DNA of 64,000 nt. Origin: Vitrella brassicaformis CCMP3155 (Eukaryota > Protista > Chromerida). Position numbers and translations under genes: made by a program. This document shows, piece after piece, positions 1 through 64,000 of the stretch. The notes under the pieces are model-generated. The model worked only from the letters and a program-made list of their open reading frames with translations, ran no database searches and was not told where the DNA came from. The stretch's first letter is position 1. Every line of letters begins with the position of its first letter. Location of the stretch: positions 62,001 through 126,000 of the forward strand of contig CDMY01000149.1 of the NCBI GenBank assembly GCA_001179505.1, written 5' to 3'.

Positions 1-1637
1 GTCGAGTCGGCCCTCTCGAAGGCCGACGCGTACATCTGCCGCGTCAATCCGGGCACCTATGAGGGCGTGACCAACTCGAAGCTCTTCGGCCTCCTCAGGG
101 ACGTGGCGGCCAAGGGCGTTGTCGCCATGTCGCACCCGGACGTCATGCAAAAGGTATGTAGGTGAATGAATAATACTTAAGTGCTTACGGAATTAGGTAG
201 GGGATGCGTGAGTGAATGTATGTAGTTATGTGTGGGTGTATGACTGCTGGCTGCACTCACTCACTGCAGATGGGGGCCAAGGACGCGCTGGTCAAGATCC
301 GCGATCTGTCTTGCGGTCTTCCGGACACCTACGCTTACTACGACATCCCCTCTTTCAAGGCCCAGTTCCCCAAGTCCATCGCCGAGCATCCAAGAGTCCT
401 CAAGGTGACTGAATGACTCACTCGTCGACTGACTGAACCACTGGCTGTCTCATCCACCCTTGACACACATCGCATCCATCGATGGCTGTCTTATGTATGC
501 ATGTCTCTGTGTCTCTGGCTGGCTGGCTGGGTGACGTGTGTGGTGTGTGGTGTGTGGTGTGTGGTNNNNNNNNNNNNNNNNNNNNNNNNNNNNNNNNNNN
601 NNNNNNNNNNNNNNNNNNNNNNNNNNNNNNNNNNNNNNNNNNNNNNNNNNNNNNNNNNNNNNNNNNNNNNNNNNNNNNNNNNNNNNNNNNNNNNNNNNNN
701 NNNNNNNNNNNNNNNNNNNNNNNNNNNNNNNNNNNNNNNNNNNNNNNNNNNNNNNNNNNNNNNNNNNNNNNNNNNNNNNNNNNNNNNNNNNNNNNNNNNN
801 NNNNNNNNNNNNNNNNNNNNNNNNNNNNNNNNNNNNNNNNNNNNNNNNNNNNNNNNNNNNNNNNNCGTGTGTGGTGTGTGGTGTGTGGTTTGTTTGCAGC
901 AAAACCGTGGTAGCCAGGGCGAGGGCATTTGGGTGTGCAAGCTGAAGGAAGGGCACAGCGGTCCGGTGACGGGAAGGACGATGCTGGATCTGCAGGAGGC
1001 GGTGGACAACCACAAGGAGGAGCGGACAGTGGACGACTTCATGACCTTCTGTGAGCAGTACATCGTGGGTGAGGACGGGCAGCTGATCGACCAGCGGTTT
1101 TTGCCGCGGATCGTGGAGGGAGAGGTGCGGGTCAACATGATATACGACACGCCGACCGAGATTGTGCACAAGAAGCCCAAGGCCGGAGGCATCAGTGCCA
1201 CCTTGAAGAGCGGTGCTCAATACATCAGCTACAAGCCCGACGACCCCTTGTTCGCCCCCCTCATGAAGAACTTCCTCCACAATGACTTGCCGCGCATCAT
1301 GAGCGTCCTGGGCATGGAGAAGGAGCCCATCCCGCTCATCTGGACCGCCGACTTCATCCTCGGCGACAAGACCAGCGACGGACTCGACTCATACGTCGTC
1401 GGCGAGTTCAACTGCAGCTGTGTCGGCATCACACAGCAGATGCACCTCGCACCTAGCGTCGCTAAGGGAGCCATCCGAATCATCCGAGAGCAAAAGGTGA
1501 AGAGCGGTCAGTTAGCTGCACCTCCATCTGTGCCAACGGCTCGCCCTGGGAGCCCCCTCTCACCCAAACACTTCAATGGCATGGGCGATTGGTTTTGGCA
1601 GGGAGTCAAGGCGGAAACCCAGAGCATCGGCAAATAA
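1..1637 (+). CDS. Cj0069-family (DUF6815-like) ATP-grasp protein, 5'-partial; visible exons 1-153, 270-404, 900-1637
   Basis: GT-AG splicing joins SHPDVMQK|MGAKDALVKIRDL..DTYAYYD..FPKS..RVLK|QNRGSQGEGIW..FLPRIVEGEVRV..IVHKKP..GGISATL..PLIWTADFILG..YVVGEFNCSCVGIT. I recognise these motifs from the bacterial Cj0069 family. Intron 2 contains an N gap. Confidence 0.8.
566..865. other. Scaffold gap (300 N) flanked by TGGTGTG tandem repeat
   Basis: Run of exactly 300 N inside an intron, with the same simple repeat on both sides. Confidence 0.98.
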
Positions 1638-2315
1638 CAAATGAATGACCGCCACCCCACGCCAGGCCCCTCCCGAATGAGACACACCGACCATTCGTGG
1701 GGGACCGACACTGTCGTGTGGGTTGCAATGCACCGTCGCACTGGTCTTTGACTGACAGACTGAGGCCGTCCGTCACTTTGTATGTAGGGGGGAGGGTATG
1801 AATTGGTCGACATGCATTGATTGCGCTTGGTCTGTCGTGGCTGCACCCCGGTTGCACCATGCGAGGCGTTTTCCCGTGCATTCGCATCATTTTTGGGGGC
1901 GAGTTTTGTGGGGACGTTCACCGTTCTCTGGGCCTACTGGGCTCGACTGTGGACTGGGGAATGAAGTGGGGGGCAGGGACTGCACGACGCAACGGACGTC
2001 AGCTCACGTGATATCAAGCATCCGTTGAGACGAGACACGTACAGACACGTAGCATCGTATCGGTCCATGCTGTCGTACTCAACGTCAACTCAACACGAGG
2101 CAAAAATTCACACTCCACTCACTCTTCTCGCATCTCTGTACAGTTAGTTGCCTATGTGCTCCTCGCGGGAACGAAAGACATGTCAACTCAAATGGGGCCG
2201 GCGCTCGTGGTCCTAGCACTTCATTCACCAGTCACAGACCACTGACTCTCGATTTAATCGGCCATCTGTACACCCACTGACCTCCCTCCCTCCCTCATCG
2301 TCATCTGCTCAAGGC

Positions 2316-4754
2316 TCACTCCATGACCTCGCCCTCCCCTTCGTCGTTAGGACCCATTTCTCCCGCCGTCAGCAGGCTGAGCCCCTCCATGCCCAGAGCA
2401 GCAAAACCCAGGTCGATCCCGGGGGCCTCGGGAATGTCCGAGAACATCTGGATCACACGGTGCAGGGCGTCGATGAAGCAGTCGATTTCTTGCCGAGTGT
2501 TGTAGACATAGAGCGAGGCCCGAATGCTGCCGGCGGCGCCCAGCAGGCGATGCAGTGGCTGAGTGCAGTGGTGGCCAGCCCTCACTGCAATGCCCTCTTG
2601 GTCCAGGAAGGTCGACAGGTCGGACGCGTGGATGTTGTCGTGATTGAAGGCCACAAGTGCAGCCCGCGAGTGGCCTTGTGCGATGGGGTCAGGGCCGTAC
2701 AGCCTCAAGTCAGGGATGTCACCAAGGCGACGGTACAAGTAACTCGACACGTCCTTCTCGTACTCGGCAATCTGACCGACGACACAGCCATAGATAGATA
2801 TTTACTGATATATTGGGTAATTGATTTCTCGTCGAGTGCGTACGTTGTCCATTCCCAGTTTGTTGAGGTAGTCCACAGCAGCGCCCAGGGCGACCGCCTG
2901 GGCAATGGGTGGCGTCCCAGCCTCGAAGCGAGACGGAGGGTCCAGGTACGTCGAGTGATCGAAATACACGTCCTGATGTGATGCATACATCCATACATCC
3001 ATCCATCCATTCATCCATTCAGCCCAATCAGCGAAGGACAGATGCGATGCAGGTCTGTTTGTTTGATACGCTGGCGTGGGCACGTGCTCCCTGACCTCAA
3101 TCATCTCGCCTCCCCCCATCCAAGGCGGCATGCTCTCGAGCACTTCATATTTGCCATACAGCACACCAATCCCAGTGGGCCCCATCATCTTGTGACCAGA
3201 CGCCACCAGCCAGTCGCAATCCAGGGCATTCACGTCGATCTGATGAATCAACAGCACAACGCGACATGGATAGACGGCATCAAGCGGGGCAACGCTCTTC
3301 CGGCCTAGCTAGCCTGATTGCCGAAGTGTGCCCATGCCTCTCTCTGTGTGTGTATGATAGTGTCTGTCTTTAGTGAGTGAGTACCTTCTTGTGGGGCACT
3401 GCCTGACAGGCATCGACGAGAACCTTGGCCCCAACAGCATGGCTCTGGCGGACGATCTCTGCGATAGGGTTGCTGCAGCCGAGAGTGTTGCTGACAGCCA
3501 CTATACCCACCATCTTGGTCCTGGGCGACAAGAGCGACTCGAACGAAGACATGTCCAAACACTCGTTCTCGTCCATCTGAACCCATGCAGCACAGAACCG
3601 CACAATATATATGGTGACAGATCGATCGTGTGGGAGAGCCATCCATCCATCCATCCACGACGGCAGAAAGGCCCCCTCCATTTGTGCTGACCTGTATGTA
3701 TTTGATAGTAGCTCCCTTCCTCTTGGCGAGGAGCTGCCATGGGACGATGTTGCTGTGATGCTCCATCACACTAAGAATGATCTCGTCGCCCTCACCGATG
3801 TTCGCCTCACTGAGCGGCACCAGCAGAAGGAAGGAAGACATCACGGTGACCATGTGCACTCCCCCCCTCCCTGCCTGTCTCTCTCTGTCTGTCTGTCTGC
3901 GGTCATTCCTTCATGTGGTTACCCACCCCCATGTTTGGGCGACAAGGTTAATCCCCTCGGTTGCACCTGACGTAAAGACTATCTCCTCTCGCCGCCGGGC
4001 GTTGAGAAAAGCAGCCACACTGGACCGAGCTGACTCGAACGCCTGACAACCCGACACCCCATTCTCTCTGCAATCCCTGTCATCCATTGGCCTCCCCGAC
4101 GAATACAAAGTCGGTCGATACAGACGTAAGGTACATACCTCAGTCGCCCTCAGGGCCAGTGTGTGCGCGCCTCGATGCACGTTCGAATGTTGGTGCTGGT
4201 AATACCTCTCAATGGCCTGAGTGGATGGACAACAAACACAACGTTTATCACAAAACATGTCCTTTCGTCCTTTGCCGCCAATCAATGCGGTGAAGCCTTT
4301 TCTTTCTTCCTACCTCTAGGACAGGCTTCGGCATGTGAGATGATGCTGCATTGTCGAAGTACACCAACGGCTTGCCGTCGATACGCTCATCCAATATCTA
4401 CACGACAGTACCAGGGAGAAGCAGCGAGAGATGACTGACAGCAATGACCACCCTTGTCGTCTTCCCTCTCTGTGTGCTGTGCCTTGATTTGATTGATCCG
4501 TCCGTTCTCACCGGAAAGTCTGAGCGCAGGGGACTGCCGAGAGTGGTAGATGTGGGCGCTGCTGCAACAAGACCTGCCAGTGGTGATGCATGGCAGGGCG
4601 TGTGGGACCGACTCCGCCACCTCCTCAACACATGGTTCGCTCGCAAGACGCGGGATGGGGAACCGACGAAGGCAGCACCGGCAGCCGAGATCAACAACCC
4701 ACAGAAAAGGGCTGTAGAGGTAGGAACCACCACAGTGGTCTGCATCACGGTCAT
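2316..4754 (-). CDS. sufS: Plastid-targeted SufS-type (group II) cysteine desulfurase, multi-exon
   Basis: Exons encode LRSDFP|[76 protein letters not shown] (PLP lysine), FEAGTPPIA and [11 protein letters not shown] (catalytic Cys). The N-terminus [35 protein letters not shown] is a signal peptide followed by an F-motif transit peptide. Confidence 0.95.
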
Positions 4755-6046
4755 CAGGCTTCGTGAAGATTCTTCAATCTAAGCTCGCACACGAGGACGA
4801 TCGGTGGTGCCTGAGAGCTGATTGTTCATCGGCATCGTTTGCAATGAATTCGTCGCTACACGCACACACATGAAAAAGCTTCCTCAGCACTGCAGTCATC
4901 ACAGTTCACACGTATGTACAAGACAAGTTGAGAGGTATCAATAGCAGCCTCCCCTTGTCCCCCCTCCCCTCCCTCCCCCCCCCCACCTCCCTCCGCACCC
5001 TCTCATAAGAGAGAGATGCCTTTATGGAGCACAAAATGCAAAATCATGCGTCACTACGTAAGAGCCAAAAATCATGCCGCCTGACTGACTTACACATTCA
5101 CGCAGTCATACACGTACACCGACCCCCTACACCCAACACACGAGGGACACCCCTGGTGCGTGTGTGGATGGCAAGCAGACTCAGCTACTTGCTTCCTTGC
5201 TGGCTACTCACTGCAACCACCGCTAGCTGTCTTTTAGAGCCTACCTGCCCACATACACATGTATGTCATGGATGGCATCCATCCATCCATCGTGTGCGCC
5301 AACTGCACCACGACATCGCTGAAGCACCGGCCTCGCACCCACCCAACACGCAGACAGACAGACAGACAGCCAGCCAGCCAGAAGTGCCCCACGGACAGGA
5401 AGTGCATTTGTACTTGACTTGATGGGTGCGTGAGTGCGTGCCGTTCTGTACATCAATCACACCACACAAGACACTACACCCATTCCCAACCCCCCCTGCA
5501 AAAGAAAGCAAGCAACGCAGTCAGTCGAAACCCCCCGGTGCCCTCGACTTGCTCTCTCGCTTTGATGCCTCTGCCTCCATTGCACTCTGTCCGTCATCAT
5601 AGAGTAAATGGCATATCGACACCCACCCACCCACCCACCACTTCTCCCGGCAGCACTGCCCCGCTCGGCAGCACTCACTGCCACAACCCATCCCACACAG
5701 TCAGTCACACTCACACGGACAAGCAAAACTGGATGGATGGATGCGTGGATCGATCACAATAATGCCGATGGAGGCAATGCAGGCGAGGGGGGCGAGAAAG
5801 CAACAGAGAGAATGAATGGAGAGAGAGGCAAGCAGAGACAAAAACTCAAAGTGAGGGCAGGACGGTTCTGGCGATACATAGAAGAGTGGGTAAGAGGGCC
5901 CGGCCCGCATGCAGGGATGCCAAAATCATCAGGACGTTACTTACAGACAGACATGTCAGTCAGATGCTACAGACATACACACTGCATGCAGGGGGGGGAC
6001 TTGACATATGCAGGCAGCTAGATGGTACCATCCATACGGACGTCAT

Positions 6047-8354
6047 TCAGTCTTGGCTGTCCTCGGCGGCCTCACTGGCCTGCTGTTTCCTCTTGCTGGG
6101 CCGCAACTGGATGTTGCTGGGCAGGTTCAGGTTCAGGCGAGGTTCAGGGCCGCCGGGCTCTGTCGCCTTCCTCTCGTCCCGCGGAGTGTTTTGTTTGTCC
6201 TCGATGTCAGCCATGATCTGTTGGGCCTCTGAAACTAGCTTGCTCCTCTCCCAAGGCCACAGAGGGCGACCCGGACCCTGCAGAGTAAGTGAACCAACCA
6301 ACACGACCGATGTGGCATGGCAACAACATCCATGTCCCACAGCAATACGTACGTACGTACGTACATACGTACCTGCGAGGCGTCTTGTCCCCTCGCCCTT
6401 GCCTCCCTTTCCCGCCGGTTCTTCTGCTGCACAGACACCACAAACAGGTATCAGGGGCATGAAGCATGCAGCGGTCACTCACGCTTGTGAGTGAGGCCAG
6501 TGCACTCAATGTCACCTGTTTCTTGTACATCGACTCGGCCGCTTGGAATACTGCCACACACACAGACGTAGCAACCAAGAGATGCAATGCAGTGAGTGTA
6601 CCGACTGTGTCTGTCGTGTGCAATGTCTGTCTGTCTGTCCTTGTCTGGCATGTGTCTGCCTGCGTATGTATCTATGGTGCCTGCCCGTCACGGCCCGCAT
6701 GGTATGGTTATGCTTACCATCGACCTGGAATCCCCCCCAGCCACTCCCCTGGAATATGCCAACCTCCACCCGGTCCTTGGATCTCGTCGCCTCCTCCAAG
6801 AAAGGGAGCAGGTACCCAGGTACCCTACACACACACACACACACACACACACGTACAGCAACGAGCGTAACTGCAGTCAGTCAACGGGGGGAAATGCAGT
6901 CATTGCAGCCAGCCAGGCTATGACGGACCAGTAGATGCAGTCGACTGGGCATGTGTCGATGGCATTTTGGATGTCGTCGCGCGATGCCCCGTCCTGATTG
7001 TACGCTCTCGCCCTGCCCCAAAGCTCCTCCATCTTGAAGACACCCGGCGCCCAGCCGTTGCAATTGGTACACCCTGCACAGACAGACAGACAGACCGCAC
7101 ACAAACGGCGCCACACCAAGTTTGTGAATTTGCTTCCCCCCCTCCTTGTTCGTTTCTGCATGAGGGTGACTGATGTACCAATACAGGTGAACTCGTCAAC
7201 AAAGACGACGTTGTCCCTGATGGCATTCATTCATTCATTGCCGAGTGTGGGGCCGACAGACAGACACAAGACAACCACGGATGGGATGGATGGACATACC
7301 ATACATGGATTCACTGACTGGCATCTCTATCTGCTAAGTATTGATTGCATTTGACCATGGACAGACAATGAATGTGTATGTGCGTACCTCTTCTCGAGGG
7401 CGTATTTTGCGTCCTCCCAGATGCCTCTGACACAAGGAGGAAGCCACGACCAAAGGGCACGTATACCGTCCATCCGTCCATCCATCCACTCACTCGTTAC
7501 ATTCAGGGACTCGTTCGCACCAAGTGCCTGTCGTCTGTCTGTCTGTCTGTCTGCGTGCCTTGGTTCCCTCCCTCCCTACCTTTTGTCTGGATGTGAGAGG
7601 ATGCTGTGTGCGACGCGAGCACGAGTCAACCTGCAGCACAGCACAGCACGTGCCGCAAACACACGCAGGCGCCTGTTGTGGTCTTTGCTGTGTGTGTGTG
7701 AAGCTTCATCTGTCTCTCCTCGGTTCGGTACCCACCTACCTTTGCCTGTTGTCGAATGAGTCGGGCAACTCACTCAGCCGCCACTTGAGGTCGGCCCACG
7801 CGCGCTCGACGTCGCTCTGCGGTGCGTCGATGGGCAGTCCAAGCTCCCCATAGAGATCCATAGACAACTCCTCGCGAGTGGGTGACCACGGGGGCAGCAT
7901 GTCAGCAGAGTCAGCAGAGGGAGGGAGAGGAGGACGAGACGAGTCAGACACTGCAAGCACAACCCATACAACCACACACGCCACGACCCACTCACTCACC
8001 CACTCCCTCCCACGCCAACAGCAGCCTGTGGATGGATGCCTGCCTATTTATCTCTGTGTGCGCCGTACGTACAGTACGCACCGTCAATGGAGGTAAGGGG
8101 TGATCGCTGGGAGTCGGCTCCTTGCAGCAGGCTGTGGCATCCCCTCCTCTTGACGTCCCACCTTGTCGGGCTCAGGAAGGAGGCCAGGCCGGTGCTCCTA
8201 CCCCGCCGATGTGCTGCCTGCAAACAGCAACGGGAACGCACCGCCACAGGCATTCCCGCACTCCAAGGTCTCCTCAGCATAACACACTTACCGTCTTGAT
8301 GCACAGCAAAACCAACAGCACACACGCCGCAACAGGCAGGATCCTCCCCTCCAT
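6047..8354 (-). CDS. DnaJ-ferredoxin (J-like domain + 4Fe-4S Fer domain) protein, probably plastid-targeted
   Basis: Spliced segments are MEGRILPVAACVLLVLLCIKT (signal), DLYGELGLPIDAPQSDVERAWADLKWRLSELPD..SILSHPDKR (J-like) and FVDEFTCIG|CTNCNGWAPGVFKMEELWGRARAYNQ..AIDTCPVDCIYW|VPGYLLPFLEE (DnaJ-Fer ferredoxin signature). The 3' end is the most parsimonious stop, and one internal junction near 7490-7540 is uncertain. Confidence 0.85.
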
Positions 8355-8649
8355 CCTTCAGCTGTGAGATCTGATCTGCAAGCACCAGACATCACATCAG
8401 CAAAAGCAAGCCAGATTTCCCTCGTTTGGATGGGAGTGGTCCCTGCAAGCTCTGACGTCCATCCCTCGCTCACCTCCTGCCCTCGCCCCGGCGAAAACAC
8501 TCCCAAATGCAAGCTCGCACCTGACATTCGTTCGTCGTTCAAGCCCCGTTACGTGAGAGGGAGAAGGTAAGACGATTAAAGGTTCCTGCTGATGCGATGT
8601 CTGGCGCTCTCAGATCTCCGGCCTCCGGTGAAAGATCCAGAGCTGTAGG

Positions 8650-10027
8650 ATGTTCTCTTGGTTTGGTGGGACGAAGGGGGAGGGGGAGTCCCCGCTGCCA
8701 ACCGCGCCCCCGCCAGCATCGAGCGAGTCGTCCCGTCTGCAGTCGCCGAGTGAAGGTGATGTGTTCGACGAAACGGAGGACCTGCAGTACCGCGGCACAA
8801 CGCCGTTCAGCGGGGGCCCCCGAGAATCCGGAGGCTACCACATGGCCTACAAGGACAGACCCAGACTCCAGAGCCAGGTGCAGTCCATTGTGTGTGCGCA
8901 TCTCCTACCATTCCCGTGTCATTCATTGATTCATTGATGTCTGTCTGTGCATGTGTGTGTCAGAGTCCTTACACTCACGACGTCATTTGGCAGCGGACCA
9001 AGAACCGCATTCCCTACTTCGAGATCCGAGAGGTTCTCGGTGAGTGAGCCGTCACGAGAAGCTTGTGCGTCGGCTACGACATGGCAACTGACGCTGACAA
9101 GACTTGCTTGATGGGTCCCTTGGTTGCGTTCTGTCTGTGTGCAGATCTAGAGTGCAAGGAGAAGGAGGCCGCCACTAAGATCTTCGCTAAGGAAGTGCGA
9201 GATATCTGCAGGTAGGCAGGCAGGCAGGCAAAAGGCGAGAGCGGCGCATTTGGCGTTCGTTATTCGGTTTGCTTGTTCTTTCTGATTGGTAGGGCCGAGA
9301 TAGACGAGTACATCGATTGCATGATCGATCGGCATTGGACTGTTCTGGCTTGCAAGCCGCTAGCCATCGACATGCGGAACTGCGTCCGGAAGTACGAGAC
9401 GCCAGAGGTGGGATCGACGGACGGACGGACCAACACTCACTTGTGTCGGTGAATGCCTGTTCGTTGGCTTGTTGGTGTGCGTGTAAATGAGTGCAGTACA
9501 TGCCTCGTCGCATCGATGAGATCATGCGCGAGAGGGAGAAACAGGGTAAGTAAGGAACCAACCAACAGAGAGAAGCCAGCGCCTTGGCTTGGACACTGAC
9601 TGACTGACTGACTGATGTGTGTGTGCTTGGTGTGCGTGTGCAGGTGAGGATATCATCAAGCGGCAGGATCGCATGAAATACAATCGATACTTCAACGAGT
9701 GAGGAACCATCCAACCCACCACACTCGTGCCTTCAGTCAGGGTCGTACGAGCACACGAGGTGCTGGTATCCTTCGGTCGGTTGCTGTTCGTGCCTCTTAT
9801 TTGTAGTTCGAATGGCGATGGCTGGTTGCCTCCTCGCCCCGGCAAACCCGAGACGGAGAGGATGCCATGGAAAAACCGCAACCAAGAGCCCACAGTCAGA
9901 CTCACTCACTCACTCACTCTTGATTCAGTCAGTGCACTCTGATACGCACGGCTCTGATGAGTGGTGTCTATGTGCGGGTGCGCTGGCCAGGTTTACAGGG
10001 ACAGGTCGCCCTCCGACGAAGATTTGA
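8650..10027 (+). CDS. Cmc1-like twin CX9C mitochondrial intermembrane-space protein, multi-exon; 3' end uncertain
   Basis: Splicing gives KEVRDIC|RAEIDEYIDCMIDRHWTVLACKPLAIDMRNCVRKYETPE, i.e. two C-x9-C motifs in a Cmc1-like context. Confidence 0.7.
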
Positions 10028-10475
10028 TGCACAACAGGTGCCCGCCAAGACGAGACAGACACGAAAACCAAAGGGCGCTTCTGTGCTGGCATGTCCGTTC
10101 AGATATCATCACTCGCCCCTGGAGCCATCGTAGGTAGTGTCGGCAGGTGTCACTCACCTAGCAAGTCGACCGTGTGTGTTTTTTCTCGGTATGCGAGAAA
10201 GCCAGACTTGTTGCTAGTACCTACTTGTTACCTACTTGTGTGCCCAAGGGGAACAAGTTGATTGCAATGCATTCAAGTTGGACTGTACAGACAGACACAG
10301 CAAACGCGCACTCATGTGAAACAAATAACGACCAGTGCAAGCTGCAAACACACGTGTGCAGTGCAGGGACCCGTGTGCACGGTCAGATCAGCATACTATG
10401 CATACCCACGGTGCTGTTCGGGGCTTGGCTTGTATGCCAAAGATAGGTTAACAAGTTGCGTGGAGGCAATTTGGA

Positions 10476-13012
10476 TTGGACAAGACAGAATGTAATGAAT
10501 GTATGTCTCTCGCGACCATATACTTACCCCCCTCTGCATGTGCAGATCTGTTTTCCGACTGGCGGCCCGAGAAAACACCCGCCGACGATCACGAGACCGT
10601 CAGAAAGCTAGTCCAGTCCCTTGAGCGGATCCACGGCATCCTGGACGACAAAGAGAAAGGTGAGGAGGGTCATGGCATCCATGAGGTCAATCTCGCCAAT
10701 GGATGGACGGACGGTCGGTGTACTTATGTATGTATGTATGTATGTGCGGAGGACATGGTGGACCTGGCAAGGCTGCAGCCTGAGTCGAGCGCCGACGCGT
10801 TGTTGCCGCACCTCCAGCCACTCATCGGTCACACAGAATGCACAGGTCCGCCAATGCAAATAAATGTACAGAGACTCTGAGTGAGTTCAGTGTCCCGCTC
10901 TCTCTCTCTCTCTCCCTGGCCGTCTGTACAGGCCTTGTGCTGAGGTCTTGCCTTCTGCACAGCCGGGTGATCGGATTTGGGGCGATCATGACCGTCGTCG
11001 CGAGGTGCCTCCACCGCGACCCGCCGCCTTACAACCCCCATGGCGGTCGGTTGGGAGCGCGGAGAGCCACCGAGTTACGGAATCAAGGCGTTGAGAAGAT
11101 CGGGACATATGACCCAACAGAGGCAAGGAATTGAATGAATGGCACACGCGGGACAATGAATGTGTCAGTCATGTGGTTGTTTTGTCCTGTCTTATCTGCC
11201 TGCCTATATCAGGACTTGAATAGCCTGCCGCTTTCTATGGGCACGGACTACTGGGCTTCAAACACCTACGGCTAGATACGAGGTGCGGAAGCTGAGGTTC
11301 CCCCCATTCCGAAGAGTATCGCAGACGGTCCAGCCCTGAGGCCAGGCAGCTGCGACAGCGTCGAGCAGCCGGCGACTTCCGCCTCCCGGTCGATCCATGC
11401 CTCCACAAGGAGCCCTCAGTGGCCGACTGTGCATCGGGGAAGGTGAGCAGGTCGGGGGAATGGTACATTACGCATGTTATGCGTGTTGTGCATATTGTTT
11501 CTGCAGACACGTCGATGGAGGGCGTCGATGAGCGATTCTATGGGATGTACGGAGGCGATCATGGCATTCCGCTGACACTTGAGAGGTGCAAAGAATACAC
11601 CCAGCCCAGCGCAAGACGTTTCTCTCACGCAGCAGCCGAAGTGTGTGTTTGGGTGTTCGGTCAGGGCGGTGGCGATGTTGTATGCGGTGTTCCAGCTGGT
11701 GTTTGTGGACGACAGGCAGGCAGGCTGCTGAGGTCATCCGACTCGGTCAGTGGATCAACAGGGGGATCCGAGAGAGTGAATGGGCAAGATGATGTGTGAT
11801 GCTTTGGTCCGTTTTATCCAGCTGCGGGTGTTTGGTGCGCTGGCGGATGCAGAGACGGCCTTCCTGTACGGCCTGTCCCCCCCCTGCACACGGTGATTCT
11901 CCCCTTTTCGTTCACCGAGGCATGGAGATTTCCGCTCTTGCTGAGGAGCTGGTATCCATGAACCTTCGCCACTTGATCGACCGCTGCGCCCACATCCTGC
12001 TGCAGCAGGCACAGCTGGAGTACCAAGCTTTGTTCAGGGACGACAGTGTGTGCTCTTGTCCGGAGGGAGGGGGAGAGGGAGGGGACGATAAATATACATC
12101 TGGACTGAGTGGCTTGTTGTGAATATGGTCGAAAACTGGTCGAGAATGTAAACACAGCGACCGTTGGCCGTTGGAAGACAAGAATAAACCACTGAGCCAG
12201 AATAGATGTGGCTGCATCTTGCATCAACTGTACCTCTCCTCTCCCCTTCGCTCTTCTCCACGCTCGTGACGGCAGACGAGAGCAGTCGGCTTGACATTTC
12301 CAGCTCGCTGGCGTCGCGGCTCGAGGCTGTTAATCTCTCCTCTTCCACCGTCTCCGAACAGCCAGCAAGTATGTATGTATGCTACACACGGACAGAAAGT
12401 AGACAAGGACGCCACAGCTAGAGATGACAGGCACCTCAGGCGCATCCGCTCTGAATGTCTTACGCTGCAGCCACCCCGCCCGTGTCCCTCAATTTCGAGG
12501 CAGACGACCATGATGAAGGCGACTTGGCAATGGAACTACACACAAAGCAAGGGAAGCCTTTGGCATCGCCCACACTGGACTGGGGCAGGGAGACGGAGGC
12601 GCCCCACCTCCTCGACGGCGACATGATCCTCGGTGAGCCGGCTGCCCTGGATTGTTGCAATCTGACGACCACGAAGACGCCGCCGTTGACTCGTCAAGCC
12701 TCAAACCACTCAGGCACGACGGTTGCCGAGAGCTTCCCGAGAGCGGCGGTGCCTCAAAGCAAGGCAATGCGTGGCGACAGGGAGAGCGAGACGAGCACTC
12801 CCTTCATCCTCTGGCTTACAGTCGGGTCATTCATCGTGGTGGTCTCGCTGCTGCCTTTTTGTGGCATCTACTGCATCGCTCATGTGTGCAAGAACCTTTC
12901 ACGGCCTCCCATATACGGCATTGCTGGTGGGACAGACCGACGCAGCAGGTGGGAGGGCGACGCAGCCGCTGCTGCCGATCGAAACGCTGACGTGATATCG
13001 ATCAAGCCTTGA
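10476..13012 (+). CDS. Hypothetical multi-exon protein(s) with a C-terminal hydrophobic helix; exon chain unresolved
   Basis: There are exon-like segments flanked by splice sites (DLFSDWRPEK.., EDMVDLARLQ.., MEISALAEELVSMNLRHLIDRC..). The terminal ORF 12455-13012 has the TM-like stretch FILWLTVGSFIVVVSLLPFCGIYCI. I recognised no family. Confidence 0.35.
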
Positions 13013-13380
13013 AGAGACCTAGAGCAAACGATGCGTGCGTGTTGGTTGGCTGGTTGGCTGGTTGGTTGGCTGGTTTGGTGTGCTAGATGCTTTCTCCGTC
13101 ACTTTCCTCACTACAGTAGCATTTTTGTCACATTTTGGCATTGGCCCCTAGTGCAGCAGGGCAGCGGTGTGAGGTGGGTTGGGCAAATGCATCAGTGAGA
13201 CATTTACTTGCATGCTTCAACCTTCACAAGGGGATGCATTCGTTTCGACGCCTTGCACGCGTTAAGAGGAAGAGAAAACGTGAGTTACTTGGTCCATTGG
13301 TGTCCTGGTGTGGGTGTGTGGGTGTGTGTGCTTGATCCATCCATCCCTCTATCCATGAGCTAGAAGGGATATGGATGGCA

Positions 13381-16300
13381 TCAGAAGAGTGATCCCGTCT
13401 CGAGTCCGCCGCCCCCGCCCCGCGCGCCCTTTTGGTACTTGGGCAGGATGCTCTCATAGTTGCTCTTGCGGGCCGCCGGGATGATCGGCGGGGCGTAGCG
13501 CCACGTGTGGCCCAACGGAGTCGTGTAGTGCTGCACAAACACAGCACAGCCAGACGGAAAGACAGACAGTGTCAAAGAAGGAGGGAGAGAGGGAGGCACC
13601 ACAGCGACACACGGCAACAAAGACGGGTGGATGGGTGAGGGGATCAGGAAAGAGCCCGAGGGCGGCCAGCGCGTGTGTTGTCTTGTGCGAGTCTGACTGA
13701 CCTGGTAGCCGGCCGGCAGGTCATGAGACAGCACCTTCTCACCTGACACACACACACACACACACACGTACCCCCAGGACGGCCAGAGGTAGGTAGGGAG
13801 GGAGGGACAGGCAGTGAGTCGATCAGTGGAAGACAAGACACTCGACTGTGCTGTGTCCGGCAGTGTGTTGTGGGTGTTGTGTTGTGTTGTGCTGTGTTGT
13901 GTTGTGTGCGGTGGGTGTCTGAGGTGCTCACTCACCCGAGTCGAGCTTGGTCCGCTTGTGGAACTCCCTGAACCTGACGGGGCAACGCACCAGACAGACA
14001 GACAGACAGTGATGTACATCCAGACAGGCGCACGACCCAAGGGGTCAGCCGTCCATAAGGGTGGCCTCATTGCTGCCTGCGCCTTTTACTGCATTGACTG
14101 ACTCACTTGTCTGAATCAAGGGTGGCACCTGCACACCCACAAACACACCATTGCAATGGAATAGAAACAAGAGACGAGCTAACTGACTGTCTCCCCCTCC
14201 CCCTCCCCGGCTGACTGACTTTGTGGGATGAAGTTGGTCGTTGTGTCTTTCTTGCTTGCGTAGCTGTCGTACGCCTGCCGCCTGGCGGGGAAACGCAAAT
14301 ACTTGGGAGTCACCTAAACACACACACACACGTGTGCGCGTGCCAGGCAGGCCCCAGCTGTGCTGTGCCTGTCTCTCTGTGGCATGTGCCCCCCCTCCCC
14401 TGCCCCTCCCCTCCCCCTCCCCGGTCGGCCGACCCATGGGGCGAAGCATGACGGCCGGGAGGGCACCTTGGCCTGCGACGGCTGGTACTTCCACAGATTC
14501 TCAAAGAACAAATCGAAACTGAACAACACACAAACACAGCGGCTGCCTCATGTTCCTGGCCCCCATGGCCAACGACTTTCATACACTTATTCATTGCTCA
14601 CCCTGCGTCCCTGTGGATGCGTCCGTTGGTCTTCTCAAACTCGGTGGCCTCTTTGGCCGTCTCTCTGAAGCTGGCTACGTCNNNNNNNNNNNNNNNNNNN
14701 NNNNNNNNNNNNNNNNNNNNNNNNNNNNNNNNNNNNNNNNNNNNNNNNNNNNNNNNNNNNNNNNNNNNNNNNNNNNNNNNNNNNNNNNNNNNNNNNNNNN
14801 NNNNNNNNNNNNNNNNNNNNNNNNNNNNNNNNNNNNNNNNNNNNNNNNNNNNNNNNNNNNNNNNNNNNNNNNNNNNNNNNNNNNNNNNNNNNNNNNNNNN
14901 NNNNNNNNNNNNNNNNNNNNNNNNNNNNNNNNNNNNNNNNNNNNNNNNNNNNNNNNNNNNNNNNNNNNNNNNNNNNNNNNNGAGTCGATCAGTGGAAGAC
15001 AAGACACTCGACTGTGCTGTGTCCGGCAGTGTGTTGTGGGTGTTGTGTTGTGTTGTGCTGTGTTGTGTTGTGTGCGGTGGGTGTCTGAGGTGCTCACTCA
15101 CCCGAGTCGAGCTTGGTCCGCTTGTGGAACTCCCTGAACCTGACGGGGCAACGCACCAGACAGACAGACAGACAGTGATGTACATCCAGACAGGCGCACG
15201 ACCCAAGGGGTCAGCCGTCCATAAGGGTGGCCTCATTGCTGCCTGCGCCTTTTACTGCATTGACTGACTCACTTGTCTGAATCAAGCGTGGCACCTGCAC
15301 ACCCACAAACACACCCATTGCAATGGAATAGAAACAAGAGACCGGAGCTAACTGACTGTCTTCTCCTCCCCCTCCCCGGCTGACTGACTTTGTGGAATGA
15401 AGTTGGTCGTTGTGTCTTTCTTGCTTGCGTAGCTGTCGTACGCCTGCCGCCTGGCGGGGAAACGCAAATACTTGGGAGTCACCTAAACACACACACACAC
15501 GTGTGCGCGTGCCAGGCAGGCCCCAGCTGTGCTGTGCCTGTCTCTCTGTGGCATGTGCCCCCCCTCCCCTGCCCCTCCCCTCCCCCTCCCCGGTCGGCCG
15601 ACCCATGGGGCGAAGCATGACGGCCGGGAGGGCACCTTGGCCTGCGACGGCTGGTACTTCCACAGATTCTCAAAGAACAAATCGAAACTGAACAACACAC
15701 AAACACAGCGGCTGCCTCATGTTCCTGGCCCCCATGGCCAACGACTTTCATACACTTATTCATTGCTCACCCTGCGTCCCTGTGGATGCGTCCGTTGGTC
15801 TTCTCAAACTCGGTGGCCTCCTTGGCCGTCTCTCTGAAGCTGGCTACGTCCACGGGTCCCACCTGTACGCTCGTGGGGGCGGTGACGGGCCGCCGGGAGG
15901 CCAGCAGGTTGGCCGTGTGGGTGATCCTCCCAGCAGCTGTCGCTCCCTCTGGTGTGCCCGTGACCGATCTGGGGTTGGATGGGTGCAGTGTGGGGTAGAA
16001 TGGGGCCGTCCGGTCGCCCTCTGAGTTGAGGGCCCGCATGTAATGTAGAAGGACGCCAGGGGCTCGGACTCGATGGCCTCGATGGGGTCCATCCGATCCA
16101 CTCGCGTCAATGTCGTCATGTCGCGGTACGTTGTGCGGTAACCATGCTGCTGGCTCCACGACGGGAGGCCGGGGTAGAATGACAGCTGTCCACTCACTTC
16201 ATTCGCAGAGGTGTCAGCCGCACCAGCCGACTCGCCCTTGGGGCCCTTGGCGAGGGACAAAGAGAGCTTCTCGACGCCGCTGCCGCTGAGGAAGCTGCCC

Positions 16301-17905
16301 CGCCCACCCGCACCGCCATCCCTGAACGCCAATCCAATCCATTGACACACCCCGACCGTGACACGTTCACGCACATTCTCCTTTGCATGATGTTGCAAGG
16401 CGTGCCTGGTTCGGGGGACGGCTGTTCTGCACGACATCTCACGGTAGGAGGTGCGGTAGGCGTGCTGCTTCGTCCAGGGCATCCGGCCCTCATACAAAGC
16501 CACATTCGTCCCGCCTAACCACACACACAATGGAAACAGCGTCGCGATGACCGAGTTGTGCCGTCATATGCACCGCGTCCGTGTCGACTGACCGAGTGGG
16601 CGGCCGACGGATGAGTAGNNNNNNNNNNNNNNNNNNNNNNNNNNNNNNNNNNNNNNNNNNNNNNNNNNNNNNNNNNNNNNNNNNNNNNNNNNNNNNNNNN
16701 NNNNNNNNNNNNNNNNNNNNNNNNNNNNNNNNNNNNNNNNNNNNNNNNNNNNNNNNNNNNNNNNNNNNNNNNNNNNNNNNNNNNNNNNNNNNNNNNNNNN
16801 NNNNNNNNNNNNNNNNNNNNNNNNNNNNNNNNNNNNNNNNNNNNNNNNNNNNNNNNNNNNNNNNNNNNNNNNNNNNNNNNNNNNNNNNNNNNNNNNNNNN
16901 NNNNNNNNNNNNNNNNNNACAACACACAAACACAGCGGCTGCCTCATGTTCCTGGCCCCCATGGCCAACGACTTTCATACACTTATTCATTGCTCACCCT
17001 GCGTCCCTGTGGATGCGTCCGTTGGTCTTCTCAAACTCGGTGGCCTCTTTGGCCGTCTCTCTGAAGCTGGCTACGTCCACGGGGCCCACCTGTACGCTCG
17101 TGCGGGCGGTGACGGGCCGCCGGGAGGCCAGCAGGTTGGCCGTGTGGGTGATCCTCCCAGCAGCTGTCGCTCCCTCTGGTGTGCCCGTGACCGATCTGGG
17201 GTTGGATGGGTGCAGTGTGGGGTAGAATGGGGCCGTCCGGTCGCCCTCTGAGTTGAGGGCCCGCATGTAGAAGGACGCCAGGGGCTCGGACTCGATGGCC
17301 TCGATGGGGTCCATCCGACCCACTCGCGTCAATGTCGTCATGTCGCGGTACGTCGTGCGGTAACCATGCTGCTGGCTCCACGACGGGAGGCCGGGGTAGA
17401 ATGACGGCTGTCCACTCACTTCATTCGCAGAGGTGTCAGCCGCACCAGCCGACTCGCCCTTGGGGCCCTTGGCGAGGGACAAAGAGAGCTTCTCGACGCC
17501 GCTGCCGCTGAGGAAGCTGCCCCGCCCACCCGCACCGCCATCCCTGAACGCCAATCCAATCCATTGACACACCCCGACCGTGACACGTTCACGCACATTC
17601 TCCTTTGCATGATGTTGCAAGGCGTGCCTGGTTCGGGGGACGGCTGTTCTGCACGACATCTCACGGTAGGAGGTGCGGTAGGCGTGCTGCTTCGTCCAGG
17701 GCATCCGGCCCTCATACAAAGCCACATTCGTCCCGCCTAACCACACACGCAATTGAAACAGCGTCGACATGACCGAGTTGTGCCGTCATATGCACCGCGT
17801 CCGTATCGACTGACCGAGTGGGCGGCCGACGGATGAGTAGCGGCTGACAAAAGGGGGGCAGGCAGCGCTCGTGTGAGGCCGGTGAGATGAGGAGGCCTCC
17901 ACCAT
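13381..17905 (-). CDS. Orphan multi-exon protein, copy 1 (segments A 13381-14681 and C 16919-17905, with redundant segment B between the gaps)
   Basis: Exons splice to MVEASSS..GTNVALYEGRMPWTKQHAYRTSYREM..PSWSQQHGYRTTYRDM..FREFHKRTKLDS|GEKVLSHDLPAGYQ|HYTTPLGHTWRYAPPIIP..TGSLF*. The last-exon differences I checked against copy 2 are synonymous (AACTAT/AACTAC, GGC/GGA). Confidence 0.65.
14682..14981. other. Scaffold gap (300 N)
   Basis: 300 N; the right flank repeats sequence from 13817. Confidence 0.98.
14982..16618 (-). repeat. Redundant internal copy (segment B) of the duplicated orphan gene
   Basis: 14982-~15850 is near-identical to 13817-14681, and ~15710-16618 is near-identical to 16919-~17830. 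Confidence 0.9.
16619..16918. other. Scaffold gap (300 N)
   Basis: 300 N; the right flank repeats sequence from ~15690. Confidence 0.98.
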
Positions 17906-18030
17906 AGCGAACTGGAGGGAAGGCAGAGGTCTCGACGTGGCCCCCCAAAAGCTTGGCCCCGCGACTCCCGGCCAGCTTCACGGATCGACAACTGGAAGAG
18001 GAATGAACGAATCTCCGTAGATGCGACAAG

Positions 18031-19608
18031 ATGAACCGCACTCGCTCTTTGCTACCAGTACTGCTATGCGCGACTGTTCTTGGAAAATCGGTGGCAGCAA
18101 TCTCCGGCTCCCCTCACGGTAAGGAGTCTCGTTCATCCATTTGGCTGTACCTATTGGAATGGCTGCAGCTTTTCCAACACGGCCACACAACAGGGAGAGG
18201 CCCACCTTCATCTTGTCCAATGGCGCCGGCCTTGCTCCTTTCCTATCAGGGCTATCTGCCCTCCCACCCACAGGGAAGCATGTTATTGCAGCAGCTGTCG
18301 CAAGATGCAGCTCTCTACTACTGTTCTATCCCATCGGTGAGCGAATAAGGGCAGAGCCACGCCGTCTCTCAGCAGTGTGCTTCGGCAGACACGATCAAGT
18401 GTCGGACTCAGGCCATTAAAGTGGGACCAACGCCTTCGCAGAGGGCCGGCTCGCTGTATCGTGGCGCTGTCACAAACATTATCGTGAGCGATCGTGGAAT
18501 CACAGGCCGCTGTTCCGTATGCATGTCCGGCGAGCTGCTTTTTAGGTTGGGGAAGTGCCGTACATCATGATCACGTTTGCTTTATTCCGAATCTTCAGTA
18601 CTACTTTGGCGGGCTGGCTGCCATGTAAGTCGTCGAATGAAAATGAATCCGCTGGCAATCCCAGACCTACTCATCTTGACAGGTCTGCCGCCTGCTTTGG
18701 TCTCTTTCTTTGCGGCGCTGATCGGAGAAACGTTCGGGTAACAACAACGCCGTGATGATAAATACAGCAGACATGCGACCGTCACATGTGTTGTGGATCT
18801 TCCCACAGGTGTTTGTGGTAAAGATGAATGATCACACAGTCGCATACCCCTGTACGGCCGCACCTTTTGCCAGGCTGGTACCAAACGAGATCGTCAAACA
18901 GCGGATCCAGAGTGGAAGGCAGCCGTCAATCTTCGATGCCGTGCGTAGTATTTCCACTCAAGGAGGCTTCTATCGAGGCTTCATCAGGTGTGTGTATGCG
19001 AGAGATGGACGGGACGGAACAAAACTGGTAACATATCTAAGGCCGTCTGATGTGCAGCCATATCGCGAGAGATTCGACATTCAGGTGATTCAAACTTCAA
19101 AGACTCTTGCGACCTCACTTCATCCAGTCACAGGTTGATTGTTGAGCTGTCAGGGGCCTGCAGCTCTCTTCGTATGGAGCAATTCGGAGGATTGCTGCTG
19201 GGTGAGCAGCACTTCAGCTGAGGTGATCATTTGATCATTTGGCGATTCCACCAGGAACCTGGCGAAAAATCCACTCTTTTTAGGGATGCTCGCTGGATCT
19301 CTGGCAGGCGCCGCGACAAATCCTTTGGATGTCGCGAAGGTAGACGAGGAGAAAAGCGAGTGGTTGCATAGGGAGACGCGTGATTTTGTGCTCAGACTCG
19401 AATAATGACTGGGACCGTCGAGGCCTCTTTCGATACAGAGAGTCAGTCAGGACCATCCCGCATCTTCCGTGTGTTGAAGACGACATATGACGAAGAAGGA
19501 TGGACTGGACTATTTCGGGGCGTTATGCCGCGTGTCCTGTACATAGGACCCGCTTCGGCATTTTTCTTTCTCGTGTACGAGTGGATTCTTCATGCTCTTG
19601 GTTCATAG
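18031..19608 (+). CDS. Mitochondrial carrier family (SLC25) protein, SAM-carrier-like, with N-terminal signal peptide
   Basis: Three PX[DE]XX[KR] signatures appear after splicing: YPI|DTIKCR, PNEIVKQR and NPLDVAK|TR. It also has SLYRG, GFYRG and GLFRGVMPRVLYIGPASAFFFLVYE. The leader is MNRTRSLLPVLLCATVLGKSVAA. Confidence 0.85.
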
Positions 19609-22468
19609 GTCGATTTAAGCTTGGACTTGTTACATTTAGGCGAATCTGTCGGTTTTGAGAAAAAGAAACCCACTCAAAGAGAAACTGGCGGAGTGAAAAC
19701 CGCTGGAACTTCAGTAAGCCGACGACCCCTGTTCGACTTATACCAAGCCTGATGTCTTGAGGTCACAAAGCAGCTCTTGCCTTGTTTGTCATTATCCCTC
19801 GTGTTTGTCGTTGAGCAAGGTCGACTTCGACGATTCTACTGCTTGTCGGAGTCGACCCTTTTTTCTTTTTGATTCACATCACTCTGGATGGTCGTATCGC
19901 AACGTAGATCTATTTTCCCAAGAGCTGCACTCTCTGCACTTCCTCGGAGGGATTAGGCTCGTTCGTGTGAGCAATCGTTACAGTTTCATCCAAAAACACA
20001 CTTCGTGGGGCCAGGCATCACGCTTCATCAGGCTACTTTCTTTGAAGCGTGAATCGGCCGTGAATTATGGATGATGCGTCATCGCCCTTGTCTGTCACGC
20101 GCAGCTGTCCGAATTGCACACCTTTCGCATTCCATCTATTCGCCGAATAATGTTTAGCGTGAGAAGAGTCTGCCTCCCCTGCTTCATTGTTGTGTGGGCT
20201 TCGAATGCGTGTCTAATTGTTGTTCTGTTACCGACGCGTCTCTCTTCGGTCTTGGATTCATGCCTGCGTAAGAAAGACAGGCTCGTTGTCGGCCGGCAGG
20301 ACCTCGGTGCTCAAACCTTTTTTTTGTACCTTCTTGTCATCAGGGCTAATCGCCTGACACTTCGTTGTCCTCAAATCGACGACATCAACGTCAAAAAACC
20401 AATGGAACTTACGCCGTGACCGCCGCTGCGATTGCTTGGCTGAAATATCACGAGTAGTCCCGTGAGCGTGGTTTTCTGTCGTTTCTTCCCTTTGGGCCTC
20501 TCTCCGCTTGTCGTTTCGCTCTGGGCGTCTCTCTGCGTGTCGCCTCATTCTTTCTCTGATTCAGAGCAGCTTTAAGAGTAGGAACAGATCGTCCCGCTTC
20601 ACACCGTGCTGTGAGACATCGTGTTACGGTACTCGGTTTGCGGATCGTTGAACCGACAGGAAAACGTCGCGAGTTCCTGCCGCTGTGGGATTGTTGTCGC
20701 GTATGTTTGTGCGATGGCAGTGGTAGATGTCTCTCATACAAAACGAGACACACACAGACAGTTTGACAAAAGACTCTCCATATAGCAGCAATTGATCAAC
20801 GTCACCAACGAACGTGATCACCGCGGTGTACAGCAAATCGCCGTAACCATATTGTACATCTCTGCCCTTTCGTCAGCACTGCACCCCGGGCTGCATGGGT
20901 GTACTTTCCTGGTTCATTCTAACGCATCACGGAAGTATGTCGTCTCAGTGCCAACGTTCCCCATTTTATCGACAGTAGAAAGTCATGTGTCGCAATCTGT
21001 CTCCTAGCGGCGTGTCCCTAGCGGCGTAGGGTCTCTGCGAATAGATCTTTGAGCGCGGTGGAGTGCGGTCCGCATATCTATTGTTGACAATCGTACCCTA
21101 AGTGGGTTCACTGAAAAGTCACTTGTTGGACATTGAGCTCAGAGGGGGCATTAGGCAAATGCGAAACCCTAAACAGCACAGCGCACAAATAGCGCAGGTA
21201 GGCTGATGCGGTCTCAGCTCGTCTAGGCACATGTGTGTGTTCGCTCGCTGCATCAAAGACAGACAGCCGCACACCACAAAGATGTCTTACAGAACAAATG
21301 TGTTTGACTTACCCATTGCATGCCAACGCCACTGTGTATTTATTGACAAGGCACAGAGCGACGCAATGACAAAAGCGAGGGACGACTGGGACACTCACAG
21401 AGGTACTGTGAGGCGAGAGCCACTAACTAGAAGATGGGAAGATTGAGAACAGCCACGTGTGCACGGACATCACGACTCGTGAGGACTGTACACCCTCACA
21501 TGGCCGTGAATATCCGCATGGCCTGCAGTCTCTCTTGTGATTCGAGAAACTGACACAGAGCAGTTCTCTTGCAGGGCTGTTCTATCTGACTCAGCAAGCT
21601 GGCATGCATGTTTGCCACGTCATGTGCTTCTAATGCCTCGCTCATCTATACGGTCAAGAGGGGGAGACAGAGAAGCCAAAACAGGCAAGCAAACCCACCA
21701 TCAGTGACCGTGGAGGCAAGAAAAAGAGCAGAAAAGGCACACACGAAAGGCGCCGAGAAAAGGTAAGCAATAGAAATGAAGGCGCTATCGACCGTCAGGT
21801 AAGTAGCTGATGTCTGTGAAAGCAGAGCGACCCAAGAATGGCCAGCTCAGGCTGCAGACACGTCAGCAGTGTAGTCTTCAGGATGCTTGCGTGGCGCTTC
21901 GTCACAAGCCCTGAAGCCAACAAAAGAAACAAACACAAACATGCTTACGTGTGTGTGTATCTTCTGCCGCAGCCGAGTCTGCACCGAGAAAAGGACAGAC
22001 AGACACGAAAGGCAGATAGATGAGGCAGACAGCCAGAACAACAATGAAAGGCACACTTAGATGTTCATGATGTGCATGTGAGTGCCGTGCCAAGCCGCGT
22101 GGAGTTGCGGAGGTGGTAGCAAGAGCACATGATGCCTCCCATTTCTCCAAGTGTCATCCGCATGGCTTGACGAGCTGCTGTAAGCTGACAAACAGCCGAA
22201 CGAAGCACCTCGCCTGTTTCTTTCTCGATGATCTCGCTGACCGCCAACTCGTTGGCACGAAGCGGAGGGGAGTTAGAGCGGAGACCGAATTACACGGGCG
22301 AGATGGGACCCAAGTGACCTTTTGTTTTCTCAGTTCAACCGTGATCGACGATTTTGTCTGCCCGACGCCCTCCGTCTGAGAAAGACGAAGACCTCCTGAA
22401 GTGTCAGCCCGATTCGCGGACCAACCAGGGCGTGGTGTGTCGGTGGCGTGTAGCGAGAAGAGAAGGCG

Positions 22469-24601
22469 ATGGCAGATCAAAACGAGGGTCCACCGATGAA
22501 ACGGCAGAAGGCTGCGGAGACTCTAATAGCTCGAGCGGGTGGGAGGGGACAGGACGATGCAACGGGTCAGACTAAACATGGGGAAGGACGTGTGTGTGGT
22601 TTGTGTTCAGGAAAGGAGGCTCGTCCGAAGCTCGAACTCTGTGCTGCAGACCTCGTGAGTGTGGAAAAGCTCACGGACAAAGGTGCCCAGCGTGAGTCGA
22701 CAAAGGTGCCCACCCTCAACCAACAGCAGCCTGCGAAGAATGTCCCGAAAGACTACGTCGGTTTCAAGGACCTGGAGACGATGGTGGATGGCAAAATCAT
22801 GGAGGGATACCAGTTGATGGACACACCGCACGAGCGCGTGGGCCCAGCAGTGCTTACAAGATTCGCGAGAGGCGGCAAGACACGGACACTTCAAGAGATC
22901 GGCAAGATGCTTCAGGAACGGCAGATTCCTACTCTCTTCATCACCTTCAACGATCTCACTGCGATCGACAATGATGAGCGTCAGAACATCACCGCACTGC
23001 AGTCCGTCTTGATGCGCATTGCATGGGGGGCAGCGACAGAAGCTACTGTTCAAAAGGTGATAGAAAATGCGAAAAAAGCCGGCACTTCCCCAACCGCGCG
23101 CAACTGGACCGTGAGCAACTTCGACTTCTCCGAATGGATCCAAGCCGCTTGTATACGGTCGGTCAATCACAGATTTGAAAGACCGCTGATATTGACTCAT
23201 CTCTCTCTTCTTGTTTGTCTTTATGTGGTGTACGTTGATTGTAGCAAAGACGAGGTCGAGGCGTGGCTTCAGGATCAGCCACTCATCCTCCTTATCGACG
23301 AGTTCAATCAGCTGCTGACGAAGGACCTTTTGGACGAGCTGAAGATGGCTGACGAAAACACACTAGCGAGGGAGTCAGACCAGGCTGAAGAAGTTGCTGC
23401 TTTCATCTCGAAGTCATTCCTCAAAGCCGAGCTGTCGTTTTTTGGTGTTTTCCAGCCATGTCGTGACGGTGGGAGATGGGCTTGAGGACTATTGGGGACG
23501 AAGCAGAAGCGGCCGACTTGCTAAGAAATTGCGAATCCCAGTGATCAAGCAGCTCGAGGACGCACGTCTTATCACCTTATGTGCTGACGGAGGACACATC
23601 TGCTGGACGGGGCGAGCACCAGCACTGTTATTCCAGCTATTTCGTAACAGTCCTAAGTGCGAAGCCCCAAGACCGTCTGACGTCACGCGCCACTTCTCCG
23701 CAGCTCCCACCATCAGTGCCGACACTGTCAGAGCTCTAGTGCAGTCAGCACTTAAGGGGGATGCGACTCGGGACTATCTTCTTGCTCTCGGTGCCATGCT
23801 GGCGGACGTTGACGTGTTTGATTCCAAATGCGTCTGGCCCCCTTGCTATTTGGGTGAAGCTTGCAACAAGGCGTCAGACTCCAAAGGCGTCAAGACGACC
23901 CTCGGCATGGAATTTGCCTCCGGCATTGGAGAAGTCGACGCGTTGCTCAAACAACTACTAGGGGACACTTCTGGAAAACAATGGGAGGGTGTCAGCGCTG
24001 CGGCGGTCCTCCTTCGACTGCTGGACAGCCACATAGCGCTCACCTACCTTCATGGACCGCCTCTGCAGCTGCCGGAAAATTCGGAACGCCTCGTGCCAGA
24101 CCCGGTCGTCACTGGATGCGCGTTTGGATCGTTTGTGCGTGTTCCTTCTAAGTCAAACCTGAAGGAGCTCCTCTTGTGGTGGCTAAACGAGAGACAGCCC
24201 GAGACGAGAGAGGGGCAGAGGTTTCTCTCGTATCTGGTCAAACCAACTAACACGCAGTTCGAGGGTTGGGACTTCTTCGTCTTCATCACCATGGACGGGC
24301 GCCTGCGTGACGTCTGGGGCTACCAGTGCAAGCAGGACAATACGAAACCGACGACCGCCACGACAAGCACGATTAAGAAGAGCCTGAAAAACGTCAAGGG
24401 CGACGAGCAGCTGAAGGCATTAGGCATTGCGGGCGCCAGAGTGTGGTTGCAAGGTGTATGGCCATCAGACGGATAAGATGGATGAAAAAAATCGAAGACT
24501 GGCCACTGTACTACCCTTGCAATGCCACGCTCAGGGAGTTTCTGGGCGCCTCACTGAGTGAAGCGTGCCCGTCGGAGTTGTTGGATGTGAAAAAGAACTA
24601 G
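22469..24601 (+). pseudogene. Crinkler-like P-loop NTPase + PD-(D/E)xK restriction-endonuclease-fold gene, copy 1, with two apparent frame disruptions
   Basis: Walker A-like TRFARGGKT, Walker B LILLIDE and nuclease motif FEGWDFFVF..VWGYQCK. Alignment with the paralog at 52-54.6 kb needs frame changes near 23421-23437 and near 24450-24476. Confidence 0.7.
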
Positions 24602-24705
24602 AGAGGGCAAGCGATGCTGAACGTTCCTGATGTTGGTAATCCAGACATTAATTCCTTCACCCATGAAAAGCAAGCCGTGAACCATGCATGAGTCCGCTAC
24701 TCGAA

Positions 24706-27700
24706 TTAAGATTGCGTCAACCCTTCCCTTTCTCCACTCGAAGAAGCTGCGCTCGAACCACCGCCCTGCGCGCAGCATCCTGTCTTCCGCGGTCCTCGTG
24801 CCGCATCGGACAGGTTCACTCTCCCTCGGCCTGTGCTGTCTGATTCGCTGGCCCCAGCACCACCGCCAGAAAGCTGCAACGACTTCGTTTGCACTGCATT
24901 CTTCCTTCTGTGAAAACACAGCAACAAGACGTTGCTGAAAGACATGCTGTGTGCGGCTATCCCTCACCTGAGGTCAACAAGTTTGGCCGCAGCCGACAAG
25001 AAGGCATTGTCGACGTTGGACGCAGTCTGTCATGTTATTGCATTTGCCAAGAAGTGTGCAACGTTGTACGTTGTCGTTGAATGATTGGAAAACTTCGCCC
25101 ACCTTGGCAGATGTATTCACGAAGATCGCGCCGATGCGGTCCGCACACGCCTGCAGAACAGGGGATAACGACGTTATACTTGTCACAGAGCTGCGTAATC
25201 CTACCGGTGTGTGGAACTTCCTAACCTTTGCTTCTTCCTCAGACACTTGGATCTGGTCCTTCAAGTCATACTTGTTGCCAACGAGGAGTTTCACCTGGGC
25301 AGAAGACGCATCGATGTCTTGTGTTTGCAAATCAGACGAGACAGCACATGAAAAGGAATCGAGTACCGTTGACGGGCCGCAGTCGTGATGCTCCTGAATC
25401 TGCAATACAGCTCCCCATTTGATCGTGTGCCCACCATTTTCCTCCCCAATAGGCCTGCCCGAAGTACCTGGTTCAGCCATTGGTCCACGTGGTCAAAGGA
25501 TTCTCTGCTGGTGGCATCGTAGACGAGAACAAAGCCATCTGCGTTGCGGTAGTAATTGCCTGTGACGACGCTGAACCTTTCTTGGCCTGCAGTGTCCCAC
25601 TGCGAAGACAACCAAATCCGACAGTCCAATCAACCAGCGCAGCTGCCTACCAGCTGCAGCTTGACGAGTTTGCCCTTGATCATGGTGACGACTGTCTTGA
25701 AGTCGACGCCAATCGTTGACACGTGGAAGTCCGAATACACGTCCTAGGGGAAGGGGTGATGAGCAGGATGGCGAAGAACAAGCGTGACAAGCCTGTGCCC
25801 ACGGCCTTTCTCAGAATGCGTATGACCTGGACAAAACGGGTGAGAAGACAGCTCTTCCCAACGCCAGAGTCCCCCACTGTCACGAGTTTGAACTTGAAAT
25901 CACCGTCACCCTAAAGAAACAAAAGGTTGGTGCGAAGAAGAGCACTTTCACTTTCATCATCGTGTTTGAACATACCGCGCCGTCTCGAATCTGCAAACAA
26001 TCGACAGAAAAAAGGGAAGGGGCGGTGACCTACTTGTAGGAAATGCTGGAAATCGCGTCTGTACCTGGAGTACATTGAGAAAGAACAGTTTCCTCGAGAT
26101 TCGCTGTCCTGGACCACCTCCGTCGTCGCCTGCAGCAGCTCACGTCAGACAGAGGTTGGCGGCACTTCTCTTCCGAACCTAGTGCATCTCCTTTCTGTTT
26201 TGTAGCCTCAGTCTTTTCCCTCGATCCACCGAAGACGATGAGCTTGTCATGCAACACTGTACTGCAGTGGGACTTCACATTGATTTGCCCTGAAAAGTGG
26301 ACAACCATCACTTATCAGGTGGTTACTAGTGGCGACGCCTGGCGACTGACCTTCGTACAATGGTCTGCTCCATTTGCTTTTCGCAGAATCGTATATGTAC
26401 AAATCAGAAACTTCCGCTATCGTCTTGAATATGTACCATGCAATAGAGGAATGGAGGGGGATGGGGGCCCTTTGTGACGACTATGATTCTTACTTGGCCC
26501 GCAAATATGAAGACTCTGTCGCCTATTAAGTCCATTGAATGGAAGGACCTCGACAAGGGGGCCGTGTTTGCAACTTCTACTCGACTCCTGAGGGTATTGG
26601 TCACCGAGTTTTTTCTCGAGTTTCTGCTCACGATGACTCGCTGCTCTGCTTTCTTCTAAGCTGCTTGCCCTTACCAAACGTACTCGCCCTGCGTCGCCAG
26701 ATCCAGAGAGAACAAGGCACCGTCGTCCTCAGCTCCTCTGCGTGGTGACCACACAAACACAACACTGTCTGTATGATCGTGGTTTGTCCATTTCCATTGC
26801 TCTCTACCCGAACAGCAGAAGTTTGTCTTGGAAGCAGACGGTTTTGTGACCGTACCTAACACGAAGTAGGCAATCTCGCAACGAGAGAAGAGCCATGCGC
26901 TTGGGTATACCGCGCCGAGGGGACTTCCCCAGTTTGGCTTGGTTGCTGCCATGCTGACTTCCCGAGGTCCAGTATCCAAAGCTCATTTGATGCCTGGTAA
27001 AAGCAAAACGGCCGTTGAAGCAAGCAGCACCCTGACACCTTCTCACCTGGGTAAGGTTGGCGTCCGTGGCACCTCCGAAAACGACTAGCTGGTTCTTGAA
27101 GACTGCAACACATGCAACGGCTACTGGTGTACTTGATTGAAAACGGTCCAAAAAGTCGCCGCACCTGAGGCGGAGTGAAAGGCTCTTGCTGGCGGCATTG
27201 GTCCAGTGATCTCCGGCTGCGTCCACACGAGGGTGCTTGTTTGCAGCAGGAACAGATCGCTGACAGTTCATACATGGGCCATCCACATGGACAGTAAGTG
27301 GAGAAACGAAATGAGCCCGCTCTACCTGGATGGTGACCCCTGATGGGCCCATGGGCGAAGGCGCGTTGAAGCCGAGCCAGCAGTCGGAGCCATAAACGGT
27401 GGAGGAGGGAAGCTCTTCTGCAGTTGCTCGTCTAGCATTATCTCTGAGTCCTTCATTCAAACAAGACACACAGCCCACTCTTTACAGCTTAAGAGACCGA
27501 CTGGCGCAGCGAGTGGTGCATACCTCTTCTGCGAGCCCTCCAAAAAGAACCAGGGACTGAGTATCGGGGTGAGCTTGCAGAGAGTGGCCATAGCGTGGCG
27601 TCGGCTTGCTGAAGCCTCCAACATTCAGCTCCTTCCATGATGCCTTCTCTGTGAGGCCACTCACACCCACAAAGAGCAAGTACGCAGCCCTCTTGCTGGA

Positions 27701-27966
27701 CAGTCTGCGCTCACCGATCTCCATCACATGCAAATCACCATAGGCGGCCTTCTCATCGGCGCCTCCGTGAAGGTAGAGGCGTGTCCCCACGGTCACAATC
27801 TTGTGCAAATACAAAACATGCCACAAGTGCAGTGCAGACGAGTTTGGCCCGCCTTTCTGCATCGCTGTACCTGGCTGGCAACCCTAGCAGTCGGAATATC
27901 TCCATGCTGGCGAAGGTCACAGACGGAGAGGACCAGGTTTCTGACGTTCTGGGTCTCGTCCGCCAT
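24706..27966 (-). CDS. Kelch-repeat beta-propeller (six blades) fused to a C-terminal Rab1-like small GTPase
   Basis: One continuous GT-AG-spliced ORF. Kelch blades: RLYLHGG, RYGHS..LVLFGG, RAFHS..LVVFGG, RYGHK..LLLFGG, RSFHS..VFIFAG and SHCS..LIVFGG. It then runs [10 protein letters not shown]|IRDGA|[30 protein letters not shown]|[23 protein letters not shown]. Confidence 0.85.
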
Positions 27967-28158
27967 CTCGCTGGGTCGCTGTTGTCACAGGGCGAGATGC
28001 GCCTGCTGACGCCACTGAGCAAACACGATCACCTGCAAACGGAAACAGGAGGGTTGTGCCATACGCTTCTTGCCCGCTCCTTCCCTCACCTTTTCACTTG
28101 CTCATCCGCTACTTGCTTCATCAGCCGATCTACGCAAAACACCTAAAACCCTGAGCCC

Positions 28159-28209
28159 TAACTCTAACCCCAGCGTAACTCTAACCCCAGCGTAACTCTA
28201 ACCCCAGCG
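28159..28209. repeat. 17-bp tandem repeat x3 (TAACTCTAACCCCAGCG) in the divergent promoter region between Kelch-Rab and RPL7
   Basis: Three perfect adjacent units at 28159, 28176 and 28193, preceded by AAAACCCTGA. Confidence 0.9.
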
Positions 28210-28246
28210 AAACACTGATTTGCTGTGTGCTGAAACGGCGAGGGGG

Positions 28247-29549
28247 ATGGCGGATCTTCTGATAAAGCCCGAGCATGGAGCGGCTGGTACACTCTCCGAG
28301 AGCCGGAAGAAGAAGCTGGAGCGCAACCGGGTTCTGGCGACGCAGAAGAATACCGCCATCGCCGAACTGAAGAAGGTAGATACCAACGCTACGAACACAG
28401 GCGAGTGTGTGATCATCTCTCTTTGATTGCGCTTGCTACCGTCAGAGGAACCGCGAAACTCGAGAGGCGCTCAAGATCCGGACTCTCCAGTACGAGGAGG
28501 AGTACCAGACTGAGCAGGAGAACGCACTCGCCCTTCGCAGGTCGGTCGACATCAAGATGGCACCAGATTGCCGCACTTGATCTGGCCGTTTCTTCCAGGG
28601 AATCTCGTGCCGAGGGGGGCTTCTACAAGGAGCCGGATGCGCAGCTCATATTCGCCATTCGCATCAAGGGGTGAGTCGCGCAGGCAGGCAGCCTGCCGTT
28701 TCCTGCGTTCCATGTTTGATTCTGGATCCTTCAGTATCAACAAGCTGGCTCCGAAGCCTCGCAAGGTCCTTCAGCTGTTCCGCCTCCTGCAAATCCACAA
28801 CGGAGTGTTCATCAAAGTGAACAAGGCCACCACCGAGATGCTCAAGCTGATCGCTCCCTTCGGTCAGACGTGCCAGCTGGGCAGAGAACTACACCTGGTG
28901 ACGGTTATTGAATGCTGTCCCTTGATTGGCCTGATTGCGCACAGTTACGTACGGCTATCCGTCTCTGAAGACGGTGCGGGAGCTGATCTACAAACGGGGA
29001 TACGGAAAGGTCAACAAGCACCGCATCCCCCTCCAGGATAATCAGATCATTTCTGAAGCCCTTGGCAAGGTGAGGCTGGAAATTATCCAACGCATCCTCT
29101 GCTCTCGCGGTATGTGTATGATTACCGTGTACGTGTGGCTGACCAGTATGGCATCCATGGTGTGGAGGACCTCGTGCACGAGATCTACACTGTCGGCCCC
29201 CATTTCAAGGAGGCGAACAACTTCCTCTGGTAAGTCAGTCACCTCACTCACTTGCCTTGCAAAGATCTCCGATCGATGAGTCAGCCAGTGCCATGTCCTT
29301 TATGGTGCTGTCTGTGCCTTCCCTGCTCTAACATAACAGGCCGTTCAAGTTGAATTCGCCGAGGGGAGGTTTCGTCGCCAAACGCCACGGCTTCACCGAG
29401 CCTCGTGGCGGCGACTGGGGCAACAGGTCAGACTGACACGACAGAGTGCCTGTTTGCTGTGCGGAAATACTTCCCTCTACTGCCATGATTCTGTCTATGT
29501 TCAATGCAGGGAGCTTCTCATCAACAGCCTGCTGACCAAGATGATCTGA
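28247..29549 (+). CDS. RPL7: 60S ribosomal protein L7 (uL30), multi-exon
   Basis: [19 protein letters not shown]|[74 protein letters not shown]|PFKLNSP..GGDWGN|RELLIN..KMI*. Confidence 0.97.
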
Positions 29550-29666
29550 GTCGGCCGTGTGGGTTGGTCACATGATTTGACCATGCCGCTCGCAGAGGGG
29601 TTTACATGAACTCGTGATGGACATGTATGTGTCTCCATGAATCGGTTCGGACTTGTGTCTCATTCA

Positions 29667-32484
29667 TCACTCACGGCAGGCCAATTCTATCATCCCATTC
29701 GACAGATCCTTGACTGAAAAGCCGAGAGTCTCGATTTCCGTCCTGTAGTAATCATGACATGCACCACACGTTCTCTCAGTGCTGAGGATCACACTGAACC
29801 CATACCTGAGCTTGTCAGCTGCTTGGTAGTCTTTGACTGATTTCGCCTTAGCCCTCTCCTCGACAAGGAGCAATATCTCAGCTGGAAAACCTGCAGGCGG
29901 TGCAGGTTTTCCGACACACGCGGATGGTTTTGTCTGCTCTGCTCTCTTTGCCCATCCCATTCTCTCCCCCTCCGCCCTCACCTTCCAGCATCTCAGGCAG
30001 GTCCACTCTGGGGTCGAGACGTATTGTCTCGCTTGTCTCCCCTTCGGAGGTGCCGTCCTCTGGGGCCCCACCCCACTCCACTGGATCGTACCACAGGCCA
30101 AAGACGCTGTCCATCCGGTCCAGGGCGCTGCTCACACCCTTGAGACCTTCGCCAAGCAGAGCGCCTTGACATTCCTGCAGCGCCCTCTCACAGGTAGCGA
30201 TGAGTTTGAACATGGCTGCAAAGGCCCTGCACACAGGAAGCATGAAGTCCATTGATTCCTCTCTGCCCCGTGCGTGCAGCTCTGAGCAGTCTACACGTAC
30301 CTGGGTGTGTTCAAGTCGTCAAGCAGATGGGCCTCGAAATCGTTGACGCACTCGCTGCTCGCATTTATGAGCTGAGCGTTCCAGTCGCCACTGGGCAGGT
30401 CCTGGAGGTGTGGGGCCTCCTGCGCCGCCGCTGCCTTGAGCCGCCTCCTGAAGGCGTCAAGACGCCGCACGCTATTCCTGGCCGATTGCAACGCAGCTGC
30501 AGAGAAGTTCAGCGGTCTCCTGTAGGCACACACGGACATGTCTGTGAAGCCACACGTGTCCAGGTATGTCGCCCCGGAGTGTGTTGACATGTCGCGCATG
30601 TACCTGTAGTTAGATCCGACGACAAGGAATCGGAATGCCCGTACATCGTCTTTGGTGGGACAGCACTGTCTGAGTGTGAGGAAGTTTCTCTTGGACTTGG
30701 ACATTTTCTCCTGGTTGATGTTGACAAAGCCATTGTGCACCCAGTAGCGGCAAAAGGGCTGGCCACTCGCACCTTCAGACTGGGCGATCTCGTTCTCGTG
30801 ATGCGGGAAGATCAAATCGATCCCACCTAATCAATGACACAAAGGGAGAGAGGGAGGGAGGGAGGGAGGGACAATGAGTCAGGTAATAAGAGCAGGGAGC
30901 GAGGGGAGGGGACTTGGCGCTGGTGTGGATGTGGCGTGCACGCGCTAGGCACCTACCGGCATGGATGTCGATGGTGTCCCCCAGGAGCGCTTTTGCCATG
31001 GCACTGCACTCAATGTGCCAACCAGGACGACCACGGCCCCACGGGCTCTGAACGAGCAGACAACGGACCACGCATAAGGGCAACACAACAGATCGTCACC
31101 AATCACTCCCATCCATCGTTCGCGTCTTTGTCTTCGAGGTCACTCACTGGCTGGTTGTTTACTTACATTCCACCAGACGTCTCCGTCCTCCTCTTTGTAT
31201 GCCTTCCACAGGGCGAAATCCTCCGCCTCCACTTTGCCAGTCCCGGCAGCATCAGCATGGTCCGACGCGACCTCCTCAGACTCCTCAGACGCTGACCCAT
31301 CCCTCTCCCCACCACCCGCACGGATGCCGCTCAGAAACCGACGGTCGGTCAGCACACCATATCTGTCCATCAAAGCAAGCAAGCCACCCACCCACAAAAG
31401 CCGACAGATAGATCCATTTATTGGATGGGTGTGTGAGTCAATCGGCGAGTGTACGTACGAACCTCTCGCATTTCGACACGTTGAAGTAGACCGAGGCGGC
31501 GGGCAGCTCGATTGCCCCCTGCTGGCGTGGCTGCTCCTGTGCTGTGTATGCTAGACCGTTGTCGATGAGGGTCTGGATCATCGCCTGCATCTGAGGGATG
31601 TAGTCACTTGCGCGGGGGTAGTGGGTCGCAGGCAGAACATTCAACGCCTGACGCCGCCCGCCACAGAGAGACAGACACGACACGACACGACACGACACGA
31701 CATACACGACACAACGAAGGAGCTGAGCTGCCTACCCCCGGCGTCGGCCCACCCGTGCTTGACTTACTGTGATCGGCAGATGCCTGCCTGCTTACCTTGA
31801 TGTCCTGGAAGAACAATTGCGTGTATGTGTTGGTGAGCTCGGTCCGCGACACGCCCTCATCGCGCATTCTCTGAATGATCTTGTCATCGACGTCCGTCAA
31901 ATTACACACGTGCACTACAGTATACCTGCAGGTAAACGGCCGCACGTCCATCCATTCATTCATTCATTCATTCATTCATTCAGCCAACAAAGGGAGGGAG
32001 GTCAGGCCCGTATGTATGCGTTGTGTGTGTAGTCATTCATTCACGTTGTGGGCTGGGCTATCTACCTATCTGCCTACCCAAGGTAGATGAGGAAACGCTT
32101 GAGCAGGTCATAGGTGAGGAAGGCGCGGAAGTTGCCAATGTGGGCCGCGTCGTAGACTGTCGGGCCACACGAGTAGAAGCGAACTACCCGCTCACTGTCC
32201 AGCGGTGCAGCGCTTGACGAGGGCATGCCGGCATCGAACGACCGCTTTGTCCGCTCGCCCGTGTCAAACAGCCGGAAGCGACGGTCCGCACTGCCAATGG
32301 ATGAACCTGACACTGTTGAAAGGCCGCCTCGCGAAGATGATGGGTGTTGAGGACCTCTGAAGCTGATGAGCTGCGGGTGACTGGAAGCCCAACCCATTAG
32401 TAGTGGAGTGAAGGCATTTGCCGCACAGCAAACGCTGAAGAACGCGAGTGCGGTGACGGACGGCGAATGACGTGTGGCATTCAT
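29667..32484 (-). CDS. cysS: Plastid-targeted cysteinyl-tRNA synthetase, multi-exon
   Basis: [18 protein letters not shown] (HIGH motif), [51 protein letters not shown] and KMSKS. The leader is [29 protein letters not shown]. Confidence 0.95.
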
Positions 32485-32721
32485 TCATCTCATTGCCTGC
32501 ACACAGACCCAAGGAACTCAGGAAAGAAAAGGATTCATGAATTCGAAGATCACCTCCTGCGATTGAAGATCCAGGTCATTCTGCGATGTGAGAGCGCTGT
32601 GCTCAGCGGGGAATCCCTCAACAGTCAATAGATTCGACTGCGAGCTCAGATAAAGGGATCATCATCTGAGCTCGCAGTGGAATCTATGCAGAGTCCGTGA
32701 AGCCGCATCATTCATCAATCT

Positions 32722-35700
32722 ATGCAGAATTCGGTTGCAGCGGGGTGGTCCGCCGTGCCTGGGGCACTTGTGCAGATATGGATCTTTCCATTGTTGATGG
32801 TGCTGCACTCATGTGACGCAGGTGGGAGCAGTGCAGCAGAGATGGGGTGGATACACTCAGGGCATCCAGCGGAAGGATGGCAGGCTCCCTGTCGCTTGTG
32901 GGTTGCAGCTTCTTTCAGGCGGTCATCAGCCGGTGCATTCATGCGGCCACCGTCGCTCTTTCCCGAGCAAGTCCACAAGAGGCCTTTCAGGCGGAGAGGC
33001 CAGCCATATGGGCGCTCGAGTGTGGTCAACCTGGAGGCAGATAAGGCAGACGACAGATCCCCGCGGCCGGCGGAGAAGAAGGACGAGGCGATGGTTGGAG
33101 CCAAGGAGGATGACGAGGATGTGAGTGAGACTGTGTCGCTGCTCGCTGCACTCGGTAGGTGCCGTCATCATGTGATATCGTCATAGATAGAAAGCACACA
33201 CACCTAAAGGAAAGAGCTCCATGCATGTGTGCACTGAACGGGTGTGTCGATGTGTGTCCCTCTGTGACTGACTGACTGACTGCCTGACGTATGGGAGCAG
33301 GGAAACCAGACAGGTAGGTGGGGCGCCAGGACCAAAGGAAGACGGCTCAGCCACGTACCTATCCCACGATTGGTCGCTTGCCTCCCTCGTCTGTTGTGGT
33401 TGCTTTGCTTGATGTGTTTGTTGTGCTTAGTGAGGAGAGTTTGTTGGCGTCGTTGCAGGAGGACATTGACTTTCTGAGGGGATTACAGGAGCGTGGCGAG
33501 GAGGCGGCTCCCGACCTGGAGGGTCTGGTGCCTGAGGCCGTGGACATGGACCAGGAGCTGGGGCAGGACGAGGAGCAGCCTGAAGTCATCGACCTGTCGC
33601 TACTCGATGATGACACCGAGGCTGAGCTACGGGAGGAATTCAAAGCACTTGCTGGCAAGGACCAGCTCATGACACTCGACCAGTTCTCGCAACTCCAGGA
33701 GTTCCAGGACCTCATCCAGGCAGGTCGGTAGGTGGGTGGCTGGGTGGCTGGGTCAGCAGCATGCAAGGAAGGATCGGACGTGCCTGAGGCTAGATGAGAT
33801 GAGCGTGTCGCTCCTGTCGACACTCTGTCTGTCGGGTGTTCTCTCTGCATTACGTAATGGTGCCTGCAGGTGACCTTCGGCAGAGTGAGGTCAGCCAGGC
33901 TTGGGAGCGGACAGAAAAGATATCAGGCACTGACAAGGTGGGCTCACTCTCTCCCAACCTCAAGTTTGTTGAGGCAGGCCTTTGTCTTCATTGCTTTCTT
34001 GCCTTGTTGCTGCATACCTGTGGTGTGAGTAGGTTGACGTCATGGGGTTCCTCGAGGCGTGGATGCGCGTCGATAATCTGTTCGAAACCATCCAGGAGGA
34101 GGACGAGGAGGGCGAAATGGTCGAAAGCCTCGTCAAGAAGAAAGGTGCGGACGCATGTATGTGTATATAATCGCATCTGCGTACATGTATCGCCTCACAG
34201 CTGTAGTACCGACCATGAAAGCTCATGAATGGAATGCTCCTGCTCAGACGTGCGGGCCGGCGACATGCAAATCATCGGTAGGTTTTAGTGGAGCGGAACA
34301 AAGCACACCCCTTGTGCTTTCCTTCCTGCCCGAGCTGATTGATGCGTGAATGGCCGGAGTGCGTTTGTGTACGTTGGCTTTGTGTTTGCGGTTGATGCGT
34401 GCCGTGCATGCAGATGCGGACAAGGTGAGTGACGAGTGGGAGCTGGATTTCTACAGCCGCCCTATCAAGGGTGCTGACGGCAAGAAAATATGGGAGGTGC
34501 TCATCACGGATAAGACCGGCAACTTCAAGTACGCCGAAGTCGTCCCAACCAGACAAGTAGGGCTGGCTGGCTGGCTGGCTTGTCGGGCCACCCACCGCAC
34601 ATACCACTTCCATGCAGTCGATCGATGCGTCCATCCGATGCTCTGTGTGCCATGCCCCTACGTACTCATCATCCATGTGTCTGTCTGTGGTGCCATATAT
34701 GCATTCATTGATGCATGCAGGTCAACAGCCGTGCCTTGAAGGAGCTATTCGAGCGAGTTGCGGATGATGCGCCCACCCGACCGAAGGTGGTCCGCTTCTT
34801 CAGGTGGGCGACGTGTCGGGGGCAGGGAGGGAGGGAGGGGTGCACTCACTGTCCAGTCAGCTGTATGACATGAATCCTGTATGTATGTATGTGTGTATGT
34901 GTATGTGTGTGTGTGTGCCTTTCTTTGGTCGACCTTGTAGGGCTCAGATGCAGAGCATGATCAAGATCGGACTCTCGGTACCTACCGTATGCACAGCCCA
35001 CACATTGCACGCAGCATGGATGGCACGTACGCATCACATAGATCGCACACATCCTGCCTGCAGTGCCTCCTCGTCCTCTCCGCTTCTTTGTCCGTATACA
35101 TTACGAACAGGCAGTGAGCGGGATTGACGTCCGTCCCAGCCGCGCCACTTACAGGCTGTACGACTGGCTCGACGAGAGGGAGAAAAAGGTAAGCAAGAAG
35201 GGAGAGAGGAGGCAATGGGTTGGGCTGGTGGGGAGGCAGGCAGGCAGGCAGGCGGGGAGGGAGGGACGGACTGAGAAAGGGCGACACACAGGCTTGACCC
35301 CTTCACGGATGTGTGCTGGCTGGCTGCCTGTCGGCGTGCCATGCAGGTGTACCCCTCCATGGCCGGCTACGACGCGTCACTGATTTCTCAGTTCTTCCCG
35401 CTGGACTTCGAGCCCGAGAGACTGCCGGACGAAATCATGTCAGCTCCGACACAAGAAAAGAACCCCCCGCACGATGATGTCTGGTTGCTCCGTCGCTTAT
35501 TAGGTGCGAAAAGTTTGCCTTCGCGCAAATGCCGCTGTCCGAAATCGCAGATGAGACGAGATTCATGGTATGAGCGCGCAGTCGGATGCACCGCACCGCA
35601 CCCTGCCATTCAGCTGCCCCTGGCGCGTGCATCCATTCATCCCTCTTTCTGTTTGCTGTGTGTCAGGGTAATATAGCGACGAAGCTGTGTCCCTTGCCAA

Positions 35701-36543
35701 CGGCCCTAGAAGAAGGGTCAGCCGATGCCAGCGACATCATGGTGAGGGGTGTCACACTTCTTCAGCAAGTCAGCAAGGGGAGCAGAGCAGTAGGATGCGG
35801 CCGATCTTGCCTGCTCGATCTGCTGGCTGCAGATTCCGGGTATCGTCATGTTCGCCAGCCGCAGGGCGCAGGTAGGTAGACAAGAAGATGAGCGATCGAT
35901 TCACTTCGCTCGCTCGCTTCCTGGCTGATAGAAACCACTTTGGGATCTGTTCCGCGCATCCTGGCTAATGCATGTATTGTGTGTGGGTGTACGTCAGGTA
36001 GTGGCTTCGCTGATGATGGGCAAGGAGATAGGTTTCCTCAAGGCCTACGTCACGAAGCGGCAGCTGTGCCTGGAGGCCGGCCTCGATGACAGCTTCTTGC
36101 TCTGCGGCCTCGACGATGAGCTCAGAAGACAGGCGGCTGACTTCGAGAGACGTCAGGGACACGAAAAGCAAAATCAAATTCATATGGATAGACCTGCCAT
36201 GCCAAACGGGTGTCGAAACTCATCTTTCTTACTCGTGTGTATTTCTTGTCGCAGAAAAGCTGGCTGCGTTGGGTCTGCATTTCTTTGCCATCCAGGCATC
36301 AGAAGAGAAAGAGGTGAGTGACCCCGATAGCCACAGCACGTATGGTGGACACGTGTGTATGTGTATGTAATTAATGTGTGGTCGCGTCAGCCTGTGGCGT
36401 TTTGGTTGCTTCGTGAGAACATCCAGGACGACGACCTGCTGATAAGTGACGACGACGACGAAACGCTGCCGTTCGAGGGGCTCAAGTCCCCTGCTCGCAT
36501 ACCAGACAGTGATGCACTCACCTTTGGAAAGCAAGAAGCGTGA
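32722..36543 (+). CDS. TAB2: Tab2/ATAB2-family plastid RNA-binding translation factor with an N-terminal acidic EF-hand-like extension
   Basis: DEWELDFYSRPIKGADGKKIWEVLITD, VNSRALK, PKVVRFFR|AQMQSMI, PSRATYRLYDWLDERE|VYPSMAGY, IPGIVMFASRRA and GLHFFAIQ follow the Tab2 motif series. A hydrophobic leader and an AF motif lie upstream. Confidence 0.85.
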
Positions 36544-36867
36544 CGAGGCAGACGATAGGGCTGTACCAGAGGGCTGATTGTGTGACTTAGGACGTGTGTC
36601 CACTAACTATGTTCACTTGCAATATGTATGTGTATGTGTTATCATTGATTACGCACATATTAATAAATAAATTCACATAGATGAAAAGAGTCGTCTGACG
36701 TCAGCATTGATTGATACTCAACAACCACACTTCCACCCCACCACTCCCTAGTGTTGCTGGGCAGCTGCGTGAGAGTGCAGTGTTCCATAGTGAGGGTCTC
36801 ACTCACTCACTCACTCAGCCAGTCAGTCAGTCAGTCAGTCAGTGTGTAACACCGTCTGTCCGACTGA

Positions 36868-39800
36868 CTAGAGCCAGAGGAGGAAGGCAGCTACAGCTGC
36901 AGTACCGAGCACAGCTATCTGCATGCGACCTATCTCTGGATTGGCCCCAGATATCTCCAGCGCGTCCAGCTGCTGAGATTTGGACACGGCAGACGAGGCC
37001 GATGACGAACACGACGCCACTGCGCACGTCACCTGATTGATACCATGCATAGATCGATTGATGGATAGATACCACACCCACGCACGATGAGAAGGAGTGA
37101 GACATGAGATGCATGTGATTAGTCAGTCGACCCCCATGCCTCCTGACTGACTGACTAGCTGCTGTGCTGTGCTGTGCTGTGTTTGTTGTGCTGTGGTTGC
37201 TGCCTTACGGCGAAGTCGCCTGGTGTGAATGGGTGTGGTGAATCAGCCCGGGCCGATTGTGGTGCTGCAGATGAACTACATGGCCATCCCTGATCCATCA
37301 AAGGGCAACCAAGGCCAGGAAGTACATCGTCCATCCATCAACACATGACATGCATGAGTGGGTGAAGTGAGTGAGTGTATCAATCAGTCAGTCAATCAAT
37401 CCGATGTGTGAGGTAGGCTATAGGTAGGTACCTGGACGAAAATGGGTCCAATGGTAGCGTTGAGGGAGACGAGTGCACACCCCTGTAGCCGCACCTCCTT
37501 TGCACCCACCGGGACCTCATGCCGGATCTTCTGCTGGAACTCAGACATACTCTCGATGTGCGCCATCCAAGTCACAGTGCTGCTCGATGACACCACAGAC
37601 TTGGGCTGACAGACAACAAACAGGTGTGGAATTTGTCAGTCAAGGGAACCAACCACAGCACATCCATACAAGGTGGCCTCCTGTGCAAGCGTACGTACGC
37701 TGTGTCTGTTGTGTCGCCGATCGGATCGTCTGTGGTGCTTGGAGCTGCCGCTGTCTGGTGAGGGCAGGAAGTCCTCCTGTTCCTGTGTTGGGTCCACCGA
37801 GAGGACAGTGGCGACGGCCTCACTGCTGTTGCCGAACGGTGTGTCCTGGGGTGGACCCTGCTGATGGGGCTGCCCCTGCGATGGCCGCATGCACTCACAC
37901 AGCACATCCTGCATGTGGCCAACACACCAACCAAACACGCAGCAGAAATGAACAGCTAGCTGCACCAATCAGGGTGTAGGAAGGTATGAGTGCCTCCATG
38001 CTGGGGCAGGCAGCGGATGGCCGGCTTGCTTGCTGACCTTGCTGAATGATGACGGAATGCCATCGTCATCGTCCTTCTCCTCTTCCTTTTTCTTTCCCTC
38101 CTCCTCGCTGTCGTGGTCCCTGCCGACTTTGAGTGTCATGCGATGTCGCCTCCACCTCTTGCGCTTGCGGCCATCGTCCGGACCTTCCTCCTCCTCATCG
38201 GTGAGGCCACACTCGGCCTGGCCGCTGCCATCGATAGGCGCCCTCGTGCACACAAAGTGCCCTCCGTCGATTGTCTTGAGTGTGGTGCACTTGTCAGTCT
38301 TGGTGGTCTCGGTGGCCGGGGCGCAGCACTCCATGTACTCGTCGGTGCACGTAGCCACGCCGCCTATGTCGGTCGACAGACCACCCACAAGCGAAAGGAA
38401 TCCTGAGGGAGTCACAGTCGCAACACACAACACAAAACGTGACCAACAGGAACAGCGCAGCGCAGCCAAGGTGTCATTCAGTGAGGGACCACTGACAGAC
38501 TCACCGCGTGCCACTGGTGCGATGGCCTGGAATGCTTGGCTCGCTGTCCCTGCCAGACCGCTCAAGCCACTGAGGCCGCCCCCACCCCCACCTCCACCCC
38601 CACCCCCATTGGCCAGACCGCCCGCTCCGAGACCCCCGAAGAAATCTCGGTCCCGACCACCACCCTAATGAGTTGATTCATGCATGGGACCAATCAGGAA
38701 GCCATCGTGTATGCACCTGGCCTGCCTGCCTAGTGGAGCCCCTGGCCTACCTCGTTGTTCCTCCTGCGTCTTCCCGAGAGGGGCCCTCCACCGCCGAGGG
38801 GCCCCCCACCGCCCCGTCCCCTCCTCTCCGAAGATGAAGACGACGAAGACTCGCCATACGGCGATGCACCTCGAGCTGCACTCCGCCCTTGCTGCGCCTC
38901 AGCCTGACACCACACATCCACGCACACAAGTGCACACATGCTCTCGCCGCTTCTTTGGCAGGCAGAGGGTTTCGTAGGCATCATTCATTCAGGTGCTCAC
39001 CGAGTCTGGGAATACGATTCGTTGTCCCGATGGGAGTGTGAAAGAACCGCTATTGTTGTCTGTTGACGTCTGGGGAGACTGGGCAGTGGCAGGCGGGGCC
39101 CCGGGGATCGCAGGAGCGGGAGAGCCACCGCTGCCACTAGTCCAACCCCCACCGGGCGTGGGTGGATGGACAACCCCACCAACGGGGGCTGAGGGCGAGG
39201 CACCCCCACCAACAGGGTACTGGGGAGCAGTAGCAGCAGGGGGGGACTGGGGGGCAGCAGCAGGAGGAGGGCGGGCTGCTGCTGCAGGGCTGCTACTCCC
39301 ACTCTCTCCCCCGGACTCGTATTGCAGCGCATTGGTGTCGTCCGCATTGTTGCCTCGCGGCCGACGATCCACTGGCTGCAGCGCCTCCGGGGCGGCCGGC
39401 CGGCCACTGCCTCTGTCGTCACTTGCAGCAGCTCTGCTGGTCTCGCCGCCGCTGTTGGTGCGCGTCGGGGGCGGGGGTGGGTCCTCGTCATCCACAGCCT
39501 GGCTGCTGCTCATCAGCGTGGGGCCCGCTGTGTCGAGCGCCTTAGTAAGGGCGTGCTGGGAATCGAGGAGACCACCCGTGCGACACCTATAATCCGGGTA
39601 TTCGTACGCACCACAACCCCACATGCGCGGACGCTTTCTTGCAGCCGGGTGGTTGCGTGTTATGTGTGTGTGGGGTTCGCTTACTTGCCCTTGAGTTTGG
39701 CCATGGGTCTTGCCGTGTCGAGTATGAGGTCCCTCAGCTCTGCCGATGAGAGTTTGGGGTTCACGCCCTTGAGCATGGCTGCAGTGCCCGCCGCAAAGGG

Positions 39801-42236
39801 CGATGCCATCGACGTGCCGGACTGAAGACGATAAACACCACTCCGCCAACTAGAAATGATCTCCGTCCCTGTGACAGATGCAATACACACACCCATATCC
39901 ACCCATTCCCCCGGCTGTGCAGGAAGCCATTGGTCATGCAATCCTTTGTGTACCTGGTGCGGCCACATCGACATTGGTTCCCCAGTTAGAGAAGGCTGAC
40001 AAGTCGCCCTCCCGGGTCACACTCGTCACGCTCAAGATGTTGGACAGCTCGTAGGCAGCTGATGCGACCGAGACACATGAATGATACAGCAGACATCCGC
40101 AGCTCCTCATCTATTCCTGGTGTGTTGGCTTATGGACCTCTCCCACATACCTGGGTAGTAGGGTGCCGTCAGGGAGGATTGTCCAGTGTTCCCAGCGGAT
40201 GTGACGAGCAGGCAGTCCTTCCGCTGGGCGGCCCTCACGGCCTCATAAAGCGCACGCAGGTTCTTCGTACCTGGTGCACGGCGCCAACCAACAAGCAGTG
40301 TGTGTACTGGACACCGGGAGTGGCTTGATCATGTGCTCACCTCCCCAGCTGTTGTTGGTGATTTTGACGCCCATCCTCAGGGCGTAGTCGAGGGCCCGGA
40401 CCGCATCGGACACGTGGCCCAAACCATCCTTGTCCTGATGGTGGATTCATGAATCGAGAAACGAGACACAATGCAGAGAGAATCGAGAATCGTCTGTACG
40501 ACGTCCCTATCCCATCGCCGACGCAAGTGCTTGCTTACAAGGAACTTGAGTGCCATGACTTTAGCGTTTGGCGAGATGCCAGCGACACCTTCGTGGTTAT
40601 TCCAGTTGGCTGCGATGGAACCTGCCGAGTGAGTCCCGTGGCCGTTCTCGTCACGCACATCCGGATTCTCATCAAAGAAGTTCCACTGCATCCACCATGT
40701 GACACGTGCAATACAAGCACTCAGTTGATTGGATCGCAGAGGCCAGCTTGCCAATTCTTGCTTACGCCGTAGTAGTCATCCACAAAACCTGACGCGAAAC
40801 AGAAGGACCAGTCGCATACATCACGAAGAATGAGTTGACTATGACATGGATGTCTGCATCGCATCACTCACCGTTGCGATCGTCATCGATTCCGTTCCCT
40901 GGGATCTCGTCGGGACTGCCAGTGACAGGGAGCACAGCGGACGCCACAAGTGTGGTGCGCAGATGTGTGTGTAGGTCGGGTCGGGTGGCTCACTTGGTCC
41001 AGATGCGATGTTGCAGGTCAGGATGGTCTACGTCGACTCCCGTGTCGATGATGGCCACTATCACCTCCTCTCTGTTGGCCTCGTTCTCGTTGGCCACACG
41101 CCACCGCTCAAATATCTCCCACGCATTGGTCGCACGAATGTCCACGCCCTCGGGGTTGGCGAGACCCCACTGGCGATCGAAATATGTGTCGTCGGGACGA
41201 ATGCCTGCACCAAGCAGACAAGGAAGGAACGATGATTGACCGATTGGTCGTCTGCAAAGATCCATGGCGCCGCTTGTGGTGTTTGTTTGCTACCGGTGGT
41301 GGCTTGGAGGGCCTGGAGCATGCCCGATTGAGAGGGGTGCGTCCTGTAAGGCAGATGAATGGGTGAGCTGGGCGCAGCGGTGCCGTTGGTTTCTCCAGAT
41401 AGAGTGGACGGCAGGATGGGCCCGGACGCACCAGACGGCAGCCCGATCGACACCTCATCTGAGCCATCATCGTCTTCTTCGTCATCCTGCTCGTCATCAA
41501 GCCCTCCGTCACCAAGAATTGACACCTGCATATCATATGCGAGGACGGCCATCACACAGTGCAGTGCACGGAGTCCCTCCCTCTGCATTCGTGGGATGTG
41601 ATGTCGTCTCTCCGTACCAGTTCGTCTTCTTCGGCGAAGTATCCCTGGGCGGAGAGGAGCTCCACCAGGTCTCCTAAATCCTGCCCTTCAGCCAAGTCCA
41701 CTATCTCAAGATCTGCACAACACACACACCAGGACATCCCAGGCAGGTGCAAACGATCACCGCATCGACCGAGTCGACCTGTGTGCCCCCTGTCTGTTGC
41801 TGCCGCACTAACCAAGTGTATCGAGTGCTGTGATTTTGGCCACTCCCATATCTGCCAGCAATTCCCTCGGCTCATGCTGCAGTCGCCGCCGTTCGCGACC
41901 ATGACCTCCAAGCTCGCCCTCTGGCGAGTGCCGGTAGCCCACAATCAGCTTCTTTGGCGGTCCAGGGGAGGCACTCCTCGAAGCTGCCAGTGAGTTCAGT
42001 GGGAACACAAACGGAGAGGAATCGATCACAGGCTGTGGTCATTCAGATGGTTTCCTCACCTTTGGGGGGTCGCTGCGCAGCGGGGCCGCCGGCCTCATCC
42101 ACCGACACTGCAGTAGAAGGCACCCGTACACACATCAAAGTGCCTCTCCCTCCCTGTGCGGCGTGTGTGTTTCACCTGGCTGTGAGAGAGCGAGCTCGAG
42201 GAGCAGTAGTGTGTTCAGCAGCAGCACAGCCAGCAT
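36868..42236 (-). CDS. Secreted subtilisin-like serine protease (S8) with prodomain, Pro/Gly-rich and Cys-rich tail and a terminal hydrophobic (GPI-signal-like) segment
   Basis: Signal MLAVLLLNTLLLLELALSQP; catalytic triad IIDTG, HGTHSAG and SGTSMASP; also NNSWGG and FSNWGTNVDVAAPG. The final exon ends ..GRMQIAVLGTAAVAAFLLWL*. Joining of the tail exons is manual. Confidence 0.88.
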
Positions 42237-42430
42237 TCCGTACGTATCAACTGTACACAGCCGTGCGATGAAAGACAGATGCGATCAACAACACATACAC
42301 AGACAGACAGACAAAAAAGCTTCCAGCTGCACACTAGCCTATCGACATGACTGAAAAAGGCGGAATGAGCAAACAACAGGCCCTCCGGGATGAAATCAAG
42401 CCCTGCGAGAAAGATGCGAGATGATCGCTT

Positions 42431-44638
42431 GTGGCCAAGGGTTTCGCATCCTCGCCGAAGCATCCTCGCCGTCCAAGATCCTTGCCCTCGCCCATGTTTT
42501 TGGCGTGGAGCGTGTCGCTGCTCGTAGCATCTGCCTGGTGTTACTGGTACCTTCTCAGCCGTGGAGCGGTCAGCCGCACCGCACCTCTTTCACACGACTT
42601 CCACCGCGTGATCCGCATCAACGATGGCGCGGCGCAGAGGGAGGAGGATGCCGATGGAGATCCTTTGTCCGGCGACTTCATCAGCCTTCAGCCGAAAGCG
42701 GCGAAGCGCAAGGGATGGAATGTGATCCACTACCTGCCCGGGTCGGCCTGTGTTGCCCTCTGGCCTAAGGCAAGGAGGGACTCTTCACTCAAGTTCGACC
42801 TTCTGGCCACGTTCGAAGTGCTGCCCGCCCTCAGCGGCACGCCGGGCGCTGTGAGCATCCACCTCACGAGTGAGCCCGGGCACTTTCTGAGGGCGGACAC
42901 GCAGTCGGCCGGTCGCTACATTAAGGGGCACTTCTACGGGAGCAAGTACAAGGCCTATCGGAGTCTCGCAGATGTCAAGGCTCCGCAGAGGACGAGCAGG
43001 CTCCACAAAGTAGGTACATGGCGCATCAATTCTCGAATGTCATCCGTGGAACAGCCCTCACTGTCTTTCTCTTCTCCCTCTGTTTGGCCCTGCCTTCCTT
43101 CCTTGATGCAGGAGGCGTCCTTCTTCATGCGGGATGTCGACGCGTCTTCGTCATCGGGGGGCGCAAGTGCGTCGAATGAACTGTCCGACGTTGCCTCGGA
43201 TGAGTCGCCGTCTGACGACGAAGAGGCTGCCGCATCCGAAGAGGATGCCACGGTGAAGAGTCCGTCGACGCGGCGTGAGGCACGTACTGTGGTGTTTGAA
43301 TCTGAGGCCCTGCCCGGCCTCTACATCCGCTATGGCAACCAGAATCTCCTCAGTCTGACCGAGGTGACGTCCCGAATCGCAACAGTCTCTGGCTCGCCAA
43401 CATTGCGGCGTCGTCTGCCGTTCCTTGCCGGTAACGATGAGCTGGCGCGTGTGCCTTTTACCTGGAGGGTATGGCCATCTCGGCTGGTGGTGAGAGGGTA
43501 CAGTCCCCTGAGTCTCGTCTCACGCTTCAGCCCACACGACACGCCGTCATTGCGTCCCGAGGACCTCCACATCAAGGCCATATACAGCATCTTCTCCCTT
43601 CAAGACAAGTCAGCCCATGTGACGCTGTTTGAGAAATTCGTCCATTCGGCCATGTTGACGAGCGTCGCTCTGCCCTCACGGCCCTCGGGCGGACGCGCAT
43701 CTGTTCCGCCAGTGGATCCTCCGCTTGAGATCCGGGCACGCATGATCCACATGCAGGGCGACGGGACAGCCAAATCCGAGTCGTGGTAAGGCAAAACACG
43801 TCCACGATGAGCAGACAGCCACGTGCACTCACAAGACGTCCTCTTCTGAGTACCGAAGGTCTGCCCCTCGCCTACCTGGTTCAGGTTTCATGCGATAGCC
43901 AGCCAATCGAGGTACTGGGTGGATGTTGTTCGCGAGAACTTCCACTTCAACAGGAGCGAAGACTCGCATTCCAACGCCACTCAGGCCACATGTGTCATCG
44001 GCTGTGATGTCGACATCCAATTCTACCCGGGATGGCAGACAAAGGTCAAGGAGTGCCTGCAGCAGCACGACATATGCTTCCAAGTGAGCGCACCAGCAGA
44101 CAGACATCCAGACACAAGAGCCGGCGAAGCACCCACAGCATTTCGATTGACCCTGTTTCCTCCGAGCAGCGCGAGGCGCCCATCAACACAGGCTTTTTCG
44201 CCATGCGGTGTAACGAGCGGACACTGCACTGGTGGACCAGCGTGCGGGACCATCTCGTCAAAGACCGGAAGGGCCGCTTCAACAAGGTGCGTCGAAAAGG
44301 TATTGGCAACACACATGCGACCTGTACAGGTGCCGTATGTTTTCTGTGTCTCCTTGCAGTGGACTCGCTATGTGTTGACGAGCGCTGAGGACCTCAAGAT
44401 GAGATGGTCGACATTCAGCCACCAAGCTATCCTGCGAGGACGGTCTGCTGCAATCAACCACAAATCGACTCCAATGGTACGCACGATCTTCTGTTGTATG
44501 GCCCATTTCGCGTACAGGAGTGCATATTTGCTGCCTGTCGCGTATCAGATCCATCATGCCATCGGCATCAAGTCGCCTGATGCAAAGCTTCATTCGCTGC
44601 GGAAAATCAGGGAGAGATACCTCGCCACATCCACGTAA
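42431..44638 (+). CDS. Type II membrane glycosyltransferase (nucleotide-diphospho-sugar transferase, GT77-like) with an AbfB/CBM42-like beta-trefoil domain
   Basis: N-terminal TM MFLAWSVSLLVASAWCYWYLL; AbfB-like ATFEVLPALSGTPGAVSIHLTSEPGHFLR and VVFESEALPGLYIRYG; catalytic part VIGCDVDIQF (DxD), INTGFFAMRCNERTLHWW and IHHAIG. Confidence 0.75.
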
Positions 44639-45047
44639 GGACACAAACCACTGACATGACATGTCCACTTTTTTCTGTCTGTCTTGCATCGTGTCTCCCA
44701 TAGCAACCGATTTGCACGATTTGAACGTGCAAGTGGCGGGCTAAGGGGGGCCCTGCGTGCGCTTGGCGCGACAGATGGCGGCGGACAGCCTTCAAGTCCA
44801 TTTGTGGTTCGTCATCTCGCACAGGACACATGCAGCATTTCCTTGCGGACAGGACCGGCCAGCCTTTCAGATAGAGCTTATGAGTCAAACGAGTCTTCCA
44901 GTGGCAGTGTCGCACTGCAGTGCGTTCAACGGACACATACATAAATGATTGAATCGTCCACGTGCACATACTGTAGGCCGACGGCGATCGTCAGGGCGCC
45001 CCCCACGTCGGGCCCCGTCGAGACCTCTGCCTTCCCTCCAGTTCGCT

Positions 45048-46557
45048 ATGGTGGAGGCCTCCTCATCTCAGCGGCCTCACACGAGCGCTCCCTGCCCCCC
45101 TTTTGTCAGCCGCTACTCATCCGTCGGCCGCCCACTCGGTCAGTCGACACGGACGCGGTGCATATGACGGCACAACTCGGTCATCGCGACGCTGTTTCCA
45201 TTGTGTGTGTGGTTAGGCGGGACGAATGTGGCTTTGTATGAGGGCCGGATGCCCTGGACGAAGCAGCACGCCTACCGCACCTCCTACCGTGAGATGTCGT
45301 GCAGAACAGCCGTCCCCCGAACCAGGCACGCCTTGCAACATCATGCAAAGGAGAATGTGCGTGAACGTGTCACGNNNNNNNNNNNNNNNNNNNNNNNNNN
45401 NNNNNNNNNNNNNNNNNNNNNNNNNNNNNNNNNNNNNNNNNNNNNNNNNNNNNNNNNNNNNNNNNNNNNNNNNNNNNNNNNNNNNNNNNNNNNNNNNNNN
45501 NNNNNNNNNNNNNNNNNNNNNNNNNNNNNNNNNNNNNNNNNNNNNNNNNNNNNNNNNNNNNNNNNNNNNNNNNNNNNNNNNNNNNNNNNNNNNNNNNNNN
45601 NNNNNNNNNNNNNNNNNNNNNNNNNNNNNNNNNNNNNNNNNNNNNNNNNNNNNNNNNNNNNNNNNNNNNNNNNNCGACAGCTACGCAAGCAAGAAAGACA
45701 CAACGACCAACTTCATTCCACAAAGTCAGTCAGCCGGGGAGGGGGAGGAGAAGACAGTCAGTTAGCTCCGGTCTCTTGTTTCTATTCCATTGCAATGGGT
45801 GTGTTTGTGGGTGTGCAGGTGCCACGCTTGATTCAGACAAGTGAGTCAGTCAATGCAGTAAAAGGCGCAGGCAGCAATGAGGCCACCCTTATGGACGGCT
45901 GACCCCTTGGGTCGTGCGCCTGTCTGGATGTACATCACTGTCTGTCTGTCTGTCTGGTGCGTTGCCCGGTCAGGTTCAGGGAGTTCCACAAGCGGACCAA
46001 GCTCGACTCGGGTGAGTGAGCGCCTCAGACACCCACCGCACACAACACAACACAACACAACACAACAGCCACCACACACTGCCGGACACAGTACAGTCGA
46101 GTGTCTTGTCTTCCACTGATCGACTCACTGCCTGTCCCTCCCTCCCTCCCTACCTCCGGCCGTCCTGGGGGTACGTGTGTGTGTGTATGTGTGTGTCAGG
46201 TGAGAAGGTGCTGTCTCATGACCTGCCGGCCGGCTACCAGGTCAGTCAGACTCGCACAAGACAACACACGCGCTGGCCGCCCTCGGGCTCCTTCCTGATC
46301 CCCTCAACCATCCATCGATCTTTGTTGCCGTGTGTCGCTGTGGTGCCTCCCTCTCTCCCTCTTTGACACTGTCTGTCTTTCCGTCTGGCTGTGCTGTGTT
46401 TGTGCAGCACTACACGACTCCGTTGGGCCACACGTGGCGCTACGCGCCGCCGATCATCCCGGCGGCCCGCAAGAGCAACTACGAGAGCATCCTGCCCAAG
46501 TACCAAAAGGGCGCGCGGGGCGGGGGAGGCGGACTCGAGACGGGATCACTCTTCTGA
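45048..46557 (+). CDS. Orphan multi-exon protein, copy 2 (D), inverted paralog of 13381-17905, interrupted by a gap
   Basis: Exons and introns are near-identical to the reverse complement of copy 1, from ~32 bp before the ATG to ~13 bp after the stop. Confidence 0.65.
45375..45674. other. Scaffold gap (300 N)
   Basis: 300 N. The equivalent interval in segment B is roughly 0.9 kb, so the gap size is a placeholder. Confidence 0.98.
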
Positions 46558-46966
46558 TGCCATCCATATCTCTCGAAGTGTGTGTATCGATATGTGTGCG
46601 CATCTGTGCACGAGCCTGCCACGAGGGGCGCCTGCACACACATGGCTTCCTGTGAGAAAGCCTCAGTGGCGTATTGCTGCTGTGTTGGTTGCTCATGCAT
46701 GATTGCATCATGTGTCTATCCATCGGCCGACCGAGTCATCCATCCATCCATCCATCATGCAATCAATCAGCCATATGAACACGCGTCACGGAAACAGACA
46801 TGGATGGACCGGTCGTCCATGCCATCCATGTAAGAAGCAGTACGTATGCACACGTGCGGCCAGCCAAGCGCACCGCAGCCCAGCCCAGCCAGCCAGGCGC
46901 CTCTCACGTCTGACCAGACAGACAGGAGGGACACACTGGATGAATGCATGCGCGTGAGTGCTCTCG

Positions 46967-49900
46967 TCAAGGTTCTGGGTACCTAACCTCTTGTCTGTTG
47001 GTGAAGAACTGATGTATTTCCTGCATCCTGCGGCGCTCGCCGGCCAGCTCCGTCTCGAGCCTGTCTACCTTGGCATGCAGCTCCTGCATGGCCTCGTCTT
47101 TGCCCTGGCATTCACTCTCCAAGTCACGCACTCGCGCACACAGGGCGTCGCACTCACTGAGCGACACACACGACCCATGGATGGATCCACAGACACACAC
47201 ACACATACCGTTTTGTTTGCACGAGTCGTCCTTTGACGGCGGCAGCCTCCTCGGTGGCGGTGTGGGCCTCCTTGTGCTTCAGGGCCACCTGCTGCCGCAG
47301 CGCACTCTGCTGGTACTCACACTCCTGCACAACACAACCAAGTCAGTCAATGGCGGCCAAGAGAGGGACACATATCAATACGTGTCTGTATAGGTATGTC
47401 GTGTACGTCAGTCAGTCATGCCGCCCTCACCGCCAGCATGCCTTCCAGCCGTATCTTGTCCTGCAGCGCCTGACGACCCCCGGCGGCTGCACGCAAGCAA
47501 CAAACACACACACACACATAGGTGGAGACGAAGGAAGGAAGGAGAAGCCCGCATGAGTGAACTAGTGAATGAATGATGCCCGTAGGTACTTGCTCTCGAG
47601 TTGTCCTTGATCTCCTGCTCGAGGCTCTCATTTCTCTCTAACAGACGCTGGTGCTCGCGGGCTATCATCATCAGACGCCTGCAACCATCCCACCCACGTA
47701 AGACGTGAAGCCTTCTTCCATCCAGTGTGTGCGAGTGTGCTCACTTGTATGTCTTGTCCCTCTCCTGCACATGGTCCTGAAGTGCGTCTGCACGCACACA
47801 CAGACAAGGCAAAAAGGCATAGTAATCTGGGTGTGTGTGTGCAGACGGTTCATTTACTGTTGGTTCGCTCCAGTTTGACCTACATCAAACAACGCACACA
47901 CACCGGATGGCGTCCCGTCCGGATGCGTAGCACACTGCGTACATACATACCTTCATTTCGCCCTGTTCCTTGAGGGCCGTCTCCACCCTCTGCAGGGCCT
48001 CAACACGCTCATGGCTAGACACCTTCAACCTGACAGACAACCACAACAACACACACGCAATTACTGTACGGAGCCACCCCACCCCACCCCCCACCCCCCA
48101 CCNNNNNNNNNNNNNNNNNNNNNNNNNNNNNNNNNNNNNNNNNNNNNNNNNNNNNNNNNNNNNNNNNNNNNNNNNNNNNNNNNNNNNNNNNNNNNNNNNN
48201 NNNNNNNNNNNNNNNNNNNNNNNNNNNNNNNNNNNNNNNNNNNNNNNNNNNNNNNNNNNNNNNNNNNNNNNNNNNNNNNNNNNNNNNNNNNNNNNNNNNN
48301 NNNNNNNNNNNNNNNNNNNNNNNNNNNNNNNNNNNNNNNNNNNNNNNNNNNNNNNNNNNNNNNNNNNNNNNNNNNNNNNNNNNNNNNNNNNNNNNNNNNN
48401 NNCCAACCCATATGCATGTAATACATGGACGTACGTATTTATGTACCTCTGTTCGAGTGATGCAATGGTGTGTGCCTGGTGCCGTGTGGTCTCCTCCAGG
48501 TGCCCACGCACCCGGCGCAGCTCTGCTCCCTCCTGCTCAGTGATGTCCAAAGTCGACCGCACCTCGTCCAAGGACGACTGTGCACTGGACACATTCAAAC
48601 ATTCATGATAGGGCTGTCTCTCTCAGACCATGTGTGTATGTGTGTGTGTGTGTGTGTACTTTTTGAGGCAGAGATCTTTTCTTCGTATGATTGCAGTCAT
48701 CTCCTCTAGCTGCCGATGGGCCTCCAGCAGCTCCACCGACTCACTGAAGGCATGAACAGGGCATAGCGGTGCTCGCGCGAGCGTCCTGTGTCGATATGTG
48801 GATACCTGGCAGCATGGGTTTGTTTGTCCTCCTGTGCCCGACGAACAGCCTCCTGCACACACACACACGGACAACACACACACACACATGAAGACCAATA
48901 ATCTGGCAAGGCGCCCTGCGAGTCGGGTCCTTCTGTCTAGCTACCTACCTACCTTGAGTGTTGCGATGTCTTGCTGCAGCTTTTCTACGGCTCTCTGATG
49001 GCGGGCAGCCTGCATCTCGACCATCTTGTCAGTCTCCGCCGCCTGCACACACAACGCAACATCACACGCACACACACATAAGCGTACCGACACCCCACCC
49101 CCACCCCACCCCACCCCACCCTCCTCATATATATGAGTATCCTCCTACATCCCACCCACCCACCCACCTGTATCTCTGCGGCCTCGCGTCTCTCCTTTTC
49201 GCGTTTGAGGTCCATCTTGGCGCGCCAACTGTCACGGGAGAGGGCCTCCACAATGCCGGTCACGTCCAGGCCCTCATACACACGGCTGGGGAACGAATAC
49301 ACAGAGGCCCTGTCCGCTCCCCGTGGTGCTGGGGGACTCTTGGCTACTGCTGCTGCGGCGGCCGATCGCTTGGGCGACAGGCGGGTGCTACACGACTCCT
49401 TCGATACACGCTCAGCCTGACCACACACCTCACACACACGTGCATATCGCCTGGCCTCACTCGTGGCCCGTGGTCCCTCACCAGGTCTATGATTCGATGG
49501 GTGCTCCAGAGTGCCTCCTTGATGGCACACTGTGTGTCGGATCCCAGCAGGGCGGCCGACACATACTGGAGGGTGGGTGGGTGATGAAACACCTCGAGCA
49601 ATGCGAGGGCGTCAGGCGTGGCGGGGGGCGTTTGGGCCATGGCTGTCTCCACGGCCAGCACCAGAAGGCTGAGGGCTACGGAAGATGCGCCGCTCGCAGA
49701 TGCGGACTTGACTAAAAAAGGGCGGGCGAGACACGACTCATCCATCCATCCATCCGTCGTGTATGCCCTTCCCTCGCTACTACTTACTCTCATCGGTAAA
49801 GGCGCATTTGCCGAGTATCTGGATGGTGTGTTGGATAAAGTCCCCCCAGGCCAGCATGTCGAAGAGCAGCCGTGCGATAGCCACCCTGGCACCCATGTCC

Positions 49901-52075
49901 CGGTGAGGCCCCCCCTCACCCACACCCGCGACGTCGACCTCCATGTCGTTGTCCCGGAGGGTGTCGTCTGCCGGTTGTGGTGTGGGTGAGGCCCGCTGAC
50001 CGTCGGGGGGCGACTCGAGGGACGGGTAGAGGACCCTCTTGGGAGGGGATGACGACCGCCCACCTGTATCATGGATATTACATACATGCCATGGACATCG
50101 AGATACACACTGGATGGCCACGGGTGGGCTGGCGCTTGCCTTTTGGTTTGGGTTTGGTTGGGGTCTGTTTGGGCTTTGGTTTGGTGTCATTTTGTGGCAC
50201 ATGGATGCCCGCTGCACGAGCCGCACTCGTGATGAACGACTGACGCGAATCATCACTGATCGACAGACAGACAGACAGACAGAGAGACAGAGAGACAGAT
50301 AGACAGCAGCACACATAACAATGAACACGAAGTGGGAGAAACAGCTTGTCCTGCTCTGCTGTGTGAGTTACGTACGTGAGTGAGAGAGGATCGAACCCTC
50401 GCGGACCTCCACGGGCCAGGGCCTGCACGGAGCAACGGACCGGAGGACCGACACATGCTCATCAAACACGCTCAGTGACATGACCTGCACGTCCTCTCAG
50501 GCACCCATGTCGTATCCCTCAACCCACCCCCCACCTGTATGAGTCTGCATGACTCCACAGCCACCTCAGGATGGGGCGACAGGCAGCTGTCCATCAGCGA
50601 CACCAGGCGAACAGACTCAACACGACCGTTGCCACGACTGAGGCCCTTCAACGAGATACTGACAGAAGATGACCTAAGAAAGAAAGAAGGATGGATGTCA
50701 AGCCGGCCTCTGTGCCGTGTCGTTGTATACGTACTTGTGTGCGAGGTCGGCCATGAGTGTCTGGGTGACGGCGAGTGGCTCCCACAGCCGTTTCTCATAC
50801 TGCCGGACCGCGGTGTCCCACAGCCCGATCAACACGCCCTCGATGCCATCGAGACTCTCTACTCTCTTCAAGAAGTCAGGCCGACTCGCAACGTCACGCA
50901 ACAACGCACCTGCGCTCCTGCAATAAAGGCAACACAGTGAGCCGCAGATACAATACATAATGTGTCTACGTGAGAATGTCTGGGCTTGTGCAGTGCACCC
51001 ACCTGTAGAGGAGCAGTTGTTTGCTCTGATCATAGGCAGCAGTCGCCCCCTCCTGCCCTCCCCCGCTCCCTCCCTGACCTCCGCCCTGCGATTCGATGGC
51101 ACTACCCAGCTCACCATACGTGCCAAACAGCCCCCTGACGTTGGCATCATCGAAGAGGCGAGCACTCAGCTTGGAGTCGCTGGCGAGCGTCAGGATGCAG
51201 GCCATGCCGTGGACAACCAGAGCCTTGTGTGCCGCCTTTTCAGCCGTCATGATGGTGCGCATCAGGGCCTGGCACACGTCACGGAGGGGCGGGAGGGTCA
51301 GGCCGGTTGGCACCTGGCCACGCCGCACCCAGTCCCGCACAGTGGGGGCGCGATGGGTCGACGCGGACAGCAGCCACAGGCAGGCTAAACACACACACAA
51401 ATGCAGCATCTGGCAGGTATATGTATGCAGGTGAGCAAGTATTCTTCCTGCCTCCCTTGTGTGCTCACCGGCCAGCTGCGTGTAGCCATCGTCCTTCCCT
51501 CCACCGGCCGCTCCCTTGTCGCTTGCATCCTGCTCCCCGCCCTCTTGCTGCTCCCTTGACAGCCGCTCACACAGGGCCAGGATGGTCCGCAGCAACCCAT
51601 TGACGAGCTCGCCATCCAACACGCTCACCACGGCCTCGGAATTATCAAGACCACTGGCATAAACTGCCAGTATGTTGATGCAGACCAGGGCTGAAGCACA
51701 GTGCCGCTTTGCCAACAGGCCGAGCGGCTCATCAGCAATGAACGGCAGGAACCACTGCTTGGCCGTCTTGGCGGCTGTCGATAGGACGTCAGGGCAGGCC
51801 GCTAGCAGAGCTCTCCGAGAGGTCGCATCGGCACACAGGGCCGCCAAGCCACTGAGATGCTCGGCCAGGCCTGGCTGCTGGGGATCCTCTGCGCATCGCT
51901 GGGCCGCTGCTGTGGCTTTGGTGACGAGCTCCTGGCGCCTCTCATCGCTGATCTGCCACAGATGCAGCGGACGCACGTCGGCGAGCATTACTGAGTCATC
52001 TATGGACGAATCCCTTGAAAGACTTCCAACTTCTGTGCAGAGAGATGCTGCGGCGTGTCTGAATCCAGCGTTCAA
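46967..52075 (-). CDS. Large multi-exon protein with a helical (ARM/HEAT-like) N-terminus and long coiled-coil C-terminus; may be two genes
   Basis: The 50966-52075 ORF is Leu/Ala-rich and helical. Downstream short exons are heptad-rich (LEAHRQLEEM.., LLERNESLEQEIKD.., VRDLESECQGKDEAMQELHAKVDRLETELAG..). Start, stop and linkage are uncertain. Confidence 0.5.
48103..48402. other. Scaffold gap (300 N)
   Basis: 300 N next to a CCCCA repeat in an intron. Confidence 0.98.
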
Positions 52076-52257
52076 GGTAATGCGAGAGCAAAAGACGACC
52101 GAGGAAGTCGATCGCTTCGTAGCGCGCTTGCAATCTCCCCTCGACGCTGCTGCTGCTCTCCCCTCGACAAAGATCCTCCCCTCAGCGTGCCTTGGAGTTC
52201 CCTCTCCCCTTCAGCGCTTGCCCTCTCCGCTCACTCTCCCCATCGCTTCGTGCACCA

Positions 52258-54637
52258 ATGGATTCGACTCCTCTGGATGCAGGCCTGCTTGCGCGTCTGC
52301 TTCAGGTGGGTGCATTTGTGAATTCTGGACGCGGGACGGTGGTGTGGTGTGGTTTGATGTGTCAGGCGGGCGTCCTTCCTCGGGAATATCTGGAATTTTC
52401 CCTCGAGGATAAGCTCAAAACGCTTGATTCGCTGCAATTCGCAGAGGCCCCCGACAGGAGTTGTGCCGGTATGCGCGTAGGCACGTGTGGACGAAAGACA
52501 CGACGCGCACCCGGCCACACGACAATGAGCATCTACTCTGCTTGCACGTGTCCGTTTGTGTGTGTGTTTGTGTGTGTATATGTGCAGATGGATCAAGGAA
52601 GGAGATCACATCCGGAGATTTAATTCCCGTTGACGAAGTCATGCATCGGACACTCTCCGCCAAAGGCGTGCCTTCCATTGCGCTCTCAAGTGAGGATTCT
52701 GACGTCTTTATCGGCCAGCAGGATCTCGAGGAAATGATGAAGGACGTCAAGAAGTGGTATCCCCTGACGATCGGCTCTTCGCGAATCCCTCCCATGGCGC
52801 TCACCCGCCACACAGGCGGTGGGAAAACTCGCATGCTCAAGATGCTTGGTACGCGCAGTTGCGAGTATACGTGTCTGTCTACCATGATTAATTACATCAT
52901 GACAAGTGATTGATCTTGCAGGACAAGCGCTGCGCGACGAGAAGATGAATTGCATCTTCATCACCTTCAATGATGCGACAGCTATGTAGAGCACAGAGGA
53001 GGGCTTCCCCCTACTTCAGTCGATTCTGTGGCGGATCGGCTGGGCGGCCGCCACCGACGATGCGCGGCAGCGCTATGGCCGTACCTTCACGGAGTGGGTG
53101 AAGAATGTGATTGTACGAGAAGAGACGATTGAACAGTGGCTCAGCGAGACGGGCTGCGTCCTGCTGATAGATGAATTGAACAGTAGGTGGCTGGGTGGGT
53201 AACAAGACGGATTGATGGATGCACACATGACATGACGTGTGTGCATGCCTGAATGCCCGTGTTTTGTGTGTGCGTATGTGTGTGTGTATGTGTCAGAGCT
53301 GATCCGAGAAGGGGAGCGGCCAGCGAAGCGGGGAGAAGATGTTGCGGGATTCCTTAGGGCCGATTTCATCGACAAGGCGAGCCGCTTTCTCGTCTTCTCC
53401 AGTCACAGCACCGGCACGGGCCAGAAGCTGCTGAGATACATGCAGAGTCACCGCGACATTATTCGGCCTCGGCTGCCGGTGTTCAGGTCGAGAGACGAAA
53501 TGACCGCTCTCACCAAGGAGGCCTCACCTCCCAGTCTCTGCTATCTCGGGCTGACACCCGCACTGGTCCACAGCGCTTACAACTTGATGCACGGACGTGT
53601 TACTGCGTGCATACAAGATCGGTTCAGCAGGCTCAAGGCCCCACCTTTCAACAAACACACGGTGCGAGCATTGATCGAGACGGCCGTCAAGGGAGAGGCG
53701 GGGGGGGCCGATGAGCTGGGCGAGTGGTTACAGGCGCTTGATGCGTTCGGGCTAGTCGGCTCGCCACCATCGTACACATGGCCCCCATGCTTCTTGGCTG
53801 CTGCATGCCACGCGATGTGCGAGGCTGACGCGATTCCGATACGCATTCGGCAGGGCCTGGTGATGATCGGCGACAGCCTGCAGCAGTTGGCGACGGCAGA
53901 GGAGGGGTCGGGCAAGCAATGGGAAGGGGTATGTGCGGCGGCGCTCGTGTTGCGGATGATGCAGAGCGAGATGGTGGTCGGCAGCCTCGCCGTCGTCCTC
54001 AGTGAGGAGGCTAAACAGCTGCTGCCGGATGCCATTCTCAATGGTTGGTTGGTTGGGTGACACACACACAACACATGTATGTACATGTGTGATGGGCTAC
54101 AAGCCATGCGATAGATACTGGTGTGTATGTGCTGTTTGTGTGGGTGTTTCAGGATCATGTGCATTCGCAGGCACCTTCTGTCCCACCCACCAGAGCGGGT
54201 TCGTACGGCAGCCTGCTGCTTGTGGGTTGGTGGGGCGGAGTGACCCTGCGGACATTCCTCTCCTCCGCCGGATGGTCTTGAAGGAGCTGAGAAGGCAAAC
54301 CTACAAGGATCAGCGCCTCGACCGGGGCACTGTGGCTCTCTTTGTGAAGCCCGCCGTCAGCAGCTTCCCTGTACATGACCTCTTCATCTTCATATGTGAC
54401 GACGGCCGAGTGACGGAGATATGGGGGTATCAGTGCAAGACAGGGAGGCAAACACCGACAGACAGGCAGACGAGGGTTTCCAAGAAGGTGACGAAGTCAG
54501 TGTGGCTTCGTGGTGAGGCCAACCAACAGACGCACAGGAACTATGGGTGGGTGGTCGCAAGCCAGACAGTCATTGAGCTCCTGTTTGGCCTGACTCTGTC
54601 AAAAACGTGCCCTCTCCATTGGCTGGCGGATCAGTGA
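52258..54637 (+). pseudogene. Crinkler-like P-loop NTPase + restriction-endonuclease-fold gene, copy 2, with an in-frame TAG
   Basis: Walker A-like TRHTGGGKT, Walker B VLLIDE, GKQWEG and FPVHDLFIF..IWGYQCK. There is an in-frame stop at 52987-52989 inside the NTPase exon (FITFNDATAM*STEEGFPLLQSILWRIGW). The start codon is uncertain. Confidence 0.72.
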
Positions 54638-55335
54638 GTGCATGGGCGGCGGCGGCGACAAGGTGTGTGCCTTGGTATGTATCATCCGCGTGTGTGTGTG
54701 TGTTCGGTCCAGTTGTTGCATGCCGTTTGGTTGCATTCTTTTTTGTGGGCATGTCATGTTCATCTCGCGCAACACCACACACGAGCGTCACTCATCGCAT
54801 CAAGGCAGGCCTTCTTTCTTGTCTTGTCCCGTGTGCGCTGGTTGTGGCTGGCCCGGTTTGCGCGGTCTCCTTTCTGTATTCGTGTGGCATGCGAGTGTGC
54901 ACACTGGGGGAGGCGCGATGGATGGATTAGCCAGTGAGATATATAGCGATGGATGGCGATCCATCGATTCGTCTGTGTGTGTGTTGCTGACCGGACGACG
55001 CATATGTACCGTCCGTCTGCCTTCTTTCTGTCTGTCCATTAGCGTGTCGATTTGCAATACATACATCGATTAACGCAACAGGCATGCTATGCTTAGCAAT
55101 GCCCAACAGATGTTGGATGGACGGATGGTGGTAAGTACTTTCTTGTTCACAGTGATGTTTGACGTCAACTGATCATCATCCCAGTCCCATCAATGAAAGA
55201 CGTCAGTCACACTCAACCGAACAAACTGACAACGCACGCATTCCACCCTTCCGGATGGTTTATGCCACCATCATCACATTGCCGGATGGTTTATGCCGCC
55301 ATGGGGGAGATCTTTGACAACGGCGTGAGTGCAGT

Positions 55336-56720
55336 TTGCTGCTTGTTGTGATGGGCATGGATGTTGGGGGAGCGCAATTTTTAGGGTGTTTCCTGAAACC
55401 GCTGCTGCTGGATGCTGAGCGCGAAATCCGGAGGAAGCTTCGTTTTCGCAAAGATAGGAGAGCCGTAGCTCTGCGGATTCAGACAAGGAGGCAGCAGGTG
55501 ACTGGGCGTGCGCGTGAGTGATGCCTTTCACCTTCGGGCATCACGTCGTGCACCACGTGCTTCAACGCAACGAGCACAACCGGCTGGGGCGGATGCTCTT
55601 CAGATACCTCTGCTTTGCCGCCTCCAAGAAGCTCTGGTGCGAGCGGCAACTCAAATCGACCCTCTACCTCGCTTCACACCCACGGGTAAGGCAAGGCAAG
55701 GCCACACAACCAAGGCAAGGCAGCCGGCGCCTTCTCGTCCCTCCCTCACTCACTCTCTGCCTGTCCTGACTGCCTGCGTTTCATTATATCAGCACCTTGG
55801 GCTGGCTCTCTTCTACTTCTTCCTTGGCGTCCCGATAACCGACGACACGCGGCAGCACCACCGCAGCAAGACCAGGGACGCAGAGGGGCAGTTCGGGGCT
55901 GACGACGGCTTCTCGGCCCTCGCGGCGGGTCTGGCCGACGCCACTGCGGATGAGGGCAGGGAGCCATTCTCAGAGCCGAGTGACGACGAGAATGAGCTTG
56001 ACGATGACGACTTCAACTTGTCCCTCACCGGCCCCACGTTTCCCCGGCCTCAGCTGGCGTTCGCACCGCAGCCCCCGCACCACCAGAACGGCACCGTGAG
56101 TACCATCTCCCCGGACCACACGGCCGCCCCAATGGCGAGTAGTGAGGCGCCCATGAGGGGGAGCAGCTCCCAGAGCGAACAGGACAAGATTTATTTCCTC
56201 GAGCAACAGGTGAGGTGTACAGGGGAGGGGCACGATTGCGTATCATGCATAAATTGCCGTCCATCTTGCTTTGTATCTGTGTGTGTGTGTTGGCCAGGTC
56301 GCCCTGTTGACCAAGACCCTTGCCGAGATGCGAGCGACCCAGGCGATGAGCAGTCCACCCCCAGCCAGCGCCCCCTCCCAGCCCCCCTTTCCGGCAATGG
56401 ACGTCGATCAGCCGGCGCAGGGCGATTCAGCCCACTACACCACCCCCACTCCCCTCAAGGGCAGCGCCGCTGATGTGCTGCCCCCGCCCCTCTTCGGCCG
56501 CCCCCCACCCTCGGACACACACCAAGAAGACGGCTCTCCCATGGGAAGCCCCTCCGGCGGCGGCTCGCCAATCGTCATGCGGTCCAACCCCCCGAGAAAC
56601 ATCGGCATTGGCAGCCCTGCGACCAATGGTTTTCCTGCGGCGGCAGCAGCGTACAGTGGGAGTGTGCCGGTGGGGGGCAGGGCGGAGAGGGGTGACCCTA
56701 TCGCGTGGCTGCAACAGTGA
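55336..56720 (+). CDS. Hypothetical multi-exon protein with a short coiled coil and Pro/Ser-rich tail
   Basis: Splice-compatible segments: ..RYLCFAASKKLWCERQLKSTLYLASHPR|HLGLALFYFFLGVP..QDKIYFLEQQ|VALLTKTLAEMRA..PIAWLQQ*. I recognised no family and the start is uncertain. Confidence 0.5.
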
Positions 56721-57850
56721 GGCAAGGGAGGGCGTGTGGGACGCGGACATGCGTGGGTGGCTGTGGCTGGGGGGATAGATAGTGACGGGCGGGCCGTGAG
56801 TGAACGAGATGTGTATGGTATGGGATGACTGTGAGTGAATTCCCTACACGCCATTCACTCGTCTGCCAGCCCACCATCTGTCTCTTTTTCCGTGACTCAC
56901 ACGAGAGATGCGTTGGGGTTATCAGTGCAATGCATGGGTCCGTCCAGCTAGGATGCATGGGAGAGAGGAAGAAAGATATCCATCCGTGCGTAGTGTATTT
57001 TTGGCGCTTCAACACACGACGGACAGAGAGAGAAGGAGAGGGAGGAAGAGAGAGGGAGAATGCCATGCAGGCGGGAGCATGCATGCAGCGCCCTTTTTCC
57101 TGTCTGCATGCCGGCTGACCATTCCTACTCGCTGTGCACATCCGTCCCATTCTGTCTGCCGTGTTGTCTTTTGAATGGTGTGGTGATGTCAGCGCCCATG
57201 CCCTCTGTGTGGGCGAGGCGCGCCGACGTCATCCTGCCATTCACAATACTGACATGGTGGACGGAGGGAGGAGTGCCTGACCGACCGATCAACCGATTGA
57301 TAACCCGACCACAACTGACTGTTGTGTTTTTCCCCTGGTGCACATGACATCGCGCGCACATACACACACGGCATACACACACGGCATACATACATACATA
57401 CATACATACATACATAACATGCACACATAAGGTGAGTGGGTACGTCGGCCTACCGCAGCCGTCGCGGGATGGATGGGGTGCGTGGTGTCTGTGTGTCTGT
57501 GTGTCGATCAGTCAGTCAAGTGTTTGTACCTACCGTGCCAATGAGTGAGACAGACAGACACCTGAGATATTTCATCTCTCGATGCGTGCCGTGCTGTGCC
57601 TTGCCGTGTGCCGTCGGTGTACGTCGATGCCACACTGGCCATTTCTTTGCCCTGTGTCTGTTTGTCTGGTGTTGCAGACGAATTCGTTCTGCATCGATCA
57701 GTGTTTTTGACGTCTGCGTGTCGAGAACACGTGCACGCTTCGGTTGGCTTCAATAATCGTGCTCTGCGTCGCTCCCTCCTCCCCACAGCCTAGGGAGCTC
57801 TTGCGCGTCAAACAGACATCTAGCTTGAGCTCAATCAGCCTTTCTGATTT

Positions 57851-59240
57851 GATGTCGAATTATCCATTGGGACATTCTGGGAGCTTCGGCTACCGAGGAG
57901 GCCGCAAGCGTGGCGGCTATGGCCACCGAGGCGGCAAGGGAGGCTACTTCTCCCACCCGTTCCACCCATCCCACTCGCACGACGGCTTCCCCACTCACCA
58001 CCAGCAGCACCACGAGCGGGACAAGTGGGAGGCCCTCGGCAGGGCGCGATTGGGCGATGATCAGCAGGGAGGACCGCAGGCCTCGGCCGCAGCCGAGGCA
58101 TCGGATCTCCACTTGAACGGACGCGGCACGCAGACGGGACGCGCCGACCAACACGCCGGTCGGTCAGCCAGACAGCGCAGCCAGACAAACGGAACGGACG
58201 GCCTATGCCACCCAAATCAGTCGATCTCTGCCTGTGTTGCATGTGGTGTGGTGTGGGATATGATTCATTCATGAATGACATGGTCCATCAGGTGAGGAGA
58301 GTGCGTCAGGACCGACAGGCTCCTCTTCTCCCTGGGTGGTCCAGGCCACTGCCCCAGACCACACACAGACAGCTTCAGCGTCGGCGTCGCGTGCCGACCA
58401 TGGCGACAGCGTGGGTGAGGGCGGCAGTGGGGTTGGTCCACCTGGATCAGGAGACGGGGAGGGAGGGGAGTGGCGCAGCAATGGCAAGGACGACAGATTC
58501 GATATGCGGGAGGGACTAGAGTTCCTCAAAAACCGTAAGCATCGCATCCAGGGCCGTCTCGGGGGCTGCCTGGCCTGTGTCTGGTTCATCCATGCTTGTC
58601 TGTCTGTCTGTCTGTCTGTCTGTCATATCTGTGTGTGGTTATGTTCTGGGTCTTATGTCAGGTCACGATGAGGTGTTATCGCGCCTGGAGAAGCAGCAGA
58701 GAGAGGGCAGACCCACAAAAGATGGTACCCTTGTGGGGGAGAGGGAGTGAGGGAGAGAGGGAGGGGACAATGCGCTCACGAGGCCCCCCATGGATGGGAT
58801 GGGATGGGATGGGATGGGATGATATGCGTTTACGTCATTTTTCTTTCGTCGCCTGTATGTATGCGTGTGTGTATGTATCAGAGGACGGCTATGTTCACCT
58901 GTGGAAGCCCCCGCCGCCCACGGCGCAGCAGCAGCAGCCCATGCGGCCTGCCCAGGACGACTTCCTCCTACAGCTACAACGAGCACTGCAGCGCGTCCAA
59001 CAGCCCAAGTGAGTGCGACAAACAAAAACAAACAAACAAACAAACAACGGACAATCTCACCACACACACACCCGTGGCGTGTTGTCTGCAGGGAAGGGCA
59101 CATTCCATCGTCCCCTACGTCCCTCCCCTCCCCCCCACCCCCCCACCCCATCAAGCGGGGCGACGTCATTCGGCCTTCCACAGAGGTGGCGGCGCAAGCG
59201 ACCGGAGGGCCCGAAGCACCCGCGACTCCCCCACCCATGG

Positions 59241-59271
<31 letters not shown>

Positions 59272-61167
59272 ACAGCAGCAGCCCATGGTACTGCCGCAGG
59301 CGTCCATGCCCCACGGCGCTGCTCCGTTTCCGCTTCACAACCTCGACAAGGGCACATGGGCAGCCCCGCCACCCTCCTGCCCGCCACCTCCTTTCCCTCC
59401 CTCAACGCTCCCTCGGCCACCGCCGCCATCGACGACACTCGATGTGGCGCTGACAGACGTCCATGGCGGCCCAGGGCAGCAGAAGGGCCGGGGCAGTGGA
59501 GCCGCCGGCAAAACCAAGAAGAGGGGCTCCAAGGGCGGTGCGGCCGCTGGGCCGGTTGCCGCTGCTGGTGTTGGTGGCGCTGGTGCGGCTGAGGGGGAAG
59601 GGGACGGCGAGAAGCCTCCTGGGGCTGTCGCTGGAGGTGGTGCGGAGACGTCTGCACCTGCCCCACCGCCCCCTGTGGTGCAGGAGGAGCCTGTGGTGGC
59701 CAGCGCGCGTCATCAAGAGGAGCCGACTGAGCAGGAGCCCCAGCAGCCACCGGCCACGGAACAACAACACAAAGAAGAGCCGTCCGATGTGCCGACTGCG
59801 CCACCACCTGAGGCGACTGCAAAAGGGGATGTGGCTCAGGAAGGTGAGGCCGACGTGGCGCCTCCCTCGAGCCCATTCTTACCTCTTGACGCCGCCAACA
59901 TCGAGCCGCTTCCCGTCATCACCCCCGCCACAGCTGATGGGGCGCAGGCGGCTGACGAGGGTGACAAGGATGCGGTTGAGGAGAGGCCGCCATCCTATGT
60001 GGCTGACGAGGCCACGGGCGGCGACAAGAATCAAGAAGTGACAGCGGGGGTGGATGTTGGTGGCGAGGGCAAGGAGAGCGGCGAGGCGGCGGCTAGTGCT
60101 GCAGAGGCAGAGAAGGAAGAGCCACAGGGTGGAGAGCAGACAGGTCAGTGGGCTGGGCTGGCGACAATATTACATACACTGCACTGCACTGCACAGACAG
60201 GCCATCCGAAGACCATCGTTCAACCATGGTGCTGTGCTATTCTAATGTTCAGGTAAAGCACCAGCCATGCCGGAGAAGGCCACCACAGAGGTCACGGACG
60301 ACACAGCCGCAGCGCCGTCCAGTGCGATCGAGCCCGTCGCATCTCCCCCGCCCCCACCCGCCGACGCAGACACATCCCCACCCAAGGCAGACGACGCCAA
60401 GAAGCCCTCCGTCTCTCCCTGCCCGTCGCCCCCGCCCCTCGCCGCCGATGACCGCAAGACATCAGAGGACCGTAAGCTGCAGTCCAGCAAGCGAGGCAGC
60501 GGTTCGCCCGACAGCCAGAAGCGCAAAGCCGGCCAGAGTGTGTGGCGCGAGAAGCCCAAGGGAGGCCCTCCTACCGGCAGGGAGGGCGCCCAGCAGCAGC
60601 AGCAGCTGACGAATGGCGTGTCGAGCGAGGCGCCCGTTGAGCGCGAGAGGGAGCGGGATCGTGAGAGACGTAGCAAGAAGAAGGACAGCGACGCGCAGGG
60701 GCAGCAGCAGCCGCCGCCGCATGAGGAGCGCAAGAGGGCGGAGGGGTCGGAGGGGAGGGACCAGCACATGACCACTGCTGGTGGCGGCGACGATGCACCA
60801 CTGTCAGGGGAAATAACCGATGAGCAGCAGGTCAGTGTCAGTCGGTGTGTGAAATCCACCCCGCCCCACCACAGAGAGAGCACCACATAAAGCACAACGC
60901 GTGTGCTCTGTCTGTGTTGTGCTGCAGAAGGCGTCGGCGCTTCGCATTGTGTCTGGTTTCAAGTCGATAGTAGCGCAGATGACCCCCACGGCCGAGTGCG
61001 CCCTGGCGGTGCCGGCATCCATGGCGGCCGAGGACCACACCGACACGACAGCTGACCAGGAGGCCAGCGGCGGCCAGGGGACGGACGGTGCTGCCAGTGG
61101 GCCCGGGGGCAGCAACGGAGTGGTGGTCAAGGTCGTCACCGATGAGCAGACCAACACGGACGAGTGA
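57851..61167 (+). CDS. Intrinsically disordered protein with an RGG/His-rich N-terminus, polyQ, and Pro-rich and acidic regions
   Basis: MSNYPLGHSGSFGYRGGRKRGGYGHRGGKGG.., a spliced FDMREGLEFLKN|RHDEVLSRLEKQ..|DGYVHLWKPP, long GC-rich exons (58865-60256 and 60267-60890 ORFs), and a last exon ending TNTDE*. Confidence 0.65.
59241..59282 (+). repeat. CAG/CAA trinucleotide repeat encoding polyglutamine
   Basis: cagcagcagcagcagcagcaacagcagcaacagcagcag, in frame within an exon. Confidence 0.9.
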
Positions 61168-63186
61168 AGGCATGCACACTCACACACACATACCAAGCTA
61201 TACATACGTGTAGATGGACGACTCAGATATCCATTGGTTGGGGTGTGTGAGTCAGGTGAGGTGAGATGGGCTGAGTTGGGACGGGGGTGGGAGGGGAGGG
61301 CGCCTGTGGGTCTGTCGGTGTGTGTGTGTATATAATAGGACGGATAGGGGATAGATAGAGGGAAAGGAGTGGGGCCAGGGAGGGAGGGAGGGAGGGAATG
61401 CGCCTGCGGGTGCCTGCATGGAAGCACCCTTTCCATCCGAGTAGTCAGTCAGTCAGTGCCCTGATTTGCGGCCCCAGTGTTGTGTCTAGTTTACATTCTC
61501 CGTTGCTGTGGGTCGATGGGTGCTTGGCTGGGGGGATTGCCTGTCTGTCTGTCTTGTCTGTCTGTGTCTCTCGTGTGCATATGCGCCCGCCTGACTGACT
61601 GACTGATTGTTGTGGGAAGGAAGTGGCTGAGTGAGTGGACGGAGTATACAGAGCCAGACCGAGAGAGGGGGAGGGGTGAGGGGGGAAGAGAGATACGGTT
61701 GATTGCATTCATTGTAGCTGATAATGGTAAGAGTGACCACCAACATCCACACCTGGTACGCCTGCCTGCCTGCCTTTAGTCCATGTTGAAGAGTGAGTGT
61801 TCAAGAGAGAGATAGGGAGACGGACGAACGGAGGGAGGGAGGGACGCATGGCATGCGTGTGTGCGGAGCTACCTACGTACAGTCAAGAGACGTCACAAGT
61901 TTTGGCGCGGGGGATGGTCAGTCAAAGTGAAGACTGACAACGGCACACAGGTTGATTTCACCCATGATCGATCCACCCATCCATCGTTCGTCGGCCACAT
62001 CCACCATACACCGTCCCGTCCATCCATCCATCCGTCTGTCACTAGGCCACGAAGAAAGAGTAAGTACATCCGTCAGTCAGTGCCCGCTGCCGATTCAGAA
62101 ATACAACCATAGCCTGCAGAAAGAGAGAAATAGCGGAGAGCCAATAGATGCATGTATGTATGTAGCCAGGTAGGTAGGAAGTATGCAACCGGACGCAATC
62201 AGAGCTTAAAATGAAAGGACAAGGAAGGAAAGTCACCCAATCGTACGGACAGGCAAGGACAACGTACGCTCGCTATGGAGTCATTCATGGATGCGATGCA
62301 TGTGTGTGAATGGATGTGTGTACGGTAGGTACGTGTGGTGAACACGTCTGTCTGTCTGTCTGTCTGTGCAATGCGACCGGCCACACTGCTCATGGCCCAT
62401 CGATCGATCTAGGTACGTAGCTGGGAAGAGAGAGGCACGACACACATATAAGAGCACTGCACGGCTACACAAGTGAGTCAGTGAGTGAGCAAGCAAGTAC
62501 GTACTCAGGGAACCAACCGGCACACGTCTCACTCTCTCCCTCTGTCCGTCGGTCTGTCTTTCCGTCTCTCTGTGCGCAAGTGTCTTGAGTGCGCCACATG
62601 GGCTGTGTGCACCCGCCGCCTTCGACGCTCACCAAGCAGCATTCAGTCATACCGCTGGATGGGCGTGGTAGGGGGCGAATATAAACAGGCCCACGTGGCA
62701 CTCACAGAGGCGAGTATCTACGTATGTGAGGATGAATTGGAGCATGCTGGCTACAACACGCCAGCCAACTGATCTATCTGATCGATCTGTATGTATGCAT
62801 CGTTGGTACGTACCTACGCCTGCGCCGTGAATCGTCAGGTCAGCTGCCGCCTCGTGCACGCGTGTTCGGAGACATCCTCAATCTGCGACAGACAACAATC
62901 ACCGCCGACCTCTCAGCGCTGATCCTCGTCTCCGAGCACATGCAGAGGATGCATCCCCACACACACACACACGTCGCAGGCAGCACCACCGGCCCACCAC
63001 AACCAGGGGTAATACAATACAATCACATGACAGAAAACTAAGGCACAACACCACACAGACAGCAAGACACTCACTCACTCACTCGCACGTCCATCCATCC
63101 GGCATCGCATCCCTCTAGAAAAACATCCCATTCTCGCCCCATTCTCGCCCCTGTATCTTGCTTGTATCGTTCTCTCTTTTCCTCCC

Positions 63187-63935
63187 TCAGCAGCAGCAGC
63201 AGATCTTCTTCTTCGGTGCGGCCCTCTTGGCTGGCGGGGGCGGTGGGCCGCCCACCGAGTAGACCTCTGGCGGGTAACTGTAGTAGGTGCTCGTCGGCGG
63301 CAGCGACGGCACACCGAAAGGCATCGCATACGAATACGCCCTGCCACACACACACAAGACACACACACACACACATGGAGAGAAAGATGACATGGTGGAT
63401 GGAAGCACCAACAACTCGTCTCTCACCTACCCGGTGGTGGGAAATGCAGGTGCGTACGAGTGCGCCGCCCCACTCCCAGCACTGCCCGCCGCGGCCGCAC
63501 TGGTGCCAGCAGCTCCGCCTGCCTCTCCCGCCTCCCCTCCGGCGCCCGTGGCTGAGGAGTCGCCGCCCGCCCCGCCGTGAGGCCCACCGGCGCCACTCGG
63601 TGGGTAAGCGTAGAGGGGTGGGGCTGCAAGGAAGGAGGGAAAGGAAGCACCAGAAGAGAGAGTGGCAGGGACGGGGGAACTGGGTTTGGCTGGGTCAACG
63701 AGATTAGGTAGATCAGAGTGAGTTAATAGGTAGAGAGAGAGATCAGTGGGTGGGTAGGTTGGTAGGTAAGGAGGGGGGGACAGACGGGGGGCAGGGGTGA
63801 CATAAATGTGTCTGTGTGTGATGTGATGTGATGTGCCCGGCTGCCGGGGAAGGGCTCACTCGACTCACCTGGGCTAGAAGCCATCAGGTAGAACGCAGAC
63901 GGGTCACCCATCGGACCCATGACTGAATCGCCACA
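63187..63935 (-). CDS. 3' portion of a Gly/Ala/Pro-rich protein ending KKKICCCC*; 5' part lies beyond the window
   Basis: Three splice-bounded exons (GDSVMGPMGDPSAFYLMASSP|..GGAGGDSSATGAGG..|..YSYAMPFGVPSLPP..KRAAPKKKICCCC*). Confidence 0.6.
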
Positions 63936-64000
63936 CACACACACACAAGACGAAACACACAACACGAAACACACACAGAGACCGTGACGGGCACCGTCGT

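Follow-up and report, generated by a model that had tools for sequence, protein, structure and literature searches.

Fusion of a Kelch propeller and a Rab1-like GTPase domain in a single gene of Vitrella brassicaformis and its relatives across Myzozoa

In the window (the whole 64,000-nucleotide stretch of V. brassicaformis CCMP3155 DNA analysed, to which all positions refer), a gene of 22 exons, here called Kelch-Rab, occupies positions 27966–24706 of the minus strand, with a frame open over 1854 nt, or 617 amino acids (Table 1). The coordinates proposed for it by an earlier, sequence-only reading coincide exactly with the coding sequence, from the ATG at 27966 to the TAA at 24708–24706 (minus strand), and an in-frame stop precedes this ATG by six codons. 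All 21 introns of the 22-exon model are bounded by GT-AG, and its single stop codon is the terminal one. Pfam searches over the open-frame pieces placed Kelch families at 27883–26033 and the Ras family at 25910–24977, while a convergent open reading frame at 23394–24476 had no Pfam match.

Transcript contigs of ~4.2 kb from four public runs (X1, X2, X8 and X9, from three studies) are spliced over the entire gene, and 15 of the 21 exon joints are seen directly among the joints listed; the remaining six were derived from contig pieces, contig coordinates and identity with a public protein. This evidence consists of assembled contigs, in which rare isoforms are dropped and transcript ends are not shown. 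The length of the gene model agrees with that taken from the transcript contig’s own coordinates, and an “unnamed protein product” of V. brassicaformis CCMP3155 (P0169, 600 aa) is identical to the model at 600/600 aligned residues. P0169 is 17 residues shorter than the 617-aa model because its annotation takes another splice donor in exon 12 (26230 rather than 26179). The contigs also extend ~1.9 kb beyond the stop codon, into the adjoining region.

The junction between the two domains is resolved by these joints. That at 25911/26065 contains 14 letters that, reverse-complemented, match the microexon predicted at 25990–25976, so that canonical splicing and the microexon, both proposed from sequence, are borne out by the joints and GT-AG boundaries; the proposal that the sixth blade is linked directly to the Rab part is not, as a 65-nt exon (26129–26065) encoding the last propeller strand intervenes. 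A donor near 26143 that would splice the blade-6 exon onto the microexon was ruled out, the joints giving the donor at 26179 and the extra 65-nt exon. Splice joints and exon model together leave no intergenic sequence, stop or start codon between the Kelch and Rab parts, as the sequence-only reading had held for stop and start: the frame is open over 617 codons, and the P-loop exon has no ATG after its acceptor. A stand-alone Rab starting from ATGs near 25960 was likewise rejected, with no joint supporting it and the P-loop exon directly following its acceptor.

These observations bear on whether two neighbouring genes have been only apparently fused, by read-through or chimeric assembly. Contigs in general are no proof of a single transcript, and the present ones run the same ~1.9 kb past the stop into the neighbouring region; the junction, however, is spliced exactly at GT-AG borders by way of the linker exon and the 15-nt microexon, the P-loop exon begins right after its acceptor without an ATG, and the same fusion recurs in dozens of species in independent genomes and transcriptomes, making an artefact extremely improbable. 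RT-PCR or cDNA had been suggested as a check, with two separate mRNAs as the outcome that would speak against a fusion; contigs from four runs, though lacking transcript ends, join both domains in one spliced mRNA. Kelch-Rab is a single expressed nuclear gene, giving one spliced mRNA and one protein.

Table 1. Exons of the Kelch-Rab gene, with the parts of the protein they encode and the evidence for each.
Exon	Positions	Strand	Encoded part	Evidence and remarks
1	27871-27966	-	start codon and N-terminal strand closing blade 6; start of blade 1	transcript piece 27871-28028; upstream in-frame stop; strand conservation 0.77-0.92
2	27715-27799	-	Kelch blade 1	GT-AG; Kelch_4 and Kelch_3 matches
3	27524-27648	-	Kelch blades 1 and 2	transcript piece 27523-27648; Pfam Kelch match
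4	27326-27450	-	insert within blade 2	weakly conserved (0.35 in family); transcript piece 27326-27449; pLDDT 65-82
5	27165-27259	-	Kelch blades 2 and 3	transcript piece; Kelch_3 E = 3e-6
6	27047-27102	-	Kelch blade 3	joint 26992/27046; GT-AG
7	26911-26993	-	Kelch blades 3 and 4	transcript joints and exon model
8	26808-26855	-	Kelch blade 4	transcript joints and exon model
9	26675-26737	-	Kelch blade 4	transcript joints and exon model
10	26494-26587	-	Kelch blade 5	transcript piece 26494-26586; Pfam Kelch match
11	26351-26423	-	Kelch blades 5 and 6	transcript joints and exon model
12	26179-26289	-	Kelch blade 6	transcript piece 26178-26288 in 4/4 runs; public annotation uses inner donor 26230 (-17 aa, vs P0169)
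13	26065-26129	-	65-nt linker exon with last propeller strand	joints 26128/26178 and 25911/26065; strand conservation 0.78-0.99; AlphaFold2 strand 345-356
14	25976-25990	-	15-nt microexon (IRDGA), joining propeller to Rab	letters inside joint 25911/26065, 4/4 runs
15	25827-25910	-	Rab strand beta-1 and G1 P-loop (GDSGVGKS)	Ras family match; P-loop invariant in 77 members
16	25651-25743	-	switch I, G2 Thr and RabF1 (IGVDF)	Ras family match; T399 and D403 invariant
17	25468-25599	-	G3 (WDTAGQE), switch II, RabF3-F5	Ras E = 1.3e-16; best solved matches Rab1A; transcript piece
18	25367-25399	-	Rab helix 3 / loop	transcript joints and exon model
19	25226-25294	-	G4 (NKYD)	Ras family match; N482, K483 and D485 invariant
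20	25103-25150	-	G5 (SAK)	S512 and A513 invariant
21	24968-25026	-	Rab helix 5	transcript joints and exon model
22	24706-24907	-	disordered tail, conserved Cys-Cys, 21 further residues, TAA	transcript piece 24400-24907; C578 conservation 0.97; pLDDT <50

The N-terminal part of the protein is a Kelch propeller. In P0169 the Pfam Kelch domain PF24681 was matched at 4.9e-59, with Kelch_1, 2, 3, 4 and 6 also above their cut-offs, and Pfam gave no BTB, BACK, F-box, SOCS-box or COR part in the same protein. An AlphaFold2 model of Kelch-Rab contains six four-stranded blades, the N-terminal strand (residues 11–18) completing blade 6, and Foldseek aligned this propeller to six-blade Kelch domains with a TM of 0.8. 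Its best solved match, both by sequence (3.5e-29) and by fold (E = 6e-25, TM 0.81–0.82), is the Kelch domain of LZTR1, to which it is ~20% identical; KLHDC2, KLHDC3 and KLHDC10 follow closely behind, and FBXO42 is also among the closest.

Behind the propeller, P0169 matches the Pfam Ras family at 1.3e-56, and the Ras/Rab model scores the G domain at 191 bits against 107 for Roc. No variation occurs across 77 family members in GDSGVGKS, the switch-I Thr, DTAGQE, NKxD or SAK, and the domain, to judge from its sequence, is apparently an active GTPase. Exons 16–17 carry the RabF motifs IGVDF, KLQLW, RFSVVT (altered), YYRNA and LVYDAT; judged by eye against the canonical motifs of the literature, RabF1, F2 and F5 are near canonical, while changes are present in F3 and F4. 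Alongside the Rab-family motifs, the protein keeps the hydrophobic triad (F, W, Y). The earlier description of a complete Rab domain behind a six-blade Kelch propeller thus proved sound, with G boxes intact, RabF motifs present and six blades in the model. Among solved GTPases, Rab1A, Rab1B and Ypt1 score 170–180 bits against 165 for Rab8A, Foldseek aligned the G domain to Rab1a with a TM of 0.89–0.94 at 50% identity, and Cryptosporidium Rab1a is also among the best solved matches. The domain would therefore be classed as closest to Rab1, a ranking by similarity rather than by a Rab-wide tree.

The AlphaFold2 model is a compact two-domain structure (pLDDT 85.6, pTM 0.83), in which propeller strand 345–356 leads through a linker of ~10 residues to Rab strand 366–373. 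The short linker and the pTM make propeller and Rab appear rigidly joined, although a pTM of this size bears only indirectly on how firmly the two pack together. The N-terminal strand, blade 6, linker strand and Rab domain are the best conserved parts of the protein within the family (0.82–0.87) and blades 2–4 the least (0.51–0.59), a pattern suggesting that the two domains are functionally coupled. A rival reading is nucleotide-dependent binding of a Ras-like G domain by the propeller, whether the one in the same chain or one from another molecule, in the manner of LZTR1, leading to self-inhibition or dimerisation. The best sequence match of the propeller (3.5e-29) is indeed the LZTR1 Kelch domain in complex with GDP-bound RAS, and the same domain leads by fold (E = 6e-25, TM 0.81–0.82); its lead over KLHDC2, KLHDC3 and KLHDC10 is narrow, however, and the identity only ~20%. 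Going by general Kelch topology, the last propeller strand, which enters the linker, should exit opposite the usual ligand face. With a linker of 10 residues, the molecule’s own G domain is then unlikely to reach the ligand face, and nucleotide-dependent binding as a whole, to the G domain of either molecule, is regarded as unlikely.

The fusion is not confined to V. brassicaformis. Kelch followed by Ras, in the same order, was found in 16 of 18 relatives and later in 77 relatives, with full-length proteins in Chromera, coccidia (Toxoplasma gondii, Neospora, Eimeria and Cyclospora), gregarines, Perkinsus, Amoebophrya and dinoflagellates; the T. gondii relative, XP_002367251.1, is a “Ras family protein” of 771 aa. 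Family members are 68–81% identical and the nearest stand-alone Rabs no more than 58%, leaving a clear gap, and in a quick tree the members group by organism. Kelch-Rab is thus a true family of “large Rabs” in Myzozoa, spanning chromerids, coccidia, gregarines, perkinsids, Syndiniales and dinoflagellates. A fusion peculiar to this organism is not supported, the Kelch+Ras architecture being conserved across Myzozoa.

Neither a description nor a name for a Kelch-Rab family, nor any experimental study of a member, was found in the searchable literature, and the Toxoplasma protein is absent from the accessible Rab surveys. The ‘NcRab1A’ segment from Neospora in the supplement of Langsley 2008 (PMC3317772) corresponds to a Kelch-Rab G domain; TgRab1A of Toxoplasma in the same supplement was rejected as a candidate, being a small Rab with ~20 extra residues. 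Of the T. gondii Rab-like proteins, Kremer 2013 excluded three (Table S2), and none could be matched to the Kelch-Rab accession from Toxoplasma. The sequence-only reading had presented the protein as a large atypical Rab, undescribed as far as it recognised, and had taken an already widespread, named family as an argument against its novelty. The literature search is in keeping with an undescribed protein, yet databases already hold the Kelch+Ras combination as ‘Ras family protein’, ‘Uncharacterized protein’ or ‘Rab-1A’; the architecture is widespread, but a named family it is not.

The C-terminus departs from that of an ordinary Rab. The Cys pair in V. brassicaformis is not terminal, being followed by 21 residues, and a survey of tails gave 21 to 61 residues after it in Vitrella, Chromera and coccidia; the classical terminal Rab di-Cys motif occurs in only 12/77 family members. 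A pair 21 residues from the end, together with so few classical ends, is hard to square with ordinary Rab geranylgeranylation and the membrane-bound Rab cycle, and its internal position makes lipid anchoring uncertain in Vitrella, Chromera and coccidia. Against this, Cys 578 shows 97% conservation in the family and some members end in CC, CXC or CCXX, which points to an ancestral lipid anchor.

Kelch-Rab might instead be a soluble signalling or adaptor protein rather than a trafficking Rab, its G domain regulating the attached propeller as Roc domains do in Roco proteins. The non-terminal Cys pair of Vitrella, Chromera and coccidia (21 to 61 residues after it) would suit such a role, as would domains that appear rigidly joined through a short linker (pTM 0.83) and a propeller whose closest solved counterparts, LZTR1, KLHDC2, KLHDC3, KLHDC10 and FBXO42, are substrate receptors. 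It sits less easily with the 97% conservation of Cys 578 and the CC, CXC or CCXX ends of some members, with the retained Rab-family motifs and hydrophobic triad (F, W, Y), and with the lack of any COR, BTB, F-box or SOCS-box match by Pfam. A soluble adaptor is accordingly judged rather unlikely.

The joint best explanation, which is considered quite probable, is that one gene and one mRNA produce a 617-aa large Rab with Rab-like cycling and a propeller platform, belonging to a family that is old and vertically inherited. Under this explanation the G domain would switch between its GTP and GDP states as ordinary Rabs of the Rab1/Rab8 group do, and the rigidly attached propeller would provide a built-in protein-binding platform. 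With the propeller fixed to the switch in one polypeptide, it is proposed that recruitment of partners or cargo would be tied to the state of that switch, and the Cys pair may act as a lipid anchor where it is terminal. A bolder version, speculative and in our estimation unlikely, is that Kelch-Rab is a self-contained switch-plus-effector module that arose in the common Myzozoan ancestor, in which an LZTR1-like propeller, rigidly packed onto a G domain derived from Rab1A, reads the nucleotide state of that domain or presents cargo as this state changes. The prenyl anchor would have been replaced in several lineages by the internal Cys pair and a Gly-rich tail, and the module would control a group-specific trafficking step that Plasmodium, piroplasms and Cryptosporidium would have lost; the alveoli, apical complex and further secretory organelles are examples of where it might act.

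A propeller permanently joined to a Rab1-like switch has been retained from the ancestor shared by dinoflagellates and apicomplexans onwards, could mark a trafficking step specific to Myzozoa, and raises, through its mostly internal Cys pair, the question of how Rabs are anchored. Its presence in the genetically tractable T. gondii makes it open to experiment. Kelch-Rab is missing or misnamed in the Rab catalogues of these organisms, the Neospora copy having been listed as ‘Rab1A’ in 2008, and gene counts are affected.

Rabs define membrane identity, and nearly all are stand-alone proteins of ~200 aa. Compared with stand-alone Rab1, Kelch-Rab alone has a propeller of ~375 aa before the G domain, and it differs from stand-alone Rabs in that its Cys pair is mostly internal. 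Roco proteins also carry a Ras-like domain within a multidomain protein, some with Kelch repeats (PMC6320773); WD40 propellers also occur in some. The Pfam Roc model matches the Kelch-Rab G domain too; in Roco proteins, however, COR follows Roc, whereas Pfam gave no COR, LRR or kinase in Kelch-Rab and its G domain is followed by a disordered tail. LZTR1 is alike in having a propeller whose partners are Ras-like GTPases, its Kelch domain binding GDP-bound KRAS, MRAS and RIT1, but it is a BTB-BACK protein and CUL3 substrate receptor, and Kelch-Rab is without BTB-BACK. The large animal Rabs Rab44, Rab45/RASEF and CRACR2A share the arrangement of a C-terminal Rab behind a long N-terminal region with other domains; theirs consists of EF-hands and coiled coils where that of Kelch-Rab is a propeller, and homology is implied only in the Rab domain. 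RABEPK/p40, a Rab9 effector with Kelch motifs and the analogue behind the putative effector role that the sequence-only reading gave the propeller, yielded no sequence or structure in the searches; it is comparable by description as a Kelch propeller working with a Rab, though there the propeller is a separate, unfused protein.

The stretch is present in nine public runs, and four of these, drawn from three studies, hold ~39% of its words, the share that spliced RNA would give; these four runs supplied the transcript evidence. Each yielded one contig of ~4.2 kb that spans the whole of the Kelch-Rab gene, with zero letter mismatches, and at least 15 joints were seen among those listed. A model of 22 exons, for which listed joints and contig pieces were combined with the closest GT-AG sites, has introns of 49–87 nt, all 21 of them GT-AG, and a coding sequence of 1854 nt (617 aa) whose sole stop is terminal. 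This length equals the ATG-to-TAA distance in the transcript contig's own coordinates, and an in-frame stop lies six codons upstream of the ATG. Between the propeller and Rab coding parts the model contains neither stop nor start, and the P-loop exon begins immediately after an acceptor site. The contigs are assemblies, in which transcript ends and rare isoforms are not visible; even so, introns are precisely removed across the Kelch/Rab junction, which is strong evidence that both parts lie on one mRNA.

A sequence-only reading had proposed a Kelch propeller fused in frame to a Rab by canonical splicing, as a single large atypical Rab with no stop or separate start between the parts, and this observation is fully borne out, with the addition of one exon. 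Its 15-nt microexon (IRDGA) is real, since the 14 extra letters at joint 25911/26065 are its reverse complement. Transcript joints also reveal a further 65-nt exon, absent from that reading, which separates the blade-6 exon from the microexon.

Features of the Kelch-Rab gene and its flanks (window positions)
Feature	Position	Strand	Remark
Convergent ORF	23394–24476	+	360 aa, no Pfam match
Kelch-Rab gene	27966–24706	−	22 exons
Ras-family open-frame pieces	25910–24977	−	SAK motif included
Microexon	25990–25976	−	IRDGA
Linker exon	26129–26065	−	65 nt
Exon 12 donor	26179–26230	−	two donor positions
Kelch-family open-frame pieces	27883–26033	−	
17-bp unit TAACTCTAACCCCAGCG	28159–28213		3.2 copies, immediately 5' of the gene

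The fusion is already public as an uncharacterised gene model, P0169 (600 aa, 'unnamed protein product', V. brassicaformis), which is identical to the 22-exon model over all 600 residues; this identity assigns the window to V. brassicaformis CCMP3155. P0169 lacks 17 residues of the 617-aa product because the annotation takes a GT donor for exon 12 at 26230, whereas 26179 is used in all four transcript contigs; the two donors may be spliced alternatively, or else the annotation is wrong.

At the 5' end, 10–49 letters of the contigs extend past 28028 and depth reappears at 28068–28300 in some runs, which suggests a 5'-UTR intron or an extra upstream exon. The 17-bp repeat carries telomere-like TTAGGG-type pieces on the opposite strand. 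The contigs also run ~1.9 kb past the stop codon, below 24400, into the region of the convergent ORF, so that two convergent genes either overlap at their 3' ends or were merged by the assembler.

Relatives were sought with exon 17, which encodes switch II, and then by a word search that took a full-length member as query. The former returned ~17 clusters of 460–770 aa proteins with the Rab match in the final third, including Toxoplasma gondii and Hammondia ('Ras family protein', 771 aa), Cardiosporidium, Lankesteria and Ancora; 16 of 18 aligned sequences combine a Kelch with a Ras domain. The latter added Chromera velia and V. brassicaformis; Neospora, Besnoitia, Eimeria stiedai, Cyclospora and Porospora; Perkinsus marinus, two Amoebophrya and Noctiluca; and numerous marine transcriptome proteins. 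Plasmodium, piroplasms, Cryptosporidium and ciliates do not appear among the best 120 word-search matches, which does not itself prove absence. In a quick, midpoint-rooted tree, in which gregarine branches are long, the coccidia, the chromerids and the perkinsid-syndinian-dinoflagellate members form separate groups, a grouping by organism that fits vertical descent. Kelch-Rab is an old and widespread family of Myzozoa, and the sequence-only interpretation was wrong only in suggesting rarity. The databases already contain this family, without a name or function.

Cardiosporidium cionae has two paralogues, P0212 and P0045 (655 and 566 aa), which are sisters in the quick tree. Other Rab fusions also surfaced: in P0081 (530 aa, from a representative library in the exon-17 search) a Rab domain comes after MSP (major sperm protein) domains, and P0171, P0225 and P0236 (Rotaria) and P0001 and P0243 (Tulasnella), of 600–990 aa, have three or four tandem Rab domains and may be genuine tandem fusions or merged gene models.

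No paper naming or studying a Kelch-Rab was found in the searchable full-text literature outside Elias et al. 2012, reportedly the main Rab phylogeny. Twelve Toxoplasma Rabs have been studied, with three Rab-likes set aside (Kremer 2013, PMC3591302). A Neospora segment entered as 'NcRab1A' in the supplement of Langsley 2008 (PMC3317772) is the Kelch-Rab G domain; the actual TgRab1A is a small Rab.

The P-loop, switch-I Thr, DTAGQE, NKxD and SA(K) do not vary across 77 Kelch+Ras relatives. Conservation of the propeller is uneven, at 0.84–0.87 for the N-terminal strand, blade 6 and linker strand, 0.51–0.59 for blades 2–4 and 0.35 for the blade-2 insert; the higher values suggest that the part of the propeller adjoining the G domain may be functionally tied to it. 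Position 578 of P0169 is a Cys with 97% conservation, mostly as CC or CxC, and a classical Rab motif at the C-terminal end occurs in only 12 of the 77 proteins. The Cys pair is followed by 21 residues in Vitrella, 45 in Chromera, 17–61 in coccidia, and 6–17 Gly-rich residues in the majority of dinoflagellate members. In the family alignment the dinoflagellate termini read as a CC/CxC pair, a Gly-rich stretch and a terminal Arg or Lys, a pattern that matches no known signal for Rab prenylation; Kelch-Rab proteins may be prenylated, acylated or soluble.

AlphaFold2, run with the 77 relatives, gave a model (pLDDT 85.6, pTM 0.83) whose strand pattern is six four-stranded blades, with N-terminal strand 11–18 completing blade 6. 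A long strand (345–356) is followed, after ~10 residues, by Rab strand beta-1, and a disordered tail lies beyond residue 555. Foldseek matched the G domain to Rab1a (TM 0.89–0.94), and Rab1A is also the best match of the switch-II exon among solved structures. By sequence, the P0169 G domain scores 170–180 bits against Rab1A, Rab1B, Cryptosporidium Rab1a and Ypt1, 165 bits against Rab8A, and lower against Rab2, Rab14 and others. G-domain identity is 68–81% among family members versus at most 58% to the nearest stand-alone Rabs, making it a distinct group beside Rab1.

For the propeller, the best solved-chain sequence match is the LZTR1 Kelch domain (3.5e-29), followed by FBXO42, KLHDC3, dynein heavy-chain propellers and KLHDC2. 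Foldseek likewise placed LZTR1 Kelch domains first (TM 0.81–0.82), ahead of KLHDC2, KLHDC3 and KLHDC10, and the matched LZTR1 structures were solved with GDP-bound KRAS, MRAS or RIT1. An 'effector' role for the propeller remains an analogy; a comparison with LZTR1-type propellers has more support.
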